A stretch of 64,000 nt of DNA from Lysobacterales bacterium (GTDB lineage Bacteria > Pseudomonadota > Gammaproteobacteria > Xanthomonadales > SZUA-5). A model generated the notes under the pieces. That model saw nothing but the letters and a program-made list of their open reading frames with translations. It did no database searches and was not told the origin of the DNA. The stretch spans positions 228,778 through 292,777 of the forward strand of contig JAXMHB010000003.1 of NCBI GenBank assembly GCA_046346965.1, read 5' to 3'. Positions 1-64,000 of the stretch are shown one piece after another (positions within the stretch are counted from its first letter, which is position 1; every line of letters begins with the position of its first letter). The position numbers and the translations under genes are program-made.

Positions 1-168
1 CCGCCAGACCCAACAAAGCGACTGCATGAAGCAGCTGTAGAAGGCACCGTCGCATATCGCTACTCCGCTCTGCATGCTGCGCAGCATCGCGCGCCCAGGC
101 TGATCGCTTCCTGAGCGCGCAATTCCGGCCGATAGAGACGCTCTTGCCAATCATTGTGCTTGGGCAAA

Positions 169-285
169 AGCGGGGCGGGGGTTAGGGGGCGGGGGACCGG
201 CATTGCGGCGCCCGCGTTGCGCTGTCGCCAACTTGCAGAACAAGTAAGCACGCCGAAGGCGAGACAGGGACTCTGAAAAGTCTCG
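169..285 (+). repeat. Dispersed intergenic repeat element, copy 1 of 3 (about 115 bp). Its 5' end is G4C-G5-TTA-G5C-G5 (180-203), a canonical G-quadruplex motif
   Basis: Near-identical to 8306-8431 and partially to 20678-20720. All three are on the + strand. It produces the same spurious peptide (MPVPRPLTPAPLL) in three antisense ORFs of the track. Confidence 0.75.
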
Positions 286-418
286 ACTCTGCTGCGCGTA
301 CTCGGGCGGCAAACAGGTCCCCGCGACCGCGCGACGGCAGCGGGGCAGTGCTGGTCCCCTGCCCCTCACCCTCGCACCGCTTTCGCGCCCACGCGCTCAT
401 CTTGGGCAGGAGGCACCC

Positions 419-571
419 TAGCGCTTCTTGCTGCCGCGCTTGCGCTTGGCCTCGGGTTTCGGGGCGTCAGCGGCCTTGGGCGGCTGGTCGCCGATGATCG
501 ACTTGGCCGGGCACACGCTGAAGATCGGGCATTTGCGGCAGCCTACGGCCAGGGCGACAGGGCATAGGGTC
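419..571 (-). CDS. Small cysteine-rich basic protein, 51 aa: MTLCPVALAVGCRKCPIFSVCPAKSIIGDQPPKAADAPKPEAKRKRGSKKR. The Cys pattern is C-x7-C-x2-C-x5-C, followed by a Lys/Pro/Ala-rich tail
   Basis: Not in the ORF track (under 60 aa). ATG at 571 with GGAG about 9 nt upstream. About 90% G/C at codon position 3 in this frame. Lies immediately downstream of, and co-oriented with, the ligase/epimerase pair. Confidence 0.5.
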
Positions 572-606
572 ATGGGGATGCTCCGACGGGTGGTGGACGC
601 TGAAGC

Positions 607-1599
607 TTAGTCCGATTTACCCGAGTGTGCCGCCAGACGACGAAAGCCCTCGTCCATGCTGACCCTGGGCGCGTAGCCGAAATCGCGCCGCGCGGCGCTG
701 ATGTCGTACCAGTGCGCGGTAGCCAGATGATCGGCGACAAAGCGCGTCATCAGCGGCTCGCCGGGTAGCGGCAGCACGGTCCATGCCGCCTCCATCAGCG
801 CACCGACGGCGTAGGCCAGCGCAAACGGAGTGCGCGCTTGCACCGGCGGCAACCCGGCACACGCCAGCATGCGATTGATCATGTCCTCGGTGGTCAGCGG
901 CTCGCCGTTGGAGATGAAGTAGGCGCGACCCGCCTGCGGCGCGCCGGGCGCCAGCGTCGCCGCCGCCAGCAGATGGGCGTCGACGGCGTTGTCGATGTAG
1001 GTGGTGTCGATGCGCTTGCCAGGTTTGCCGATAAAGCGCAGGCGACCGGCGCGGGCGCGCTCGACGATGCGCGGGTACAAATGGTTGTCGCCCGGCCCCC
1101 AGATCAGGTGCGGGCGCAGCGCCACGGTGGCCAGCGTCGGGCCGTTGGCCGCCAGCACCAGCTGCTCGGCGATCGCCTTGGTGGCCGGATAGTGCGCGAG
1201 AAAGCGCGTGGCATAGGGCACGCGCTCATCGACGCCTTCGAGATCGCCGCCGCTGTGCACCACGCTGGGCGTAGAGGTGTAGACCAGCCGTCCGATGCCA
1301 TGCTGCCGGCAGGCAGCCAGCACGTGCGCAGTGCCGTCCACATTGGCGCGCCGGTACTCGGCCAGCGTGCCCCAGTGCCCGGCTTTGGCCGCGACGTGGA
1401 AGACCACATCACAGCCGGCGGCGGCGGCCGATACCGCATTCGCATCACCGAGATCCCCCCGACAAACCACCGCCCCGAGTGCGCGCAGCGCCGGCGCGTC
1501 GCCGCGCTGCAGCGCCACCACGGCATGCCCCTGCGCCAGCAGCGCACGGGCGATCGCGCCGCCCAGAAAGCCCCCTGCACCGGTCACCAGCGCGCGCAT
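607..1599 (-). CDS. NAD-dependent epimerase/dehydratase of the 3-beta-hydroxysteroid dehydrogenase family (OleD-like reductase)
   Basis: Rossmann motif VTGAGGFLG and YxxxK (YPATK). The likely start is MRALVTG, whose ATG overlaps the upstream stop (TGATG coupling). The longer MGEHAG start would overlap by 37 nt. Confidence 0.85.
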   Translation of the reverse strand: MRALVTGAGGFLGGAIARALLAQGHAVVALQRGDAPALRALGAVVCRGDLGDANAVSAAAAGCDVVFHVAAKAGHWGTLAEYRRANVDGTAHVLAACRQHGIGRLVYTSTPSVVHSGGDLEGVDERVPYATRFLAHYPATKAIAEQLVLAANGPTLATVALRPHLIWGPGDNHLYPRIVERARAGRLRFIGKPGKRIDTTYIDNAVDAHLLAAATLAPGAPQAGRAYFISNGEPLTTEDMINRMLACAGLPPVQARTPFALAYAVGALMEAAWTVLPLPGEPLMTRFVADHLATAHWYDISAARRDFGYAPRVSMDEGFRRLAAHSGKSD

Positions 1600-3281
1600 C
1601 AGTGGACGGCTCCCGGTACCCGCGTGCTCGCCCATTGCTTCAAATACTCGCGCCCGATCTTGGCGTTGTGGCGGATGTCGACCGGGAAGCGCGGGTAATA
1701 CAGCACATGCCGCAGGGCGCGGGTGTGTTCGTGGCGCTTGGCCATCACCAGCAGTTCCTCGCGGATACGTGCCTGCTGATCGCGGCCCACATCGGGCTCC
1801 AGCTCGACGATCAGCACCGGCTCTTCCTGCCCCTGCGGCCCGACGCCGACCAAGGCGGTGCGGAACACCTGCGGATGGGTGTTAAAGATCGGCTCGACCT
1901 GTTCGGTGCAGAGCGTGCCCTGGGCACTCTCGACCCGCTGCGAGCGCCGACCGCACATCCACAGCCGGCCGGCGTCGTCGAAGTAGCCGAGATCGCCCAT
2001 CCGGTGCACGATGCGCTCGCCCTCGCGGATCTTGCCCAGCGCATCGGCATCCGGGCGATTGAAGTAGCGCTCGGTCGCGGTGGGTCCGACTACCGTGATC
2101 TCGCCGACGCTGCCAGTCGGCAGCTCCAGCTCCGCGCGCCAGTCGGGGATCGGCGCGTCGCTGATGCCGATGATGCGCACCCGATTGGGCGACACCACGC
2201 GGCCGACCAGCGTGCCGGCGCCGTGCTCGGTGCGCGTGCGCGCGTACTCGGTCAGCTCGCGGCCCTCGACCACCGCCACCGGCAGGCACTCGGTGGCGCC
2301 GTAGGGCGTCCACAGCTGAGCGTCCTCCGGCAGCAGCTTGCGCATGCGCTCGACCACGGCCACCGGCACCGGCGCACCGGCGGAAATGACGCGGCGCAAG
2401 GTCGGCAGCTTGACGCCACGCGGCGCGCCCCAGCGCGACAGCGCATTGACCAGCGCCGGCGAGGCAAACAGGTTGGTGACGCCAAAGTCGTGGATGGTCT
2501 GGATCAACTTGCCGGGATCGGCCATCGCCGGACGGGTCGGATCCATCTCCGGGATCACCGTGGTCATCCCGAGCGCCGGATCGAACAGCGCAAACGGCGG
2601 GAAAGTCGGCAGATCGATCTCGCCGGGGCGAATGTCGAAGGCCTGGCGCAGCAAGTCCACCTGCGCCAGAAAATGCCGGTGCTGGTAGACCACGCCCTTG
2701 GGCACGCCGGTGGAGCCGGAGGTAAACAGGATCGCGGCCGCATCGTCCTCGCGGGTGTCGGCCAGCACTGCCTTGCAGCGACGACGCGCGTCACTGCCCT
2801 CGCGGCCGATCTTCAAGAGCTCGGCGTAACTGTGGCCGCCCCAGGCAAAGCGCGGACCGACGGTCACCAGGGTGCGCAGCGTGCGCCGTCCCCAGCCGAG
2901 CGCGATGCGCGCCGCGTGCGCCAGCGGAATGCCGATGAAGGCTTGCGGCTCGGCCTCGGCCAGACACTGCTTGAGCGCCGACTTGGCGATGCCGGGGTCG
3001 ATCAGCACCGGCACCGCGCCGGCCTTGAACAGCGCAAACATGAGTACGAACAGTTCGACACTGGGACGCACCATCAGCACCGTGCGCACGCCGCGGCCGA
3101 TGCCGATGCGGTCGAGTCCGCAGGCGATCGCGTCGGACTCCTCGTCCAGTTGCGCGTAAGTCAGATGCGTGTGTGCCGGGCGCCCGGCCAGATCGCTGCC
3201 GCAGGGTACGAAGATCGCGATCTGATGCGGTCGCTCGCGTGCCATCCGCGTCAGCGCAGAGGCGATATTGACGCTGTCCAT
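1599..3281 (-). CDS. AMP-dependent synthetase/ligase (acyl-CoA synthetase or fatty-acyl-AMP ligase, OleC-like)
   Basis: Adenylate-forming superfamily motifs (FTSGSTGVPKGV, TPYGATE, GDLGYFD). Start chosen at MDSVNIASALTR. The track ORF extends further upstream. Confidence 0.85.
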   Translation of the reverse strand: MDSVNIASALTRMARERPHQIAIFVPCGSDLAGRPAHTHLTYAQLDEESDAIACGLDRIGIGRGVRTVLMVRPSVELFVLMFALFKAGAVPVLIDPGIAKSALKQCLAEAEPQAFIGIPLAHAARIALGWGRRTLRTLVTVGPRFAWGGHSYAELLKIGREGSDARRRCKAVLADTREDDAAAILFTSGSTGVPKGVVYQHRHFLAQVDLLRQAFDIRPGEIDLPTFPPFALFDPALGMTTVIPEMDPTRPAMADPGKLIQTIHDFGVTNLFASPALVNALSRWGAPRGVKLPTLRRVISAGAPVPVAVVERMRKLLPEDAQLWTPYGATECLPVAVVEGRELTEYARTRTEHGAGTLVGRVVSPNRVRIIGISDAPIPDWRAELELPTGSVGEITVVGPTATERYFNRPDADALGKIREGERIVHRMGDLGYFDDAGRLWMCGRRSQRVESAQGTLCTEQVEPIFNTHPQVFRTALVGVGPQGQEEPVLIVELEPDVGRDQQARIREELLVMAKRHEHTRALRHVLYYPRFPVDIRHNAKIGREYLKQWASTRVPGAVH

Positions 3282-3410
3282 GGGCGGGCGGCAGACAAAG
3301 GGGGCGCAAGCCTGCCGCGTCCGCCGTGTGGGGTCAATCGGCGGCGCGCTGCTCACCTTTGGCGCCAGCGCCCGCGCTAGACTGCCGCGCGTCCGTCCGC
3401 AGGAGCAGCG

Positions 3411-4885
3411 TGGTGAATCGACTTGCAGCAGCATTGGCCCTGATTTTGAGCGCGGCGCAAGCCGATGCCGGCGCGCTCGTGACGCCAGCGGTGAACGCCG
3501 AGATCCACGCCAAAGGCAAAGCCAGCGTGCTGCTGGTGCTGCGCGATGCGCTTCAGGTCGATATGGCCGTGGCGCGCCGTCAGGGCGACGACAAGCTGAG
3601 CACTGCGGTGACGCTGCTGCAGCAGCATGCCGAGCGCACGCAGGCGCCGCTGCGCGCCTGGCTGGACGCCCGCGGTATCCACTACCGCGCCTTCTGGGTG
3701 GCCAACTTCATCTCCATTGACGCCGATGCCGACACCTTGAGCGCGCTGGCGGCACGCGATGACCTCGCCGCGATCGAACTCGACGCCAAACTCGGCCTGC
3801 CCCCGGTGGCCGAGGAATATCCCGGGCCAGTGCGCGCGATCACCGCCATCGAGCCCGGCGTCAGCCAGGTCAACGCACCAGCGGTGTGGGCGATGGGCTT
3901 TCGCGGACAGAACGTGCTGGTCGCCGGCCAGGACACCGGCTACCAATGGGATCACCCGGCGCTGAAGGCCAAATACGCCGGCTGGGATGGCAGCAGCGCC
4001 AATCACAACTACCGCTGGCACGATGCCATCGGCCCCGGTGGCAGCGGCGGCAGCTGCGGCGTGTCCGCGCAAGCTCCCTGCGACGACAACTCGCACGGCA
4101 CCCACACCATGGGCACCATCGTCGGCGACGACGGCGGCAGCAATCAGATCGGCGTGGCGCCCGGCGCGCGCTGGATCGGCTGTCGCAACATGGACCAGGG
4201 CAACGGCACACCGACCACCTACAGCGACTGCTTCCAGTGGCTGATGGCGCCGACCGATCTCACCGGCCAGAACCCGAATCCGGCAATGGCGCCGCACATC
4301 ATCAACAACTCCTGGGGCTGCCCGAGCAGCGAGGGCTGCACCACGCCGAACATTCTGCAGACGGTGGTCGAGAACGTGCGCGCCAGCGGCATTCTGGTGG
4401 TGGTCTCGGCCGGCAACTCGGGCTCCGGCTGTTCCACCATCGCCGAGCCGCCGGCGATCTACGCCGCCAGCTTCACCGTCGGCGCCGTCAGCGGCACCAG
4501 CATGGCCAGCTTCAGCAGCCGTGGGCCGGTGACGGTGGATGGCAGCAACCGCATGAAGCCCGATATCGTCGCCCCCGGGGTCAATGTCCGCTCCTCCACG
4601 CCGGGAAACAGCTATCTCGCGTTGAACGGCACCAGCATGGCCGGCCCGCATGTGGCCGGCGTGGCCGCGCTGCTGATGTCGGCCGATCCCACGCTGCGCC
4701 GCGACCCGGCGCGCATCGAGGCGCTGATGCGCAATACCGCCGTACTCGACACCGTCAGCAGTCAGCTGTGCGGCGGCGTGCCGACCACCACCATCCCGAA
4801 CCCGGTATTCGGCTACGGCCGCGTCGATGCGCTGTCGGCCGTCCGCAACGGCTTGGGCATGTTCGGCATCAACGGCTTCGAATGA
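3411..4885 (+). CDS. Secreted subtilisin-like serine protease (peptidase S8)
   Basis: Signal peptide NRLAAALALILSAAQA after AGGAG+GTG. Catalytic triad motifs DTGY (Asp), HGTHTMGT (His) and GTSMAGPHVAG (Ser). Confidence 0.9.
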
Positions 4886-5040
4886 CGCGATTCATGTGAC
4901 TGAATTTTGGCCCAACGCGCGACGCGCCCCCAACCAATGGCCCACGTGACGTTCATCCGCAACCCGGATGCTAGGCCTCACCGATTGGCGGGCTGCGCGC
5001 CCGCAACGGTACTCCCCAAGCACAAAAGTGAGTACGACTC

Positions 5041-5601
5041 ATGCGAATGAACAAATTGTGGTCCCTGACGCTGGCGACCGCGATGCTGCTGCCGATGGAT
5101 GCGATGGCCGACACCGGCCTGTACATCGACGGCGCCGCAGGTCAAACCTCGGTGGATGATGAGGGCATCAACGACAACGACACCGCCTTCCGCGCGGGCG
5201 TCGGTTATCGCTTCCTGGAGAACTTCGGCGCCGAGCTCGGTTATCTGGACCTCGGCAAGGTCGAGGAATCGCTGGGCGGCGGCAACTCGATCTCGGTGTC
5301 CTCGGACGGTTTCTATGCCGGCGTCGCTGGCAAGATTCCGCTGTATGACGCCAGCACCGGTTTCTACGTCGGCGCCCGCGCCGGCCTGTATTTCTGGGAC
5401 GCCACCGGCCGTCTGCGTCAGGGCACGACCACCGTGCGCCTGGACGACAGCGACAATGACTTCTACGTCGGCGTCAGCGGCGGCTATGACTTCAACGAGC
5501 AGTTCGGTCTGGGCCTGGCCTATGACCGCTACAAGCTCGGTGATGGCGATGCCGACCTGAGCTACAGCACGATCTCGCTGACCGGCGAAGTGCGCTTCTG
5601 A
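5041..5601 (+). CDS. Outer-membrane beta-barrel protein (OmpA-like barrel or OmpW/porin family)
   Basis: Signal peptide followed by alternating aromatic/Gly-rich beta strands. C-terminal residue is aromatic (F). Confidence 0.8.
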   Translation: MRMNKLWSLTLATAMLLPMDAMADTGLYIDGAAGQTSVDDEGINDNDTAFRAGVGYRFLENFGAELGYLDLGKVEESLGGGNSISVSSDGFYAGVAGKIPLYDASTGFYVGARAGLYFWDATGRLRQGTTTVRLDDSDNDFYVGVSGGYDFNEQFGLGLAYDRYKLGDGDADLSYSTISLTGEVRF

Positions 5602-5608
5602 GGTACCC

Positions 5609-5635
5609 GCGGGGCCGGCCACGCGCCGGCCCCGC
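5609..5635. terminator. Perfect 11-bp-stem hairpin GCGGGGCCGGC-cacgc-GCCGGCCCCGC between convergent genes
   Basis: Inverted repeat read directly in the sequence, located between the two convergent stop codons. Confidence 0.6.
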
Positions 5636-5640
5636 TCTAT

Positions 5641-6090
5641 TCAGTCTTCGTAACGCAAGGCCGCGACCACCCACTGGCGCGTGCCGTCGCTGCCCGCCTC
5701 CGCCCACAGCGGCACCATCTCCACCGACAGCGTGTGCATCTCGCGCGGGCCGGAGAACCAAACCACCGACATCTCGGCCCGATCACCGTTGTCATAGCCC
5801 TGAAAGCGCCCGGCGCCGGCCCAGCTCTGCAGCAAGGCGGGCCAGTCACTGATCGTCGCCGGATCCAGCCGATACTGGCTGAACTCAAGCCCGGCCGGAT
5901 CGACACCCGATCGCAGCGCGCGCAACAGCGCGTCGAGCACCGGCAGGAACTCGCCGCCGTCCTCGGCGATGCGCACATGCATGTCTTCGACCAGCATCGG
6001 GCCGCGCGCCACGTTGCTGGCCCGCTCGCCGGCTGCTGCCGGCAGCGCCGCGAGCAGCAGCCACAGTTGCATGGCGGTTTTCAGCGTCAT
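5641..6090 (-). CDS. Hypothetical secreted protein
   Basis: Signal-peptide-like N-terminus MTLKTAMQLWLLLAALPAAAG. No recognisable domain. Confidence 0.5.
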   Translation of the reverse strand: MTLKTAMQLWLLLAALPAAAGERASNVARGPMLVEDMHVRIAEDGGEFLPVLDALLRALRSGVDPAGLEFSQYRLDPATISDWPALLQSWAGAGRFQGYDNGDRAEMSVVWFSGPREMHTLSVEMVPLWAEAGSDGTRQWVVAALRYED

Positions 6091-6162
6091 CGTCGCTTGC
6101 CTGCGGAACCCGAGGACCGAGGCCAGCATGCGCCGGCCTCGGGCCTGGGAACAACTCCGCCG

Positions 6163-8226
6163 TCAGGGCGCGCTGGGATGCGCGCTGGGATAGGGCGACA
6201 ACAACTGCGCTTCCTGCCGCGCCAACTCCTCGCGCAACTCACGGGCAATCGCGGGTATATCCACACCGCGCAGCGCCTGTGGCACCGGATGGATAACGGT
6301 CGGGAAGGTCTCGTTGTACACCAGCAGATTGGTGTACTCCGTGGGATCGACGCGCAGATTGTAGAGCTCCCACTGATCCGGCACCGGCCGTTCGCTCCAG
6401 GGATCGCAGTAGCGCACCAGCTTCCAGTCGCCGGATCGCAAGGCGCGAACGTGGGCCGGCTGCGGCACCGGGCCGGGCGCCAGTTCAGGCACATAGGGAT
6501 GCGGCGATTCCGGCGTCGGTGGCGTGCGCAGCAGATCCACCGTGGCGCGGAACACCTCGTACTGCTGCCAGGACTGCGTGTTGTGCGGATCGTCGTCGCG
6601 CGGCAGCGGCTCGGTGATCAGGTCGTCGGTGGCAAACAGCACGCCCTTGCGCGGCAGACCGTCGGGCCCGTACACCGGCCCGGCGCCGGCGCGGATGACC
6701 GGCACCAGATTGGCGCCCGGCAGCGGCGCCGCCGGATGCGTCATCGACAGGCGGCGGCGAGCACGCTCGATCCGGTCCGGGCGCGCGTGCGCCAGTCCGA
6801 GCAGCGTCGGCAGGATGTCGATATGGCTGCTCTGCGCGCTGTTCACGCGTGGCCGGTCTTTGTCCGGGTTGTAGGCGGGCGAACTGATCAACAGCGGCAC
6901 GTGCACCACTTCCTGATAGGCGCCATGCCATTTTTCGATCTGCATGCCGTGCGCGGCGCCATACTCGCCATGATCCGAGGCAAACACGACCACGGTACTC
7001 TCGCGCAGGCCGGATTCCTCCAGCGCCTGCAGCACCCGCAGGATGTGCCGATCCACCATCGAAATCATGTAGGCGTAATACTGCAAAAAGCCCACGGCAC
7101 CGGCATCCGCCTCGCGCTGCAGTTGAAAGGGAATGGCCGACGCCAGCGTCGCCCGAATGGCGTTTTGCAGCACCGATTCAGGATCGCTGCCGGTGGCCTG
7201 ACCGACACTCAGGCCGGTTTTGGCCGACAGCCCCAGCGCCACTTTGTAGGAGGTGTCGAACTGGGCGCGCGGCTTGTTGTTGTCGAGCAGGCGCTCTTTC
7301 TGGGTGGGCGAGGCGCTTGCGCACTCCTGCGGCAAGCCATTCGGGTTCAGCGGCACCCGGAAGCTGCCCTCGGTCGGCAGCGCGCTGACGCTGCCCTGCG
7401 GCGGTATCGGCACCGATCCACCGGGACCCACGGGCGGAATGGCGACGTCGCTGTCAGGGAAGGTCGGCTTCAGCCCGCGCGGCAGCGCCGGGTAGGTGGC
7501 GATATCGTGCGGATTGGTGAACGAGCACACCGCGAAAAACGGCGGCGTGTGCGGCTTCTGGCTGACGCCGGGCGCCACGATGTTGCGCTGCGCCAGCGCC
7601 CGGTTGTACGGCACGCCCAGCCCGCGACAACGCAAGAAGGTGACGGCCAGATCGGCGAATTGATAGTCGCGGAAGGTGCCCAGATTGTTCAGGGACGACC
7701 CATGCGGCTCGGGCCAGGACAGCTCCCAGTCGCCAAAGCCGAAACCTTCCAGCGTGTGCTCGGGCGGATCGCTGACGTGCCACTTGCCAAAGTAGTGCGT
7801 GCTGTAGCCCAACTCGCGGAAGTAATCGCCGGCGGTCGGCGCGCCATCGGCCCGCAGCCACGGGAAGTTCTGCGCATCCCCGCTCTTGAACAAGCCATCG
7901 GTCTGGGTGACCCCGGTGCGCGGACCGTATTGACCGGTCATGATGCTGGCGCGCGAGGGAATGCAGGCCGACTCGGCGATCGTATGGTCGGTGAACACCA
8001 CCGCGTACTCGCGCAGCTTGACCAGACCCGGGAAATACTGTGCGTATGAATTGCCTTCCAGATTGCCGACGAAGGACAGGATCTGCTTCAGCTCATTGAC
8101 AAAGCCAGCGTCCCCATAGCCAGCATTCGGGTAGTACAACTGATCCACCAGGATCATCAAGATATTGGGGCGAATCAGATGGTCATCATCATCATCGCTT
8201 GCGTTGCTGCCGCCATTTTGCTGCAT
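6163..8226 (-). CDS. Sulfatase family protein, Cys-type (formylglycine-dependent)
   Basis: PNILMILVDQ N-terminus, signature C-x-P-x-R (ACIPSRASIMTGQYG), GKWH and DHGEYG motifs. Start chosen at MQQNGGSNASDDDDD. No obvious signal peptide. The longer track ORF runs into the repeat element. Confidence 0.8.
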   Translation of the reverse strand: MQQNGGSNASDDDDDHLIRPNILMILVDQLYYPNAGYGDAGFVNELKQILSFVGNLEGNSYAQYFPGLVKLREYAVVFTDHTIAESACIPSRASIMTGQYGPRTGVTQTDGLFKSGDAQNFPWLRADGAPTAGDYFRELGYSTHYFGKWHVSDPPEHTLEGFGFGDWELSWPEPHGSSLNNLGTFRDYQFADLAVTFLRCRGLGVPYNRALAQRNIVAPGVSQKPHTPPFFAVCSFTNPHDIATYPALPRGLKPTFPDSDVAIPPVGPGGSVPIPPQGSVSALPTEGSFRVPLNPNGLPQECASASPTQKERLLDNNKPRAQFDTSYKVALGLSAKTGLSVGQATGSDPESVLQNAIRATLASAIPFQLQREADAGAVGFLQYYAYMISMVDRHILRVLQALEESGLRESTVVVFASDHGEYGAAHGMQIEKWHGAYQEVVHVPLLISSPAYNPDKDRPRVNSAQSSHIDILPTLLGLAHARPDRIERARRRLSMTHPAAPLPGANLVPVIRAGAGPVYGPDGLPRKGVLFATDDLITEPLPRDDDPHNTQSWQQYEVFRATVDLLRTPPTPESPHPYVPELAPGPVPQPAHVRALRSGDWKLVRYCDPWSERPVPDQWELYNLRVDPTEYTNLLVYNETFPTVIHPVPQALRGVDIPAIARELREELARQEAQLLSPYPSAHPSAP

Positions 8227-8305
8227 ACAACCTCCGCTTGCATGAACAACGGTAAATCGCCACCGCCGCAGGCTAGCACGCTTTGAACGGCGCCCTGGAT
8301 GCAGA

Positions 8306-8431
8306 GGGGCAAAAGCGGGGCGGGGGTGAGGGGGCGGGGGACCGGCACTGCAGTGCATGCGTTGCACGGTCGCCGGCTTGCAGAACGAACGAGCGCGCCG
8401 AAGGCGAGGCAGGGACTCTGAACAAGGCTCG
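8306..8431 (+). repeat. Dispersed intergenic repeat element, copy 2 of 3. The G4 motif is at 8317-8340
   Basis: Aligns with 169-285 over about 115 bp. Sits in the divergent sulfatase/pgk promoter region. Confidence 0.75.
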
Positions 8432-8514
8432 TAAGCGGCCTTGCGAGTCGGAATCGTCTGCCGCCCAGCCCTGCTCTATCCTCCGCGCAGCCTTGTCTAT
8501 CTGCAGGAGTTGCC

Positions 8515-9687
8515 ATGAGCTTCAAGCGCATGTCCGATCTCGCGCTCGCCGGCCAGCGCGTGCTGATCCGTGAAGACCTGAACGTCCCGATCAAGGACGG
8601 CCACATCAGCAGCGTGCAGCGCCTGAGCGCCAGCCTGCCCACCCTGAAAGCCGCACGAGACGCCGGCGCGCGGGTGATGGTGATGTCGCATCTGGGGCGC
8701 CCCAAGGAAGGCGTGTATGACGCCGCCGCCTCGCTGGCGCCGGTGGCGGCGTGGCTGAGTAGCGCGCTCGGCCAGACGGTGCCGCTGGTGCGCGACTGGC
8801 TGGACGGCGTCGAGGTGCAGCCGGGCCAGGTGGTGCTGTGCGAGAACGTGCGCTTCAACGTCGGCGAGGAGAAGAACGACGAGGCGCTGTCGCGGCGCAT
8901 GGCCGCTTTGTGCGACGTTTTCGTGATGGACGCCTTCGGCACCGCGCACCGGGCGCAAGCCTCCACCCACGGCGTCGCCCGCTATGCGCCGATCGCCTGC
9001 GCCGGGCCGCTGCTGGCCGCGGAACTGGATGCGCTGGCCAAGGCGCTGGAACATCCCAAGCGTCCGCTGCTGGCGATCGTCGCCGGCTCCAAGGTGTCGA
9101 CCAAGCTCGAATTGCTGGGCAATCTGGTCGAGAAGGTCGATCAACTGATCGTCGGTGGCGGCATCGCCAACACCTTCATCGCCGCCGCCGGTCACGGCGT
9201 CGGCAAGTCGCTGCACGAGGCGGATCTGCTCGACGCCGCGCGCGCCATCGTGGCCAAGGCGCAGGCGCGCGGCGCCAGCATTCCGCTGCCGCTCGATGTG
9301 GTCACCGCGCCGGCCTTCGCCGCCGATGCAGCCGCCACCATCGAGGGCATCGGCTCGGTGTCCGCCGAGGAAATGATCCTGGACATCGGCCCGCAGACGG
9401 CCGCGCACTACGCCGAACTGATCGCCAAGGCCGGTACGGTGGTCTGGAACGGCCCGGTCGGCGTGTTCGAGTTCGATGCCTTTGGTCAGGGCACGCGAGC
9501 CATCGCCGAGGCCATCGCGAACTCCAGCGCCTTCTCGATTGCCGGCGGCGGCGACACGCTGGCAGCGATCGAAAAATACGGCGTGGAAGATCGGATCGGC
9601 TACATCTCCACCGGCGGCGGCGCGTTCCTGGAGTTCCTCGAAGGCAAGGAACTACCCGCCGTGGCCATCCTGAAGGCGCGCGCCTGA
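8515..9687 (+). CDS. pgk: Phosphoglycerate kinase
   Basis: Full-length PGK homology ([15 protein letters not shown], hinge motifs). Confidence 0.95.
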
Positions 9688-10284
9688 GGGCGCACTGAGC
9701 GACGGCAGGTCCGTGCGCAGCGCCTGGAGGTGCGCCTCAAAGCCCTCCAGGCAGGCCTGCCAGGCGCCCGGCAGGCAGTGCGATTCGGAGTCCCGCCGCA
9801 GCGCGTACACGTGCTCGCGCGGGATGCCGGCGGCGGCGTAGGCGGCAAAATCCGTGGTGGAATCGCCGTAGGCATAGGCCAGCGTCCAGCCAGCGGCGCG
9901 ATAGGCCTGGAGCACGCGCGTCTTGTACTGATCGGGCGCCTTGCGATCGGCACCGTCGGCCGGCAAATGCAGCGGGCCGGCCGGGAAGCCCTGCGCGATC
10001 AGCCACTGATCGAGGCCAGACTGGAACCACGGGTGGCGCGCGCTCAGGTACACCACGTGATAGCCCTTGGCGAGGTAGTGCTGCAGCGTCGCCGCCGCCT
10101 GCGGGCGCACGCTGCGGATGGCGCGCACATCCGGCGTCAGCGTGCCATCGATATCGACGACCACCAGCGCATGCAGATCCGCCGGCGCCGCCGGGATCGG
10201 CTGCGGCGCCGGGGCGGCGCAGGCGGAGAGTGACAGCGCCAGGGCGCAGGCCAGTCCAGCCTTTGCTATCGCAGACATGGGCAC
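9652..10284 (-). CDS. HAD-superfamily phosphatase lipoprotein (LNS2/App1-like)
   Basis: Lipobox LSLSAC, HAD motif [16 protein letters not shown] and GDSTTD. Its 3' end overlaps the pgk 3' end by about 36 nt. Confidence 0.7.
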
Positions 10285-10389
10285 CTCGATGCGCTGGAAG
10301 TCCGGCGAATGTTAGCCCGCGCTGGCCGTGCGCTGTCCGGATCCTGCACGTTTCCCCGTATCGGCTGACATTCCCGTCGGAGATCTGCG

Positions 10390-11412
10390 ATGCGAGCGTG
10401 GTGTGCTGTCCTACTCTGTGTGCTCTCCCCGTGCGCCGTTCAGGCCCTGAGCCTGAGCAATACGCTGGGGGAGGACCAACGCGCCGAAACCTTGAGCGTC
10501 GAGATCGACGGGCGCGTGGTCGGGCGACTCAAGCTCGACGCCGAGCACCTGCAGGCCACGCTGCGCTTGCCTGCGGGCGCGCGCCGCTACCGGCTACAGG
10601 GAACGGCAGAGATGAGCGATGGCACACGGCTGACGGTGGCGGGCGCCGGGCTGATCGTCTCGGTCGCCGAGATGGACCGCATCGGCGAGGCAGGCCGCGC
10701 CGCGGACGCGCTCGCCGCCTATGAGGATCTGGTCCGCGCGCTGCAGGCGGCGGCGCCGGAGGTCGATCTGTCGGCGCTGCCGTTGACGCGCGGAAGGCCG
10801 GTCAGCGAGGCCGAGTTGGCCGCCGCCGAGCGCCGCCTGGGCACGCGTTTGCCCGCGGGCTATCGCGAGCAGCTGCGGACCCTCGGCGCACTGACGGTGG
10901 GACTGCCCGATGCGCCCAGCGGGCGGCTCTACGGTCCGGATGCGCTGGACACGCTGCAGGCCTGGGTGCTCGCCCGGGCCGCCGAGAACGATTCCAGTCG
11001 CCAGGAGCTGCGCGCAATCGAGGCCTTCATCGGCAAGCGCTTCCGCCCGGCACGCCAGGATCTGGTCCTCGGCGTCTGGGAACGCGACGAACCCACGCTG
11101 GTACGCGCTGGCGAGCGCTGCCCGAGCGGCGAAACACCCTACGCCTTCCCGGAAACCCAATGGGAAGTGCTGATGGGAGCTGGCCTAGACGACAACGCCT
11201 TCATGGGCCTGATCAGCTATGAGGATGACATCGTCGGCGAGACGCAGTGCCTGAGTTTTGATCGGGAACTGGCCTACTCGCTGCACGACCACCTGATCGA
11301 ACTCGGCCGCGACGCGCTCTACGTGATCGGCCCCGACGAAACCCGGATCGCGATCCAGCGGCGCGATATCGATCGGGAGCGTATTTGGTTGGGGCTGACT
11401 GAGGGGGAGTAG
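10390..11412 (+). CDS. Secreted hypothetical protein with a SMI1/KNR4 (SUKH)-like segment
   Basis: Signal peptide MRAWCAVLLCVLSPCAVQA. The central segment ELAAAERRLGTRLPAGYREQLRTLGAL resembles the SUKH/SMI1-KNR4 core motif. Confidence 0.55.
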   Translation: MRAWCAVLLCVLSPCAVQALSLSNTLGEDQRAETLSVEIDGRVVGRLKLDAEHLQATLRLPAGARRYRLQGTAEMSDGTRLTVAGAGLIVSVAEMDRIGEAGRAADALAAYEDLVRALQAAAPEVDLSALPLTRGRPVSEAELAAAERRLGTRLPAGYREQLRTLGALTVGLPDAPSGRLYGPDALDTLQAWVLARAAENDSSRQELRAIEAFIGKRFRPARQDLVLGVWERDEPTLVRAGERCPSGETPYAFPETQWEVLMGAGLDDNAFMGLISYEDDIVGETQCLSFDRELAYSLHDHLIELGRDALYVIGPDETRIAIQRRDIDRERIWLGLTEGE

Positions 11413-12640
11413 GGAATGGAACGGGAAAAGGGAAAAAGGGAAAGGGAAAAAGGAAGAGCGGCGGCCGTTGCAGAGCCCCGTAGGCAGGGTCCTTCGCGTC
11501 CGCGCTGTGCAAGACCGTCCCGTAGGCCGGGTCCTTCGCGTCCGCAGTGTGCAGCTTCGCCGCAGGTTCCCACACGCGAGGCGCCCGGCGCTGTGCTGCG
11601 GCAGGTCTGTCGACCTGGCCGCGCAGGGATCGCGATGGACCTCCGGGGTGTTGCGACCTGCCCGAAAGTGTCTCCCGAGGACCTGCGCAGGGATCTCGAT
11701 GGTGCTGCGAGGGTGTCCCGATACCCTCCCGAGGCTGTCGCGACCTGCCCAAAGGTATCTCGCGAGGACTTGCGCGGGTCTGTCGATGACCTCGCGAGCC
11801 TGTCCCGAGGCCCTGCGCGCATGTCGCGATGTGCTTGCGAGGGTGTCCCGACGTGCTGCGAGCAGATCGCGATGGGCTCGCAGGGGTGGACCTGTGGGCT
11901 TGCGAGGATATCGCGATGAGCTCGCAGCCCCACCGAAGAACCTCGACAGCGTGTCGCGACAGGGTCGTGGCTATGTCGGGACAGCCTCACCGGGTCGTTG
12001 CGATAGGGTCCGCAGCGTATCGCGATAGGCTCGAAAGGTGGTCGGGTGGGGCTCGAAAGGGTGTCGCGACAGGGTCCGCAGGGTATCGCGATATCCACGC
12101 AGGACATCGGGACCTGCGCGCGGGCCCGTCGTGATGGGCTGGCATGCAGGTCCGCAGAGGCGCCGAGGCTGTCGGGAGGGGGCGGCCGGTATAGCCGGGC
12201 AGCGCGATGAGCGTGGTCTGGCGCTCGGCTACCCCGATCCGGAGCGAGTTGTCTTCCGGATGGAAGAGGGAAAAGGAAAAAGGGACAAAGCGCGACCAGC
12301 AAAAGCCGCGGCCGCCGGCGCGATGAATGGCGGTCGCATTAAAGACGCTGCGGCGCGCACGGAGCCGCGCTACATTGCGCCTGGGACGCCGTGAGCCGCC
12401 ACTCCCTTTTTCCCACGGGGCGGGTGGGCAGCGGGGCGATTGGTAGAGAGTGAAAAGTGAAAAGTGAAAAGTGAAAGGAAAAGCCGCGGCCGCCGGCGGA
12501 TCGGACAAGGGTCGCGAGATGAACCCGACTGCGCGCACCGAGCCGCGCTGCGCGACGCTTGCAAGGAACTGTGAAAGGGCAGCGAGCGCTTCACCTTTAA
12601 CTTTTAACTTTTAACTTTTCACTCCATATCCCACCCATCC
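11413..12640. repeat. 1.2 kb non-coding repeat-rich region with several repeat classes. Purine-rich SSRs: (GGAAAAG)n at 11416-11460 and 12262-12290, (GTGAAAA)4 at 12448-12476, (TTTTAAC)3 at 12596-12622. Degenerate tandem units of about 87 and 44 bp. Duplicated blocks of about 150 bp. About 11 phased TCGCGA palindromes
   Basis: Three overlapping spurious ORFs on both strands show no codon-position GC periodicity, unlike flanking genes. All repeats were read directly in the sequence. Confidence 0.7.
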
Positions 12641-13957
12641 TCACCCCACCGGCAACCGCACCACCACCACGCAGCCGCGCGCGTCGGGGCGGTTGGACAG
12701 CGTCAGCGTGCCGCCGTGGTTCTCGGTGATCTGCCGCGCCAGCACCAGACCGACGCCGCTACCGCCGGGTTTGGTCGTGTAGAAGGGCACGAACAAGTTG
12801 TCGGTCTTGGCGAGGCCGGGGCCGTCGTCTTCGATCTCGATCTGTACCCAGTCGTTCTCGGCGTTCAGTCGGATGCGAACGCCGCCATCGGTTTCGAGCG
12901 CGGCTTCGGCGGCGTTCTTGGTCAGGTTGATCAGCGCCTGTTCCAGTTGATCGGGATCGGCATGCAGGCGGATCTCCGGCCAGTCGCCGATGGCAATGCT
13001 GCGGCGCTGTTCCAGCCGGGCGACGCGGCGCAGCAGTCCGGACAGCTCGACCTCCCGCTTGTGCGGCGGCGGCAGGCGCGCCAGTCGGGTGTAGGTGGAC
13101 ATGAAGCGCGTCAGCGACTCGGCGCGATCGCCGATGATGCCGAGCGCGCCCTGGACGTCCTCGCGCCAGTCCTCCGGCAAGGGCTCGCGCGCCACGATGC
13201 CGACTAGCGTGGCCGCCATCGAACGGATCGGCGCCAGCGAGTTATTGAGCTCATGGCCGAGCACGCGGATCAGGCGCTGCCAGGCCTGGCGCTCCTCCTC
13301 ACGCAGCGCGCGCGACAGATCGGTGATCGCCAGCAGTTCGTGCGGGCGACCGCCCTCGCGAAAGGCCGCGCGGCGCAAATCGAAGCTGCCGGCGCCGCCC
13401 GGGAAGGCGGTCTTCAGCGTCGCCGGTGTCTCGGCTTCACAGCAGGCGTCGAGGCCCAGTTCGCGCGCCGTGCGTCCCAGCGCCTGGCTGGCCGGCAGTG
13501 CCAGCAAGCGCTCGCCGGCCGGGTTGATCAGTTTGAGCTGACGCTGATCATCGAGCGCAAAAATGGCGATATCGACGTTCGCCAGCACCTTGGTCAGCAG
13601 CGCGCCCGACTCCTCGACCTTGAGGCGCTGCTCGCGCAGCGTGCTGGCCAGCGCGTTGACCTCCCACAGCACTTCCCCGAGCGCATCGCCGCGCCGCGCC
13701 GAGATGCTGCGCAGACTGTAGTCACCGGCGCGCAGCGCATCGAGCAGATTCACCAGCGTCAGCAAAGGGTGCACGACCTCGCGCCGCAAGCGCCGCCACA
13801 GCCAGGCGGTCAGCGCCACCAGTGCAGCCATCGCCCCGAAACGCAGACCCGGCGTCCCGTCCAGCCGCCACAGGTACACGCAGGCCAGCACCAGCGCCGG
13901 CAGCACCAGCAGCACCGACCAGAGCCCGACCCGCAGCTCGTAGCGCAGGCGGCTCAT
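12641..13957 (-). CDS. Sensor histidine kinase with 2 TM helices, HAMP/PAS, HisKA and HATPase_c domains
   Basis: H-box LGHELNNSLAPI and G-boxes DDGPGL and GGSGVGL. Start chosen at MSRLRYEL. The track ORF extends into the repeat arrays. Confidence 0.85.
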   Translation of the reverse strand: MSRLRYELRVGLWSVLLVLPALVLACVYLWRLDGTPGLRFGAMAALVALTAWLWRRLRREVVHPLLTLVNLLDALRAGDYSLRSISARRGDALGEVLWEVNALASTLREQRLKVEESGALLTKVLANVDIAIFALDDQRQLKLINPAGERLLALPASQALGRTARELGLDACCEAETPATLKTAFPGGAGSFDLRRAAFREGGRPHELLAITDLSRALREEERQAWQRLIRVLGHELNNSLAPIRSMAATLVGIVAREPLPEDWREDVQGALGIIGDRAESLTRFMSTYTRLARLPPPHKREVELSGLLRRVARLEQRRSIAIGDWPEIRLHADPDQLEQALINLTKNAAEAALETDGGVRIRLNAENDWVQIEIEDDGPGLAKTDNLFVPFYTTKPGGSGVGLVLARQITENHGGTLTLSNRPDARGCVVVVRLPVG

Positions 13958-13969
13958 TGGAGCGCCCAG

Positions 13970-14328
13970 AAGCCGAGGGCCCGAAAGCCGAGGGCACGAG
14001 GGCACGAGGGCACGCAAAAGCCGAGGGCACGAGGGCACGAGGGCACGAGGGCACGCGAAAGCGCAGGCACAAGCGGAAGCAACAGCAGTCCTGCCGCATG
14101 CGGATGCAGACCTGCCGTCGGCACCGCCGCCCACAACGCCATGCTGCGATCACCGCGGGGAGCCGCAAGGTCCCCCGGCACCCGCTTCTGCGTGCCCTCG
14201 TGCCCTCGTGCCCTCGTGCCCCGGCTTCTGCGTGCCCTCATGCCCTCATGCCCTTCTGCCTCCGCCTCTGCGTGCCCTCGTGCCCTCATGCCCTTCTGCC
14301 TCCGCCTCTGCGTGCCCTCGTGCCCTCG
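13970..14328. repeat. Inverted arrays of tandem 8-mers filling the intergenic region. (GAGGGCAC)n units are on the left arm (13970-14063) and (GTGCCCTC)n units on the right arm (14184-14328), around a unique core of about 120 bp
   Basis: The left units AAAGCCGAGGGCACGAGGGCACGAGGGCACGC are exact reverse complements of the right units. Fills the gap between the regulator stop and the kinase start. Confidence 0.75.
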
Positions 14329-14338
14329 CAAATCCGCT

Positions 14339-15721
<1,383 letters not shown>

Positions 15722-15932
15722 GCGGGTGTCCGTTGGTGCAGGAATGGAGCGCGCTACGCAGTTTACGTGCCAGGCCGCAGACAGCACGCGCTGGCACGGG
15801 CAGCGCACAACAGTGTCCGATTCCGGACAGCAAAAGCGATCAGCCGTCCGCCTTCATACAACGGTCGTCAGGCCGTCACGCCGCTGTTGCCTGGGCTGCG
15901 CACAGTCCGCGCCATCGCCAGAGGAGCATCTC

Positions 15933-17645
15933 ATGCACAGTCTGCAGACCGAGATCATCCAGCGCTGGCCGCATTGGTTCGCCGGTGCCCGCGCGCGTCT
16001 GACCCGCCCTCTGCTCGATCGCCTGCTGCGCTACACGCGGCTGGATCGGGCCGAGGCCTTTCTGGCGGCGCATCCGCATCTGCGCGGTCTGGAGTTTGTC
16101 GAGGGCGTGCTGCGCGATCTGGATGTGCGTTACCAGGTGGACGATCTGGAGCGCCAACGGATTCCGCTCAGCGGCGCATGCGTGATCGTCGCCAACCATC
16201 CGCTCGGTGGACTGGATGCGCTGGCGCTGCTGAAGCTGGTGGGCGATCTGCGCCGCGATGTGCACATCGTCGCGAATGACTGGCTGTGCCGCCTGCAGCC
16301 GCTCAGGGAGCTGTTGCTGCCAGTGCGCGTATTCGGCGGGCGCAGCGGCGGCGCGCAACTCGATGCCATCGACGCGGCGCTGGCGCAGGGCGCCGCAGTG
16401 ATCGTATTCCCCGCCGCCGAGGTCTCGCGCCTGTCCTGGCGCGGCATCCGCGACCGTGCCTGGCGCCAGGGTTTCGTCCGCTTTGCCGCACGCCATCAAG
16501 CGCCGGTGCTGCCGGTGCGCGTGCAGGCACGCAACTCCATCGGTTTTTACGCCGGCGCAGCGCTCGCCAGTCCGCTCGGGACGGCGCTGCTGCCGCGCGA
16601 GCTGTACGCGCCGGGTGGCCGGCGTATCGAGATGCGCATCGCCCGCCCGTGGTCGCTGCCGGCCGACGCCGATCAAGGCGGCCAGGCCCGCGGCATCGCG
16701 GCGCGCGTGCAGCAGGCGGTCGAACGCCTGCGGCGCGGACGCGATATGCTGCCGGCGCGCGCCGAAGCCATCGCCCATCCGCTGCACCGCGATGCGCTGG
16801 TCAGCGCCATCGCCACCCTTGATGTGCTCGGTGAGACCGCCGACGGCAAGCGCATCTTGCTGGCGCAGCCGGGCGCGCCGTCGATCGTGCTGCGCGAAAT
16901 CGCGCGCCTCCGTGAACTGACCTTTCGCGCGGTCGGCGAGGGCACCGGGACGGCACTGGACTGGGATCGCTTCGATGCCTGGTACGACCAGATCGTGCTG
17001 TGGGACAGCACTGCCCAGCGCATCGTCGGCGCCTACCGGGTGGGACGCAGTGCCGCGATCCTGGCCCAGCACGGCAAGGCCGGGCTGTACACACACACCT
17101 TGTTCGACTTCGATCCGCGCCTGGACGAAGTACTCGGCAGCGGCCTGGAACTCGGTCGCAGCTTCGTCGTGCCCGACTACTGGGGCAGCCGCAGCCTCGA
17201 CTACCTGTGGTACGGCATTGGTGCCTACCTGCGCCGCTACCCCGATCTGCGCTGGCTGTTTGGCACCGTGTCGATCAGCGCCGCATTGCCGCGACCTGCA
17301 CGCGATCACTTGGTGGGTTACTACCAGCAGCACCACGGCGGCGATTCCGGGCTGGTGCGTGCGCACCATCCCTACCCCACACCACCGCCGCACTACGCCG
17401 AACTCGACAGTACCCAGGCCTTCCGCGTGCTGCGCGACAACCTGCAGCAATTCGGCGCGCGCGTGCCCACTCTGTACAAGCAATACACCGAGCTGTGCGA
17501 GCCGGGCGGCGCGCGCTTCCTGGCGTTTGGTGTCGACCCCGATTTCAACGACGCCGTGGACGGGTTGATCCTCGTCGATCTGCAGCAAGTGACGCCGCGC
17601 AAGCGCGAGCGCTATCTGGTTGCGCGCACGGAGCTGACGGCATGA
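15933..17645 (+). CDS. Two-domain acyltransferase: N-terminal PlsC/OlsA-like O-acyltransferase and C-terminal OlsB-like N-acyltransferase (OlsF-like, ornithine-lipid synthase type)
   Basis: HPLGGLDALAL acyltransferase motif in the N-terminal half. The OlsB/hemolysin-like region (GAYRVGRS...GLYTHTLFDFD) is in the C-terminal half. GAGGAG RBS 6 nt before the ATG at 15933. Confidence 0.6.
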   Translation: MHSLQTEIIQRWPHWFAGARARLTRPLLDRLLRYTRLDRAEAFLAAHPHLRGLEFVEGVLRDLDVRYQVDDLERQRIPLSGACVIVANHPLGGLDALALLKLVGDLRRDVHIVANDWLCRLQPLRELLLPVRVFGGRSGGAQLDAIDAALAQGAAVIVFPAAEVSRLSWRGIRDRAWRQGFVRFAARHQAPVLPVRVQARNSIGFYAGAALASPLGTALLPRELYAPGGRRIEMRIARPWSLPADADQGGQARGIAARVQQAVERLRRGRDMLPARAEAIAHPLHRDALVSAIATLDVLGETADGKRILLAQPGAPSIVLREIARLRELTFRAVGEGTGTALDWDRFDAWYDQIVLWDSTAQRIVGAYRVGRSAAILAQHGKAGLYTHTLFDFDPRLDEVLGSGLELGRSFVVPDYWGSRSLDYLWYGIGAYLRRYPDLRWLFGTVSISAALPRPARDHLVGYYQQHHGGDSGLVRAHHPYPTPPPHYAELDSTQAFRVLRDNLQQFGARVPTLYKQYTELCEPGGARFLAFGVDPDFNDAVDGLILVDLQQVTPRKRERYLVARTELTA

Positions 17646-18436
17646 GCCCGGCCGAGACCAGCGCGGCCACCTTCATCTCGGACCTGCATCTGGGATCGAC
17701 GAACTGCCATGCCGAAGCGCTCTGTGATTTCCTGGCACACGTGCGCACCGAGAAGCTGTATCTGGTGGGCGATGTGGTCGACCTGTGGTGGATCAGCGCA
17801 CGCCGGGCGCGCTTTGATCGTCACCAGCATCAGGTGCTGCAGCAACTGCACCGGCTGGCGCGGGTGGGCACCGAACTGATCTACATCCCCGGCAACCACG
17901 ACCGCCCGCTGCGCGATCTCTGTGGTCTGGTGCTGCCGCGGATGACGGTGCGCCGGCAGGCGATTCACCGGGCCGCCGACGGTCGCCGCTATCTGGTCAC
18001 CCACGGCGATGATTTCGATGCCCATGTGCAGCGCGGCGACTGGCAGGAGTGGCTGGGCGATCGGCTGTACGACTACATCCTGGCGGGCAATCGGCTGACC
18101 CATCAGATGCGCCAGCGCCTGGGACTGCGCTACTGGTCACTGGCCGATTTCATCAAGCGCCAGAGCAGCCAGGCCGAGCGCTACATCGCCCGTTTCCGTG
18201 AGGCCGCGCTGCGGGCAGCCGCCGCCCGCGGGCTGGCCGGCGTGATCTGCGGCCATATCCATCGCCCGGCGCTGGAACAGATCGACGGGCTGATCTACGC
18301 CAACGACGGCGATTGGGTCGAAAGCATGACCGCGCTGCGCGAAGGCCCGAACGGACAACTGGCGCTGCTGCGCTGGACCGGCCGGCACGAACTGCTGGCC
18401 GAGATGCAGGCAGCGCCGCTGCTGCTGGCGGCTTGA
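17642..18436 (+). CDS. Calcineurin-like metallophosphoesterase (LpxH-like UDP-2,3-diacylglucosamine hydrolase paralog)
   Basis: FISDLHLG, GDVVDLW and PGNHD motifs. The ATG overlaps the upstream stop (ATGA), implying an operon with the acyltransferase. Confidence 0.75.
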   Translation: MSPAETSAATFISDLHLGSTNCHAEALCDFLAHVRTEKLYLVGDVVDLWWISARRARFDRHQHQVLQQLHRLARVGTELIYIPGNHDRPLRDLCGLVLPRMTVRRQAIHRAADGRRYLVTHGDDFDAHVQRGDWQEWLGDRLYDYILAGNRLTHQMRQRLGLRYWSLADFIKRQSSQAERYIARFREAALRAAAARGLAGVICGHIHRPALEQIDGLIYANDGDWVESMTALREGPNGQLALLRWTGRHELLAEMQAAPLLLAA

Positions 18437-18540
18437 AGCGGCCTCAGACGACGACGACTCCACGCGGCCCTGCGCGCTGCGCCTGTTAGCATCGGCTCGC
18501 CCACTGGCGCCAGACGCCAGCCCGCTGACACGGAGACGCT

Positions 18541-19803
18541 ATGGCTTCCGGCAACCGCCTGACGATGTACATCCTGATCGCGCTGGCACTGGGCGTGGTC
18601 TGTGGACTCAGCATCCACCACTACGCTGCCGATCCGGCGTCGACGGTGCAGTACTTCTCGCTGATCACGACGATCTTCCTGCGCCTGATCAAGATGATCA
18701 TCGCGCCGCTGGTGTTTTCCACGCTGGTGGTCGGCATCGCCAAGATGGGCGATGTCGGCACCGTCGGCCGGGTCGGCGTCAAGGCAATGGTGTGGTTCCT
18801 CGGCGCCTCGCTGGTGTCGCTGACGCTGGGGCTGCTGCTGGTCAACTTCTTCCAGCCGGGGGCGACGCTGAATCTGCCGCTGCCGGATGCCAACGCCAAG
18901 TCGGAGATCGTTGCCACCGGCATGAGCCTGGCCGAGTTCGTCAACCATCTGGTGCCGACCAGCATGTTCGACGCCATGGCGCGCAACGAGATTTTGCAGA
19001 TCGTGGTGTTCTCGGTGTTTTTCGGCGTCGGCTGCTCGGCGGTGGGCGCCAAGGCCAAAGTGCTGGTCGACGCGCTGGAAGGCCTGTCCTACGTGATGCT
19101 GCGCGTCACCATGCTGGTGATGTGGTTCGCGCCGGTGGCGGTATTTGCCGCGGTGTCAGCGGCGCTGGCAAAGAGTGGCGCCGGTCTGCTGGTTACCTAC
19201 GGCAAGTTCATGGGCCAGTTCTACTTCGGCATTGTGCTGCTGTGGGTGCTGCTGTTTCTGGGCGCGTGGGCAATGGTCGGCAAACGCGCGATCGCGCTGT
19301 TCAAAGCCGTGCGTGAGCCCACGCTGCTCGCCTTTGCCACTGCATCCAGCGAGGCGGCCTATCCGAAGACGCTGGCGCAGCTGGAGAAATTCGGCTGCAG
19401 CAATCGGGTGGCATCGTTCGTGCTGCCGCTCGGCTACTCCTTCAATCTGGACGGCTCGATGATGTACTGCACCTTCGCGGTGCTGTTCATCGCCCAGGCC
19501 TATGGCATCGAGCTCAGCGCCGGCCAGCAGCTGACCATGCTGCTGATTCTGATGGTCACCAGCAAAGGCATGGCCGGCGTGCCGCGCGCCTCGCTGGTGG
19601 TGATCGCCGCGACGCTGGCGCAGTTCAACATCCCCGAGGCCGGTTTGCTGCTGCTGCTCGGCATCGACCATTTCCTCGACATGGCGCGCTCGGCCACCAA
19701 TGTAATCGGCAACAGCGTCGCCACCGCGGCTGTCTCCGCCTGGGATGGTCAGTTGCGCAGCGAGGCCGAGGTGCAGGCGGAGCTGAAGCAGGCCACGGAC
19801 TGA
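18541..19803 (+). CDS. dctA: Dicarboxylate/amino-acid:cation symporter (DctA/GltP family)
   Basis: Full-length DAACS homology with about 8-10 TM segments. Confidence 0.9.
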   Translation: MASGNRLTMYILIALALGVVCGLSIHHYAADPASTVQYFSLITTIFLRLIKMIIAPLVFSTLVVGIAKMGDVGTVGRVGVKAMVWFLGASLVSLTLGLLLVNFFQPGATLNLPLPDANAKSEIVATGMSLAEFVNHLVPTSMFDAMARNEILQIVVFSVFFGVGCSAVGAKAKVLVDALEGLSYVMLRVTMLVMWFAPVAVFAAVSAALAKSGAGLLVTYGKFMGQFYFGIVLLWVLLFLGAWAMVGKRAIALFKAVREPTLLAFATASSEAAYPKTLAQLEKFGCSNRVASFVLPLGYSFNLDGSMMYCTFAVLFIAQAYGIELSAGQQLTMLLILMVTSKGMAGVPRASLVVIAATLAQFNIPEAGLLLLLGIDHFLDMARSATNVIGNSVATAAVSAWDGQLRSEAEVQAELKQATD

Positions 19804-19807
19804 TGCC

Positions 19808-20647
19808 GTGAGCATGCCCGCCGCCAGCGACTGGTTCCGGGCCGCCTGCCAGCGCGAACTGGAGCGGGCGCACGCGCTACTGGCCGACCCGGCGGCGGAC
19901 CGCAATGCGGCCGTGCACGAGGGCCGCAAATCGCTGCGCCGCGTGCGCGCCTGGCTGCGCCTGCTGGAACGGCCGCGCCGCGAGGCTTTGCACGCGGTGG
20001 ACCAGTCGATCCGCTCGCTGCGACGCACCATCGGACCACTGCGCGATGCTGCCTCGCGCATCGAAGCGCTGGATCGCCTGCGCCAGCGCAAAGCCCTGCG
20101 CCCTGCCCGCACGCTGCTGGCACGCGCGCGCCGGCAGTTGGCCAAGGATCTGGCGCAGCGTTGGGCGGCCAAGCCGATCGACGGCGGCGCCTGGACGCGC
20201 TTGCTCGGCGCGCTGGCGCAACTGGCAGCCGACGTCACCGGCTGGCCGCTGGACGGACTCAGCGAGGCCGAACTGCGCCTCGGCCTGCGGCGCGCGTTTT
20301 TGCGCGCCTGCCGCGAACGCAAGCTGTGCGCTGGCCGTCAGGCTGCCGTCGTGCGTCACGCCTGGCGGGGCAAGGTGCGCATCGTCTTGCTGCAGGGCCA
20401 GTTGCTCGCCAGTTGCGGCAGCGTACCGGGCCTCGACGCCTTGAAGCGACTGGCGCAGAGCCTGGGCAATGAGAACGACCTCGCCCAGGTGTCGCGCGTG
20501 CTTGGCCGGATCGGCTTGAGCGATGCGACGCGGCTGTCGATGCGTCGACTGGTGCAGCAGCAACGCCGGCTGCTCGCCCAGCGCAATGACCAGCGCGCCG
20601 AATCCCTGTTGCGACCGCGATTGCTGCCGAGCTGGCAGCTCGGCTGA
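19808..20647 (+). CDS. CHAD-domain protein
   Basis: Alpha-helical, with conserved HExRKxLRRVRAWLRL-type CHAD motifs. Confidence 0.6.
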   Translation: MSMPAASDWFRAACQRELERAHALLADPAADRNAAVHEGRKSLRRVRAWLRLLERPRREALHAVDQSIRSLRRTIGPLRDAASRIEALDRLRQRKALRPARTLLARARRQLAKDLAQRWAAKPIDGGAWTRLLGALAQLAADVTGWPLDGLSEAELRLGLRRAFLRACRERKLCAGRQAAVVRHAWRGKVRIVLLQGQLLASCGSVPGLDALKRLAQSLGNENDLAQVSRVLGRIGLSDATRLSMRRLVQQQRRLLAQRNDQRAESLLRPRLLPSWQLG

Positions 20648-20677
20648 GTGCCTGGAAGGAAGAGCGGGACGAACAAC

Positions 20678-20720
20678 AGCGGGGCGGGGGTCAGGGGGCG
20701 GGGGACCGGCATTGTCGCCT
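20678..20720 (+). repeat. Dispersed repeat element, copy 3 (truncated, 5' G4 part only). G-runs at 20682-20705
   Basis: CAGCGGGGCGGGGGTCAGGGGGCGGGGGACCGGCATTG matches copies 1 and 2. Confidence 0.7.
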
Positions 20721-20731
20721 TTGCGTGGCTG

Positions 20732-20873
20732 GTCCCGAGTCCCGAGTCCCGAGTCCCGAGTCCCGAGTCCCGAGTCCCGAGTCCCGAGTCCCGAGTCCCG
20801 AGTCCCGAGTCCCAGTCCCAAGTCCCAGTCCCGGGTCCCGAGTCCCGGGTCCCGGGTCCCGAGCCCAGGGTCC
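20732..20873. repeat. Heptanucleotide microsatellite (GAGTCCC)n. Ten perfect units at 20739-20808, flanked by degenerate units
   Basis: Read directly in the sequence. Lies about 110 bp upstream of the Grx-fusion gene start. Confidence 0.85.
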
Positions 20874-20983
20874 CGCCCTTTCACCCACCCGGCCAGCGCT
20901 TCCTTAACACCTCGGTCACGCGCAGTCGCGGCGGCGGCGCTATCCTGATGCGATTGCTTGCTGATCTCAAAAGGATGCTGACC

Positions 20984-21901
20984 ATGACCGATGCCACCCG
21001 CGCACGGATCGAGAAACTGCTCTCCGAGCATCGCGTCGTCCTGTTCATGAAGGGCACCCGTCACGCGCCGCGCTGCGGCTTTTCCGCCACCGCTGCGGGC
21101 ATCCTGAACGATCTGCTGGAGGACTACGCCAGCGTGGACGTGCTCGCCGACGAGGCCATCCGTCAGGGCATCAAGGACTACGGCAACTGGCCGACGATCC
21201 CGCAGCTGTACGTCGATCAGGAGCTGATCGGCGGCTCGGACATCATCAGCGGCATGCACAACTCGGGCGAGTTGCACGATCTGCTCGGCGTGCCGCGCCC
21301 GGATCGCTCGGCGCCCAGCATCGAGATCACGCCCGCCGCCGCCGAGGCCATTCGCAACGGCATGGCCGACGAGCCCGGCATGGCGCTGCATCTGTCCATC
21401 GACGGCCGCTGGCAGGCGCAGTTCATGCTCAAACCGGCGCAGGGCCACGAGATCCGCGCCGAGAGCCAGGGCATCGCCGTGCTGATGGATCTGGCAACCG
21501 CCCAGAAGGCGCGCGGCATGCGGGTGGACTGGGTCGACGACGTGCGCGGCAGCGGGCTGACGATTCAGCTGCCCGAAGCGCCGGCCGGCGTGCAGCCGCT
21601 CAGCGTGGAGCAACTGGCCGAGCGCCTGCGCGCGGGCACGATCACCGTGATCGATGTGCGCCCGGAAGCCGATCGCGCCCGCGCTCCCTTCGTCGCGGCG
21701 CGGGTGCTCGACACGGCGCTGATGCAGGAAGCCGCGCAGTGGCCCAAAGACCGTCCGCTGGCTTTTTTGTGCCACTACGGCAATTCCTCGCGCCAGGCCG
21801 CCGAGCGCTTCCGTGGCCTCGGTTTTCGCCAGATCTACAACGTCGATGGCGGGATCGACGCGTGGTCGCAGCGCGTGGACCCCAGCATTGCCCGTTACTG
21901 A
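20984..21901 (+). CDS. Monothiol glutaredoxin (Grx4/GrxD-type, CGFS) fused to an IscA/HesB-like domain lacking the Cys ligands and a C-terminal rhodanese domain
   Basis: KGTRHAPRCGFS and WPTIPQLYVDQELIGG in the Grx domain. The middle segment ITPAAAEAIRNG...LHLSIDG is IscA-like. The rhodanese domain has active-site Cys in CHYGNSS. Start chosen by alignment to GrxD. The track ORF extends upstream into the repeats. Confidence 0.75.
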   Translation: MTDATRARIEKLLSEHRVVLFMKGTRHAPRCGFSATAAGILNDLLEDYASVDVLADEAIRQGIKDYGNWPTIPQLYVDQELIGGSDIISGMHNSGELHDLLGVPRPDRSAPSIEITPAAAEAIRNGMADEPGMALHLSIDGRWQAQFMLKPAQGHEIRAESQGIAVLMDLATAQKARGMRVDWVDDVRGSGLTIQLPEAPAGVQPLSVEQLAERLRAGTITVIDVRPEADRARAPFVAARVLDTALMQEAAQWPKDRPLAFLCHYGNSSRQAAERFRGLGFRQIYNVDGGIDAWSQRVDPSIARY

Positions 21902-22019
21902 GGGAATTCCCGTTATTTCACACGGGGCGTGCTTGCATTGCTTTTTGAACTAGAGCACGCTTTTAGCAAGTTACGCGAGAAAGATCAGCTAAGTCATCGA
22001 CAGAACGGGAGGTTCGACG

Positions 22020-22325
22020 ATGCGTGCGCGCTTTGTGTGGATGCTGGGCATGATGCTCGCCTTAAGCGCCTGTGGTGGCGGCGCGGACCCTGGGACCAGT
22101 CTGTGTGCGGCCGAGGCGAAGACCCGGATGGGCGATCAGGTGTTCCGCCTGGACGAGAGTCTGCTGACCAAGGAAACGCAGCCGGACGGCAATCTCAAGT
22201 ACCGCGGCGAGGTCAAACTCAATCCCGGCACGCCGCGCGAGACCACCCAGACCTTCGATTGCATGGTGGCGCCCGCCAGCGGCAACACACCGGCGCGCGT
22301 GATCAACTTCCAGTTCAACTGGTAA
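22020..22325 (+). CDS. Small lipoprotein (hypothetical)
   Basis: Signal peptide plus lipobox LALSAC. Confidence 0.6.
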   Translation: MRARFVWMLGMMLALSACGGGADPGTSLCAAEAKTRMGDQVFRLDESLLTKETQPDGNLKYRGEVKLNPGTPRETTQTFDCMVAPASGNTPARVINFQFNW

Positions 22326-22411
22326 GGCCTTTCCCGGTCGCTTGACCGGAGTCAACATGCGTCCCCGGGACGCGCGCTATTGCAGGGCTTCCGCCGCAAC
22401 CGGAAGCCCTG

Positions 22412-23539
22412 ATGCCTAACCGCCTCCCCAAAGCCGACCGCCAGCGCGCCAAAGTGCGCCTGGTGCAGCGCGGCGACACCGTGCCCAGCCTGGTACCGCG
22501 TGCGCTGGAACAGCATGTCTCCCAGGAAGTGGGTGCAGCAGCCCAAAGCCAGCTGGGATCCGCGGCACTCAGCTTGCTGGACGCGGCCTCCGGCAGTGCC
22601 GCTGATCGCGCCCGCCAGCTGCGCGCCTTGTTGGAAGGAGCCTCGGAGGACGATCGAGCCGCGCTGCGTGCGGCTCTGCTGGGCGGCGAGCCGACGGAAG
22701 ATCAGGCCGGCAATCCGGACGAAGTGCTGGCCAGCGACTGGCGCGATGGTGGCTACCCCTATCGCTATCTGTTGCGCCGATCGAGCTACGAGAAGCAGAA
22801 GTTCAAGCTGCAGGTCGAGTTGCTGAAGCTGCAAGCTTGGGTCAAAGACACCGGGCAGCGCGTGGTGATCCTGTTCGAGGGGCGCGACGCTGCCGGCAAG
22901 GGCGGCACCATCAAGCGCTTCATGGAGCACCTGAATCCGCGCGGCGCACGCGTCGTCGCGCTCGAAAAGCCGAGCGAGATTGAACGCGGCCAGTGGTACT
23001 TCCAGCGCTTCATTTCGCATCTGCCGACTGCCGGCGAGATCGTGCTGTTCGACCGCTCCTGGTACAACCGCGCCGGGGTCGAGCGCGTCATGGGCTTCTG
23101 CAGCGAGCGCGAATACGCCGACTTCATGCGCCAGGCACCGGAGTTCGAGCGCCACCTCGTCCACAGCGGCGTGCATCTGATCAAGTTCTGGTTCAGCGTC
23201 AGCCGCCCGGAGCAGCGCCGCCGCTTCCGCGAGCGCGAAGCACATCCGCTGAAGCAATGGAAACTGAGCCCGATCGACCTCGCTTCGCTGGACAAATGGG
23301 AGGACTACACGCGCGCCAAGGAGGCGATGTTCTTTGAAACCGACACCGCGGACGCGCCGTGGACGGTGGTCAAGAGCGACTGCAAGAAGCGCGCACGCCT
23401 GAACGCGATGCGCTACGTGCTGCACACCTTGCCGTATCACAACAAGGATGCCGCGCAGATCGGCAAGCTCGACCGCCTGATCGTTGGTCGCGCCCATGTG
23501 GTCTATGAACGCGGCGAGCGGCCGGCGACGGTTTTGTAG
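22412..23539 (+). CDS. ppk2: Polyphosphate kinase 2 (PPK2 family) with an N-terminal extension of about 100 aa
   Basis: PPK2 Walker A FEGRDAAGKGGTIK and lid motifs. Domain length about 270 aa. Confidence 0.9.
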   Translation: MPNRLPKADRQRAKVRLVQRGDTVPSLVPRALEQHVSQEVGAAAQSQLGSAALSLLDAASGSAADRARQLRALLEGASEDDRAALRAALLGGEPTEDQAGNPDEVLASDWRDGGYPYRYLLRRSSYEKQKFKLQVELLKLQAWVKDTGQRVVILFEGRDAAGKGGTIKRFMEHLNPRGARVVALEKPSEIERGQWYFQRFISHLPTAGEIVLFDRSWYNRAGVERVMGFCSEREYADFMRQAPEFERHLVHSGVHLIKFWFSVSRPEQRRRFREREAHPLKQWKLSPIDLASLDKWEDYTRAKEAMFFETDTADAPWTVVKSDCKKRARLNAMRYVLHTLPYHNKDAAQIGKLDRLIVGRAHVVYERGERPATVL

Positions 23540-23557
23540 GGCGCAAAGAGCCAGAGC

Positions 23558-23623
23558 AGGCGCCGGGGCCGGCGCCCTCCGAAGGCGATCTCATGCAAGA
23601 CGAGGCGCCGGGGGCCGGCGCCC
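23558..23623. terminator. Two tandem GC-palindromic hairpins (GGCGCCGG-gg-CCGGCGCC at 23558-23578 and a copy with a ggg loop at 23603-23623) between convergent genes
   Basis: Inverted repeats read directly, between the PPK2 stop and the LysR stop. Confidence 0.55.
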
Positions 23624-23636
23624 TCCGTGGGCTCGG

Positions 23637-24623
23637 CTAGCAGGCGGCGACCGGCGCAGCCGTGCCGCTCTGGTACCACGGCGGCAGCGGGAAGCGTGGC
23701 TCCTCGGTCCCGGCGATAACGCGCCGCAGCGCGCGCAGGTCCAGGCCTTCGGAGATCAGCGCCAGCAGGTCCAGCGTGTAGTCCCGCGGCAAGCGGTTGG
23801 CCGGCAGCAGGGCGTAGGTCGTGCAGGCTGGAATGGCGGCTTCCAGCGCAACCGCGCACAGGCTGGGCGGCAGCGACGGTACGCACATCTCGGCGACGAT
23901 GCCGATCCCAAGCCCACTCTCGACGTAGGTGGCGATGACGCCGGCGTCGCCGGCGGTGAGCGCGTACTCGGGGTGCAAGCCGCGGCTGGCAAAAGCTGCC
24001 GCCAGCGAGGAACCCGGGCGCGTCGTCGAGGCGTAGGCCAGCAAAGGATGCTGCGCCAGATCGTCCAAGCGCAGTTCCTCGCGGCCTGCCAGCGGATGCG
24101 TCGCCGGCAGGATGGCTACCCGCCGCCAGCGGAACAGCGGCACCGCCAATCCGCCCGCCGGCGCTTCGCCGCCGCTGCTGGCGAGGGCGACATCGGCGTG
24201 ACCCTTGGCCAGCGTCTCGGTGATGTGGATCGGGTCGCTGGCCTGGATACCGACGCGCACCTTGGGATAGCGCTGGCGCAGCGCCGACACCGCCTGCGGC
24301 AGCACGAAGCGCGCCAGCGTCTGCGTGCAGATCAGCGTCAGATCGCCGCTGGCTTCGCCGCGTGCATTCGCTGCCAGCGCCCGAATGCTGCGCGCCTCAT
24401 CGACGATCCGACGCGCGCGCTCGGCGACCTCGCTGCCGAGTTCGGTCAATCCGGTCAGACGCTTGCCGTAGCGCGTCAACAGCGCAAAACCGAGTTCGTC
24501 CTCAAGGGCGCGCAATTGCTTGGACAAGCCGGGCTGGGTGGCATGCACCCGCTCGGCGGCGACGGTCAGATTGAGTCCGGCGTCGACCACCGCGATCAGA
24601 TACCGCATTTGCGCCAGCGTCAT
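23637..24623 (-). CDS. LysR-family transcriptional regulator (CysB/Cbl-like)
   Basis: N-terminal HTH MTLAQMRYLIAVVD...TQPGLSKQLRALEDELG aligns with CysB. Confidence 0.85.
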   Translation of the reverse strand: MTLAQMRYLIAVVDAGLNLTVAAERVHATQPGLSKQLRALEDELGFALLTRYGKRLTGLTELGSEVAERARRIVDEARSIRALAANARGEASGDLTLICTQTLARFVLPQAVSALRQRYPKVRVGIQASDPIHITETLAKGHADVALASSGGEAPAGGLAVPLFRWRRVAILPATHPLAGREELRLDDLAQHPLLAYASTTRPGSSLAAAFASRGLHPEYALTAGDAGVIATYVESGLGIGIVAEMCVPSLPPSLCAVALEAAIPACTTYALLPANRLPRDYTLDLLALISEGLDLRALRRVIAGTEEPRFPLPPWYQSGTAAPVAAC

Positions 24624-24690
24624 GAATCCGCGCCCTATTGAGACGTCCGGAAGTCTAGACGTCCATTCTCGTAGCCCGCAAGCCAGGCCC

Positions 24691-25431
24691 TCAGCGGCGC
24701 CAGATCAGCGTCGCCATGCGTCCGCTCGCGGCGCCGTCGCGCCGATGCGAATGAAAGCGCACCGCGTCGCGCAGCGTGCAGTACTGACCACCAGCGATGC
24801 GGTCGATGCCAAGCGCACGCAGGCGCCGACGCGCCAGTGCGTAGAGGTCGGCGTGCCAGCGATCCGCGCGTCCGTGCGCGAAGCAGTCCGCGGCGCCGGC
24901 ATCCGCTGTCAGCAGCGCCGCACGCACTTCCGGGCCGATCTCGTAGGCCTCGGGTCCGATCGCCGGCCCCAGCCACACTTGCAGATCAGCGCTTCCAGCC
25001 AGCGCGTGCACGCTGGCCTCGATGACACCAGCCGCCAGCCCGCGCCAGCCGGCGTGCACGGCGGCATAGGCGGCGCCGTCGCTGCTGGCGATCAACAGCG
25101 GCAGGCAATCCGCCGTCAGCACCACCGCTGGCGCCGGTCCGCGGCGCAGCACGCAGGCGTCGGCGACGATCTCCCCGGCGTGCACGGCATCGCCGTCGGC
25201 AACCTCAACCCCGTGCACCTGACGCAACCAGCAGGGAGGCGCCGGCAGCGCCAGCGCGGTCGCCAGTGCGGCGCGATTGTGTGCCACGTGCTCCGGCCGA
25301 TCTCCACAGTGCGCCCCGAAATTGCCGGGGCCGTGGCCGTCCAGCGACACGCCGGGAAAACTGCGCAGCGCAGTGCCGCCACGCAATCCGGCCGGCAGCC
25401 CTTCGGCCTCCAGCCAGCCCGCCTCAACCAT
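24691..25431 (-). CDS. pgeF: YfiH/PgeF family protein (DUF152; purine nucleoside phosphorylase / peptidoglycan-editing factor)
   Basis: Conserved RxGGxSxxP, NLGxHVGD-like and WLxQVHG motifs. Overlaps the rluD stop, as in the E. coli rluD-yfiH operon. Confidence 0.85.
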
Positions 25432-26362
25432 CACGCAGCACCGCCAGCAGCGCGCGCAGATCCTGCGGAATCGGCGCACTGACGCGCACTTCCTCGCCGT
25501 TGTCTGGATGCGCAAACGCCAGCGTCTCGGCGTGCAGCGCTTGCCGCTTGAACTGTCGCAGCGCGTCTTTCAGGGTGTCGCTGGCGCCGGCCGGCATGCG
25601 CAACGATCCGCCATAGAGTGGATCACCGACGATCGGCCAGCGCAGATGCGCCATGTGCACACGGATCTGGTGCGTGCGCCCGGTTTCCAGCGCCACCCGC
25701 AGCAGCGTGTGCGCGGCATAGCGCTCGACCACCCGATAGTGGCTGACCGCCGGCTTGCCGGACTCGACCACCGCCATGCGCAGGCGATCAGTGGGATGCC
25801 GGCCTATCGGCGCATCGACGGTGCCGCCAGCGATGACCTTGCCGAACACCACCGCCAGATACTCGCGATGGATCTCGCGACGCGCCATCGCTTTGGTCAG
25901 TGTGTGGTGCGCCTCCAGCGTGCGCGCGACCACCAGCGCCCCGCTGGTGTCCTTGTCGAGGCGATGGATGACGCCGGCGCGCGGCAACGCTGCCAGCGCC
26001 GGATCGCGATGCAGCAGGGCATTGACCAGCGTGCCGGTGCGATTGCCCGCCCCCGGATGCACCACCAGTCCGGGCGGCTTGTTGACGACAAAGAAAGCCG
26101 GATCCTCGGCGAGCAGATCGAGCGCGATGTCCTCCGGCGCGTCAGCGAGCACCACCTCGAGTTCGGCCTCCAACTCCACCGTCTCGCCGCCGACCACGGC
26201 ATCGCGCGGACGCGGCTGTTTGCCATCCACACGCGCCTTGCCGTCCTTGATCCAGGCGGTCAGCTTGGAGCGCGAGAATTGCGGAAAGGTCTGCGCCAGC
26301 GCGGCGTCGAAACGCAGGCCAGCCGCGGACAGCGGAATTGCAGCGGTCAAAATCTGGGGCAT
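25424..26362 (-). CDS. rluD: 23S rRNA pseudouridine synthase RluD
   Basis: S4 domain plus RluA-family catalytic motif HRLDKDTSG. Start [10 protein letters not shown]. The track ORF is over-extended. Confidence 0.9.
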
Positions 26363-26464
26363 CGTAGGCTCATCAAGCGCGGCTGAACCGCATGACCGGC
26401 GCAACAGACAGCGCCGCCGGCCCGGTAGGCTATCATCGCCGGCCTTGCTTGCCGGAAATGGGCT

Positions 26465-27280
26465 ATGAGGCTGACTGTGCAGAAGCTGACGCGTGCGCTG
26501 GTGGTGCTGTTGACTGTGCTGATGCTGGCGGCCTGCGGCGGCAAGGGGGTGGAGGAAGAAACTGAAACTCTGCCGGTGGATCAGATGTACTCCGAGGCCA
26601 AGTCCTCGATGGACAGCGGCAACTTCGAGCGTGCCGTGCGCTACTACAAGCGCCTGGTCTCGCGTTTCCCCTTCGGTGACTATGCCGAACAGGCGCAGCT
26701 GGACCTGGCCTACTCGCAGTACAAGCGCAATGAGTACGACGACGCCATCTCCACGGTCAATCGCTTCATCAAGACCTACCCGGCGCACCCCAAGATCGAC
26801 TACGCCTACTACCTGCGCGGCCTGGTGAACTTCGACCGCAACCGCAGCTACATCGATCGCATCCTGCCGAGCCAGGCCGGCAATCGTGACACCGAGGCGG
26901 CGCGCCAGTCCTTCAACGACTTTTCCGAAATGCTGCGGCGCTATCCGCAGAGCCGCTATGCCGCCGATGCGCGGCAGCGCATGGTGTATTTGAAGAACGA
27001 TCTCGCCAACTACGAACTGACCATCGCGCGCTACTACTTCCGTCGCGGCGCTTGCGTGGGCGCGGCCAATCGCGCCAAGTACATCCTCGAGAACTACCAG
27101 CAGTCCGAGCAGATCCCGGATGCGCTGGCGATCCTGGTGCAGAGCTACGACGCCCTCGGGCAGCCCGAACTGGCCGCCGACGCCAAACGCGTGCTGGTCG
27201 CCAACGCCCCGGATCATCCTTACCTCACCGGCGTGCGCGAGAACGAGCGCCACTGGTGGAACTGGGTGTGGCCCTTCTAA
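26465..27280 (+). CDS. bamD: Outer-membrane protein assembly factor BamD
   Basis: Lipobox LAAC, TPR lipoprotein and YfiO homology. Divergent from rluD as in E. coli. Confidence 0.9.
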
Positions 27281-27348
27281 GCGCGGGCTGAGCACGCGCT
27301 CTCGGCAGCGCGGCCTATACTCCGGCGCACCCTCGCCGGAGATTCCGC

Positions 27349-28761
27349 ATGGACGGCAGCATTCCTGATCTGTTGACGCCGATGCTGCAGCGGCAGCGCC
27401 TGGCGCACGCGCGGCGCGTGCCGGACTACGGGCAGCGTGTCGATGACTTGAAGCGCCTGCGAGCGCTGGTGAAGCGTCGCGCCGAGGACATCGTCGCCGC
27501 CATCGCCGCCGATTTCGGTCGCCGCTCGCGCCACGAGACCTTGCTCTCGGATGTCATGACCGTGCTGCATGACATCGACTACACGCTGAGCCATCTGCGT
27601 CGCTGGATGCGCCCGAAGCGGGTGTGGACCAACTGGGAGTTCTGGCCCGCGGGCGCGCAGATCCGCTATCAGCCGGTGGGCGTCGTCGGCGTCATCTCGC
27701 CGTGGAACTACCCGGTGAATCTGGCGCTGATGCCGCTGGTGGCGGCGATCGCCGCCGGCAACCACGTGATGCTGAAGCCGTCTGAACTGACGCCACGCAC
27801 CTCGGACCTCTTGAAGTCCTTGCTGGCCGAGGTGTTTCCCGAGGAGCGCGTCGCTGTCGTGCTGGGGGGGCCGGAGGTAGCTGCGCAGTTCTCCGCCCTG
27901 CCCTTCGATCACCTGTTCTACACCGGCTCGACCCAGGTCGGGCGCCTGGTGATGCAGGCGGCGGCGCGCAATCTGACGCCGGTGACGCTGGAACTCGGCG
28001 GCAAGTCGCCGGCCATCATCGCGCCCGATTATCCGATCGCCACCGCAGCGGCGCGCCTGACCGCCGGCAAGTGGCTGAATGCGGGTCAGACCTGCATCGC
28101 GCCGGACTACGTCTTTGTGCACGAGTCACAGCGCGATGCGCTGGTGGCGGCGATCGATCGCGAGATCCGCGCGCGCTATCCCTCGCTGGCGCAAAGTCCG
28201 GATTACACCAGCGTCGCCAATGACCGCCACTATGCGCGCCTGCAGGGCCTGCTGGCCGAGGCCGAGGCTGGCGGCGCTACAGTACTGCGCATCAATCCGG
28301 CGCAAGACACGCTGGACCCGGCCACACGCGTGCTGGAACCGACGCTGGTACTGAACGCCAGCCTGGACACGCGCTTGATGCGCGAGGAGATCTTCGGGCC
28401 GATCCTGCCGATTCTGAGCTATCGCAACCTGGACGATGCGCTGGCGCATATCAATGCGCACGACCGGTCGTTGGCGCTGTACCACTTCGATCTGGATCGC
28501 CAGCGCACCGAAGACGTGCTGGAACGCACCATCGCTGGCGGCGTGTCGATCAACGATTGCGTACTGCACATTGCGCAATCGGCTCTGCCCTTCGGTGGCA
28601 TCGGCCCCTCGGGCATGGGGCATTACCACGGCCATCACGGCTTCCTGACCTTCTCCAAGCAGAAGCCGGTGTTCTATCAGGCCCGCTGGTCTTCATTCTC
28701 GCTGCTGAAGCCGCCCTACAAGGGCTTCGCCGACCGCCTGATCAAGTTCCTGACGCGCTGA
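27349..28761 (+). CDS. Aldehyde dehydrogenase (coniferyl-aldehyde dehydrogenase-like, ALDH3 family)
   Basis: Full-length ALDH homology with catalytic Cys and Glu regions. Confidence 0.85.
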
Positions 28762-28773
28762 TCCCCACAACGC

Positions 28774-28803
28774 AAACGGGGCGACCTTGCGGCCGCCCCG
28801 TTT
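28774..28803. terminator. Hairpin AAACGGGGCG-loop-CGCCCCGTTT between convergent genes
   Basis: Inverted repeat read directly, between two convergent stop codons. Confidence 0.5.
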
Positions 28804-28825
28804 GCTACCTGCGCTGAAGTGACGA

Positions 28826-29620
28826 TCAGCTGTCGCGACGCGTCAGACTGAATCCGGCCACCGCCGCCAGCAGCAGGCCCATCAGCACCAGACCGTAACG
28901 GTCCATGGTGGGCGCTGCCACCGGGGCTGCGGTGGACGCTTGCGTGCCCCACACCTGGAACAGCAGGTCCGGCGACAAGCCGCCGCCGACGCCGCACGCG
29001 GTCTGCGGGCGGAAGCTGGTGCACGGCACGGTCGTAGCAAAACCGCCGCCCGGATTGCGCCAGACCGATTCCGATCCGGTCTGCACCGAACGATTCGACC
29101 AGAAGTGCTGGCCGTTGGTGGTGAAACTCTGGTTGGTCTGGACACTCACCCAATAGGTGCCGGCCGGCAGATTGCAGGCGGTCGGCAAGCTGATCGTGAA
29201 CGAACCCGCGCTGTCGACCGGCGTCAGCGCGTTGTAGGTGCAGCCCGCGACCGGCGCGCCCGGCAGATCCGGATCACCGCCGCCGGCCGAGTTGCTGTAG
29301 AAAACGACATCGACCGTCGCACCACCGGCGGTGCCGGTCGTGCCAACGGTACGGATCTCATCGACCAGCCAGCCGGCACCCGCCGGCACGACGAAGTCAT
29401 CGGCCGCTTCGGAATCGTAGATATCGAAGGCCGCCTCGAAATCCTGATCCGGTACGCCGTTGCTGGCGGCATTGTCGGTCTGATCGTAGAGCAACACGCT
29501 GCTACCTTCGGCGCCGCGCGGCGGCACCACACCACCCCGACCCGCCGAGGGCGTCAACGCATCGGCCGTACCGACGGCACACAGGGACCACAAAGCAAGG
29601 GACAGCGGTGTCAGGCGCAT
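28826..29620 (-). CDS. Secreted hypothetical protein with a C-terminal IPTL-CTERM-like sorting signal
   Basis: N-terminal signal peptide MRLTPLSLALWSLCAVGTADA. The C-terminus PTMDRYGLVLMGLLLAAVAGFSLTRRDS is a motif followed by a hydrophobic helix and a basic cluster, which is the IPTL-CTERM architecture. Confidence 0.6.
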   Translation of the reverse strand: MRLTPLSLALWSLCAVGTADALTPSAGRGGVVPPRGAEGSSVLLYDQTDNAASNGVPDQDFEAAFDIYDSEAADDFVVPAGAGWLVDEIRTVGTTGTAGGATVDVVFYSNSAGGGDPDLPGAPVAGCTYNALTPVDSAGSFTISLPTACNLPAGTYWVSVQTNQSFTTNGQHFWSNRSVQTGSESVWRNPGGGFATTVPCTSFRPQTACGVGGGLSPDLLFQVWGTQASTAAPVAAPTMDRYGLVLMGLLLAAVAGFSLTRRDS

Positions 29621-29776
29621 AGGAACTCCGATCAGATCAGGACCAAAACCGAACCCGGATGGTATCGAAAACAAGGCCAGAAGGAATCCCCCAAACGCAA
29701 ACTCGGCGCCGATCCCCCAGCGCCGTGACCAAGTCGACACATCGCGCGCGCAGAGCCAGCTCGGACCCGGAACCGC

Positions 29777-31282
29777 TCAGTCCACGCCGGGCCAGTCGGC
29801 GAAGTGCTGCGCATAGCGCCGCCAACGATCGATGCCGCGCTGATCGATCGGCTGCTTCACCTGCGCGGCGCTGGCGGTGCGCACCTCGCGGCGTGCCAGA
29901 TGCGGGCTGAAACAGGCGGGCTCTGGCGGCAAGCCCAGCGCGGCCAGCAGTGCGGCGATCTGCTGCTGCGGCGCCGCCACCAGCTGCTCGTAGCGCAGAC
30001 GCAGCACCTCGCCGGAAAACTTTGCCTCCCAATGCTGCATCACGCGCAGGTAGTCGGCACACCAGGCGCGCAGATCGGCCAAGTCATTGCTCCACGGTGC
30101 GCCGTGGGCGAAATACTGCAGATAGCAGCTGTACGCGGTGTCGCGCAGATCGCGGCGCACATCAATCACGCGGGCGCCGGGCAGCATCAGGCGCAAGGCG
30201 CCCAGATGCAGAAAATTGGACGGCGTCTTGTCGACCATCCACGGCCGCTCGCTGCGCCAACGGCGCGTGCGCGCCAGGTAGCGCTCCCCGAGCTCGGCGT
30301 AGTCCTCGGCCGATAGCGCGGCCAACCCCTCCGGCGCCAGATCCGCACTGGCCTGATGCAGCAGCGCCTGCAGATCCGGCAGCTCGCTGGCGCCGGCCAC
30401 CTGCGAGTGCGCCGCCAGCACCTGCTCGACCAGCGTCGACCCCGAGCGCGGCAAGCCGACCACGAAGACGCAGCCGGCGCCGCGCGTCGGATCGCCGCTG
30501 GCCACGCGCGGCGTCTGCCAGGTCTGCAGCAGCCGATCCACCCAGGCCGTGTGCCGGTTTCGATCCCAGGCGATTTGCGCTCGTCGCAGATCGTTGGCAT
30601 CCACCAGCGCCTGCCAGGCGCGCGCGTCATCGGCGCCCGCGAGATGGGCGTGGGCGCGGGCATAACCGATCAGCACGCGCTCCTCGCGCGGCAGCGTCGT
30701 GCGCGCCCACAGCGCGTCCAGTTGGGCGCGATCCTGCGCGTCAAAGTCGAGCGTCTTCAGATTGGCCAGACCCCACCACGCGGCGCCCGCCGTCGGTCGC
30801 AAGGCCAACGCGCGCCGTAACGCCGACACGGCCTCCGGAATCTCGCCCAGCGCCTTGTCCACCCGCGCCAGTTCGATCCAGGCGTCCACATGGGCCGGAT
30901 CTCGCCGCAGCGCCTCCTGCAGCGGTGCCCGCGCCGCCCCCAGGCGCGCGTCGCTAACGAGCATTTTGCCGAGATTGAAGCACGGCGCGGCCAGCGCGGG
31001 ATCCAGACCCGCCGCGCGCTCGAATGCCGCCGCCGCCTCCTCGATCCGCCCCAGCCGCCGCAACACCGAGCCCCGATTGGTCCATACGGCCGCCGAGTTC
31101 GGCGCCAGCGCCAGCGCGGCGTCGATGGCCGCGAGTGCCTCGCCCGCGCGACCCAGGTTCAGCCGCACCACCGCCAACAGGCGCCAGCGTTCCGATTCAT
31201 CGGCCAGCGCGCCGGGCACCAACAGGCGTTCGGCGTCGGCCCAGCGTCGTTGTGCCAGCGCGTGGGCGAGTGGGGTCTGCAT
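29777..31282 (-). CDS. TPR-repeat protein with a C-terminal sulfotransferase domain
   Basis: TPR repeats in the N-terminal half. Sulfotransferase 5'-PSB motif PRSGST and 3'-PB region in the C-terminal half. Confidence 0.8.
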   Translation of the reverse strand: MQTPLAHALAQRRWADAERLLVPGALADESERWRLLAVVRLNLGRAGEALAAIDAALALAPNSAAVWTNRGSVLRRLGRIEEAAAAFERAAGLDPALAAPCFNLGKMLVSDARLGAARAPLQEALRRDPAHVDAWIELARVDKALGEIPEAVSALRRALALRPTAGAAWWGLANLKTLDFDAQDRAQLDALWARTTLPREERVLIGYARAHAHLAGADDARAWQALVDANDLRRAQIAWDRNRHTAWVDRLLQTWQTPRVASGDPTRGAGCVFVVGLPRSGSTLVEQVLAAHSQVAGASELPDLQALLHQASADLAPEGLAALSAEDYAELGERYLARTRRWRSERPWMVDKTPSNFLHLGALRLMLPGARVIDVRRDLRDTAYSCYLQYFAHGAPWSNDLADLRAWCADYLRVMQHWEAKFSGEVLRLRYEQLVAAPQQQIAALLAALGLPPEPACFSPHLARREVRTASAAQVKQPIDQRGIDRWRRYAQHFADWPGVD

Positions 31283-31430
31283 GCCCGAGGACCTGCTTCG
31301 AATGAATGGTGCGTCACGCGACTCTAGCGAAGCGGCGCGGCGCGCGCAGGCCATGGCTCGCCCTGGCCCGCCCGCGTCACGCGGGCGGGCCCTGACGGCC
31401 GGCCGACTCCCCTGAGCCGGCCGGCAAGCC

Positions 31431-32570
31431 TTAGCCCTTGGCCGGCATCAAGGCCTTGAGCACGCCATCCAAGCCACCGTACACGGTCAACTGACCCACC
31501 TTGTCGGTGACCTTCTCCAGCGCCTCCAACTCCTTCAGGCGCATCAACACCGGGCTTTCTTCCAGGATCTTCGCGGTGTTCAACAGGCTGCGCGTGGCCG
31601 CGGTTTCCTCGCGGCGGCGGATCAGGTTGGCCTGGGCCTGCTTCTCCGCCTCGACCACCTGGTTCAGGATCGCCTTCATCTCGCCCGGCAGGATCAGGTC
31701 TTTGACGCCGACCGTGGTCAACTCGATACCGATCTCCGCCAAACGTGCGCGAGCGTACTCGGCAACGCCGGCATCGATGGTGGTCTTGTCGGCCAACAGC
31801 GCGTCCAGCGGGCGCGTACCGATCACCTGACGCAGGCCCAACTGCAGCTCGCGATAGGTGTAGGTGCGCGCATCGGCAACGCGGGTCTTGGACAGCACCG
31901 GATCGCTGATTCGGTACACCGCCACCAGGTTGACGCGCAGGCTGACTTTGTCGCGCGTCAGGATTTCCTGACCCGCCACTTCCATCTCGACCATGCGCGT
32001 GTCCACGACCTCGACGCGCACATTGCGACCCGTGCGCCACCAGCCATAGACACCCGGCTGCAGAGCCTGCACCCACTTGCCATCGACCCACAGCAAGCCG
32101 ACCTGCTCCGGACCGACTTCCTGGATCAAGGCGGCAGCGCTGATCTCGCGGGCGAGCTCCGCACTCGCCGGCGCGCGCAGCTCAGCCAAACGCGCCGTGC
32201 TGATCGCCAGCTCCTGCGCCAGATCCACGCGCTCCACCCGCACCGGCTCGGCCGCACGCCAGTAGAACTGCCGAGTACCCGGCGCCAGCACGCGCACCAG
32301 CTTGTCGCGCTGATAGAGCAGACCCAGTTCGCGCTTGCTCAGGTCGATCTCAAGGATCTCCGCCTCCAGCTCGGCGCGGTGCGTACGCATCAAGCCCTCG
32401 ATGCCCGGCACGTCCACCTGCGGACGATCGAAGTTGTCGACCTTCAGTTCCTGCCGACCGCTCCAGCCAAAGCTCCAGGTGCGGCCCGGTCCGATGACGC
32501 GCCGGAAGCGACCATCCACCCACTCGATCGCGCGCTGGTTGTCAGCAACGATCACACGCTTGATCCACAT
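31431..32570 (-). CDS. SPFH/band-7 domain protein
   Basis: The C-terminal half matches the SPFH fold, with a coiled-coil tail. Confidence 0.7.
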   Translation of the reverse strand: MWIKRVIVADNQRAIEWVDGRFRRVIGPGRTWSFGWSGRQELKVDNFDRPQVDVPGIEGLMRTHRAELEAEILEIDLSKRELGLLYQRDKLVRVLAPGTRQFYWRAAEPVRVERVDLAQELAISTARLAELRAPASAELAREISAAALIQEVGPEQVGLLWVDGKWVQALQPGVYGWWRTGRNVRVEVVDTRMVEMEVAGQEILTRDKVSLRVNLVAVYRISDPVLSKTRVADARTYTYRELQLGLRQVIGTRPLDALLADKTTIDAGVAEYARARLAEIGIELTTVGVKDLILPGEMKAILNQVVEAEKQAQANLIRRREETAATRSLLNTAKILEESPVLMRLKELEALEKVTDKVGQLTVYGGLDGVLKALMPAKG

Positions 32571-32913
32571 GACACGAATTCCTTTTCTTGATGAGGTAAC
32601 ACTCTCCCAGTGCGCTCCACGCAGGGTCAGCGGGTGCCAGTCGGCGGATCTGAGGCACTTGCCAGCGGCGCAGGAGTCCGGGGGCGTCGATGCACGACGG
32701 GAGAGGACTCAGGCGGCGCTGGCAGGCCGCAAATCGTCTGAGCGGACACGCAGGCCAACCCTGCGTTGTGAGCCTGCTTCCACGGCCTGACACCCCTGCC
32801 CGGCGATGTCACCCGTATCCACAGGGCTCACTGGAGCCCAAGGGCATGGCCGCCTCGCGGCGACCACACTGCCGAGCTTGCCCCCTCGGCGGGGTGTTGC
32901 AGATGGCCTTGCG

Positions 32914-32986
32914 GCCTAACGGCGGGAGTCGAACCCGCTACCCAGTCATTCTCAGTGACTTGCTCTACCGGATGAGCTACGTTGGT
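32914..32986 (-). tRNA. tRNA-like sequence A, possible pseudo-tRNA. Class-I cloverleaf with anticodon loop CTGAGAA (anticodon GAG) and two mismatches in the acceptor stem
   Basis: D-arm GCTC-ATCCGGTA-GAGC and T-arm GCGGG-TTCGACT-CCCGC were read manually. Bacterial tRNA-Leu(GAG) should be class II, so this looks non-canonical. No CCA is encoded. Confidence 0.4.
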
Positions 32987-32995
32987 CTTGCGACC

Positions 32996-33066
32996 GGTGG
33001 ATCGCCATGGAGTCGAACCATGTCCTCCCGCGTCCGGCGGGCGCTCTACCGCTGAGCTAGCGAACC
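32996..33066 (-). tRNA. tRNA-like sequence B, probable pseudo-tRNA. Good D-arm, T-arm and acceptor stem, but the anticodon arm is only 15 nt, with a 5-nt loop or a non-canonical 7-nt loop (C33)
   Basis: GGTTCGC-TA-GCTCAGCGGTAGAGC...CATGGTTCGACTCCATG-GCGATCC-ACC was read manually. One T-T mismatch in the acceptor stem. Confidence 0.35.
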
Positions 33067-33330
33067 CTGCACTACTCGCCCGTGATCGCCGCGGCACCTG
33101 AGCCGATCAGAGATCGGTCAGACCAGTCGGGCATCGTTTCCGATCAACCCGAACCGTTGCAGCGATTCGTAGCCAGCAGTTTCTTCGGCTGTTTGTTGCA
33201 ATCGCGGAGGCGACTGCAGCAAACACCCATATCGATTTTCTGGCGCAATCGTCCCTTCCTGCATCGACAGGCCAGAAAATAATCAAGTCAATATCGCAGC
33301 GCCGCGCTTGCAGCGCAGAGAAGTCCAAAG

Positions 33331-33362
33331 AAAAAGCCCCCGGCGTTTCCACCGAGGGCTTC
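33331..33362 (-). terminator. Rho-independent terminator. The minus strand reads GCCCTCGG-loop-CCGGGGGC followed by TTTTTCTTT
   Basis: Stem-loop plus T-tract read directly. Lies within the low-GC intergenic region downstream of kduD. Confidence 0.55.
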
Positions 33363-33645
33363 GTCAGAAGCGACTCGGAGGCTGCCTGCGCAGCCCCCGA
33401 TACATGCTGGAGGCTAGACGCTGAGGCGCAGGATCGACGCGGAACGCGGGCAATTCGCGCTCAGATCGATGAAGGTCAGATGCAGTTGGTTCATCATGAC
33501 GGCAGCCTCTAGGAAGGTCAGGCAAGCCCGACCGGATGGCTGCGCATTATGGACTGGGAAATAATGCTGTCAAGCCCGGCGACACGATTATCTTGCTACC
33601 GTTCGTCGGGAAGTCCCAAGCCCGATAATCGGTAGATAATCAGGC

Positions 33646-34401
33646 TCAACGCGCCAGCCAGCCACCATCGACCGGCAACACGGCGCCATGCACATAGTCG
33701 GCCGCGCGTGCCGCCAGGAATACCGCGGCGCCGCCCAGGTCGCCGGGCTCGCCCCAGCGCCCGGCCGGTATGCGCGCCAGGATGTCGCGATTGCGCTGCT
33801 CGTCCTTGCGCAGCGCGTCGGTGTTGTTGGTCGCGAAGTAGCCGGGCGCGATGGCGTTGACGTTGATCCCGTGGCGCGCCCATTCGTTCGCCAGCAGGCG
33901 CGTCAGGCCGAGCAGACCCGACTTGCTGGCGGTGTAGGACGCCACGCGGATGCCGCCCTGGAAGGACAGCATCGAGGCGATGTTGATGATCTTGCCGCCG
34001 CGCTGCGCGCCCACCCAGTGGCGCGCCACCTGCTGCGACAGGAAGAAGGCCGACTTCAGATTGACGTCGACCACGTCGTCCCATTCGGCCTCGGTGAACT
34101 CGAGCGCGTCGTTGCGACGGATGGTGCCGGCGTTGTTCACCAGGATGTCCAGACGGCCGAACGCCGCCAGCACCCGCGCAACGATGTCGCCCGCCGGCGG
34201 ACTGGCCCCGAACTCGGCCTCGATCCACTCGGCACGGGCGCCAGTGGCGCGGATCGCGGCCAGCGCCTCGGTCGGCGCGCTGCGCGAGAGTACTGCCACA
34301 TCGGCGCCGGCCCCGGCCAGCGCCAGCGCGATGCCGAGGCCAATGCCGGTGTTCGCGCCGGTCACCAGCGCCACCTGTCCAGAAAGGTCGAAGGCGTTCA
34401 T
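33646..34401 (-). CDS. kduD: 2-dehydro-3-deoxy-D-gluconate 5-dehydrogenase
   Basis: Near full-length alignment to E. coli KduD ([27 protein letters not shown]...AVDGGWLAR). The ATG overlaps the kduI stop (ATGA). Confidence 0.9.
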
Positions 34402-35246
34402 TTGAGTTGGCAGATATCGAGTTGCTGCATGTCGGTGTAGTCCAGGTTCTCGCCGCCCATAGCCCAGATGAAGCCGTAGTGGCGCGTCCCCGAGCCCATG
34501 TGAATCGACCACGGTGGCGACACCACGGCTTCCTCGTTGGCCAGCACCAGATGGCGCGTGTCAGCCGGCTCGCCCATGAAGTGCATCACGCGATCGTTGT
34601 CGCCGAGGCCGAAGTAGAAGTAGACCTCGGAACGACGGTCGTGCAGGTGCGGTGGCATGGTGTTCCACACGCTGCCGGGTCGCAGCAGCGTCATGCCCAG
34701 CAGCAGCTGGCAGGAGGTGCAGGTGGACGGCACGATGTACTGATAGATGGTGCGCTGATTCGAGGTCTCGAGCGCGCCGCGTTCTAGCGGCACTGCATTG
34801 GCGATCGACAGATGCTTGAGCGCATGGCGCGCATGCGCCGGCGTCGACACCAGATAGAAACGCGCCGGCTCGGCGGGATCGAGGCTGGCGAACTGCACCT
34901 CGGCACTGCCCATCGGTACGTACAAGCCGTCGCGCGGCGCCAGCGTCAGCGACTGCCCGTCCACGCTCACCCGACCGGCCCCGGCGCCGACATTGACCAC
35001 GCCAAGCTCGCGGCGCGCCAGGAAGGGCTGGCCTTCCGCCGACTTGGGCTCGTGCTGGACCGGGAGCGCGACGACCTGATGCACCGGCGCCGCCCCGCCG
35101 ATCACCATGCGCTCGTAGTGCGTGTAGTGCAGGCGCACCGTCTCGGGCACGAACAGCTCGCCGATGCGATAGCGCTCGCGCAGTTGATCGTTGCTGGCGC
35201 CGGCCATCATCTCCGGATGGGTGGCGTGGTAGGTCTTGACGTACAT
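34398..35246 (-). CDS. kduI: 5-dehydro-4-deoxy-D-glucuronate isomerase
   Basis: Strong alignment to E. coli KduI (ERRELGVINIGG, NRRTI, LWNTMP, EVYFYF, HMMGQP). Start MYVKTYH. Confidence 0.9.
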
Positions 35247-35350
35247 GGTTGGCTCCTGCGGTTCCGCTGAAGCCCAAGCATAGCCGGGCGACAGGGTTTT
35301 GGTAACCGGTGTCAATCAGGACAGAAGCACCACACACGCCGCGCGCCGGC

Positions 35351-36910
35351 TCAGAGCGCGCGGTCGATCAACTCGGTCGGCAGACTGGCGCCCGGCGCCC
35401 GCTGCACGCGCAGGCGCAGGCGGATGCCGATCAGGTCGAGAAAGTCCTTTTCCTGGCGCAGATCGGCCCAGGTCAGCGGATGCTGGGTCAACCAGCCGCG
35501 CGGGAACACCACGCGCAGCTCGCGACCCTGGACTTCCAGCTCCAGCGCCGGCAAATCCTCGGCGGAGCGCGAGCGGTGCAGCACCACGGCCAGCCGGAAC
35601 AGCGCCAGCGTGCGCTTCAAGCCCTCGACATCGCGCGGCGACACGTCCTCGAAGGTGTGCTCGGGAATGCTGCGCCGGTGCCCGCGCACCAGCGCCGCCA
35701 CCGCCTCCTGCTCCTGACGCGAGAAGCCCGGCAGGTCGCTGTTCTCGATGATGTAGGCGCCGTGCTTGTGATGCTGCGTGTGCGAGATCGCCAGACCGAT
35801 CTCATGCACCAGCGTGGCATAGGTCAGCGTGTCGCGCGCCTCCTCGCCCAGACGCCAGGGCGCCGCCACCGCATCGAAGAGCTTGAGCGCAGTGGCCTGC
35901 ACGCGCAGCGCTTGCGTTTGGTCGACGGTGTAGCGCTTGGCCAGCGTCAGGATGCTGCGCTCGCGCGGATCCTGATGCTGGAATCGCCCCAGCGTGTCGT
36001 ACAGCAGGCCCTCGCGCATGGCGTAGTCGCTGACTCGCAGCGTCTGCAGTTCCAGCAGTTCGAAACAGGTCCACAGCGCTGCCAGTCCGCCCAGGAACAC
36101 CGGACGGCGGTCCTCGCTCAAGCCGGGCAGGCGCGCGCGCTGGATCATGCCGACTTCGATCAGGCGCTCGATCAGATCGAGCAAGCCTTCGCGCGTCACT
36201 TCGCGCTCGCGTCCGCCGAAAGCGGTCAGGATCGAGGCGATCGACTTGATCGTGCCGGAACTGCCGATCACGCGCTTCCAGCCGCGCGCCTTGTAGGCAG
36301 CCAGGATCGGCGCGAACTCGATCGGCAGCCGCAGCAGCGCGTCCTGCCAGCGCTTGCGGGTGATGCGACCGTCGGCGAAAAAGCGCTGCGTGGTGGCGAC
36401 GCAGCCCATCTGCAGGCTCTCGGTTTCCAGCGTCTCGAAGCCCTGGCCAATGATCAGCTCGGTACTGCCGCCGCCGACATCGATGACCAGCTGGCGTTGG
36501 CGCGGATCGTTCAAGCCGTGGGCGACGCCCAGATAGATCAGGCGCGCCTCCTCACGGCCCGAAACCACCTCGATCGGTGCGCCGAGGGCCGTTTCTGCCG
36601 TCATCAGGAAGGCGCGCGGCGCCCGCAGCTGGCGCACGCTGTTGGTGGCGACCGCGCGGATGCGGTTGCGCTGGATGCCGCGCAGGCGCTGCCCGAAGCG
36701 CGCCAGCGTGGCGATCGCGCGATCACGGACCTCGGGCGCCAACTGGCCATCGGCGGTCAGGCCGGCGGCCATGCGCACCGGGTCGCGCAGGCGATCGATC
36801 ACCTGCAAGCCGCCCTCGGTGAAACGCGCGACAATCATGTGGAAGCTGTTGGAGCCGATGTCGACGGCGGCCAGCGGCTCGTGATCGATCCACTCGGATT
36901 TATCACCCAT
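35351..36910 (-). CDS. ppx: Exopolyphosphatase / guanosine pentaphosphate phosphohydrolase (Ppx/GppA)
   Basis: Ppx-GppA N-terminal motifs (AAVDIGSNSFHMIV, DVGGGSTE) plus the HD-like C-terminal domain. Confidence 0.9.
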   Translation of the reverse strand: MGDKSEWIDHEPLAAVDIGSNSFHMIVARFTEGGLQVIDRLRDPVRMAAGLTADGQLAPEVRDRAIATLARFGQRLRGIQRNRIRAVATNSVRQLRAPRAFLMTAETALGAPIEVVSGREEARLIYLGVAHGLNDPRQRQLVIDVGGGSTELIIGQGFETLETESLQMGCVATTQRFFADGRITRKRWQDALLRLPIEFAPILAAYKARGWKRVIGSSGTIKSIASILTAFGGREREVTREGLLDLIERLIEVGMIQRARLPGLSEDRRPVFLGGLAALWTCFELLELQTLRVSDYAMREGLLYDTLGRFQHQDPRERSILTLAKRYTVDQTQALRVQATALKLFDAVAAPWRLGEEARDTLTYATLVHEIGLAISHTQHHKHGAYIIENSDLPGFSRQEQEAVAALVRGHRRSIPEHTFEDVSPRDVEGLKRTLALFRLAVVLHRSRSAEDLPALELEVQGRELRVVFPRGWLTQHPLTWADLRQEKDFLDLIGIRLRLRVQRAPGASLPTELIDRAL

Positions 36911-36911
36911 G

Positions 36912-38987
36912 TCAGCCTCCGCAGATCCGCGCCAGCAGCGAGGCCTGCGCTGAGTGCGGCATGTCCTCGCCGGTCAGCACACGCGTGTAGCGGCCTTCGG
37001 CATCCAGCTGCCAGGCCTGGGTGTTGTCCGCCATGTAGTTCTCCAGCGTTTCGTTGAAGACGCGCTGGCGCAGCTCCGGATCGAGGATCGGGAAGCAGGT
37101 CTCGACGCGATGCAGCAGATTGCGTTCCATCCAGTCGGCGCTCGACGCGTACAGCTCCTCGTCGCCGTTGTTGCGGAAGTAGTACACCCGGCTGTGTTCC
37201 AGCAGACGCCCGACGATCGAATAGACGCGGATGTGCTCGCTGACCTCCGGCACCCCGGGGCGCAGCACGCAGATGCCGCGGATGAACAACACGATCTCGA
37301 CGCCGGCCTGCGAAGCCCGATACAGCGCCTCGATCACCTGCGGCTCGCTGAGGGCATTCATGCGCGCAAGGATTTTGCCGGCACGCCCCTTGCGCGCGTG
37401 GTCGGCTTCGCGGTCGATCTTGTGAATCAGCTCCGGCAGCAGCGTGAAGGGCGAATGCAGCAGCCGCTTGAGCTTCATCGCCTGACTCAGGCCAGACAGC
37501 TGCTGGAACAGCTTGTGCACATCCTCGCCGATGTCGCGATCGCAGGTAATCAGGCCAATATCGGTGTAGATCGCCGAGGTTCCCTGATGGTAGTTGCCCG
37601 TCCCCAGGTGCACATAGCGCTTCGGCTTGCCGTCCTCGCGGCGCACGATCAGCAGCATCTTCGCGTGCGTCTTGTAGCCGACCACGCCATAGACCACCTG
37701 CACGCCGGCTTCCTGCAAACGATTGGCCAGATCGATGTTGGCTTCCTCGTCGAAGCGCGCGCGCAATTCGACCACCACCGTCACGTCCTTGCCGGCGCGG
37801 GCGGCCTCGATCAGGTAATCCACCAGCACCGAGCGGCGGCCGGTGCGGTACAGCGTCTGTTTGATCGCCAGCACATCGGGATCGTGCGCCGCCGTCTTCA
37901 ACAGGTCGACGACGGTGGAGAAGCTGTCGTAGGGATGGTGCAGCAGCACATCGCGCTCGCGCACCAGATCGAACACATTGCCAGCGGTCTTGGACTGCTG
38001 CACGCGCGGCGTGAACGGCCGGTATTTGAGATCCGGCCGATCCACCATGTCGTACACCGCGGCCACCCGGTTCAGATTCACCGGGCCGTTGACGCGGTAC
38101 ATATCGTCCTCGGTGAGTTCGAAGTGCTCCAGCAGGAAGTGACCGAGCGCGCGCGGGCAGGTGTCGGTGATCTCCAGACGCACGGCGCGGGCAAAGCCGC
38201 GGTCGAGCAACTCGTCTTTCAGTGCATGGGCCAGGTTGTCGACGTCGAACTCGTCCACCCACAACTCGCTGTTGCGGGTGACCCGGAAGGGATAGACGCC
38301 CTTGACCTTCATGCCCGGGAACAGGTCGTCGACGAAATCCTGCAGGATCGCCGACAGCAGCACGACATCGTTGTCGCTGGACGCCACTTCCTTGGGCAGG
38401 CGCACCAGACGCGGCAGCGAGCGCGGCGCCCGCACCAGCGCGAGATCGGCCTCGCGACCGAAGGCGTCCTTGCCCTTCAGCACGACCGCCATGTTCAGAC
38501 TTTTGTTCAGGATGCGCGGGAAGGGGTGCGCCGGGTCCAGCCCCAGCGGACTCAGCACCGGCATCAACTCTTCGTGGAAGTAGTGGTGCAGCCAGCGCCG
38601 CTGGCGAGCATTCCATTCATCGCGACTGAGGAAGCGGATACCGGCCGCATTCAGTGCCGGCTTGAGCTCCTGATTCCAGGTCTGATACTGCTCGCGCATC
38701 AGATCCAGCACTTCCTCGCGGATCGCGGCCAGCACATCGGTGGGACTGCGGCCGTCCGGCCACGGCTTGCTGCCCAGGAAGTTCAGCTGATGGCGGATGG
38801 TGGCGACGCGAACCTCGAAGAACTCATCCAGATTGGTGCACGAGATGCACAGGAAGCGCAGCCTTTCCAGCAGCGGCACCCGCGCGTCCTGCGCCTGCGC
38901 AAGCACGCGGCGATGGAAGGCCAGCAAGCTGGTTTCACGGTTCAGAAACAGGCGCGTATCGCGAAGAGTCACGGCAGCAACGGTCAT
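36912..38987 (-). CDS. ppk: Polyphosphate kinase 1
   Basis: Full-length PPK1 homology (LSFNxRVLQEA-like N-terminus, catalytic His regions). A ppk-ppx operon. Confidence 0.95.
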   Translation of the reverse strand: MTVAAVTLRDTRLFLNRETSLLAFHRRVLAQAQDARVPLLERLRFLCISCTNLDEFFEVRVATIRHQLNFLGSKPWPDGRSPTDVLAAIREEVLDLMREQYQTWNQELKPALNAAGIRFLSRDEWNARQRRWLHHYFHEELMPVLSPLGLDPAHPFPRILNKSLNMAVVLKGKDAFGREADLALVRAPRSLPRLVRLPKEVASSDNDVVLLSAILQDFVDDLFPGMKVKGVYPFRVTRNSELWVDEFDVDNLAHALKDELLDRGFARAVRLEITDTCPRALGHFLLEHFELTEDDMYRVNGPVNLNRVAAVYDMVDRPDLKYRPFTPRVQQSKTAGNVFDLVRERDVLLHHPYDSFSTVVDLLKTAAHDPDVLAIKQTLYRTGRRSVLVDYLIEAARAGKDVTVVVELRARFDEEANIDLANRLQEAGVQVVYGVVGYKTHAKMLLIVRREDGKPKRYVHLGTGNYHQGTSAIYTDIGLITCDRDIGEDVHKLFQQLSGLSQAMKLKRLLHSPFTLLPELIHKIDREADHARKGRAGKILARMNALSEPQVIEALYRASQAGVEIVLFIRGICVLRPGVPEVSEHIRVYSIVGRLLEHSRVYYFRNNGDEELYASSADWMERNLLHRVETCFPILDPELRQRVFNETLENYMADNTQAWQLDAEGRYTRVLTGEDMPHSAQASLLARICGG

Positions 38988-39037
38988 CGGGAAAGGCTCA
39001 CAAGCTATCAGAAGCGCCGCAGCTGGCGGCGCCGATC

Positions 39038-40330
<1,293 letters not shown>

Positions 40331-40354
40331 CGCGCGATCATCCCACCGCAGTCA

Positions 40355-41044
40355 TCAGGTTGTCGTCGAGAAGCGGTAGCCGGCGCCACGTACGGTCTGC
40401 ACGTAATCTTCGAGCTTGAACGGCTCCAGGCTCTTGCGCAGGCGGCGGATATGCACGTCCACCGTGCGCTCTTCGACGTACACACCGCTGCCCCAGACGT
40501 TGTCGAGCAACTGGCCGCGCGTGTACACGCGTTCCGGATGGGTCATGAAGAAGGCCAGCAAGCGGTACTCGGTGGGACCGAGCGGCACCGGCTTGTCTTG
40601 CGCGAACACGCGATGGCTGAGTGTATCCAAGGTCAGACCGCCGAGACTGACGGTTTGGCCCTCGCCGTGCGGCTGGGTGCGGCGCAGCACGGCGCGGATG
40701 CGTGCGATCAGCTCGCGCGTGGAGAAGGGTTTGACGATGTAGTCGTCAACGCCGGCATCCAGGCCGATGACCCGATCATCTTCCTCGCCGCGCGCGGTGA
40801 GCATGATGATCGGAATCTCCTTGGTCAGCTCGTCACGCTTGAGCCGGCGCGCGAACTCCAATCCGCTGGCGCCCGGCAACATCCAGTCGAGCAGGATCAG
40901 GTCCGGCAGTCGCTCGGCGATCAGATGGTGCGCGCCGCGGCTGTCTTCGGCCAGCATCGGCACCAGACTGGCGCGCTTGAGCGCAAAAGCAATCATGTCT
41001 CGAATGGCGGTTTCGTCTTCCACCACCAGCACGCGCTGTTCCAC
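40355..41044 (-). CDS. phoB: Phosphate regulon response regulator PhoB
   Basis: OmpR/PhoB-family REC plus winged helix. VLVVEDE N-terminus. Confidence 0.9.
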
Positions 41045-41090
41045 GGGGACTCCTGCGGCTATGGCCGTTCAGCGACCCGGTGATTCAAAG

Positions 41091-41124
41091 ACGAAAATAT
41101 GACCGCCGTGTGACGATGTCACGG
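41091..41124 (-). promoter_or_regulatory. Candidate Pho box upstream of phoB. The minus strand reads GTGACAT-cg-TCACA-cggcg-GTCATAT, a direct-repeat TGTCA-like half-site pattern
   Basis: Resembles direct repeats of CTGTCAT separated by 4 nt, about 45-80 nt upstream of the phoB ATG. Weak match. Confidence 0.3.
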
Positions 41125-41131
41125 ATTTCGC

Positions 41132-42613
41132 TCACTGGCGGCGCGCTTCCTCCAGATCCTGACGCCGTTCGCGCAGCACGATCGGCCGCCACTGCGCCAC
41201 CTGGGCGTCGATGCGAGCGCGCTCGTAGTAATCGAGATCGGTGCGCTGCGCGGTCTGCTCCAGCTGGCGCATGGCGTCCTCGAATTTGCCGCGCAGGAAG
41301 TAGGCCTGGGCGTAGGCCTCGGCCGCCCGTACCTCGAAACCGGCGTTTTGATTGGCGCGGGCGTACAACTCCTGGATCTGCGGATCGTCGGCAAAACGCG
41401 TCATCAGCGGACGCAGCACCTCCACCGCACGGCGTCCGGCCTCGGCGCCATCACGTTCGATCTGCGAACGCGCATAGGCGATCGAGATGACCCGGTGCGC
41501 CGGACGTTCGGCCAGCAGCGCCTGATAGCGCCGATCCGCATCGTCGAACTTGCGCTCGAAGCGATCCACCTCGGCGAGCGCGAGCGCGTAGCTGAGGCGC
41601 GTGGGATCGCGCTCGGCCAGCGTCGCCAGCGCCTTGCGCGCCTCGCCATAGGCCCCAGTGCGCATCTGCGCCAGCGCCAGGCCGTAACTCAGCGCGCGCG
41701 GATCGATATCACGCGAACGCTTGGTGTCATGGTAATAGCGCACCAGCGCCGGCAGGTCACGCGAGGTGAGCACGCGCACGCGCTCGCGCATCAGCGCGAA
41801 CTCGACCGAGGTCTGCTGGGTCCCGCTGCGGAAGCCATCGGCGCGCGCCTTGGCCTCGGCGATGCGCGTCGTGGTGACCGGATGGGTGCGCAGGTACTCG
41901 GGATAGTCATCGCCCTGGGAGCGGTAGATCGCACCGAGTTTGGAGAAGAACGCCGCCATTCCACTCGGATCGAAGCCGGCCTTGGACAGCGTCTGGATGC
42001 CGACTCGGTCCGCCTCCGACTCATTGGATCGGGTGAAATTGATCTGCCGCTGCTGCAACAGCGCCATGCCGCTGACCACTGCCGCCTGCGAGCCATCGCC
42101 CTGCCCGCTGGCGGCCACCGCCAGCGCCAGTGTGCCAAGCAGAATCGGCAAGGCATCCTCGATTGAACTCTCCATCGCCCGAGCAATGTGCCGCTGGGTG
42201 ACGTGCGCGATCTCATGCGCCAGCACCGCCGCCAATTCGCTCTCGTTGTCGGCCGCCAGCATCAGTCCGCTGAAGCTGACCACCACGCCACCCGGCGAGG
42301 CAAAGGCATTCACGATCGGCACGTCGACCATGACGAAGTGAAATTGGGTGTCGGTACGCCCGCTGGCCTGCACCAGCCGGTAGGCCAGCGTCTCCAGATA
42401 CTCGACCAGCTCGGCGTCCTCGATGACGACGTCGTAGTTGCGCAGCGCGCGCATCAGGCCGTCGGAGTACTCGCGCTCTTTCTCTGCAGATAGAATCCGG
42501 CCAGAGGAATCGCCCAGATCCGGCAATTCCGGTGCAGTCTCCGCCGCCAGGGGCGCCAGCGCCAAAGCCCACAAGCACGCAGCGCCTGCTGCCTGCCGGC
42601 ACCAGCCAGCCAT
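41132..42613 (-). CDS. bepA: M48-family metalloprotease with a TPR domain (BepA/YfgC-like)
   Basis: HEIAHV zincin motif and C-terminal TPR repeats. Start chosen at MAGWCRQAAGAACLWALALA (signal peptide). The track ORF start at 42652 would overlap the divergent tusD start. Confidence 0.8.
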   Translation of the reverse strand: MAGWCRQAAGAACLWALALAPLAAETAPELPDLGDSSGRILSAEKEREYSDGLMRALRNYDVVIEDAELVEYLETLAYRLVQASGRTDTQFHFVMVDVPIVNAFASPGGVVVSFSGLMLAADNESELAAVLAHEIAHVTQRHIARAMESSIEDALPILLGTLALAVAASGQGDGSQAAVVSGMALLQQRQINFTRSNESEADRVGIQTLSKAGFDPSGMAAFFSKLGAIYRSQGDDYPEYLRTHPVTTTRIAEAKARADGFRSGTQQTSVEFALMRERVRVLTSRDLPALVRYYHDTKRSRDIDPRALSYGLALAQMRTGAYGEARKALATLAERDPTRLSYALALAEVDRFERKFDDADRRYQALLAERPAHRVISIAYARSQIERDGAEAGRRAVEVLRPLMTRFADDPQIQELYARANQNAGFEVRAAEAYAQAYFLRGKFEDAMRQLEQTAQRTDLDYYERARIDAQVAQWRPIVLRERRQDLEEARRQ

Positions 42614-42635
42614 CCTTCGAGCCGATTCACGATTC

Positions 42636-42983
42636 ATGCGCCTATCCGTCATGCTGCTGAGCGACCCGGCAAGCGGCCTCCACGACCGGCAGGCGCTGAC
42701 TTTCCTGCAGGCGGCACACGCCAGCGGGCATACGCTCGATACCGCCTTCTTTTACCACAACGGGGCTTTGGCGGCTCTGAACTCCGAGCCAGCGACGCGC
42801 GCGGCCTGGACTCGGCTCACCGACTTCGGCTTGCGCTGCATCGTCTGTCGCAGCGCGCTGGCGCGCGCCGGGCACGCGATCGAACGCTTGCCCGAGCCCT
42901 TCCACGCGGGCGGACTGGGCGACTGGATCGAGGCGCAAACCCGCAGCGATCGCGTGCTCAGCTTCGGCGTGTTCAGCCCATGA
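42636..42983 (+). CDS. tusD: Sulfurtransferase TusD (DsrE family)
   Basis: MRLSVMLLS...FFYHNG aligns with the TusD N-terminus. First gene of a tusDCBE-order cluster. Confidence 0.8.
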   Translation: MRLSVMLLSDPASGLHDRQALTFLQAAHASGHTLDTAFFYHNGALAALNSEPATRAAWTRLTDFGLRCIVCRSALARAGHAIERLPEPFHAGGLGDWIEAQTRSDRVLSFGVFSP

Positions 42984-43315
42984 GCCCGCAGCGTGTGCTG
43001 TTGACCGCCGCGCCACCGGCGGTCGAAGGCGACTGGCGCGCGGTCGTCGACTGGCTGCAGGCCGCGGCCGCCTACGACCACCCGCTGGAGATCGCTGCCT
43101 GCGGCGCCGGACTGCGCTGGCTCAGCGGCTGTGACGCCGACTCGGCCGCCGCGCGCGCCGCCTTCAGCAGCCTCGCCCTGCTCGATGTGCAGCGGATCCA
43201 GGTTCCGGCCGGGAGCCAGCTCGACGGCCCGCCGGCTGCCTTCGCGCTGGTGCCGCTTGCGCCCGCAGAATGGCAGACTTGGCTGCGCGATGGCACCCTG
43301 CAGGTGCTGACATGA
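42980..43315 (+). CDS. tusC: Sulfurtransferase TusC (DsrF family)
   Basis: Position and size (111 aa) within the tus cluster. Overlapping start and stop. Confidence 0.7.
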   Translation: MSPQRVLLTAAPPAVEGDWRAVVDWLQAAAAYDHPLEIAACGAGLRWLSGCDADSAAARAAFSSLALLDVQRIQVPAGSQLDGPPAAFALVPLAPAEWQTWLRDGTLQVLT

Positions 43316-43569
43316 AGGCCTGCGTCCATCTGGTGAATGTCTCAGCCGGCCCGCGCTGGGCCGAACTGCTGCAAACCGTGCAGGCCGATGACGTCGTCAT
43401 CTTGCTCGATCTGCGCGGACTGGATCAGCACTCGCCGCTGCCCGTGCGCTGCTGCGCACCGGCCAGCGCCATCGCGGCGGATCAAGCGCCCGTCTGGTGC
43501 ACGCTGATCGATGATCTGACCTGGGCAGATGTGCTGACCGGGGAACGACCGGTGCTGTGCTGGACATGA
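43312..43569 (+). CDS. tusB: Sulfurtransferase TusB (DsrH family)
   Basis: 85 aa, start MKACVHLV. Position within the tus cluster. Confidence 0.7.
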   Translation: MKACVHLVNVSAGPRWAELLQTVQADDVVILLDLRGLDQHSPLPVRCCAPASAIAADQAPVWCTLIDDLTWADVLTGERPVLCWT

Positions 43570-43880
43570 GCGCATGGCGCACCAACGAAGCCGGCTACTT
43601 GCTGGACGCCAGCGATTGGACGCCGGCCTTTGCCGAGCAAGCGGCGCAGCACGAGGGCCTGAGCCTGACCGCCGAGCACTGGCAGGTGATTGATTTCCTG
43701 CGCGATTACTTTCAGCGCTACGGTCTCAGTCCGCCGATGCGCGTGCTGGTCAAGGCGATCGCCCCACTGCTGGGCGAAGCCAAGGCCACCAGCCGCCGTC
43801 TGTACCAGTTGTTTCCCGACGGCCCGGCCAAGCAGGCTTGTAAACTCGCCGGACTGCCCAAACCTGATAGCTGCATTTGA
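43557..43880 (+). CDS. tusE: Sulfurtransferase TusE (DsrC family)
   Basis: The C-terminal LFPDGPAKQACKLAGLPKPDSCI matches the TusE/DsrC conserved C-terminus (GLPKPxxC). Confidence 0.85.
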   Translation: MLDMSAWRTNEAGYLLDASDWTPAFAEQAAQHEGLSLTAEHWQVIDFLRDYFQRYGLSPPMRVLVKAIAPLLGEAKATSRRLYQLFPDGPAKQACKLAGLPKPDSCI

Positions 43881-43895
43881 ACAGCGGAGACCTTC

Positions 43896-44153
43896 ATGGC
43901 CGAGATCATCATGTACACGACGGCGATCTGCCCCTACTGCACCGCCGCCAAGCAGTTTCTGGCGCGCAAGGGCCACACCACGATCACCGAAATCCGCGTG
44001 GACGAGCGACCGGAACTGCGCGAGGAAATGATGCAGCGCACCCAGCGCCGCACGGTGCCGCAGATCTACGTCAACGGCACCCACGTGGGCGGCCATGACG
44101 ATATGGTGGCGCTGGATCGCGCCGGCAAACTGGACGCCCTGCTCGCCGGCTGA
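43896..44153 (+). CDS. grxC: Glutaredoxin 3
   Basis: CPYC active site. 85 aa. Confidence 0.9.
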   Translation: MAEIIMYTTAICPYCTAAKQFLARKGHTTITEIRVDERPELREEMMQRTQRRTVPQIYVNGTHVGGHDDMVALDRAGKLDALLAG

Positions 44154-44162
44154 TGCAGGCAG

Positions 44163-44192
44163 GACGACGACGCCGGCAATGCCGGCGTCGTC
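44163..44192. terminator. Palindromic hairpin GACGACGCCGGCA-a-TGCCGGCGTCGTC between convergent genes
   Basis: Inverted repeat read directly, between the grxC stop and the stop of the minus-strand hypothetical gene. Confidence 0.55.
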
Positions 44193-44199
44193 GCACGCA

Positions 44200-45303
44200 T
44201 CAGTTGCTGATGCGCACCATCACCACGGCCTCGGCATCCGCCTGGCCCGCCAGCTTGTTCAGCGTGTTGTTGCCGAAGCGGGCGACTTCAAGGCCGCCGC
44301 TCAGCAGTGCGCAACTGCGCGGCGGACCATCCGCGCGTGCGCTGTCGATCTGGCACTGCATCTCGTAACCCTTTTGCGGGTCGGCCAGCACCGCCAGCGT
44401 CGGCGTCGACCGATCGGCGCGATAGACCAGCTGAATCAGTACCGTGCTCAGACGTGAGGCGGCATTGGTCGGCGTGTAGGCCCACGTACCGGCCATCGAC
44501 TGACCATCCGGCGCCAGCGCGAAGTTCATCCGTCGCACCGAAATCGGCATCACTTCAACGGCATCCAACAAACCCGGGCCGCTGACTTGCGTGTACCACA
44601 GCACCGCCTGCGAATTGGACAGGAATTCCACATCCAGGGTGCCCACCGGATCGACCGACTGCGGGCCGCGATAGGTGCCCCACAGCGGCTGGCCGCCGAT
44701 CGACTTCAGCAGATCGCCGTGAAATACGCTGCCCGAGATCGAACCCGCACTCAGATACCAGGCGGCCTGCCCGTTCAGCAGATAGGTGTTGGTCGTCAAT
44801 GCCAGCGTGGTGCCCTGGCGCTCGACCATGAAGCCGATGCCACTGCCCGGGCTGGGGAACTCACCCGCACTGTCGGGCGCCCAGAAGCCGGGCTCCGGCT
44901 CGGCAGCGCGCTGATCCGCAGCGGCCACATCGACCACGCGGAAAGCGAGCAGCTTGGGCGTGTTGCTGGCGTCCTTGACCGAGTAGCGGATGCGGTAATC
45001 GACGGCGGCAGGAAAGCCCGCGCCGGCAACCGCGCCGGGGTCCACCGTCACCGAGTAGGGGGTCACCGCTTCGCCGCAGATCTGATCCGAGGGCTTGACC
45101 GAGACGTCGATGTTGGCGCCACTGACCACCACCGGCATCACCTGCAGCGGGCAGGTGTTCGGCCATTCGCCGCTCACGCGGATCTGAAACGCCTGGCCGG
45201 GGCGCGGATTGGCGGGAATGGTTTCGATGCGATGCACGAAAGCCTGGGCGCTGGCGGCCCCCAGCAACAGACTGCCGGCCAGCATCAGTCGATGAGTACG
45301 CAT
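44200..45303 (-). CDS. Hypothetical secreted protein
   Basis: Signal peptide MRTHRLMLAGSLLLGAASAQA. No recognisable domain. Fills the interval cleanly. Confidence 0.55.
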   Translation of the reverse strand: MRTHRLMLAGSLLLGAASAQAFVHRIETIPANPRPGQAFQIRVSGEWPNTCPLQVMPVVVSGANIDVSVKPSDQICGEAVTPYSVTVDPGAVAGAGFPAAVDYRIRYSVKDASNTPKLLAFRVVDVAAADQRAAEPEPGFWAPDSAGEFPSPGSGIGFMVERQGTTLALTTNTYLLNGQAAWYLSAGSISGSVFHGDLLKSIGGQPLWGTYRGPQSVDPVGTLDVEFLSNSQAVLWYTQVSGPGLLDAVEVMPISVRRMNFALAPDGQSMAGTWAYTPTNAASRLSTVLIQLVYRADRSTPTLAVLADPQKGYEMQCQIDSARADGPPRSCALLSGGLEVARFGNNTLNKLAGQADAEAVVMVRISN

Positions 45304-45435
45304 GGATGCAACTCCTGTCCGACTGCCGCCTGACTTACCGACTTTCGGCGAGTTGCTGGCGGCAGACCTCGCCGCTAGTTTACGCGCTCCTTCGGCCCTA
45401 GCGGAAGCCGCGATCTTTACAATTGCGGCACATCA

Positions 45436-46443
45436 ATGAACAAGACGATCACAGTTATACGCGGCGACGGCATTGGTCCCGAGATCACCGACGCCACGCT
45501 GCGCGCGCTCGATGCGCTCAACTGCGGCCTGCAGTACGAATTTGCCAGCGCCGGATTGGTGGCTCATGAACAGGTGGGCAGTCTGCTGCCCGCCGAGACG
45601 CTGGAGTCGATCGGACGCACCCGCGTTGCGCTCAAAGGACCGCTGACGACGCCGGTGGGCGAGGGTTTTTCGTCGATCAACGTGGAATTGCGTCGGCGCT
45701 TCGATCTGTACGCAAACGTGCGTCCCGCCTTGTCTTTTCCGAATACGCGTTCGCGCTATGCCGACATCGATCTGATCACGGTGCGCGAGAACACCGAGGG
45801 CGCCTATCGCAGCGAGGGCCAGACGCTGTCGGCCGATGGCGAGTCGGCGCAATCGCTGATCCAGGTGACGCGCCGGGGCTCCGAACGCATCGCGCGCTAT
45901 GCGCTGGATCTGGCGGTGCGTACCGGCCGCAAGCGCATCACCATCGTGCACAAGGCGAACATCCTGAAAACCACCTCAGGTCTGTTCCTGCGCACCGCCA
46001 AGGCGGTTGCACAGGAATATCCGGACATTGAAATCCGCGAGATGATCGTGGACAACGCCTGCATGCAGCTGGTGATGAATCCGCACCAGTTCGATGTGAT
46101 TGTCACCACCAATCTGTTTGGCGACATCCTGTCGGATTTGTGCGCGGGCCTCGTCGGTGGCCTCGGCCTCGCGCCCGGCGCCAACATCGGCACCGACGCC
46201 GCCATTTTTGAAGCCGTGCATGGATCGGCACCCGACATCGCCGGCAAAGGCATCGCCAATCCAACCGCCTTGATGCTGGCGGCGGCGATGATGCTCGACC
46301 ACCTGGGTGAGCTGGACGCTGCCACGCGTCTGCGCACTGCGATCACTGCCACGCTGGAAGCCAAGGATCGCCTGACCGGCGATCTCGGCGGCAGCGCCAG
46401 CACCCAGGACTTTACGGACGCCGTGGTCTCGCGCTTGAGCTGA
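45436..46443 (+). CDS. Isocitrate/isopropylmalate dehydrogenase family enzyme (NAD-dependent IDH-like, 335 aa)
   Basis: Substrate and metal-binding motifs (VRENTEGAY, NLFGDILSD) of the beta-decarboxylating dehydrogenases. Confidence 0.85.
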   Translation: MNKTITVIRGDGIGPEITDATLRALDALNCGLQYEFASAGLVAHEQVGSLLPAETLESIGRTRVALKGPLTTPVGEGFSSINVELRRRFDLYANVRPALSFPNTRSRYADIDLITVRENTEGAYRSEGQTLSADGESAQSLIQVTRRGSERIARYALDLAVRTGRKRITIVHKANILKTTSGLFLRTAKAVAQEYPDIEIREMIVDNACMQLVMNPHQFDVIVTTNLFGDILSDLCAGLVGGLGLAPGANIGTDAAIFEAVHGSAPDIAGKGIANPTALMLAAAMMLDHLGELDAATRLRTAITATLEAKDRLTGDLGGSASTQDFTDAVVSRLS

Positions 46444-46526
46444 TCGACACCTTTTGAGGCCCAGGCGCGACGCCTGCGGCCTCACACACGCACGGCGCTC
46501 ACCGCTGCCGGCGGCGAGCGTGGCGC

Positions 46527-48599
46527 TCAGCCGAAGTCGTAGGACATCACTTTCTCGGGTTCCTGCAGGAAGTTGCCCTGCACGAAGTTGACGCCGCAGC
46601 TGAACAGGATCGACATGCTCGCCGCGTCTTCGACGAACTCGGCCACGGTCATCCGACCCAGCGCCCGCGCCTGCTCGCACATATCGCGGATCTTGGCCTG
46701 GTTCTCGTTGTTCTTGGCCAACTCCGACATGTAGGTGCGATCCAACTTCAGGTAGTTGGCGCCTACGTGTTTGATCAGCTGGAAGGAATTGAGGCCGCTG
46801 CCGAACTGCTCGAGCGCGAACCCACAGCGCAGCTGCTCCAGACCTTTCTGGAAGAACTTCGCCTGCTTCAAATGGGTCACCACCTTGCTTTCCGGCATCT
46901 CGAAGACCAGCCGGTCACCGGGCACGCGCGCGGCCTTCAGTTGCTGAGCCAACCAAGGCAGCAGCGTGCCATCGTCGATTGCTTGCGGCGTCAATTTGAC
47001 GAAGAAGGTGGTCATCCGGCCCTGCTTGATGCGCTCCTGCAGGATGCGCAGCACGTGTTCGATGACCCAGCGATCGATCTGCGGCAGCAGTCCGAAGCGC
47101 TCGGCGATCGGCAGGAACACGCCGGGCATGATTTCGCCCTTCGCACCGCGCATGCGCAGCAGCACCTCGTAGAACTCGCCCTCGGCGCCCTGCAACGAGA
47201 CGATCGGCTGGTAGAACAGCACGAAACCATCCTTGCCGAGAGCGTTCTTGATCTGGTCCAGCCACTCGCGATCCTTGGCGGCGTCCGCCTTGTCCTGCGC
47301 GGCTGGGTCAAACACCTGTACGCGATTGCCGCCGTCCGCCTGCGCCTGCCGGCAGGCCTCGTTGGCCTTTTCCAGCACCATCTGCGCGCTCGGAATCTTC
47401 TCGGTCAACAAACACAGCCCGACGGTGGCGGTCAGACTGACCGAGCGCTTGCCGACGTCAAAAATGCGCTCTTCAAAGCGCTTGCGGATCTGCTCGGCGA
47501 ACTGGATGCAGGCCTCGTGCGCACGCCCGGCCAGCACCGCCGTGAAAGTGTGGTCGGCGAAACGGGCAATGACATCGTGGGGCCCAGCGATCGATTTGAG
47601 CAGCGCCGCCACATCACCCAGCAACAGATCGGCGCCGCCTACGCCGATCTGGTCGAGCACCTTGCGGTAATTGTCGATCTCGATATACGCCACCGCCTGG
47701 TCGATCTTGCCGCTGGTCGCCGCTGCCACCGCTTTGTCCAACTCGCCCATGAAGTGCTGGCGGTTGTACAGCCCGGTCACCAGATCCTGGCGCTTCAGGG
47801 CATCGAGTTGCTCGGCCAGTTCGGCACTGACGGTCTGCTGGCGGAAGATGATCTGCGTCGCCGGCTCACCCTCGATGCTGGCTTCGGACAGTTCCATCAC
47901 CGCATCAAAGGTACTGCCGTCGGCGCGCTGCGCACGCACGTCCAGCCGTTCGGGCGGCCGCTCGCCCTTGCTGAGCAGTTTGAGCACGGCGCGGAACTTC
48001 TCGGCATGTTCGCTGGCGATCAGATCGAGGATGGCGAGCCCCTCGATCTCGTCGAACTCCTCGTAGCCGAACCTTTCCAGATACGCACGGTTGGCGTACA
48101 CGTGCATGCCTTCGTGCACATAGGCGATCGGGTCGCGCGAGCTGTCGAGCAAGGAATGCGCGCGGCGCTCGCTCTCGCGCCAGGCCGCCTCCATGCGCCG
48201 CAGTCCACGGCGTGCGCTCAGGTTCTCGAACTCGCGCAGCACCACGTGCTGCAGGTGTTCGGGGACCGTGCGCAGTGCGCAGTCGCGGGCGCCATCGCGC
48301 ATCGCCTTCAACACCGCATCCTGCGAGATCGCATCGAGCAACTGGATCAGGACGATGTCCTTGCCGCTGCGATTGACCACCGCGGTCGTTTCCGCCAGCG
48401 AGATCCGCTTGGCCTTCGGGCTGAGCAACACGAGATCGGTACTGCCGGTTTCCAGCGCTGCCTTGAGCTGCTCCGGGTCTTCCACCCGGTTCGGGCGGAT
48501 CGCCAGCCCGGCATTGCGCAACAGGCTGATGACCTGTTCGGCGTCCTCCACCGAATCCTCGACCAGCAGGATGCGCAGAACCTTGTCGGCTTTAGCCAT
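46527..48599 (-). CDS. fimX: REC-PAS-GGDEF-EAL protein with a degenerate GGDEF (ADHTF) and a degenerate EAL (EVL), FimX-like c-di-GMP receptor
   Basis: The domain order and the exact degeneracies (EVL in place of EAL, loss of GG(D/E)EF) match the FimX architecture. Start MAKADKVLRILLVEDS. Confidence 0.7.
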   Translation of the reverse strand: MAKADKVLRILLVEDSVEDAEQVISLLRNAGLAIRPNRVEDPEQLKAALETGSTDLVLLSPKAKRISLAETTAVVNRSGKDIVLIQLLDAISQDAVLKAMRDGARDCALRTVPEHLQHVVLREFENLSARRGLRRMEAAWRESERRAHSLLDSSRDPIAYVHEGMHVYANRAYLERFGYEEFDEIEGLAILDLIASEHAEKFRAVLKLLSKGERPPERLDVRAQRADGSTFDAVMELSEASIEGEPATQIIFRQQTVSAELAEQLDALKRQDLVTGLYNRQHFMGELDKAVAAATSGKIDQAVAYIEIDNYRKVLDQIGVGGADLLLGDVAALLKSIAGPHDVIARFADHTFTAVLAGRAHEACIQFAEQIRKRFEERIFDVGKRSVSLTATVGLCLLTEKIPSAQMVLEKANEACRQAQADGGNRVQVFDPAAQDKADAAKDREWLDQIKNALGKDGFVLFYQPIVSLQGAEGEFYEVLLRMRGAKGEIMPGVFLPIAERFGLLPQIDRWVIEHVLRILQERIKQGRMTTFFVKLTPQAIDDGTLLPWLAQQLKAARVPGDRLVFEMPESKVVTHLKQAKFFQKGLEQLRCGFALEQFGSGLNSFQLIKHVGANYLKLDRTYMSELAKNNENQAKIRDMCEQARALGRMTVAEFVEDAASMSILFSCGVNFVQGNFLQEPEKVMSYDFG

Positions 48600-48731
48600 G
48601 AGTAGCACGAGACCCTACAGACGAGCGCGGGATTTTGACCGAAGTACGGTGCAAATTGCCAGAAACACGGTCGCCTTCTGCCGCACCGGTCGCAAAATCC
48701 CTGCCAGCCGGCGCCGAGGGCGCGTTCAGGC

Positions 48732-49736
48732 TTACAGCAGCACGGTCTTGCTCGGGGCACCCGGGGTCTCGCGCGCCAGCCGCGGCACCAGATAGCCCGG
48801 CAAAGCGGTGCGCAGGGCCCGCAACAATTGGCGCCCGCGCCGCTCGGACACCCGGAAATGCGCGGCGCCCTGCACCCGATCCAGCAGATGCAGGTAGTAG
48901 GGCAACACCTGGTGATCGCCGCAGCGCCGGCTGAGCTCGATCAAGGCGTCGGCGTCGTCATTGACGCCACGCAGCAGCACCGCCTGATTCAGCAGCTGGG
49001 CGCCGGCGCCACGCAATGCCGCCGCTGCCGCGCCCACCTCGGCGTCAATTTCGTTCGGGTGATTTGCGTGCAGCACGATGGTCACCGGCCAGGGCAGTTC
49101 GCGCAGCCAGTCCAGCAGTTCGCCGTCGACGCGCTCGGGCAGCACGATCGGCCAGCGCGTATGCAGGCGCAGGCGCCGCACATGCGGGATCTGCGCCAGT
49201 CCCTGCGTGAGCTGGGCCAGCTTGTGGGTCGCGAGCGACAGCGGATCGCCGCCGCTCAGAATCACCTCGTCGATGCCGGTGTCGCCTGCGATCAGCGCCA
49301 GGGCCTCACGCCAGCCGTCGCGCGCCGCCAGCTCCTCGGCATAGGGGAAATGGCGCCGGAAGCAGTAGCGACAATGCACGGCGCAACTGCCGGTCGCGAT
49401 CAGCAACACGCGGCCGGCGTACTTCTGGATGAGGCCGGCGCTGCGGACCCGCGCCAGATCGCCCACCGGGTCGAGCAAATCGCCCGGCTGCGACTGACCC
49501 TCGGCCGCGAGCGGCAGCACCTGACGCAACAGCGGATCAGCCGGATCACCATGGCGCATTCGCCGGGCGAAAGACTGCGGCACCAGCAAGGGAAAAGGCT
49601 GGGCCTGCGGCGCTACGTCGACCTGCGCCCGGCTCAGTCCGACAAAACCGAGCAGCGCGTCGAGATCGCGGAAAGCATGGCGCAGCGCGTGGGCGTAGCC
49701 GCGCGGCTGCGCGAGCACGGGGGTTGCGGTTATCAT
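48732..49736 (-). CDS. epmB: EF-P beta-lysylation protein EpmB (lysine 2,3-aminomutase-like radical SAM)
   Basis: Radical-SAM CxxxCxxC motif (CAVHCRYC) and KamA-family homology. Divergent from efp. Confidence 0.85.
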   Translation of the reverse strand: MITATPVLAQPRGYAHALRHAFRDLDALLGFVGLSRAQVDVAPQAQPFPLLVPQSFARRMRHGDPADPLLRQVLPLAAEGQSQPGDLLDPVGDLARVRSAGLIQKYAGRVLLIATGSCAVHCRYCFRRHFPYAEELAARDGWREALALIAGDTGIDEVILSGGDPLSLATHKLAQLTQGLAQIPHVRRLRLHTRWPIVLPERVDGELLDWLRELPWPVTIVLHANHPNEIDAEVGAAAAALRGAGAQLLNQAVLLRGVNDDADALIELSRRCGDHQVLPYYLHLLDRVQGAAHFRVSERRGRQLLRALRTALPGYLVPRLARETPGAPSKTVLL

Positions 49737-49927
49737 TGCAGGGTTTCAGCCTTCGGTGCTGCCCCGAAACATCGGGCGGTATACGGTCAGCCTGTGAGTC
49801 ACAGCCGGTGCGCAAGGTGCAGCGCCGCCGCGGCGACGCCATCCTGACCGGAGCCCGGGAGCGCTGGATCACACACCGCCAATCATAGCCGCGCATGAAG
49901 CGCGGACGCGCACAACTGGAGATCGCG

Positions 49928-50497
49928 ATGGCCAGCTATGGAATGAATGATGTCAAGAACGGACTCAAGATCTTGGTCGATGGCGATCCGTACACGATCG
50001 TGGACACCGACTTCATCAAGCCGGGCAAGGGCCAGGCCTTCACCCGCATCAAGATCCGCAACCTAAAGAACGACCGCACGGTCGAGCGCACGCTGAAGGG
50101 CAGCGATTCGGTGGACGGCGCCGACGTGGTCGATACCGATATGCAGTTCCTCTACACCGACGGCGAGTTCTGGCACTTCATGCAGCCGGAGACCTTCGAG
50201 CAGTTCCAGGCCGACAAGGCCGCCGCCGGCGACGCCGCCAAATGGCTGCGCGAGCAGGACATGTGCATCATCACGCTGTGGAACGGCGCACCGCTGTCGG
50301 TGACCCCGCCGAATTTCGTCGAGCTCAAGATCGTCGAGTGCGATCCGGGTGTGCGTGGCGACACCGCGCAGGGCGGCGGCAAGCCGGCCAAGCTGGAAAC
50401 CGGTGCCGTGGTGCGCGTGCCGCTGTTCGTCGAGAACGGCGAGGTGATCCGCGTCGACACCCGTAGCGGCGAGTACGTCGGCCGCGCCGGCAAGTAA
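49928..50497 (+). CDS. efp: Elongation factor P
   Basis: Aligns with E. coli EF-P throughout, including the KPGKGQAF loop with the modifiable Lys. Start MASYGMNDV. Confidence 0.95.
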
Positions 50498-50507
50498 GGA
50501 GCAAGCC

Positions 50508-51845
50508 ATGGTGGTCGTCGATACGCTGATCGAGGCGCGCTGGGTAGTGCCGGTGCAGCCCCGAGGAGCGGTGTACGACGACCACGCGGTCGCCGTGGAC
50601 CGCGGCCGCATCGTCGATGTGCTGCCGATCGCGAGCGCCCGCGAGCGTTACTCGGCGCGCGAGACCGTGCAGCTGCCGCAGCACGCGCTGATGCCGGGAC
50701 TGGTCAACGCCCATTGCCACGCGCCAATGGCGCTGATGCGCGGCATCGCCGACGATCTGCCGCTGATGACCTGGCTGAACGAGCACATCTGGCCGGCGGA
50801 AGCCGCGCTGGTGTCGCCGGCGTTCGTCGCCGACGGCATCGAGCTGGCGGCGGCGGAGATGCTCGCGGGCGGCATCACCGCGGTCAACGACATGTACTTC
50901 TTCCCCGAAGTCGCCGCGCAGGCCTATCGCAAGGTCGGTATGCGCGCGGCTATCGGATTGATTGTGCTGGAGTTTCCCACCGCCTACGCGCGCGACGCCG
51001 ACGAGTATCTGGCCAAGGGCCTGAAACTGGCGGACGAACTCAAGGGCGACACCCTGGTGCACGCCTGTTTCGCGCCACACGCGCCGTACACGGTGTCGGA
51101 CGCCAGTTTCGAGCGCATCCGCGTCTATGCGGATCAGCTCGGACTGCGCATCCATTGCCACATACACGAGACCGCCTTCGAGGTCGAAGACGCACGTCGC
51201 GCGCACGGCGTACGGCCGTTGGCGCGGCTGAAGCGTCTGGGCCTGCTGGGCCCGGATCTGACCGCGGTGCACATGACCCAGCTGACACCGACCGAGATCG
51301 AGGATGTCGCGCGCCACGGCGTGGTCGTCGCGCATTGCCCCGAATCCAATTTGAAGCTCGCCAGCGGCTTTTGCCCGGTCGGCCAATTGCTGGCAGCGGG
51401 CGTGCATCTGGCCATCGGCACCGACGGCAGCGCCAGCAACAACGACCTCGACATGTGGGGCGAGATGCGCACCGCGGCGCTGTTGGCCAAGGGTGTCGCC
51501 GGCGACCCCGCCGTGATGGACGCCGCCACCGCACTGGAAGCCGCCACGCTCGGCGGCGCGCGCGCCATCGGGCTGGACGATCAGATCGGATCGATCAGCA
51601 TCGGCAAGGCCGCCGATCTGGTGGCGGTCGATTTCGACTGCGTGGAACTGGCGCCGGTGTATCACCCGGTTTCGCATCTGGTGTATGCGGTCGGCCGGCG
51701 CGACGTCAGCCACGTCTGGGTGGGCGGATCCTTGCGCGTCCGCGAGCGCACGCTGGTGGGCGTCGATCGGCGCGAACTGATCGACAAGGCGCACCGCTGG
51801 GCCGCCCACGGCGCCAGCGCGACGCGACGGGGACCGTCATCGTGA
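50508..51845 (+). CDS. Amidohydrolase of the TRZ/ATZ family (MTA/SAH or 5'-deoxyadenosine deaminase, MtaD-like)
   Basis: Metal-binding HxH (NAHCHAPM), HxHE and D motifs of the amidohydrolase superfamily. Confidence 0.8.
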   Translation: MVVVDTLIEARWVVPVQPRGAVYDDHAVAVDRGRIVDVLPIASARERYSARETVQLPQHALMPGLVNAHCHAPMALMRGIADDLPLMTWLNEHIWPAEAALVSPAFVADGIELAAAEMLAGGITAVNDMYFFPEVAAQAYRKVGMRAAIGLIVLEFPTAYARDADEYLAKGLKLADELKGDTLVHACFAPHAPYTVSDASFERIRVYADQLGLRIHCHIHETAFEVEDARRAHGVRPLARLKRLGLLGPDLTAVHMTQLTPTEIEDVARHGVVVAHCPESNLKLASGFCPVGQLLAAGVHLAIGTDGSASNNDLDMWGEMRTAALLAKGVAGDPAVMDAATALEAATLGGARAIGLDDQIGSISIGKAADLVAVDFDCVELAPVYHPVSHLVYAVGRRDVSHVWVGGSLRVRERTLVGVDRRELIDKAHRWAAHGASATRRGPSS

Positions 51846-52552
51846 GCACCAACGCCGATCCGCAGGAACTTGCGCGCTTCAGCGAAGTTGCGCCGCGCTG
51901 GTGGGACCCGAATGGCCCGATGCGGCCTTTGCACGAACTCAACCCGGTGCGTCTGGGCTTCGTCGCCGAGCGTTGCACGCTGCAAGGCGCGCGGGTGGCC
52001 GACATCGGCTGCGGTGCCGGCATCCTGAGCGAGGCACTGGCACGCGCCGGCGCCGGGGTCAGCGCCATCGATCTGGCCGAGGACGCGATCGAGATCGCGC
52101 GGCTGCATGCGCTCGAATCCGGGCTGGAGATCGATTACCGCCTGCAGGCGGTCGAGGCGCTGGCCGACGAGCAAGCGGGCCAGTACGACGCCGTGACCTG
52201 CATGGAGATGCTGGAGCACGTGCCGGATCCGCTGTCGGTCCTGCGTGCATGCACGCGCTTGCTGCGGCCGGGCGGCCGTTTGTTCGTGTCCACGCTCAGT
52301 CGCACGCCCAAGGCCTTCGCTCTCGGCATCGTCGGCGCCGAGTACGTGTTGGGACTGCTGCCGCGCGGGACGCACCGCTACGAGCGCTTCATCCGGCCCT
52401 CGGAGCTGCGCCGCGGGTTGGTGGGTTTGGGAATCGGCGCGCTCGAGTTCCGTGGCCTGCACTACGATCCGCTGGCACGCCGGGCACGATTGGTCGACGA
52501 TCTGTCGGTCAACTACCTGGTGGCCGGCCAGCGTCTGGACGCCTGCGCGTGA
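51843..52552 (+). CDS. ubiG: Ubiquinone biosynthesis O-methyltransferase UbiG
   Basis: Aligns with E. coli UbiG (WWDxxG, VLDVGCGGGIL-like, YDVVTCMEMLEHVPDP, GAEYxLxxxPKGTH). GTG start. Confidence 0.9.
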
Positions 52553-53208
52553 CGGCGATTCAGGCGGTGCTGTTCGATCTTGACGGCACCTTGGTCGACA
52601 CCGCGGCAGATCTCTTGGGCACGCTGGAGGATCTGCGCAGCGAACTCGGTCTGCCAGCGCTACCAGCGCCGCTGCCCGCAGCCGTCGCTGCGCGCGGTGG
52701 CCGCGGCATCCTCAGCCTCGGCTTGCCCGAGATCGCGGATGCCGCCGAACGCTGGCTGCCACGTTATCTGGAGATCTACACCGACCGCCTGGCGCGCTGC
52801 AGTCGCCCGTACCCCGGCGTGGAGGCCTTGCTGCAGCGACTGCAGGCCCGTGGCACCCGACTGGCGATCGTCAGCAACAAACCCGAAGCGCTGGCGCGCC
52901 AGTTGATCACGGCGCTCGGCTGGCAGCGCGTGTTCGGCTGCCTGGTCGGGGGCGACACGCTCAGCGTACGCAAACCCGCCCCTGAGCCGATCTGGCATGC
53001 CTGCGCCGCGCTCGGCGTCAGCGCGGGCCGCAGCCTGATGGTCGGCGACGACCGCCGTGATATCGATAGCGCGCGCGCTGCCGGCTGCGCCGGGGCGATC
53101 GCCGCCGCCTACGGCTACATCGAGGCGGACGACACCCCGCTGCATTGGCAGGCGGACCGCATCGCAGCTCAACCCGCCGATCTGCAGCAACTGCTGGACT
53201 GGCACTGA
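52549..53208 (+). CDS. gph: HAD-family phosphoglycolate phosphatase-like hydrolase
   Basis: HAD motif I VLFDLDGTL. The GTG start overlaps the ubiG stop. ubiG-gph is a conserved pair. Confidence 0.75.
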   Translation: MTAIQAVLFDLDGTLVDTAADLLGTLEDLRSELGLPALPAPLPAAVAARGGRGILSLGLPEIADAAERWLPRYLEIYTDRLARCSRPYPGVEALLQRLQARGTRLAIVSNKPEALARQLITALGWQRVFGCLVGGDTLSVRKPAPEPIWHACAALGVSAGRSLMVGDDRRDIDSARAAGCAGAIAAAYGYIEADDTPLHWQADRIAAQPADLQQLLDWH

Positions 53209-53209
53209 G

Positions 53210-53971
53210 ATGGATCGCGAGCGCGAGACGCAGGCCTTCATCCGGCCCTGGATCGAACGCGAGCCCGCGCTGTGGCTGGCGGCGCAGTTTGCCGGAGACG
53301 CGCAGGCGCGAGCGCAGTTTCTGGCTTTGCAAGTGCTGATTCGGGAGTTGCTCGAAGCCAGTGTCGCCGTCGGCGGCGAGCGCGTCACCGCGGCCAAATT
53401 GGGCTGGTGGCAGGACGAAGCGCTGTTGTGGCAGCAGGGCCATGGACGCCACCCACTGCTGCAGGATGTCGATGGCCCGGTTTGGGGCAGCGCCTTGTTG
53501 CAGTTGCTGCCCGCGCTGGCGGCTTGGGTGCAGGCGCCGCCGCCCGCCACGCTCGATCAGGCCTGGGCCTCACTGCGGCCACTGGCAGCCGTGCTGGCGG
53601 GCTGGCCAGGCGCCGGCAATGCGCAGACGGAGCTCTGGCAAGGCTTGGGCTTTGCCATCGCGCTGCGACTGTCCACGCAGGCGCGGGCGCCGCTGGCCAC
53701 CGTCATCCCGATGGACGTGTGGGCCCGCCACGGCGTGCGGCGCTCGGCCGTGGAGGGTCTGACGGACGCGCAGCGTGATGCCCTGCTCGCCGACTGCGCA
53801 AGACGGGTGCCGCCGTGGCCAAACGGCGGTCGCCAGCCGGCGTTGTCGGCGCTGGTGGCACTGGAACAGCGCTGGCTGCGCCAAGCGAGCAGCGGGCGCG
53901 TGCGTGGCCGGCTGGGCCCGACCGCCGCATGGACGGCGTGGCGCGCCGCCCGGCGCGCGCTCAAAGGCTGA
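53210..53971 (+). CDS. Hypothetical protein (Trp-rich, alpha-helical)
   Basis: The ORF fills the interval. No recognisable motif. Confidence 0.45.
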   Translation: MDRERETQAFIRPWIEREPALWLAAQFAGDAQARAQFLALQVLIRELLEASVAVGGERVTAAKLGWWQDEALLWQQGHGRHPLLQDVDGPVWGSALLQLLPALAAWVQAPPPATLDQAWASLRPLAAVLAGWPGAGNAQTELWQGLGFAIALRLSTQARAPLATVIPMDVWARHGVRRSAVEGLTDAQRDALLADCARRVPPWPNGGRQPALSALVALEQRWLRQASSGRVRGRLGPTAAWTAWRAARRALKG

Positions 53972-54917
53972 GCCGGCGCAATTCGGGCGGCTGCTCGGCG
54001 CGCTCCCACACCTCGTCGAAATAACGCTTGAGCTCGTTGCGGCGCGGCGGATAGTAAAGATCGCCTTCGGCCTCGGGGCGATCGCCAAAACTGCGGTAGA
54101 GAAAGCCGCCGGCATCATTGAGCACGAAGGCCGCTGCGTACTGCAAATCCTCCTGCACCGGGCGACGGATCTGGATCACGCTGCTGAGGCGCTGGGCCAG
54201 ATCGAGCAATCGATGGCCGTCGCGCACGGCCCGCGCGGTGTCCTGCACCAAGATGCGCAGGCTGGCACCACGGCCGGAAAGCGCGACGCGGCGACAGGCC
54301 TCCAGGATTTCCGCCCGCTCGTACAAGCCCGGCTCCAGATCGCGAGTGTAGATGCAGATCTCGTGGCGTGCCGCGCCAAGCAGCGCTTGCACCGCGTCCG
54401 CCAACTCGGCGCTGCGACTCGCACTCAAGCGCTGCGGCTGCCCGCTCGGCGGTGGCTGATCGCGCACAGGCGCCGGCTGCGCGGTTGGCAGCGTCAGCAC
54501 CATGGTGCGGTGCGGAATCTCGCACTCCAGATACTCCGGGCCCTCGGCGACGAAGCCGGCCTTCTCGTAGAAGGGAATGGCGTGTGTCTGCGCGTGCAAG
54601 GACAGTCGCGACATCCCGCGCGCCTGCGCGCGTTCGATCAGAAAGCGCAACAAGGCCGCCCCAACGCCGGCACTGCGCCACTCGCGCATGACGGCCATGC
54701 GGCCGATGCGGCCGTCGGGCGTCAGCCGTGCAGTGCCTATCGGTGCGCGATCGGGCGTGCGCGCCAGCGCATGCTCGGAGATCGGATCGTCGCTGTCCCA
54801 CTCCTCACTCTCCGGCACCCGCTGCTCGACGATGAACACGGCGGTACGCACGCGCTTCAGATCCTCGACGTCCACCGTCCACACGGCCGGTTCGACGTAG
54901 TAGCGGTCTTCGATCAT
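53961..54917 (-). CDS. GNAT-family N-acetyltransferase with a C-terminal extension of about 160 aa of unknown function
   Basis: GNAT motif A region (RMAVMREWRSAGVGAALL) in the N-terminal half. The track ORF (730 aa) is over-extended antisense into the acuI gene. Confidence 0.65.
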   Translation of the reverse strand: MIEDRYYVEPAVWTVDVEDLKRVRTAVFIVEQRVPESEEWDSDDPISEHALARTPDRAPIGTARLTPDGRIGRMAVMREWRSAGVGAALLRFLIERAQARGMSRLSLHAQTHAIPFYEKAGFVAEGPEYLECEIPHRTMVLTLPTAQPAPVRDQPPPSGQPQRLSASRSAELADAVQALLGAARHEICIYTRDLEPGLYERAEILEACRRVALSGRGASLRILVQDTARAVRDGHRLLDLAQRLSSVIQIRRPVQEDLQYAAAFVLNDAGGFLYRSFGDRPEAEGDLYYPPRRNELKRYFDEVWERAEQPPELRRLSL

Positions 54918-55025
54918 GACACTGCTCGGCGACGGAACTGACGCAAGCATAGACCGCGGCACCCGGCACTCGAAACGCGGCGGCCGCGGGTAGACTGCGG
55001 CCCAGAGTCCTGCAGGAGTGTTGCG

Positions 55026-56027
55026 ATGAGCGTACCCGAGCGCTTCAAAGCTTTCCGTATCCACCAGAACCCGCATCGTGCGGCGCTGGAAGACATCAGC
55101 CTGAGCGACCTCAACCCGGGCGAGGTGACGATTCGCACGGCCTACTCCAGCGTCAACTACAAGGACGCGCTCGCCGGTACCGGCCGCGGCAAGATCCTGC
55201 GGCAGTTTCCGCTGGTAGGCGGCATCGATGTCGCCGGCCATGTGGTCGAGTCGCGCGATCCCCGCTTTCGCGAAGGCGATGCCGTACTGGTCACCGGTTC
55301 CGGGCTCTCGGAGCATCGTGACGGTGGCTACAGCGAGTACCTGCGTCTGGAGAGCGAGTGGGTGGTGCCGCTGCCGCCCAACCTCAGTCTGCGTGAAGCG
55401 ATGGGCATCGGCACGGCGGGCTTTACCGCTGCCTTGTGCCTGTGGCGCATGCTCAGCGTGGGCCAACGACCGGAGATGGGGCCGATCGTCGTTACTGGCG
55501 CCACCGGCGGCGTCGGCATGCTTGCCATCGACATCTATACCCGGGCGGGATTCGAGGTCCATGCGATCACCGGCAAGCCAGAGCAGTTCGATCAGCTGAT
55601 TGCACTCGGCGCGCGCCAATGCATCGCCCGCGAAGGGCTGTACTTCGGCCAGCGTCCGATGGAGAGCGCCACCTGGGCCGGCGCGGTCGACAACGTCGGC
55701 GGCGACATGCTGTCTGGCCTGACGCGCATGATCAAACCCTGGGGCTCGATTGCCAGCTGCGGCTTGGCCGGCGGCATTGAACTGCACACCACGGTCATGC
55801 CCTTCATCATTCGCGGCATCAGTCTGCTCGGCATCAACTCCTCCGGCACGCCCTACGCGATACGCGCCGACCTTTGGCAGCGGCTGGCGCAGGAGTGGCG
55901 ACCACGCCACCTCGAGCAGATCGTCACCCGCGAAGTCGGCCTCGAGGACTTGCCCGCAGTCTTCGATACGCTGATGGCGGGCGGCGCACTGGGGCGTACC
56001 GTTGTGCGCATCGCGCCGGCGCATTGA
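55026..56027 (+). CDS. MDR-family NADPH:quinone oxidoreductase (YhdH/AcuI-like)
   Basis: Zinc-free MDR (GroES-like plus Rossmann VTGATGGVG), YhdH subfamily. Confidence 0.85.
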   Translation: MSVPERFKAFRIHQNPHRAALEDISLSDLNPGEVTIRTAYSSVNYKDALAGTGRGKILRQFPLVGGIDVAGHVVESRDPRFREGDAVLVTGSGLSEHRDGGYSEYLRLESEWVVPLPPNLSLREAMGIGTAGFTAALCLWRMLSVGQRPEMGPIVVTGATGGVGMLAIDIYTRAGFEVHAITGKPEQFDQLIALGARQCIAREGLYFGQRPMESATWAGAVDNVGGDMLSGLTRMIKPWGSIASCGLAGGIELHTTVMPFIIRGISLLGINSSGTPYAIRADLWQRLAQEWRPRHLEQIVTREVGLEDLPAVFDTLMAGGALGRTVVRIAPAH

Positions 56028-56094
56028 TTTGCTTGTCCCGCGGTCTGTCGGTATGGGTAGAATCGGGGCATAGAGGTCACAGAGTGGGGTGGTT

Positions 56095-56466
56095 ATGGCG
56101 CGTGTCTTGATCGTGGACGATTCCCCGTCCCAGTTGCTGGTGCTGAAGCGCATCGTCGAGGGGCAGGGTCACGAGGTGATCACCGCCGAGGACGGTCAGC
56201 AGGGCGTGGATATGGCCAAGAAGCACGTGCCCGACCTGATCCTGATGGACGTGGTGATGCCTAATCTCAACGGTTTCCAGGCCACCCGCACCATCGCTCG
56301 CGAGAAGACCACGAGCCATATCCCGGTCATCCTGGTCACCACCAAGGATCAGGAAACTGATCGCGTCTGGGGTCTGCGCCAAGGCGCCAAGGGTTACATC
56401 ACCAAGCCGGTGAACGAGGCCCAGTTGGTCCAGGCCATCCGCGAGCATCTGCCCGCGGGTCGCTGA
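56095..56466 (+). CDS. Single-domain CheY/PilH-like response regulator
   Basis: REC domain with the phospho-acceptor Asp in LILMDVVMP. Confidence 0.85.
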   Translation: MARVLIVDDSPSQLLVLKRIVEGQGHEVITAEDGQQGVDMAKKHVPDLILMDVVMPNLNGFQATRTIAREKTTSHIPVILVTTKDQETDRVWGLRQGAKGYITKPVNEAQLVQAIREHLPAGR

Positions 56467-56634
56467 GGCAGATCCAACCAAGCAGTCTGGAAGGGCGCTG
56501 CGGCGCCCTTCGTTTTTGGTGCACCGCCACATCCAGGTCAGCGCCCGGCTGGACCTCCGTCGAATTGACGCTGGGGCACGGCGCTCCTAGCATCCGGCCC
56601 TCCTGCTGCATTGCAGCAATCTGGGGAGATCTGG

Positions 56635-57384
56635 ATGAGCGAGGCGCAACGATTGGCAGTAGTCACCGGGGGCATCGGCGGGCTCGGCACCGAGATCTGC
56701 ATGGCCCTCGCCCGCGCTGGGCGCCGCGTCATCGCCGCCGACCTCGACAGCCGACCCGAGCGCATCGCTGCCTTCCACGAGGCCGTGGCTGGCTTCGATG
56801 GTCGCATCTCCTTTGAGGCAGTCGACGTGTCCAGCTTCGAGCACTGCGCCGCCTTCGCCGAGCGCGTGCGCAGCCAGTACGGCCCGGTCGACATCCTGGT
56901 GAATGCCGCCGGCATTACGCGCGATGCCACCCTGCGCAAAATGGACGCTCAGCAGTGGAACGACGTCATGCGCATCAATCTGGACAGCGTGTTCAACCTG
57001 TCTCGGCAGTTTGTCGACAGCATGTGCGAGCGCGGCTTCGGCCGAATCGTCAACATCAGCTCGGTCAACGGCCAGACTGGCCAGTTCGGACAGACCAACT
57101 ACTCAGCCGCCAAAGCCGGCATGCACGGATTCACCATGGCGCTGGCGCGCGAAGTGGCGCGCAAGGGCGTCACCGTGAACTCGGTCTCGCCGGGCTACTG
57201 CCGCACGCAAATGGTGATGCAGATCCCGGAGACCATCCGGCAAGAGATCGTCGCCAAGATCCCGGTCGGTCGCCTCGGCGAGCCATCCGACATCGCGCGC
57301 GCCGTGCAGTTCTTGTCGGCCGACGATGCGGGTTTCATCACCGGCGCCAACCTGCCGGTGAATGGCGGCTACTTCATGGATTGA
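56635..57384 (+). CDS. phbB: Acetoacetyl-CoA reductase (SDR, PhaB/PhbB-like)
   Basis: SDR motifs TGGIGGLG and YSAAK. High similarity to PhaB family sequences. Confidence 0.8.
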   Translation: MSEAQRLAVVTGGIGGLGTEICMALARAGRRVIAADLDSRPERIAAFHEAVAGFDGRISFEAVDVSSFEHCAAFAERVRSQYGPVDILVNAAGITRDATLRKMDAQQWNDVMRINLDSVFNLSRQFVDSMCERGFGRIVNISSVNGQTGQFGQTNYSAAKAGMHGFTMALAREVARKGVTVNSVSPGYCRTQMVMQIPETIRQEIVAKIPVGRLGEPSDIARAVQFLSADDAGFITGANLPVNGGYFMD

Positions 57385-57423
57385 GCGAGTACGCCCCGCG
57401 CGTCGCGCGGGGCGCTGCTACGC

Positions 57424-58821
57424 TTAGTTCGAGCTCGCCTCGGCGACCCGAGCGCCCTGCTTGCGCACAATCAGCATCGCCAGTTCGATCGCCTGCTCGT
57501 AGTTGAGGCGCGGATCCACCGTCGACTTGTAGGCGCGCTGCAAATCGCCCTCGGTCAAGTCGCGCGCACCACCCAGGCACTCGGTGACGTTCTCGCCGGT
57601 CAGCTCCAGATGTGCACCACCCAATCGGCTACCCAGCGCAGCGTGGATGTCGAAGGCCTGCTCCAACTCCGAGCGTATATTTTCGAAGCGCCGCGTCTTG
57701 TAGCCCGACGCCGTGCTCTCGGTGTTGCCGTGCATCGGGTCGCAGCACCACAGCACGCGCTTGCCGTGCGCCTTGAGCGCCTCGATCATGCGCGGCAGAT
57801 GCTCCTGAATCTTGCCGGCACCCATCCGATGGATGAGCGTCAATCGCCCCGGGATGTTCTCGGGATTCAGCACATCGGTGAGTCTCAGCAGGTGGTCATT
57901 GCTCACCGAGGGCCCGATCTTGACCCCGATCGGATTGCGGATGCCACGACAGTACTCCACATGCGCGCCATCGAGCGCAGCGGTGCGCATGCCAATCCAG
58001 GGATAGTGCGTCGACAGATTGAACCAGCCCCATTGCCGCGGAACCTGGCGCGTCAACGCCTCCTCGTAGTGCAGCAACAAGGCTTCGTGCGAGGTGTAGA
58101 AATCCACCCGGCGCAGGCTGCCAATCGGCGCGCCGCCCACGCTTTCCATGAAGCGCACAGCGTCCCCGATCGAGCGCACCATCTCCCGGTACTCGCGTTC
58201 AAACGGCGAGTGTTGCACCCAATCCAGATCCCAATACTCCGGGTGATGCAGATCGGCAAAACCGCCATCGATCAAGGCGCGCACGAAGTTCATCGTCAAA
58301 GCCGACCGCGCATGCCCCTCGATCATCCGCGCCGAATCCGGAATGCGCGCCTCGGCGGTGAACTCAGGCCCATTGACCAAGTCGCCACGGTAGCTCGGCA
58401 GCGTGACGCCGTCTTTGGTCTCCATGTCCGCCGAGCGTGGCTTGGCGTACTGACCGGCAAAACGGCCGACGCGTACGATCGGCTGTTTCAGGCCATGCAC
58501 CAACACCAGACTCATCTGCAGCAGGACTTTCAGCCGATTGGCAATGTGCGGGCTGGTGCAGTCAGCAAAGTTCTCCGCGCAATCGCCTCCCTGCAGCAGG
58601 AAGCGCTTGCCGTCCGCCGCTTCGGCCAGCTCCTGCTTGAGTTGCAGGATCTCCCAGGACGTGACCAAAGGCGGCAGCCGCTGCAGCTCCGCCAGATCCC
58701 GGTCCAGGCGCTCAGCGTCCGGGTAGGTAGGCTGCTGTAGCGCCGGGTGCTGCTTCCAGGAGTTCCGACTCCAACCCTCCGCCTCGCGTACCGCAGTCAA
58801 AGGACGTTCCTTTCTGATCAT
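57424..58821 (-). CDS. 3-deoxy-7-phosphoheptulonate (DAHP) synthase, class II
   Basis: About 460 aa class II DAHPS homology (LLQGGDCAE, KPRS regions). Start MIRKERPLTAV. Confidence 0.85.
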   Translation of the reverse strand: MIRKERPLTAVREAEGWSRNSWKQHPALQQPTYPDAERLDRDLAELQRLPPLVTSWEILQLKQELAEAADGKRFLLQGGDCAENFADCTSPHIANRLKVLLQMSLVLVHGLKQPIVRVGRFAGQYAKPRSADMETKDGVTLPSYRGDLVNGPEFTAEARIPDSARMIEGHARSALTMNFVRALIDGGFADLHHPEYWDLDWVQHSPFEREYREMVRSIGDAVRFMESVGGAPIGSLRRVDFYTSHEALLLHYEEALTRQVPRQWGWFNLSTHYPWIGMRTAALDGAHVEYCRGIRNPIGVKIGPSVSNDHLLRLTDVLNPENIPGRLTLIHRMGAGKIQEHLPRMIEALKAHGKRVLWCCDPMHGNTESTASGYKTRRFENIRSELEQAFDIHAALGSRLGGAHLELTGENVTECLGGARDLTEGDLQRAYKSTVDPRLNYEQAIELAMLIVRKQGARVAEASSN

Positions 58822-58831
58822 GACCCGCTCC

Positions 58832-59350
58832 TCAGCCCCGCACCGGCGCTTTGCCGGGCGGGAACACGACAAAAACCAGCATCACCACGGCAAGCCCGGC
58901 GAAGCAGACAAAGGTCCACGCCGGCATGCTGAATCCCAGGAATCGCCAGTCGATGTTCGCGCACTCGCCGGAAGTCATCAGGACGGTGCGCAACATGTCG
59001 CCGAAAGGGAAGTTGTTCCACATGAAGTCCAGCGGCGGCGCGCAGGACGGAAGTTGGTCCTTCGGCAACGACTGCAGCCAGATGTGCCGACCCGCAATCA
59101 GCAATCCAAGCACACTGGCGAGGAAGCCAAACACGGCATAGATCCGACTGCCGAGGCGCGCCGGCCCGTGCGCCGCAGCGATCAAACTGACCGTGCCAAT
59201 CAGCACCACGGCGACGCGCTGGAACATGCACAAGGGACAGGGTTCCAGCTTCAGCACGTACTGTGCGTAGAAAGCATAGGCCATCAAGCCCACACAGATC
59301 AGTGCTATCGACCCAAACCAGACCCGCGACGACAAACGATCCACGAACAC
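58832..59350 (-). CDS. dsbB: Disulfide bond formation protein B
   Basis: 4 TM segments, CxxC (CPLC) in the first periplasmic loop and a second Cys pair. The start is uncertain (GTG or TTG near 59350). Confidence 0.75.
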   Translation of the reverse strand: MFVDRLSSRVWFGSIALICVGLMAYAFYAQYVLKLEPCPLCMFQRVAVVLIGTVSLIAAAHGPARLGSRIYAVFGFLASVLGLLIAGRHIWLQSLPKDQLPSCAPPLDFMWNNFPFGDMLRTVLMTSGECANIDWRFLGFSMPAWTFVCFAGLAVVMLVFVVFPPGKAPVRG

Positions 59351-59506
59351 CTTGATACCCCCGCATTTCAGTACAGTAGTCCCCAGCGCGATCGCGCGAG
59401 GCGCCCTACCGCGATCACAGCGCGCCAGCCAAAAATCGTCAGCCGGAAATCGACGAAGTGCGCGCTGTCTGCGCCAGAGTGTAGCCTGATCCGATTGAAT
59501 GCTGCA

Positions 59507-59543
59507 GTGCAAAAACGCAAAAGGCCGCCCGAAGGCGGCCTTT
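59507..59543 (-). terminator. Rho-independent terminator of the alpha operon. The minus strand reads GGCCGCC-ttcg-GGCGGCC followed by TTTTGCGTTTTTGC
   Basis: Stem-loop plus T-tract read directly, just downstream of rplQ. Confidence 0.75.
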
Positions 59544-59564
59544 CTCACGACACTGTATCTGGCC

Positions 59565-59951
59565 TCAGACTTCCGTCGCGGCAGCAGCGGCCTGCGGACG
59601 GTCGACCAATTCCACATACGCCATCGGCGCGTTGTCACCGGCGCGGAAGCCGCACTTCAGGATGCGCAGGTAACCACCCGGACGCGCGCGATAGCGCGGA
59701 CCGAGCTCGACGAACAACTTTCCGACCACCGCCTTGTCACGCAGCCGGCTGAACGCGAGGCGGCGATTGGCGACGCCATCCTGCTTGGCAAGCGTCAGCA
59801 GCGGTTCGGCGAAGCGACGCAGCTCCTTCGCCTTCGGCAGCGTGGTCTTGATCAGCTCCTGCTGGAACAGGGCGTTAGTCATGTTGCGGAACATGGCCTG
59901 GCGGTGCGCACTGGTGCGCGCAAAAGCACGGCCTGCATTACGGTGACGCAT
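59565..59951 (-). CDS. rplQ: 50S ribosomal protein L17
   Basis: Strong homology. Confidence 0.95.
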
Positions 59952-59966
59952 GATGTTTCTCCTTGA

Positions 59967-60962
59967 TCAACCGCCGAACCCGCTGGTCGCGAGACCCGGC
60001 GGCGGCCAGTTTTCCAGCTTCATGCCGAGCGACAAACCACGCGCCGCCAGGACGTCCTTGATTTCAGTGAGCGACTTCTTGCCGAGATTCGGAGTCTTCA
60101 ACAGCTCCACCTCGGTGCGCTGAATCAGATCGCCGATGTAGTAGATGCTCTCGGCCTTCAAGCAGTTGGCCGAACGCACCGTCAGCTCGAGGTCATCGAT
60201 CGGGCGCAGCAGAATGGGATCCACCTCAGCGCGACCGGCCGAAGGACGCTCGGTCTCGCGGCGGCTGACATCGACAAACGCGCCCAGCTGATCCACGAGA
60301 ATCCCGGCAGCCTGCTTCACCGCATCCACGGCGTCCACGGTGCCATCGGTTTCGACATCCAACACCAGCTTGTCCAGATCCGTACGCTGCTCGACGCGCG
60401 CGCTCTCGACCGAATACGCAACACGGCGGATCGGCGAATAGGTTGCATCAATCTGCAAGCGGCCGATCGGACGCGCCTCGTCCTCGGGCAGACGACGGCT
60501 GCTCGCAGCTTCGTAGCCCACGCCGCGCGCGATCTTCAGGCGCATCGACAGCGACACGTCCTTGGTCAACGTGCAAATGACCAGATCCGGGTTGACGATC
60601 TCAACGTTATGATCGGTGGTGATGTCACCCGCAGTCACCGGGCCGCGGCCCTTGCGACTCAGGTGCACCGTCGTCTGCTCGACATTGTGCAGACGCACCG
60701 CCACATCCTTCAAATTCAGCAACATCTCGACGACGTCCTCCTGGACGCCTTCGACCGTGCTGTACTCGTGCAGAACGCCGTCAATCTCGACCTCGGTCAC
60801 AGCCGCGCCGGGAATGGACGACAACAGAACGCGCCGCAGCGCGTTCCCCAAAGTGTGCCCAAAACCGCGCTCAAGCGGCTCCAGCACGACACGCGCCCTA
60901 CGCTCGCCGGCGTTCTCCACGACGAGGTTGTTGGGACGCAGCAAACTGGTTGCAGACGCCAT
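59967..60962 (-). CDS. rpoA: DNA-directed RNA polymerase subunit alpha
   Basis: Strong homology. Confidence 0.95.
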
Positions 60963-60979
60963 GAAAATACCTCGCGCGA

Positions 60980-61606
60980 TTACTTGGAGTAGAGCTCGAC
61001 GATCAGGTTCTCGTTGATGTCGGCCGAGAGATCGCTGCGCTCAGGAAGCTGCTTGAACACGCCGGTGGACTTGGCAGCATCGACTTCGAGCCAGCTCGGC
61101 GCCAGATCCATTTCCTGACTGATCGTCAGCGCTTCCTTGACGCGCAACTGATCCTTCGCGCGTTCGGCGAGCGCCACGGTGTCACCCACCTTCACCTGGT
61201 AAGACGGCAGATTCACCACCTTGCCGTTCACCAGCACACCACGGTGCGCCACCATCTGACGAGCCTGCGCGCGGGTCACCGCAAAACCGAGGCGATAGAC
61301 GATGTTGTCCAGACGACATTCCAGCAGCTGCAGCAGGTTCTCACCCGTTGCGCCACGACGACGACTGGCCTCGGCGTAGTAGCGGCGGAACTGACGCTCC
61401 AGCACGCCATACATGCGCTTGACCTTCTGCTTCTCGCGCAACTGCACGGAGTAGTCCGAGTTCTTCGCCTTCTTGGCAGCGCCGTGCTGCCCAGGCTTCT
61501 GTTCGATCTTGCACTTCTTGTCGATCGGGCGCGCCGGGCTCTTCAAGAAGAGATCGGTGCCCTCACGGCGAGCAAGCTTGCAAGTGGGACCAATATAACG
61601 AGCCAT
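60980..61606 (-). CDS. rpsD: 30S ribosomal protein S4
   Basis: Strong homology. Confidence 0.95.
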
Positions 61607-61624
61607 GTCGGGAATCCTCCTTGA

Positions 61625-62023
61625 TTACACGCGACGGCGTTTCGGGGGACGGCAGCCGTTGTGCGGAATCGGCGTCACGTCGAGGATGTTGGTGACCTTC
61701 AGGCCGAGCGCGTTGAGCGCACGGACCGCAGACTCACGACCCGGGCCCGGACCCTTGATCCGAACTTCCAACGCCTTGACCCCGTACTCCAGAGCGACTC
61801 GCCCGGCTTTCTCGGCCGCAACCTGCGCGGCGAACGGCGTGCTCTTGCGGGAACCGCGAAAGCCCGCGCCGCCCGAGGTGGCCCAACTCAGGGCGTTGCC
61901 CTGGCGATCGGTAATCGTGATCACCGTGTTGTTGAACGAGGCTTGGACATGCGCAATGCCGTCCGAAACCGAGCGTTTGATCTTCTTCTTGGCCTTACCG
62001 GCCGCGGCTGGCGCCTTACTCAT
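61625..62023 (-). CDS. rpsK: 30S ribosomal protein S11
   Basis: Strong homology. Confidence 0.95.
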
Positions 62024-62046
62024 GATCGAATTCCGTCAAAAGGTGC

Positions 62047-62403
62047 TTACTTCTTGATCTGCTTGCGCGGACCCTTGCGCGTGCGGGCGTTGGTGCGGGT
62101 GCGCTGTCCGCGCATCGGCAAGCCCTTGCGGTGACGCAGACCGCGGTAGCAACCGAGATCGATCAGACGCTTGACGCTCATCGCCACTTCACGACGGAGG
62201 TCACCCTCAACCGTGTACTTCGCAACCTCGGCGCGCAGACGCTCGACTTCGGCCTCGGTCAGACTCTTGACCTTGGTTTCCGCCGCCACGCCAGCCGCCA
62301 CGCAAATCTTGCGGGCGCTGCTCCGACCGACGCCGTAGATGCTGGTCAGACCAATCCACGCGTGCTTGTTGACGGGGATGTTGACTCCCGCAATACGTGC
62401 CAT
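62047..62403 (-). CDS. rpsM: 30S ribosomal protein S13
   Basis: Strong homology. GGAG RBS. Confidence 0.95.
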
Positions 62404-62504
62404 AACAAATCTCCACTCAAAGCGCGACCGGATGAACCGCCTATTTTAGCAGGTCCGTTGCCCGTTCGCGCAAGCCTTCCGATGATCGAATGTCGCGTAC
62501 AGCT

Positions 62505-63854
62505 TTACTTCAGCAGACCGCCGCCGCGCCCCACGTTCTTCAAGTTCGCCTTCTTCAACAAGCTGTCGTACTGGTGCGACATCAAGTGCGCCTGGATCTG
62601 CGCCATAAAGTCCATCACGACGACCACCACGATCAGCAACGACGTGCCGCCGAAGTAGAAGGGAACGTTCATCGAGATGCGCATGATCTCGGGCAACAAG
62701 CAGACCGCGATCAGATACAACGCACCCACCGCAGTGAGACGAGTCAACACGCTGTCGATGTAATCGGCGGTCGCCTTGCCAGGGCGAATGCCGGGGATCA
62801 GCGCACCGGACTTCTTCAGATTGTCAGCCGTCTCCTGCGCGTTGAACACCAACGCGGTGTAGAAGAAGGCGAAGAAGAAGATCAGCGCCGCGTACAGCAC
62901 CATGTGCAGCGGTTGCTCCGGACCAAGCAAGGCCGCGAGCCGCTGCAACCAGCGCGTGCTCTCATCGCTACCAAACCAAGTCGCCGCGGTTGCCGGGAAC
63001 AGGATCAAGCTGGACGCGAAGATTGGCGGAATCACGCCGGCCATGTTCAACTTGAGCGGCAAGTGCGAAGCCTGGTTCATGTAGGCTTGGCGACCCGACA
63101 TCCGGCGCGCGTAGTTCACCGTGATGCGACGCTGGGCGCGCTCCATGAAGACCACGAACGCGGTCACCGCGGTGACGATGCCGACGACCAGCACGATCGC
63201 CAGGAAGTTCATCTGCCCGGTACTGGCCAACTGCAGCGTGTGCGCGATGGCACTTGGGAAACCTGCCACGATGCCGGCAAAGATCAGAATCGAGATGCCG
63301 TTACCGATGCCACGCTCCGTGACCTGCTCGCCCAGCCACATCAGGTACATGGTGCCGGCCGTCAGACTGATCACGGCAGTAACCAGGAAGCCGACGCCCG
63401 GGGAAATCACCACATTGCCGCCCTGTTGCTGCAGTGCGAAGGCAATGCCGAAGGCCTGGAAGATCGCGAGACCGAGGGTACCCCAGCGCGTGTACTTGGC
63501 CAGCGTCCGACGACCAGCTTCACCCTCCTTGCGGAGCGCCTGCAGCGAAGGCAGCGCCGTCGCAAGGATCTGCACGACAATGGACGCCGAGATATAGGGC
63601 ATCACGCCCAGCGCAAAAATCGAGAAGCGCGACAACGCGCCGCCCGAGAACATGTTGAAAACATCGATGATCGTGCCGCGCTGGGTGTCCATCAGGCGCA
63701 ACATCGCCTCTGGGTTGACACCCGGCACCGGAATGAAGCTGCCGGCGCGAAACACGATCAGCGCACCGAGCACGAAGAGCAAACGCGACCGGAGCTCGGT
63801 CAAACGACCGAGCCCGCCGAGCGCGGAACCTGCATTGCTGGACGCGTTGGCCAA
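62505..63854 (-). CDS. secY: Preprotein translocase subunit SecY
   Basis: 10 TM SecY homology. TTG start. Confidence 0.95.
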
Positions 63855-63858
63855 GGGA

Positions 63859-64000
63859 TTACTCCACCGAACCGCCAGCAGCTTCGATCGCGGCCTTGGC
63901 GCCGGCCGTGCAGAGCACGCCCTTCACCTTGATCGCACGCGCAATGTCACCCTGCTTGACGATCTTTACGCGCTTGACGTCAGCATCAACCAGACCCGCT
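63859..64000 (-). CDS. rplO: 50S ribosomal protein L15 (3' part; the gene continues beyond the window)
   Basis: The C-terminal ...[14 protein letters not shown] matches L15. Confidence 0.85.

What the first reader, a model, noticed from the sequence alone, without database searches (positions are those of the whole stretch)
13970..14328. Inverted arrays of 8-mer tandem repeats filling the regulator/kinase intergenic region
Between the stop of the sigma-54 response regulator (14339) and the start of its cognate kinase (about 13957), about 360 bp consist of (GAGGGCAC)n units, in two blocks of 3-4 units each prefixed by AAAGCC. An inverted right arm carries four blocks of (GTGCCCTC)n. Together these can form a very long imperfect hairpin or cruciform around a unique core of about 120 bp. 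Within a regulator-kinase operon this could attenuate or uncouple kinase expression, or act as a REP/BIME-like element. The 8-bp unit is not a multiple of 3. If any part is translated, slippage would shift the frame. The supplied ORF track's over-extended kinase ORF reads straight through it.
Basis: seen in the sequence. Interest (0 to 1): 0.65.

Follow-up and report, generated by a model that had tools for sequence, protein, structure and literature searches.

The report
Dispersed octamer-repeat hairpin between regulator and kinase
The 360-bp spacer between a response-regulator gene and its kinase gene really is two facing arrays of an 8-base repeat, but it is one copy of a repeat family scattered through Lysobacterales genomes, related to the four-unit G-rich repeats known in Xanthomonas, and not a device specific to this operon.

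Summary
(GAGGGCAC)n blocks at 13968-14054 face 17 octamer slots of (GTGCCCTC)n at 14192-14327 around a 119-nt core. The element lies between the regulator stop codon (14339) and the kinase ATG (13957). It is far beyond chance and is non-coding.

The local interpretation is only partly supported. The same array occurs at 70 or more loci in Lysobacterales metagenome-assembled genomes. It usually has four units. The G-rich arm always comes first (32 of 32 adjacent arrays). It often starts a few bases after a stop codon. Loop sequences are unrelated or strongly diverged.

Orthologous regulator-kinase spacers in other species hold a 7-mer version, GTAG-type REPs, or nothing structured. So the element is not a conserved part of the operon. 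A second strain differs by one 40-nt block and one 8-mer.

The closest known kind is the (GGGAATC)n quadruplex-forming repeats of Xanthomonas (Rehm 2015). These also prefer four units, form inverted pairs and have no known function.

The most likely effect here is inferred, not shown. In the bicistronic mRNA the element would fold into a very stable stem-loop that acts like a REP element and lowers kinase output relative to the regulator.

I rate it a new member of a known kind, of moderate to low interest.

The parts
14339..15721 (-). Sigma-54-dependent response regulator gene. The probable start is MADLPIL at 15721, and the longest ORF extends to 15808. The stop codon TGA is at 14341-14339.
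   Evidence: Pfam finds Response_reg, Sigma54_activat, AAA_lid_14 and HTH_8. Orthologues of 459-462 aa lie upstream of the kinase in L106-L113.
14328..14338 (-). 11-nt linker (AGCGGAUUUGC on the sense strand) between the regulator stop codon and the first repeat unit.
   Evidence: Sequence read directly.
14192..14327 (-). 5' arm on the sense (minus) strand. It has 17 octamer slots in one register, carrying four blocks of GAGGGCAC units (GTGCCCTC on +) organised as a 40-nt higher-order repeat x 3.7. It contains a G3N5 x 4 quadruplex-type motif at 14195-14222 (minus strand).
   Evidence: The second strain, L114, has one 40-nt block fewer.
14183..14191 (.). Inner boundary motif cgcttctgc. It is complementary to gcgaaagcg at 14055-14063, with G-U pairing on the sense strand. 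The same GnAAAGC...GCTTTnC pattern borders the loops of most family members.
14064..14182 (.). Unique core (the loop), 119 nt. It matches no Rfam family, has no promoter or terminator consensus, and has no match in phage or plasmid collections. It differs by 5 SNPs between two strains.
14055..14063 (.). Inner boundary motif gcgaaagcg.
13968..14054 (-). 3' arm on the sense strand (GUGCCCUC units in the mRNA, GAGGGCAC on +). The blocks carry 1 degenerate unit, 3 units and 4 units, each prefixed by rAAAGCC (33-nt higher-order period). It contains a quadruplex-type motif at 14025-14051 on the + strand. It ends 10 nt before the kinase ATG (13958-13967); the outermost, degenerate unit (13975-13982) ends 17 nt before it.
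   Evidence: L114 has one 8-mer fewer.
12641..13957 (-). NtrY-like histidine kinase gene, 438 aa, starting at the ATG at 13957. No Shine-Dalgarno-like sequence precedes the start.
   Evidence: Pfam finds HATPase_c, with weaker PAS_4 and HisKA hits. Homologues of 434-475 aa cover 99-100% of the 438-aa protein. In the N-terminal alignment, conservation begins at this Met. Exactly this product was called on three independent contigs.

Best explanation
What it is (well supported). The spacer is a compound copy of a dispersed family of hairpin repeats whose arms are short tandem arrays. The family is characteristic of Lysobacterales (Xanthomonadales) genomes. A typical member is (GAGGGCAC)~4, a GnAAAGC motif, a loop of 26-230 nt, a GCTTTnC motif, then (GTGCCCTC)~4. 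The G-rich array is always 5' on either strand, and the element usually starts a few bases after a stop codon. It is the octamer counterpart of the (GGGAATC)n quadruplex-forming repeats described in Xanthomonas. In this locus two to four arm blocks are stacked. That could have arisen by nested insertion or by slippage of 33- and 40-nt higher-order units. The copy number differs between strains. The element is non-coding and is not a conserved component of the regulator-kinase operon.

How it is maintained (inferred). Slippage homogenises units within an array. Either selection for pairing or arm-to-arm templated correction keeps the two arms complementary. The evidence is that paralogous elements with homologous cores carry different units that differ by single substitutions, and these units are matched in both arms.

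What it does here (inferred, not shown). If regulator and kinase are co-transcribed, the sense RNA folds into a stem-loop of about -280 kcal/mol. The stem-loop begins 12 nt after the regulator stop codon. The arm ends 10 nt before the kinase AUG, and its outermost repeat unit 17 nt before. I expect it to behave like an intercistronic REP element in three ways: as a barrier to 3' exonucleases or a partial terminator that favours the upstream regulator message, as possible interference with ribosomes terminating on the regulator, and as poor access to a kinase start that lacks a Shine-Dalgarno sequence. The net result would be more regulator than kinase. This effect would be generic to the repeat family, not evolved for this operon.
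For: Dispersal. Of these, 70 are in Lysobacterales, Rhodanobacteraceae, Tahibacter or 'Xanthomonas sp.' metagenome-assembled genomes, with dozens per genome.

Architecture. Of 99 arrays, 62 have four units, 16 have three and 10 have five. Of adjacent arrays less than 400 nt apart, 32 have the G-arm first and 0 have the C-arm first. None of the 26 loci from other phyla is paired.

Position. Almost all copies are intergenic. Many start 2-13 nt after a stop codon. Here the linker is 11 nt.

Arms versus loops. In one genome, five copies with 81-nt loops have perfect arms, but their loops are only 39-65% identical. Between L061 and L082 the arms match 40/40 while the loop matches 27/35.

Same core, different arm unit. 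Window elements at 12448-12624 (AGTGAAA/AGTTAAA) and 12255-12420 (GGGAAAA) share core blocks.

Orthologous spacers. L107 carries (GGCACGC)n...(GCGTGCC)n at the same place. L106, L109 and L110 carry GTAG-type REPs. L111 and L113 have no significant structure.

Strain variation. L114 has a 333-nt spacer against 381 nt here.

Fold. The sense strand folds at z = -12.35.

Non-coding status..

Known analogue. Rehm et al. 2015 (PMC4692102) report about 185 repeats per genome, 89-93% of them intergenic. They also report a four-unit preference, 70-75 inverted pairs per genome, positions within 50 bp of stop codons, and transcription of the repeats.

REP precedent. REPs closer than 16 nt to a stop codon lower translation of the upstream gene. 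This is the result of Liang et al. 2015 as summarised in PMC12306157.
Against: No expression data exist for this organism. Co-transcription, RNA folding in vivo and any effect on the regulator:kinase ratio are untested.

The window's own genome could not be scanned outside these 64 kb, and the window holds only this one GAGGGCAC locus. Dispersal is therefore shown in related genomes, not in this one.

The sense strand folds only slightly better than the antisense strand once base composition is allowed for (z -12.35 against -11.15). RNA-level selection is therefore not demonstrated.

The element lacks a U-tract, so classical intrinsic termination is unlikely.

In my crude gene maps about a fifth of family members lie between divergent genes (9 of 43). 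A purely 3'-end function does not explain those.

The strain difference in the 40-nt blocks comes from a k=141 short-read assembly, which could have collapsed a repeat.
Confidence: 0.6

Rival explanations
1. Locus-specific regulatory device. On this view the arrays evolved as an attenuator or uncoupler for this particular sigma-54 two-component pair, possibly tunable by unit-number slippage.
For: The element fills the whole regulator-kinase spacer. It starts 12 nt after the stop codon, and its outermost repeat unit ends 17 nt before the start codon. An analogous inverted-array element sits at the same place in L107 and L108. Unit number differs between strains.
Against: The same arrays flank unrelated genes at 70 or more loci. 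Other orthologous spacers hold REPs or unstructured sequence (z = -0.65 and +0.3 for L111 and L113). The window itself has sister elements after other genes' stop codons.
Confidence: 0.08
2. DNA-level non-B structure element. On this view the four-unit G3N5 arrays form G-quadruplexes, with i-motifs on the C-rich strand or a cruciform. These would act on replication, supercoiling or transcription, as proposed for the Xanthomonas GGGAATC repeats.
For: There is a sharp preference for four units, the minimum for an intramolecular quadruplex (the same holds in Rehm 2015). Eight of the nine G3+N1-7 x 4 motifs in the 64-kb window lie in arms of such repeat elements, and one lies on each strand of this locus. 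Rehm et al. showed quadruplex formation in vitro for the heptamer repeats.
Against: All eight positions of the unit are conserved across loci, not only the G-tract. Elements of the same architecture have arms without G3 tracts: AGTGAAA in the window and GGCACGC in L107. A perfectly complementary arm nearby favours a duplex or hairpin over a quadruplex. The absolute G-first orientation is not predicted by a quadruplex alone.
Confidence: 0.2
3. Selfish or neutral repeat. On this view the element is a MITE-like or foldback-like element, or a slippage by-product that accumulates in permissive intergenic sites, with no function for the host. Any effect on the kinase would be incidental.
For: Presence is variable at orthologous sites and between strains. 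For example, the AGTGAAA element is absent from the 96%-identity strain L100. Nested or stacked blocks occur here. A half element sits inside a glgB ORF in L092. No function was found for the Xanthomonas analogue.
Against: The arms are perfect while loops of the same copies are 35-60% diverged. The four-unit peak is not the monotonic length distribution expected from slippage alone. The 32:0 orientation bias also argues against neutrality. No transposase was found nearby. No target-site duplication was identified, although this was not tested systematically.
Confidence: 0.25
4. Bidirectional transcription terminator. On this view the long GC-rich hairpin, placed just after stop codons and sometimes bracketed by AAAAGC...GCTTTT, terminates transcription from both directions. 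The kinase would then need its own promoter.
For: Family members lie close after stop codons, including between convergent genes. A/T-rich brackets are present in one genome. Every orthologous regulator-kinase spacer is at least 90 nt long, which leaves room for a promoter.
Against: There is no U-tract after the 3' arm here (GGCUUUCGGGCCC). The terminator and promoter scans of 12400-16100 found nothing. No sigma-54 -24/-12 motif lies nearby. Loops of 26-230 nt are far from the canonical 3-8 nt. About a fifth of copies lie between divergent genes.
Confidence: 0.15

Closest known systems
G-rich heptamer simple sequence repeats (GGGAATC)n / GGGNATC of Xanthomonas campestris and X. citri (Rehm et al. 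2015, PLoS One, PMC4692102)
   Same: Both lie in the order Lysobacterales/Xanthomonadales. Both are tandem 7-8-nt units with one G3 tract. Both have many dispersed, mostly intergenic copies and a strong preference for four units. In both, a large fraction occurs as inverted pairs in convergent orientation, able to form stem-loops. Both sit within about 50 bp of stop or start codons. In both, length varies between relatives while the type (single or paired) is kept. Function is unknown for both.
   Different: The unit here is an octamer (GAGGGCAC) with loop CACGA, not a heptamer. It was found in uncultured Lysobacterales and Rhodanobacteraceae-type genomes, not in Xanthomonas proper. This copy is compound: it has 33- and 40-nt higher-order repeats and unequal arms of 87 and 136 nt. 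I also see homologous loops within subfamilies and different arm units on homologous cores, which that paper does not describe. Quadruplex formation was not tested for this unit.
REP / BIME / REPIN elements (repetitive extragenic palindromes), including the GTAG- and CGTC-tagged REP superfamilies (PMC3733652, PMC3116915)
   Same: Both are high-copy extragenic elements that are transcribed with flanking genes and form stable hairpins. They often lie just after stop codons or between cistrons. Pairs in inverted orientation have a less conserved spacer, as in REPINs. The likely consequences are also shared: mRNA 3'-end protection, differential expression within operons, and reduced translation of the upstream gene when the element is closer than 16 nt to the stop codon.
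   Different: A REP is itself a 20-40-nt imperfect palindrome with a GTAG or CGTC tag, mobilised by RAYT transposases. Here each arm is a non-palindromic tandem array with no tag, and no RAYT link was found. True GTAG-type REPs occupy the same spacer in other species (L106, L109, L110). They are clearly a different sequence family.
MITEs, and eukaryotic Foldback elements whose terminal inverted repeats are built of short tandem repeats (Foldback comparison from my own knowledge)
   Same: Both are small non-autonomous-looking units of about 100-300 bp with long terminal inverted repeats. Subfamilies share a loop length (81 nt; about 135-140 nt) and have diverged but homologous interiors. Nesting occurs. 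Insertion polymorphism between strains was seen for a sister element.
   Different: No target-site duplication, transposase or recent near-identical copies were seen. The arms are far better conserved than the interiors, which is the opposite of a recently spread MITE.
Rho-independent (intrinsic) terminators
   Same: Both are GC-rich hairpins immediately downstream of stop codons. Some family members have A-rich and T-rich brackets.
   Different: There is no U-tract here. The stem of more than 30 bp and the loop of 119 nt are far outside the canonical geometry. The consensus scan found none.

Membership tests
G-tract SSR family of Xanthomonadales (Rehm et al. 2015) | Tandem repeat of a short unit that carries one G3 tract (GGGNATC heptamer in the description) | tested here: inconclusive
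   The unit GAGGGCAC has one G3 tract and gives G3N5 spacing. It is an octamer of different sequence, so it belongs to the same kind but not the same sequence family.
G-tract SSR family of Xanthomonadales (Rehm et al. 2015) | Many dispersed copies, mostly intergenic | tested here: met
Of these, 70 are in Lysobacterales-type metagenome-assembled genomes, and almost all are intergenic. This is not shown for the window's own genome outside the 64 kb.
G-tract SSR family of Xanthomonadales (Rehm et al. 2015) | Preference for four units | tested here: met
   62 of 99 arrays have 4 units, 16 have 3 and 10 have 5. In this locus the block sizes are 3, 4, 3(+1), 2-3, 2 and 2.
G-tract SSR family of Xanthomonadales (Rehm et al. 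2015) | Frequent inverted pairs in convergent orientation | tested here: met
   26 pairs were found among 73 elements. The orientation is G-arm first in 32 cases and C-arm first in 0. This locus has the same arrangement.
G-tract SSR family of Xanthomonadales (Rehm et al. 2015) | G-quadruplex formation by the repeat | not testable with these tools
   Only the sequence motif is present. Circular dichroism or NMR on oligonucleotides is needed.
REP / REPIN (RAYT-associated) | The unit is itself a 20-40-nt imperfect palindrome with a GTAG or CGTC tag | tested here: not met
   The arms are direct 8-mer arrays without internal dyad symmetry and without a GTAG or CGTC tag. GTAG-type REPs in L106, L109 and L110 are unrelated in sequence.
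REP / REPIN (RAYT-associated) | Association with a RAYT (IS200/IS605-like) transposase gene flanked by the repeats | not tested
   Only two gene-flanking cases were inspected, and they held an ABC ATPase and GlgB. No genome-wide search was possible.
MITE | Terminal inverted repeats plus target-site duplication, with near-identical dispersed copies | tested here: inconclusive
   The arms can serve as terminal inverted repeats. Loops within a subfamily are only 39-65% identical. No target-site duplication was identified. Presence/absence polymorphism was seen only for a sister element.
Intrinsic terminator | Short GC-rich stem, 3-8-nt loop, U-tract | tested here: not met
   The scan of 12400-16100 found none. 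The 3' arm is followed by GGCUUUCGGGCCC.
Known structured RNA (Rfam) | Match to a covariance model | tested here: not met
   No family matched at gathering threshold in the window apart from 2 tRNAs. The only hit at E up to 1 in 11350-14400 was a chance one.

The most novel reading that the evidence does not exclude
The arrays could be the visible product of an active, sequence-specific maintenance system, not of passive slippage. Four observations point that way. The arms stay perfect, usually at exactly four units, while the loops of the same copies diverge by 35-60%. The G-rich array is always the 5' arm on both strands (32:0). Homologous cores carry different arm units that have swept through both arms. 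Single arms also occur next to other arrays.

This pattern would fit a process that builds or repairs G-rich repeats at both 3' ends of a hairpin or a break. Candidates are templated addition, or arm-to-arm template switching coupled to a binding protein. That would make this a new class of bacterial foldback element with tandem-repeat arms and a dedicated partner.
Probability: 0.12. Interest if true: 0.75.

Novelty: new member of a known kind. Interest (0 to 1): 0.35.

Why it matters
For this locus the practical points concern annotation and assembly. The kinase ORF should start at 13957, not at 14134. The spacer breaks short-read assemblies: five of the six Logan contigs carrying the kinase of the 96%-identity strain end 45 nt upstream of its start, and the four whose ends were read (L001, L002, L101, L114) lie in or just beside the array. 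The spacer is also a variable-number repeat that could be used for strain typing.

More generally, the (GGGAATC)n phenomenon described in Xanthomonas is not limited to one heptamer or one genus. Other Lysobacterales carry octamer and other units with the same four-unit, G-arm-first, after-the-stop-codon architecture. The function and origin of these repeats are still unknown.

If the hairpin does lower kinase output, repeats of this kind would be a generic and fast-evolving source of expression differences within operons.

Tried and rejected
- **Coding repeat or frameshift-prone N-terminus.** Rejected. Homologues of 434-475 aa align from the ATG at 13957, and the 59-aa extension is not conserved. 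Pfam finds nothing in the 125-aa ORF across the array.
- **Known RNA family in the core.** None was found.
- **Sigma-70 promoter, intrinsic terminator or sigma-54 -24/-12 element in or near the spacer.** None was found.
- **Loops as captured foreign DNA (a spacer-like memory).** Ten loops of the family plus the window core gave no match in the phage collection. The whole element gave no match in the plasmid collection, although BLAST's low-complexity filter may mask the arms. The equal-length loops in one genome turned out to be diverged homologues once orientation was taken into account.
- **RNA-level selection shown by strand asymmetry.** The sense strand is 37 kcal/mol more stable. Shuffled controls differ by about 30 kcal/mol from base composition alone, so this is inconclusive.
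- **Transposase between neighbouring elements.** Only an ABC ATPase and GlgB were found.
- **Source genome.** The exact regulator and Pgk proteins are not on record. The kinase occurs only on short metagenome contigs. None of the 96 pattern loci overlaps the window.
- **Assembly artefact.** Rejected. The arrays are present in independent assemblies (L001-L003, L101, L114).
Full report
**1. The observation**

The region reads exactly as described. On the + strand it runs as follows:
- agaagcc-GAGGGCCC (13968-13982)
- gaaagcc-(GAGGGCAC)3 (13983-14013)
- gcaaaagcc-(GAGGGCAC)4 (14014-14054)
- gcgaaagcg (14055-14063)
- a unique 119-nt core (14064-14182)
- cgcttctgc (14183-14191)
- 17 octamer slots in one register (14192-14327)

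The 17 slots hold four blocks of GTGCCCTC units separated by degenerate units.

Tandem Repeats Finder finds the 8-nt period on both sides. It also finds higher-order periods of 33 nt (x 1.9, left) and 40 nt (x 3.7, right). A two-unit probe with up to 2 mismatches hits 12 times, all in this locus, against 0.08 expected. Inverted arms reach 39 nt at 95% and 26 nt at 100% complementarity.

As RNA, the minus (sense) strand of 13940-14345 folds at -279.2 kcal/mol with z = -12.35. The plus strand folds at -241.9 kcal/mol with z = -11.15.

**2. The flanking genes**

Both genes are on the minus strand. The first is a sigma-54-dependent response regulator, with stop codon at 14341-14339 and a probable start at 15721. 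The second is an NtrY-like histidine kinase at 13957-12641.

Kinase homologues are 434-475 aa long and cover 99-100% of the 438-aa version. In a nine-sequence alignment, conservation begins at the Met encoded at 13957. The 59-residue extension of the longest ORF (start at 14134) is the repeat read as CPRALVPSCPR..., and it has no counterpart in homologues.

The array is therefore intergenic. It begins 12 nt after the regulator stop codon. Its outermost, degenerate unit ends 17 nt before the kinase ATG. No Shine-Dalgarno-like sequence precedes that ATG.

**3. It is not unique to this locus**

Seventy of them come from metagenome-assembled genomes labelled Lysobacterales, Rhodanobacteraceae, Tahibacter or 'Xanthomonas sp.', with dozens of loci per genome. 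The 26 hits from other phyla (Streptomyces, Acidimicrobiia and others) are single arrays and are never paired.

Within the Lysobacterales set I counted 99 arrays, allowing up to 1 mismatch per unit and requiring at least 3 units. The unit numbers were:

| Units per array | Number of arrays |
|---|---|
| 3 | 16 |
| 4 | 62 |
| 5 | 10 |
| 6 | 6 |
| 7-11 | 5 |

These arrays form 26 hairpin pairs and 47 apparent singles.

When two arrays lie within 400 nt of each other, the G-rich array precedes the C-rich one in 32 cases, and the reverse order never occurs. The paired copies read (GAGGGCAC)~4, GnAAAGC, a loop of 26-230 nt, GCTTTnC, then (GTGCCCTC)~4. In one genome there are additional AAAAGC and GCTTTT brackets outside the arms.

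With a crude GC3-based gene map, almost all copies are intergenic. Many begin 2-13 nt after a stop codon. The flanking genes are co-oriented in 25 cases, convergent in 9 and divergent in 9.

That test is met.

**4. Arms and loops evolve differently**

In the genome JALHMG, five copies share an 81-nt loop length. At first the loops looked unrelated. Once orientation is taken into account, their interiors are 39-65% identical without gaps, against 14-29% in the wrong orientation. All arms in these copies are perfect four-unit arrays.

In a homologous block shared by L061 and L082, the arms match 40/40, the loop 27/35 and the flank about 78%.

In the window itself, two neighbouring elements share core blocks (AGCGCGGCTCsGTGCGCGC and CGCCGGCGGCCGCGGCTTTT) but carry different arm units. 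One lies at 12448-12624, with arms (AGTGAAA/AGTTAAA)4 facing (TTTCACT)4. The other lies at 12255-12420, with GGGAAAA-type arms. These units differ by single substitutions that have spread through an array and into the opposite arm.

The arms therefore evolve in concert and are kept complementary, while the loops drift.

Many 'single' GAGGGCAC arrays have a different array on the far side of a conserved core. One example is (CCGAGTC)n in the genome JANJUH. Another is (GTGCCCC)n around a pair of GTAG-type REPs.

**5. The orthologous spacer in other species**

The regulator-then-kinase order is conserved, and every spacer is at least 90 nt long. What the spacer holds varies:

| Locus | Spacer content | Fold z-score |
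|---|---|---|
| L107/L108 (kinase 76% identical) | Same architecture with a 7-mer: (GGCACGC)n, gaaaagcc, loop, (GCGTGCC)n | -5.85 |
| L106, L109, L110 | One to three GTAG-type REPs | -1.3 to -4.2 |
| L111 | Degenerate GGGCACGCG-like remnants | -0.65 |
| L113 | Nothing repetitive | +0.3 |

A large hairpin is therefore common in this spacer but is not required by the operon. The spacer behaves as a landing or growth site for whatever repeat family the genome carries.

**6. Variation within the species**

An independent metagenome contig of the same species, L114, is 98.6-98.9% identical in DNA and has an identical kinase. It spans the whole spacer, which is 333 nt there against 381 nt in the window. 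L114 has one 40-nt higher-order block fewer in the sense 5' arm and one 8-mer fewer in the 3' arm. It also has a unit substitution and 5 SNPs in the core.

The 40-nt difference should be confirmed with long reads, because the assembly used k = 141.

Short-read contigs of this and a 96%-identity strain end at the array. Reads of L001, L002 and L101 show contig ends in or beside it, and five of the six L100-L105 contigs stop 45 nt upstream of the kinase start. In the 96% strain the AGTGAAA element downstream of the kinase is absent, and the neighbouring GGGAAAA-type arm is longer.

**7. Comparison with what is known**

Rehm et al. 2015 (PMC4692102) described (GGGAATC)n repeats in Xanthomonas campestris and X. 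citri. They report the following features:
- about 185 repeats per genome, of which 89-93% are intergenic
- 70-75 inverted pairs per genome in convergent orientation
- enrichment within 50 bp of stop codons on the coding strand and of start codons on the non-coding strand
- under-representation between divergent genes
- length changes between species while the type (single or paired) is kept
- transcription of the repeats
- no identified function

Every architectural feature I could test is shared. The unit sequence and length (an octamer), the host genomes and the compound higher-order structure differ. I therefore file the finding as a new member of that kind.

It is not a REP in the strict sense, because its arms are not palindromes, carry no GTAG or CGTC tag and show no RAYT link. 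It is not an intrinsic terminator, because it has no U-tract and one search found none. It is not a demonstrated MITE, because no target-site duplication and no near-identical copies were seen.

**8. How it most likely works**

Three things are shown: the anatomy, the dispersal and the concerted evolution of the arms.

What follows is inferred. Slippage homogenises units within an array. Pairing selection or template switching between arms keeps the two arms matched.

In a regulator-kinase transcript the element would form a very stable stem-loop directly after the regulator stop codon and directly before a kinase start that lacks a Shine-Dalgarno sequence.

By analogy with intercistronic REPs, this should favour the upstream message and reduce kinase synthesis. 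REPs protect mRNA 3' ends, and REPs closer than 16 nt to a stop codon stall terminating ribosomes (Liang et al. 2015, as summarised in PMC12306157). From my own knowledge, two-component systems usually need more regulator than kinase, so the outcome would be tolerated.

The quadruplex reading of Rehm et al. remains possible. One G3N5 x 4 motif lies on each strand of the locus. It does not explain the conservation of all eight unit positions. It also does not explain sister elements whose arms lack G-tracts.

A purely selfish or neutral origin does not explain the perfect arms, the four-unit peak or the 32:0 orientation bias.

**9. Verdict**

This is a real and striking feature. It is a compound member of a dispersed, already described kind of repeat and not an operon-specific device, and its function is still unknown. 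Interest is 0.35. The more novel possibility, that an active sequence-specific process builds or maintains the arms, is not excluded, but nothing here shows it directly.

Noticed in passing
window 11413-12640: A 1.2-kb gene-free stretch lies between the convergent SMI1_KNR4-like gene and the kinase, and it is filled with repeats. These are (GGGAAAA)n 10 nt after the stop codon (11423-11455), a 35-nt direct repeat (11477-11553), and 87/43/22-nt tandem and inverted repeats built on GTCGCGA/GTCCCGA/ATCGCGA (11649-12114). Two hairpin elements with tandem-repeat arms complete it (12255-12420 and 12448-12624). A strain with a 96%-identical kinase (L100) has only 457 nt here.
   Followed up: partly
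window 12448-12624 and 12255-12420: Two adjacent hairpin elements share core blocks but have different 7-mer arm units: AGTGAAA/AGTTAAA facing TTTCACT, and GGGAAAA-type facing TTTTCCC. The units differ by single substitutions. The first element is missing in strain L100.
   Followed up: yes
window 20674-20880: About 21 copies of (GTCCCGA) lie directly after a G-rich block GGGGCGGGGGTCAGGGGGCGGGGGACC. In the genome JANJUH (L006, L007, L027, L040) the same heptamer array sits opposite (GAGGGCAC)n around a conserved core, gaaagagcat...(cctttgcgt)n...atgctcttc.
   Followed up: partly
window 162-277, 8307-8422, 20674-20714: Three copies of another repeat family are present. Each has a quadruplex-type arm GGGGCGGGGGTnAGGGGGCGGGGGACC followed by a core about 86% identical over roughly 80 nt. 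The first copy has a complementary C-rich arm at about 355-385. The second lies in a probably divergent promoter region upstream of pgk.
   Followed up: partly
L092 5640-5700 (MAG JALHMG010000035.1): Half an element, aaaagc(GAGGGCAC)4gcgctccgttcgaa, lies inside an intact-looking GlgB ORF. The Pfam domains GlgB_N, CBM_48 and Alpha-amylase are present. The array is read as VPSCPRALVPS within an insertion of about 60 aa between the CBM48 and catalytic domains.
   Followed up: partly
L106 5840-5935, L109 2870-2960, L110 2780-2920: Orthologous regulator-kinase spacers in other Lysobacterales carry one to three GTAG-tagged REP-like units (ccgtaggtcacgttggccgcgcagcgggctacgtgacg). The same spacer therefore hosts different repeat families in different lineages.
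   Followed up: partly
window 31365-31391 and 44165-44193: Two near-perfect palindromes of 27-29 nt (96-97% identity) lie in short intergenic gaps. They were not examined further.
   Followed up: no
window 32913-33066: Adjacent tRNA-Leu(GAG) and tRNA-Ser(GGA) genes lie on the minus strand. They are the only Rfam hits at gathering threshold in the window.
   Followed up: no

What the first reader, a model, noticed from the sequence alone, without database searches (positions are those of the whole stretch)
20732..20873. (GAGTCCC)n heptamer microsatellite upstream of the Grx4-rhodanese fusion gene
Ten perfect units plus about 8 degenerate units of a 7-bp repeat lie 110-250 bp upstream of the start codon at 20984. 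A truncated copy of the dispersed G4 element directly precedes it. Long perfect heptamer tracts are uncommon in bacterial chromosomes and are classic slipped-strand mispairing substrates. Changes in unit number alter promoter spacing by 7-bp steps, a possible contingency or phase-variation switch. The same element makes the spurious PSPESRV peptide repeats in the track ORF 20648-21901.
Basis: seen in the sequence. Interest (0 to 1): 0.55.

Follow-up and report, generated by a model that had tools for sequence, protein, structure and literature searches.

The report
Expanded heptamer repeat in intergenic hairpin
A real and strain-variable 7-base repeat lies between two genes of an uncultured Lysobacterales bacterium, but it is the overgrown arm of a small hairpin element of a repeat class already described in Xanthomonas, and it sits upstream of, not inside, the next gene's promoter.

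Summary
There are 11 perfect GAGTCCC units at 20737-20813 and about 9 degenerate units up to 20875.

The array is not a free-standing microsatellite. It is the C-rich right arm of a small palindromic element.

A sister lineage (94% nt identity in the Grx gene, three independent samples) has the same element at the same site with four heptamers per arm, and it folds into a hairpin with 7-nt periodicity. In the window's lineage the right arm has grown to about 21 G-tracts, and to at least 38 in one metagenome strain. At least four array alleles occur among near-identical strains. More distant relatives (83-84% aa) have neither the element nor the array.

A -10-like hexamer conserved in 37 of 50 orthologous loci maps to 20941-20946, 66 bp downstream of the array. 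Unit number therefore cannot change -35/-10 spacing.

The unit on the G-rich strand, GGGACTC, fits the (GGGANTN)n heptamer repeats described in Xanthomonas by Rehm et al. 2015. Those repeats typically have four units, often occur as convergent pairs just after stop codons, and have no link to phase variation.

Verdict: a hypervariable VNTR and a new member of a known kind. The promoter-spacing switch is not supported.

The parts
19808..20647 (+). CHAD-domain gene. Its stop codon TGA is at 20645-20647, and the hairpin element begins a few bases after it.
   Evidence: Pfam CHAD, E = 6.4e-12. A CHAD gene occupies the same position in L006, L007, L009-L011, L021, L096 and L098.
20653..20670 (+). 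Outer left stem segment (TGGAAGGAAGAGCGGGAC) that pairs with 20870-20887 across the whole element.
   Evidence: Inverted repeat I5, 18 nt, 78% complementary. It is paired in the minimum-free-energy folds of the window element and of the L098 element.
20681..20710 (+). G-rich left arm: GGGGCGG GGGTCAG GGGGCGG GGGACCGGC, four G-tracts at 6-7-nt spacing.
   Evidence: The arm is 86% identical to copy 1 over 37 nt and lies in ungapped register with the reverse complement of the right arm in L098.
20711..20727 (+). Hairpin loop (ATTGTCGCCTTTGCGTG). It corresponds to an internally deleted version of the roughly 130-nt interior of copy 1.
   Evidence: Alignment A1 and folds.
20728..20875 (+). Right arm: GCTGGTCCC followed by the heptamer array. 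On the minus strand it reads as 21 G3-tracts, GGGACC(AGC) + (GGGACTC)11 + 9 variants.
   Evidence: The homologous arm in L098-L100 has only 4 tracts.
20737..20813 (+). Perfect core of the array, (GAGTCCC)11.
   Evidence: Regex count.
20814..20875 (+). Degenerate 3' part of the array: 9 units carrying transitions and two 1-nt deletions. This part is identical in L001 and L004 and rearranged in L002 and L003.
20870..20887 (+). Outer right stem segment (GTCCCGCCCTTTCACCCA), partner of 20653-20670.
20941..20946 (+). Conserved -10-like hexamer TATCCT of the Grx-rhodanese gene's own promoter (inferred, not mapped).
   Evidence: A hexamer of this type occurs at -50 to -28 in 37 of 50 orthologous loci, against 3.1 in shuffles. 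See also the alignments.
20971..20975 (+). Shine-Dalgarno sequence AAGGA, 8 nt before the ATG.
   Evidence: Read from the sequence. Orthologs have GGA at the same distance.
20984..21901 (+). Grx4-type monothiol glutaredoxin / (weak Fe-S_biosyn) / rhodanese gene.
   Evidence: Pfam. Orthologs occur across Lysobacterales and are named 'Grx4 family monothiol glutaredoxin' by NCBI.
160..395 (+). Full-length copy 1 of the same palindromic element, with a G-rich left arm, a roughly 130-nt interior and a C-rich right arm GCTGGTCCCCTGCCCCTCACCC.
   Evidence: RNA fold of the + strand is -153.4 kcal/mol, z = -8.3. The - strand gives -132.9, z = -5.1.
8306..8440 (+). Copy 2 of the element: left arm plus interior, with no right arm found. 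It lies upstream of the phosphoglycerate-kinase-like ORF at 8515.

Best explanation
The array is the over-expanded C-rich arm of a small palindromic intergenic element that sits just after the CHAD gene's stop codon.

Shown:
- In its short state, in a sister lineage with 94% nt identity, the element has a left arm of four G-rich heptamers (GGGGCAA GGGGCAG GGGGCGG GGGACC), a 17-nt loop, and a right arm of four units (GGTCCC GAGTCCC GAGTCCC GGGTCCC).
- That short form folds as a hairpin of 5-bp helices with 7-nt periodicity. The fold is better on the + strand because of G-U pairs.
- Strains of the window's lineage carry different arrays.

Inferred:
- The two identical adjacent GAGTCCC units seeded replication slippage in the window's lineage.
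- The arm grew to about 20 units here, and to at least 38 tracts in another strain. Mutated units were amplified locally into blocks, and alleles diverged between strains.
- The shorter, imperfect arrays stayed fixed.

The element belongs to the G-rich heptamer SSR class (GGGANTN)n known from Xanthomonas. Those repeats have a mode of four units, often occur as convergent pairs forming stem-loops, and lie close to the upstream gene's stop codon.

The Grx-rhodanese gene has its own conserved promoter box 66 bp downstream of the array. Unit-number changes therefore do not alter core-promoter spacing. The array most likely behaves as a near-neutral hypervariable VNTR. Any effect would fall on the 3' end or read-through of the CHAD transcript, or on local DNA structure. 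It would not act as an on/off switch of the downstream gene.
For: 1. Anatomy. The array directly continues GCTGGTCCC, which is the start of the right arm in copy 1 (GCTGGTCCCCTGCCCC) and pairs with GGGGGACCGGC of the left arm.
2. Short allele. L098, L099 and L100 come from three separate sequencing runs and have the same gene order. Their Grx gene differs at 51 of 918 nt. Their 219-bp spacers are identical and carry 4 units per arm. The two arms lie in ungapped register. The + strand RNA fold is -71.5 kcal/mol (z = -2.07) against -53 (z = +0.93) for the - strand. The two 4-tract G-arrays sit on opposite strands.
3. Hypervariability of the long allele. The window, L001 (at least 38 tracts, with blocks (GGGACTT)5, (GGGACCC)3 and GGGATTT), L002 and L003 (different 3' unit orders) all differ, although their Grx genes differ at only 4-9 of 918 nt. 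All four short-read contigs of this lineage end inside the array.
4. Recent origin. The closest other relatives, L095 (84% aa) and L096/L097 (83% aa), have CHAD-Grx spacers of about 50-120 bp with no element and no array. None of 45 orthologous loci has a short-period array upstream of the gene.
5. Length threshold. The imperfect 4-unit (GGGAAAA)-type array at 11423 is identical in three other strains.
6. Promoter downstream. The -10-like hexamer occurs in 37 of 50 orthologs, against 3.1 in shuffles, and maps to 20941-20946.
7. Known class. Rehm et al. 2015 (PMC4692102) describe (GGGAATC/GGGANTN)n repeats of 2-26 units with a mode of 4. They are 89-93% intergenic and lie on average 28 nt from the 5' ORF. 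In Xcc, convergent inverted-pair arrangements were found in 70 cases among the 186 repeats. Most are transcribed, and phase variation was judged unlikely.
8. Not unique to this locus. The window holds other convergent short-period array pairs just after stop codons, at 12449/12596 and 13974/14191. Relatives hold more.
Against: - No transcription start, terminator or expression data exist for this organism. The promoter position rests on a conserved -10-like box only. No convincing -35 was found, and the sigma-70 consensus scan found nothing in 20300-21300.
- Allele comparisons rest on short-read metagenome assemblies. Four contigs are truncated within the array, so unit totals are lower bounds, and perfect runs may be collapsed. 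L004 cannot be told apart from the window within the array.
- Neutrality is inferred, not shown. An array 66 bp upstream of a -10 box could still affect an upstream activator site, DNA curvature or supercoiling.
- The array contains no canonical GGGAATC unit, so it does not meet Rehm et al.'s operational search definition.
- The + strand folding advantage comes from one small hairpin with a modest z-score.
Confidence: 0.75

Rival explanations
1. Contingency or rheostat locus. Slippage changes the unit number, and this tunes or switches transcription of the Grx4-rhodanese gene. The effect would come from moving an upstream promoter or activator site, or from changing the length of a 5' leader.
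For: The geometry resembles hmw1A/hmw2A, which have (TGAAAGA)13-38 arrays about 70-106 bp upstream of the start codon and expression modulated by unit number (PMC2651432). Unit number varies between near-identical strains. Steps of 7 bp change the helical phase.
Against: The array lies wholly upstream of the conserved -10-like box and of any -35 position. Relatives drive the gene from spacers of about 50-120 bp that lack any array. The downstream gene is a conserved redox/sulfur-metabolism gene, not a surface or restriction-modification gene. Similar arrays follow unrelated genes in the same window. In Xanthomonas the class shows no association with phase-variable functions. Nothing upstream of the array is conserved that could serve as an activator site, since the element itself is a recent insertion.
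Confidence: 0.1
2. Functional non-B or RNA element. The convergent G-tract arrays form G-quadruplexes: the left arm on the sense strand, and (GGGACTC)n on the template strand with an i-motif opposite. Alternatively, about 140 nt of unpaired C-rich RNA acts as a Rho-loading site. In either case array length would set how much transcription reads through from the CHAD gene into the Grx-rhodanese gene.
For: The array provides 21 G3-tracts with 4-nt loops on the minus strand and four G4-5 tracts on the plus strand, against 0.02 expected. The short allele has exactly four tracts per arm, the minimum for a G4. Related Xanthomonas oligonucleotides form G4s and i-motifs in vitro, and most such repeats are transcribed. 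In the RNA fold the expanded part of the array is essentially unpaired.
Against: No function was found for the class in Xanthomonas. Other hairpin elements of the same build, in this window and in relatives, use units that cannot form G4s (AGTGAAA, GTGAGTA, GGTAAGT). G4 potential is therefore not the common denominator. The array RNA still has 29% G. No terminator-like site was detected. Free variation between strains argues against a tuned length.
Confidence: 0.12
3. Artefact or coding repeat. Either the array is an assembly error, or it encodes a PSPESRV-repeat N-terminal extension of the Grx-rhodanese protein.
For: The ORF 20648-21901 is open and in frame with the gene. Short-read assemblers break at this locus.
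Against: Independent assemblies from several samples contain the same units and flanks. The ORF begins immediately after the CHAD stop codon and crosses the conserved -10 box and Shine-Dalgarno sequence. Orthologs start at the ATG that corresponds to 20984. The reading frame through the array differs between alleles, as in L003. The unit has no stop codon in any + frame.
Confidence: 0.02

Closest known systems
G-rich heptamer SSRs of xanthomonads, (GGGAATC / GGGANTN)n (Rehm et al. 2015, PLoS One, PMC4692102)
   Same: The unit is a heptamer with GGGA at positions 1-4 and T at position 6 (GGGACTC). The array is intergenic, between co-oriented ORFs. The G-rich strand of the left arm lies on the coding strand within 50 bp of the stop codon. 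The arrays form a convergent pair on opposite strands that can make a stem-loop. The short allele has four units per arm. Length varies widely between close relatives. The host belongs to the same order, Lysobacterales/Xanthomonadales.
   Different: No canonical GGGAATC unit is present. The left arm uses GGGGCNN units. The host is an uncultured, non-Xanthomonas lineage from wastewater-type metagenomes, whereas the paper reported not finding the repeats in other gamma-proteobacteria. Here one arm only has expanded five-fold or more, and the short and long states are both seen at one orthologous site.
H. influenzae hmw1A/hmw2A promoter heptamer repeats, (TGAAAGA)n (Dawid et al. 1999, as summarised in PMC2651432)
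   Same: A heptamer unit, 13-38 copies, about 70-106 bp upstream of the start codon, variable between strains, generated by slippage.
   Different: The hmw repeats lie within the promoter/leader region and measurably modulate expression of surface adhesins. Here the array is upstream of the inferred core promoter of a housekeeping-type gene. It is also part of a hairpin element at the 3' end of the preceding gene. No expression data exist.
Xanthomonas VNTR/MLVA microsatellites with units of 7 bp or less (MLVA-14 for X. citri; PMC4045669)
   Same: Short-unit, mostly intergenic tandem repeats with very high mutation rates, used as strain markers. This matches the behaviour seen here across metagenome strains.
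   Different: Those loci are chosen as typing markers and are not analysed as parts of hairpin elements. No typing scheme exists for this organism.
REP/REPIN and MITE-like palindromic intergenic elements (titles and abstracts only: PMC3116915, PMC3733652; otherwise my own background knowledge)
   Same: A dispersed multi-copy element (3 copies in 21 kb) with complementary arms forming a long hairpin, found in intergenic positions near gene ends, with internally deleted derivatives.
   Different: The arms are built of tandem 6-8-nt units and differ between copies, whereas REP arms are conserved. No RAYT or transposase link was examined, and no clean target-site duplication was found.
Intergenic TAACTGA heptamer direct repeats of Beggiatoaceae and cyanobacteria (PMC4679880, abstract only)
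   Same: Abundant intergenic heptamer direct repeats with variable copy number and a proposed post-transcriptional role.
   Different: The unit, the phyla and the arrangement differ (direct arrays, not convergent pairs). No homology is implied.

Membership tests
G-rich heptamer SSR class of xanthomonads (GGGANTN)n, Rehm et al. 2015 | Tandem heptamer unit with a G3 tract; consensus conserved at positions 1-4 (GGGA) and 6 (T) | tested here: met
   The minus strand reads (GGGACTC)11 plus variants GGGACTT, GGGACCC and GGGACT.
G-rich heptamer SSR class of xanthomonads (GGGANTN)n, Rehm et al. 2015 | Operational definition: the array contains the canonical GGGAATC heptamer at least once | tested here: not met
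   There is no GGGAATC unit in the window array, in L001 or in L098. The array is therefore a sequence variant of the class, not a literal hit to their search rule.
G-rich heptamer SSR class of xanthomonads (GGGANTN)n, Rehm et al. 2015 | Intergenic, between co-oriented ORFs, and closer to the 5' neighbouring ORF (average 28 nt), with the G-rich strand on the coding strand downstream of a stop codon | tested here: met
   The CHAD (+) stop codon ends at 20647 and the G-rich left arm starts at 20681 on the + strand. The next ORF (+) starts at 20984.
G-rich heptamer SSR class of xanthomonads (GGGANTN)n, Rehm et al. 2015 | Frequent convergent pairs on opposite strands able to form a stem-loop; modal length of four units | tested here: met
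   L098 has 4-tract arrays at 2009-2032 (+) and 2062-2085 (-). They fold as a hairpin, and the arms are in register.
G-rich heptamer SSR class of xanthomonads (GGGANTN)n, Rehm et al. 2015 | G-quadruplex and i-motif formation by the repeat oligonucleotides; transcription of the repeat | not testable with these tools
   Only the sequence motif (G3N4)n could be checked. This needs CD spectroscopy and RNA-seq.
Phase-variable (contingency) promoter SSR | Hypermutable repeat whose unit number differs between closely related strains | tested here: met
   At least four alleles occur in the window lineage, plus a 4-unit allele in the sister lineage.
Phase-variable (contingency) promoter SSR | Repeat located between -35 and -10, over a regulator site, or in the leader, so that unit number changes expression | tested here: not met
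   The conserved -10-like box is at 20941-20946, 66 bp downstream of the array end. This is a comparative inference and no TSS has been mapped. A leader from an upstream promoter is not excluded.
Phase-variable (contingency) promoter SSR | Controlled gene encodes a surface, host-interaction or restriction-modification function | tested here: not met
   The gene encodes Glutaredoxin + Rhodanese domains and is conserved across Lysobacterales.
Phase-variable (contingency) promoter SSR | Reversible change of expression with unit number | not testable with these tools
   This needs reporter fusions or expression data from strains with different alleles.
REP/MITE-like dispersed palindromic element | Several dispersed copies with complementary terminal arms forming a stable hairpin | tested here: met
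   Three copies share the left arm. Copy 1 folds with z = -8.3 and the L098 element with z = -2.07.
REP/MITE-like dispersed palindromic element | Signs of transposition: target-site duplication, empty sites, a cognate transposase or RAYT | tested here: inconclusive
   Empty sites exist in L095 and L096. An 8-bp direct repeat CTTGGGCA lies at 159-166 and 401-408 around copy 1, but it overlaps the stem and sits 10 nt beyond it. No transposase search was done.

The most novel reading that the evidence does not exclude
The array may be one visible state of a wider, undescribed class of gene-3'-end hairpin elements in Lysobacterales. In these elements both arms are tandem 7-8-nt units. The units differ from copy to copy (GGGGCNG/GAGTCCC, AGTGAAA, GGGAAAA, GTGAGTA, GGTAAGT, AGGGCCC, CGAGGGCA) yet stay complementary within each copy, and two copies (elements A and B) share a conserved core.

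That pattern would imply concerted evolution of the arms, by slippage plus hairpin-templated correction, under selection for an RNA stem rather than for G-quadruplexes. A one-sided expansion such as this one would convert a closed hairpin into about 140 nt of unpaired C-rich RNA, with G4-prone template DNA. It would then act as a heritable, mutable rheostat for read-through from the CHAD gene into the Grx-rhodanese gene.
Probability: 0.1. Interest if true: 0.6.

Novelty: new member of a known kind. Interest (0 to 1): 0.3.

Why it matters
- This locus gives an unusually clean natural series for one G-rich heptamer repeat at a single orthologous site: absent, then 4 units, then about 20, then at least 38.
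- The series shows that a four-unit hairpin arm is the seed, and that expansion begins once two adjacent units are identical.
- It extends the Xanthomonas heptamer-repeat class to uncultured, non-pathogenic Lysobacterales from wastewater-type metagenomes.
- Neighbouring elements with non-G4 units suggest that hairpin formation, not quadruplex formation, may be the shared property of the class.
- The locus would make a good strain marker.
- It also explains why short-read assemblies of this organism break here.
- It does not provide evidence for a new regulatory switch.

Tried and rejected
- The sigma-70 promoter and intrinsic-terminator consensus scan of 20300-21300 found nothing. The promoter was therefore placed by comparative conservation instead.
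- Rfam searches, over the whole window at gathering thresholds and over 20500-21100 at E <= 1, gave only two tRNAs elsewhere and sub-threshold eukaryotic miRNA/snoRNA noise on the repeat.
In hindsight a flank pattern such as CCAGCGCTTCCTTAACACCTC would have been the better use.
- An exact-protein look-up of the CHAD protein, and of the NCBI MAG variant P0121 (409-kb contig), found nothing on record. No long contig of the window's own lineage could therefore be compared.
- A full-text search for the unit strings GGGACTC/GAGTCCC returned only unrelated primer sequences.
- A whole-region RNA fold of 20645-20900 is no more stable than shuffles (z = 0.04) because the expanded array is unpaired. Only the short allele and copy 1 show significant folding.
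- No convincing -35 hexamer was found. TTAACA at 20904-20909 is 31 nt from the -10 box, which is too far. TCACGCGC, 17 nt upstream of the -10, is shared with L096 but does not resemble a -35.
- Target-site duplication around copy 1 was considered and left unresolved.
- A coding interpretation of the PSPESRV repeat was rejected.
Full report
**1. Observation**

The window (66.6% G+C) contains a period-7 tandem array at 20732-20875. TRF reports 20.9 copies, 90% matches and score 225.

Exact counting gives (GAGTCCC)11 at 20737-20813. About nine degenerate units follow, carrying transitions and two 1-nt deletions, and the array ends near 20875. It is the only perfect array of at least 5 units with period 4-12 in the window.

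On the minus strand the array reads as 21 G3-tracts. The pattern GGGANTNGGGANTNGGGA matches 10 times, against 0.00 in 100 dinucleotide shuffles.

- a sodium:dicarboxylate symporter gene at 18541-19803;
- a CHAD-domain gene at 19808-20647;
- a glutaredoxin/(weak Fe-S_biosyn)/rhodanese gene at 20984-21901;
- a 101-aa ORF, followed by a PPK2 gene.

**2. Organism**

The best matches to the Grx-rhodanese protein among species-representative genomes are uncultured Lysobacterales/Rhodanobacteraceae MAGs at 75-77% identity, one of them at 82% over a partial match. Tahibacter follows at about 68% and Dokdonella at about 60%. Exact or near-exact copies occur only in short metagenome contigs, from an activated-sludge assembly and several Logan-assembled sequencing runs.

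**3. What the array is part of**

The G-rich motif just upstream, GGGGCGGGGGTCAGGGGGCGGGGG at 20681-20704, has two more copies in the window, at 172-195 and 8317-8340.

Copy 1 (about 160-395) is a complete palindromic element. Its G-rich left arm pairs with a C-rich right arm, GCTGGTCCCCTGCCCCTCACCC. The + strand RNA fold is -153.4 kcal/mol with z = -8.3. The - strand gives -132.9 with z = -5.1.

At the finding locus the left arm is followed by a 17-nt loop and then by GCTGGTCCC, the start of the right arm. The array runs straight on from there. An outer stem, 20653-20670 with 20870-20887, encloses the whole.

That element is an internally deleted copy of the dispersed family.

**4. The decisive comparison**

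A second protein in the same 90% cluster (P0122) led to three contigs from three different sequencing runs: L098, L099 and L100. All three span CHAD, the spacer, Grx-rhodanese and the 101-aa ORF. Their Grx gene differs from the window's at 51 of 918 nt.

Their spacer is 219 bp, against 336 bp in the window, and it is identical in all three. It carries the same element with:
- left arm GGGGCAA GGGGCAG GGGGCGG GGGACC;
- right arm GGTCCC GAGTCCC GAGTCCC GGGTCCC.

That is four G-tracts on each strand, in convergent orientation. The arms lie in ungapped register. They fold into 5-bp helices separated by 2x2 internal loops, giving a stem with 7-nt periodicity. The + strand fold is -71.5 kcal/mol (z = -2.07). 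The - strand fold is -53 kcal/mol (z = +0.93), because several pairs are G-U.

More distant relatives have CHAD-Grx spacers of only about 50-120 bp, with no element and no array. These are L095 at 84% aa and L096/L097 at 83% aa. None of 45 orthologous loci from other species has a short-period array within 700 bp upstream of the gene.

The element was therefore gained in the common ancestor of the window lineage and the L098 lineage. The long array is a later expansion of its right arm.

**5. Variation**

Four contigs encode a Grx-rhodanese protein identical to the window's, with 4-9 nt differences in 918 (L001-L004). All four end inside the array, which is the usual behaviour of short-read assemblers at such repeats.

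- L001 shares the window's 3' degenerate units. It has 7 rather than 11 perfect units, and upstream of them at least 19 further units arranged in blocks such as (GGGACTT)5, (GGGACCC)3 and GGGATTT. That gives at least 38 tracts in all.
- L002 and L003 have different 3' unit orders, with extra AGAGCCC units and fewer GGGTCCC units.
- L004 matches the window as far as it goes.

The window lineage therefore holds at least four array alleles, and the sister lineage holds the 4-unit allele.

By contrast, an imperfect array of about 4 units of the (GGGAAAA) type at 11423 is identical in three other strains. The 4-unit allele of the present element is likewise identical in three samples.

This is the length- and purity-dependent instability expected of slipped-strand mispairing. 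The mechanism itself is inferred from established knowledge of SSRs and was not observed directly.

**6. Where the promoter is**

I lined up the 75 nt upstream of the start codon in the orthologous loci. A -10-like hexamer starts 28-50 nt before the ATG in 37 of 50 loci. It is TATCAT in 21, TAGACT in 5, TATCCT in 5 and TATGCT in 2. Shuffled controls give a mean of 3.1 and a maximum of 9.

The hexamer is present whether the upstream gene is CHAD on the same strand or an unrelated divergent gene. In the window it is TATCCT at 20941-20946.

A Shine-Dalgarno sequence, AAGGA, lies at 20971-20975. It marks ATG 20984 as the true start, not the in-frame ATGs at 20948 or 20975.

The array ends 66 bp upstream of the -10 box, so it lies outside any -35/-10 spacer. 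I could not identify a convincing -35 hexamer, and the consensus scan found nothing. The promoter assignment is therefore comparative inference.

The ORF 20648-21901 that reads PSPESRV through the array is spurious. It begins right after the CHAD stop codon, crosses the -10 box and the Shine-Dalgarno sequence, and changes frame between alleles.

**7. Comparison with what is known**

Rehm et al. 2015 (PMC4692102) describe G-rich heptamer SSRs, (GGGAATC)n or heterogeneous (GGGANTN)n, in Xanthomonas campestris and X. axonopodis. Their findings were:
- 183-186 arrays per genome, of 2-26 units, with a strong mode at four units;
- 89-93% of arrays intergenic, mostly between co-oriented ORFs, and on average 28 nt from the 5' ORF;
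- convergent pairs on opposite strands, able to form stem-loops, found in 70-75 cases per genome;
- most arrays transcribed;
- G4 and i-motif formation in vitro;
- extensive length variation between close relatives;
- no enrichment near surface or virulence genes, so a role in phase variation was judged unlikely and the function left open.

The present element matches this description point by point:
- the unit GGGACTC fits GGGANTN;
- the two arrays form a convergent pair;
- the short allele has four units per arm.

Two things differ. The array contains no canonical GGGAATC unit. The host is a non-Xanthomonas member of the order.

That array lies within the promoter/leader region of adhesin genes, which is not the case here. 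Xanthomonas MLVA-14 microsatellites (7 bp or less; PMC4045669) show that such arrays behave as fast-evolving strain markers.

**8. Mechanism, with likelihoods**

Most likely (about 0.75), a four-unit hairpin arm with two identical adjacent units crossed the slippage threshold. It has since expanded and diversified as a near-neutral VNTR. The element as a whole is a hairpin at the 3' end of the CHAD gene.

The alternatives are:
- an hmw-like rheostat of the Grx-rhodanese gene (about 0.10);
- a G4/i-motif or Rho-loading element that tunes read-through (about 0.12);
- an artefact or coding repeat (about 0.02).

None of these can be excluded without TSS mapping and reporter assays.

**9. Context noticed along the way**

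The same window holds other convergent pairs of short-period arrays, each starting within about 20 nt of a stop codon:
- (AGTGAAA)4 at 12449 with (TTTAACT)4 at 12596, which fold at z of about -5 on either strand;
- (CGAGGGCA)~10 at 13974 with (CGTGCCCT)~17 at 14191, between a response-regulator gene and a histidine-kinase gene.

Two adjacent elements share a conserved core but have different heptamer arms.

Relatives carry GTGAGTA/ACTCACT (L043), AGGGCCC/CTGGGCC (L017, L025, L022) and GGGGCAG/CCCCTGC (L007) pairs. L021 has a GGTAAGT/ACTTACC hairpin in the very same CHAD-Grx spacer.

Several of these units cannot form G-quadruplexes. Hairpin formation, rather than G4 formation, may therefore be the property these elements share.

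**10. Verdict**

The feature is real and hypervariable. It is a new member of a known repeat class, and the proposed promoter-spacing switch is not supported. Interest is modest (0.3). The value of the locus lies in the clean series of absent, 4-unit, 20-unit and at-least-38-unit states, and in extending the class beyond Xanthomonas.

Noticed in passing
window 160-395 (copy 1) and 8306-8440 (copy 2): These are two further copies of the palindromic element with the G-rich left arm. Copy 1 is complete and folds very stably (+ strand -153.4 kcal/mol, z = -8.3). Copy 2 has the left arm and interior but no right arm. An 8-bp direct repeat, CTTGGGCA, lies at 159-166 and 401-408 around copy 1. It could be a target-site duplication, but it overlaps the stem on one side.
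   Followed up: partly
window 12440-12630: A convergent pair, (AGTGAAA)4 at 12449-12476 and (TTTAACT)4 at 12596-12623, flanks a core of about 120 nt. The pair begins about 15 nt beyond the end (12641) of the minus-strand ORF 12641-14134, read here as a histidine-kinase gene. It folds as a hairpin with 7-nt periodicity (z = -5.4 and -4.7 on the two strands).
   Followed up: partly
window 12255-12415 versus 12440-12630: Two adjacent elements share a conserved core (AAAAGCCGCGGCCGCCGGCG...GGTCGC...GCGCGCAC.GAGCCGCGCT; 73% column identity overall). Their arm units differ: GGGAAAA-type in one and AGTGAAA in the other. The arms seem to evolve faster than the core.
   Followed up: partly
window 13974-14055 and 14182-14328: Octamer arrays (CGAGGGCA)~10 and (CGTGCCCT)~17 lie in inverted orientation, with higher-order periods of 33 and 40 nt and arms up to 100% complementary over 26 nt. 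They fill the 380-bp spacer between two minus-strand ORFs (14339-15808 and the ORF ending at 12641), read here as a response-regulator and a histidine-kinase gene. Neither ORF was checked against Pfam.
   Followed up: no
window 11413-12640: This is a stretch of about 1.2 kb with no convincing gene, packed with repeats. It contains a (GGGAAAA)-type array at 11423, 43- and 87-bp tandem repeats rich in TCGCGA palindromes at 11649-11927, and many long inverted repeats up to 12114.
   Followed up: no
L021 2400-2480 (MAG Lysobacterales RX3_metabat.bin.54; 77% aa ortholog): The same CHAD-Grx spacer holds a different heptamer-arm hairpin: GGTAAGT GGTGAGT GGTAAGT ... ACTTACTTACCACTTACC. Closer relatives (83-84% aa) have no hairpin there. 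This suggests repeated colonisation of the spacer, or fast turnover of such elements.
   Followed up: no
L043 937-1072; L017 691-777; L025 878-962; L022 1077-1140; L007 420-510: Related Lysobacterales MAGs carry convergent heptamer-array pairs with other units: GTGAGTA/ACTCACT, AGGGCCC/CTGGGCC and GGGGCAG/CCCCTGC. The L017, L025 and L022 pairs sit at one orthologous site just after a stop codon.
   Followed up: partly
L001-L004, L085: All short-read metagenome contigs of the window's lineage stop inside the array or inside the G-rich arm. This locus therefore breaks assemblies systematically, and unit counts taken from such contigs are lower bounds.
   Followed up: yes
window 20926-20940: A (GGC)-rich run, GCGGCGGCGGCGC, sits immediately upstream of the -10-like box in the window and in L098. 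It is absent from the corresponding position in L021 (CGCGCAGTCG-TATCCT). This is a second small length polymorphism, and it lies inside the putative promoter.
   Followed up: no
window 20984-21901 and loci L049-L084: The three-part Grx / (weak Fe-S_biosyn) / rhodanese architecture is conserved across Lysobacterales. It also occurs in some Myxococcota/Polyangiales MAGs at 37-46% identity. Bdellovibrionota hits cover only the glutaredoxin domain.
   Followed up: no
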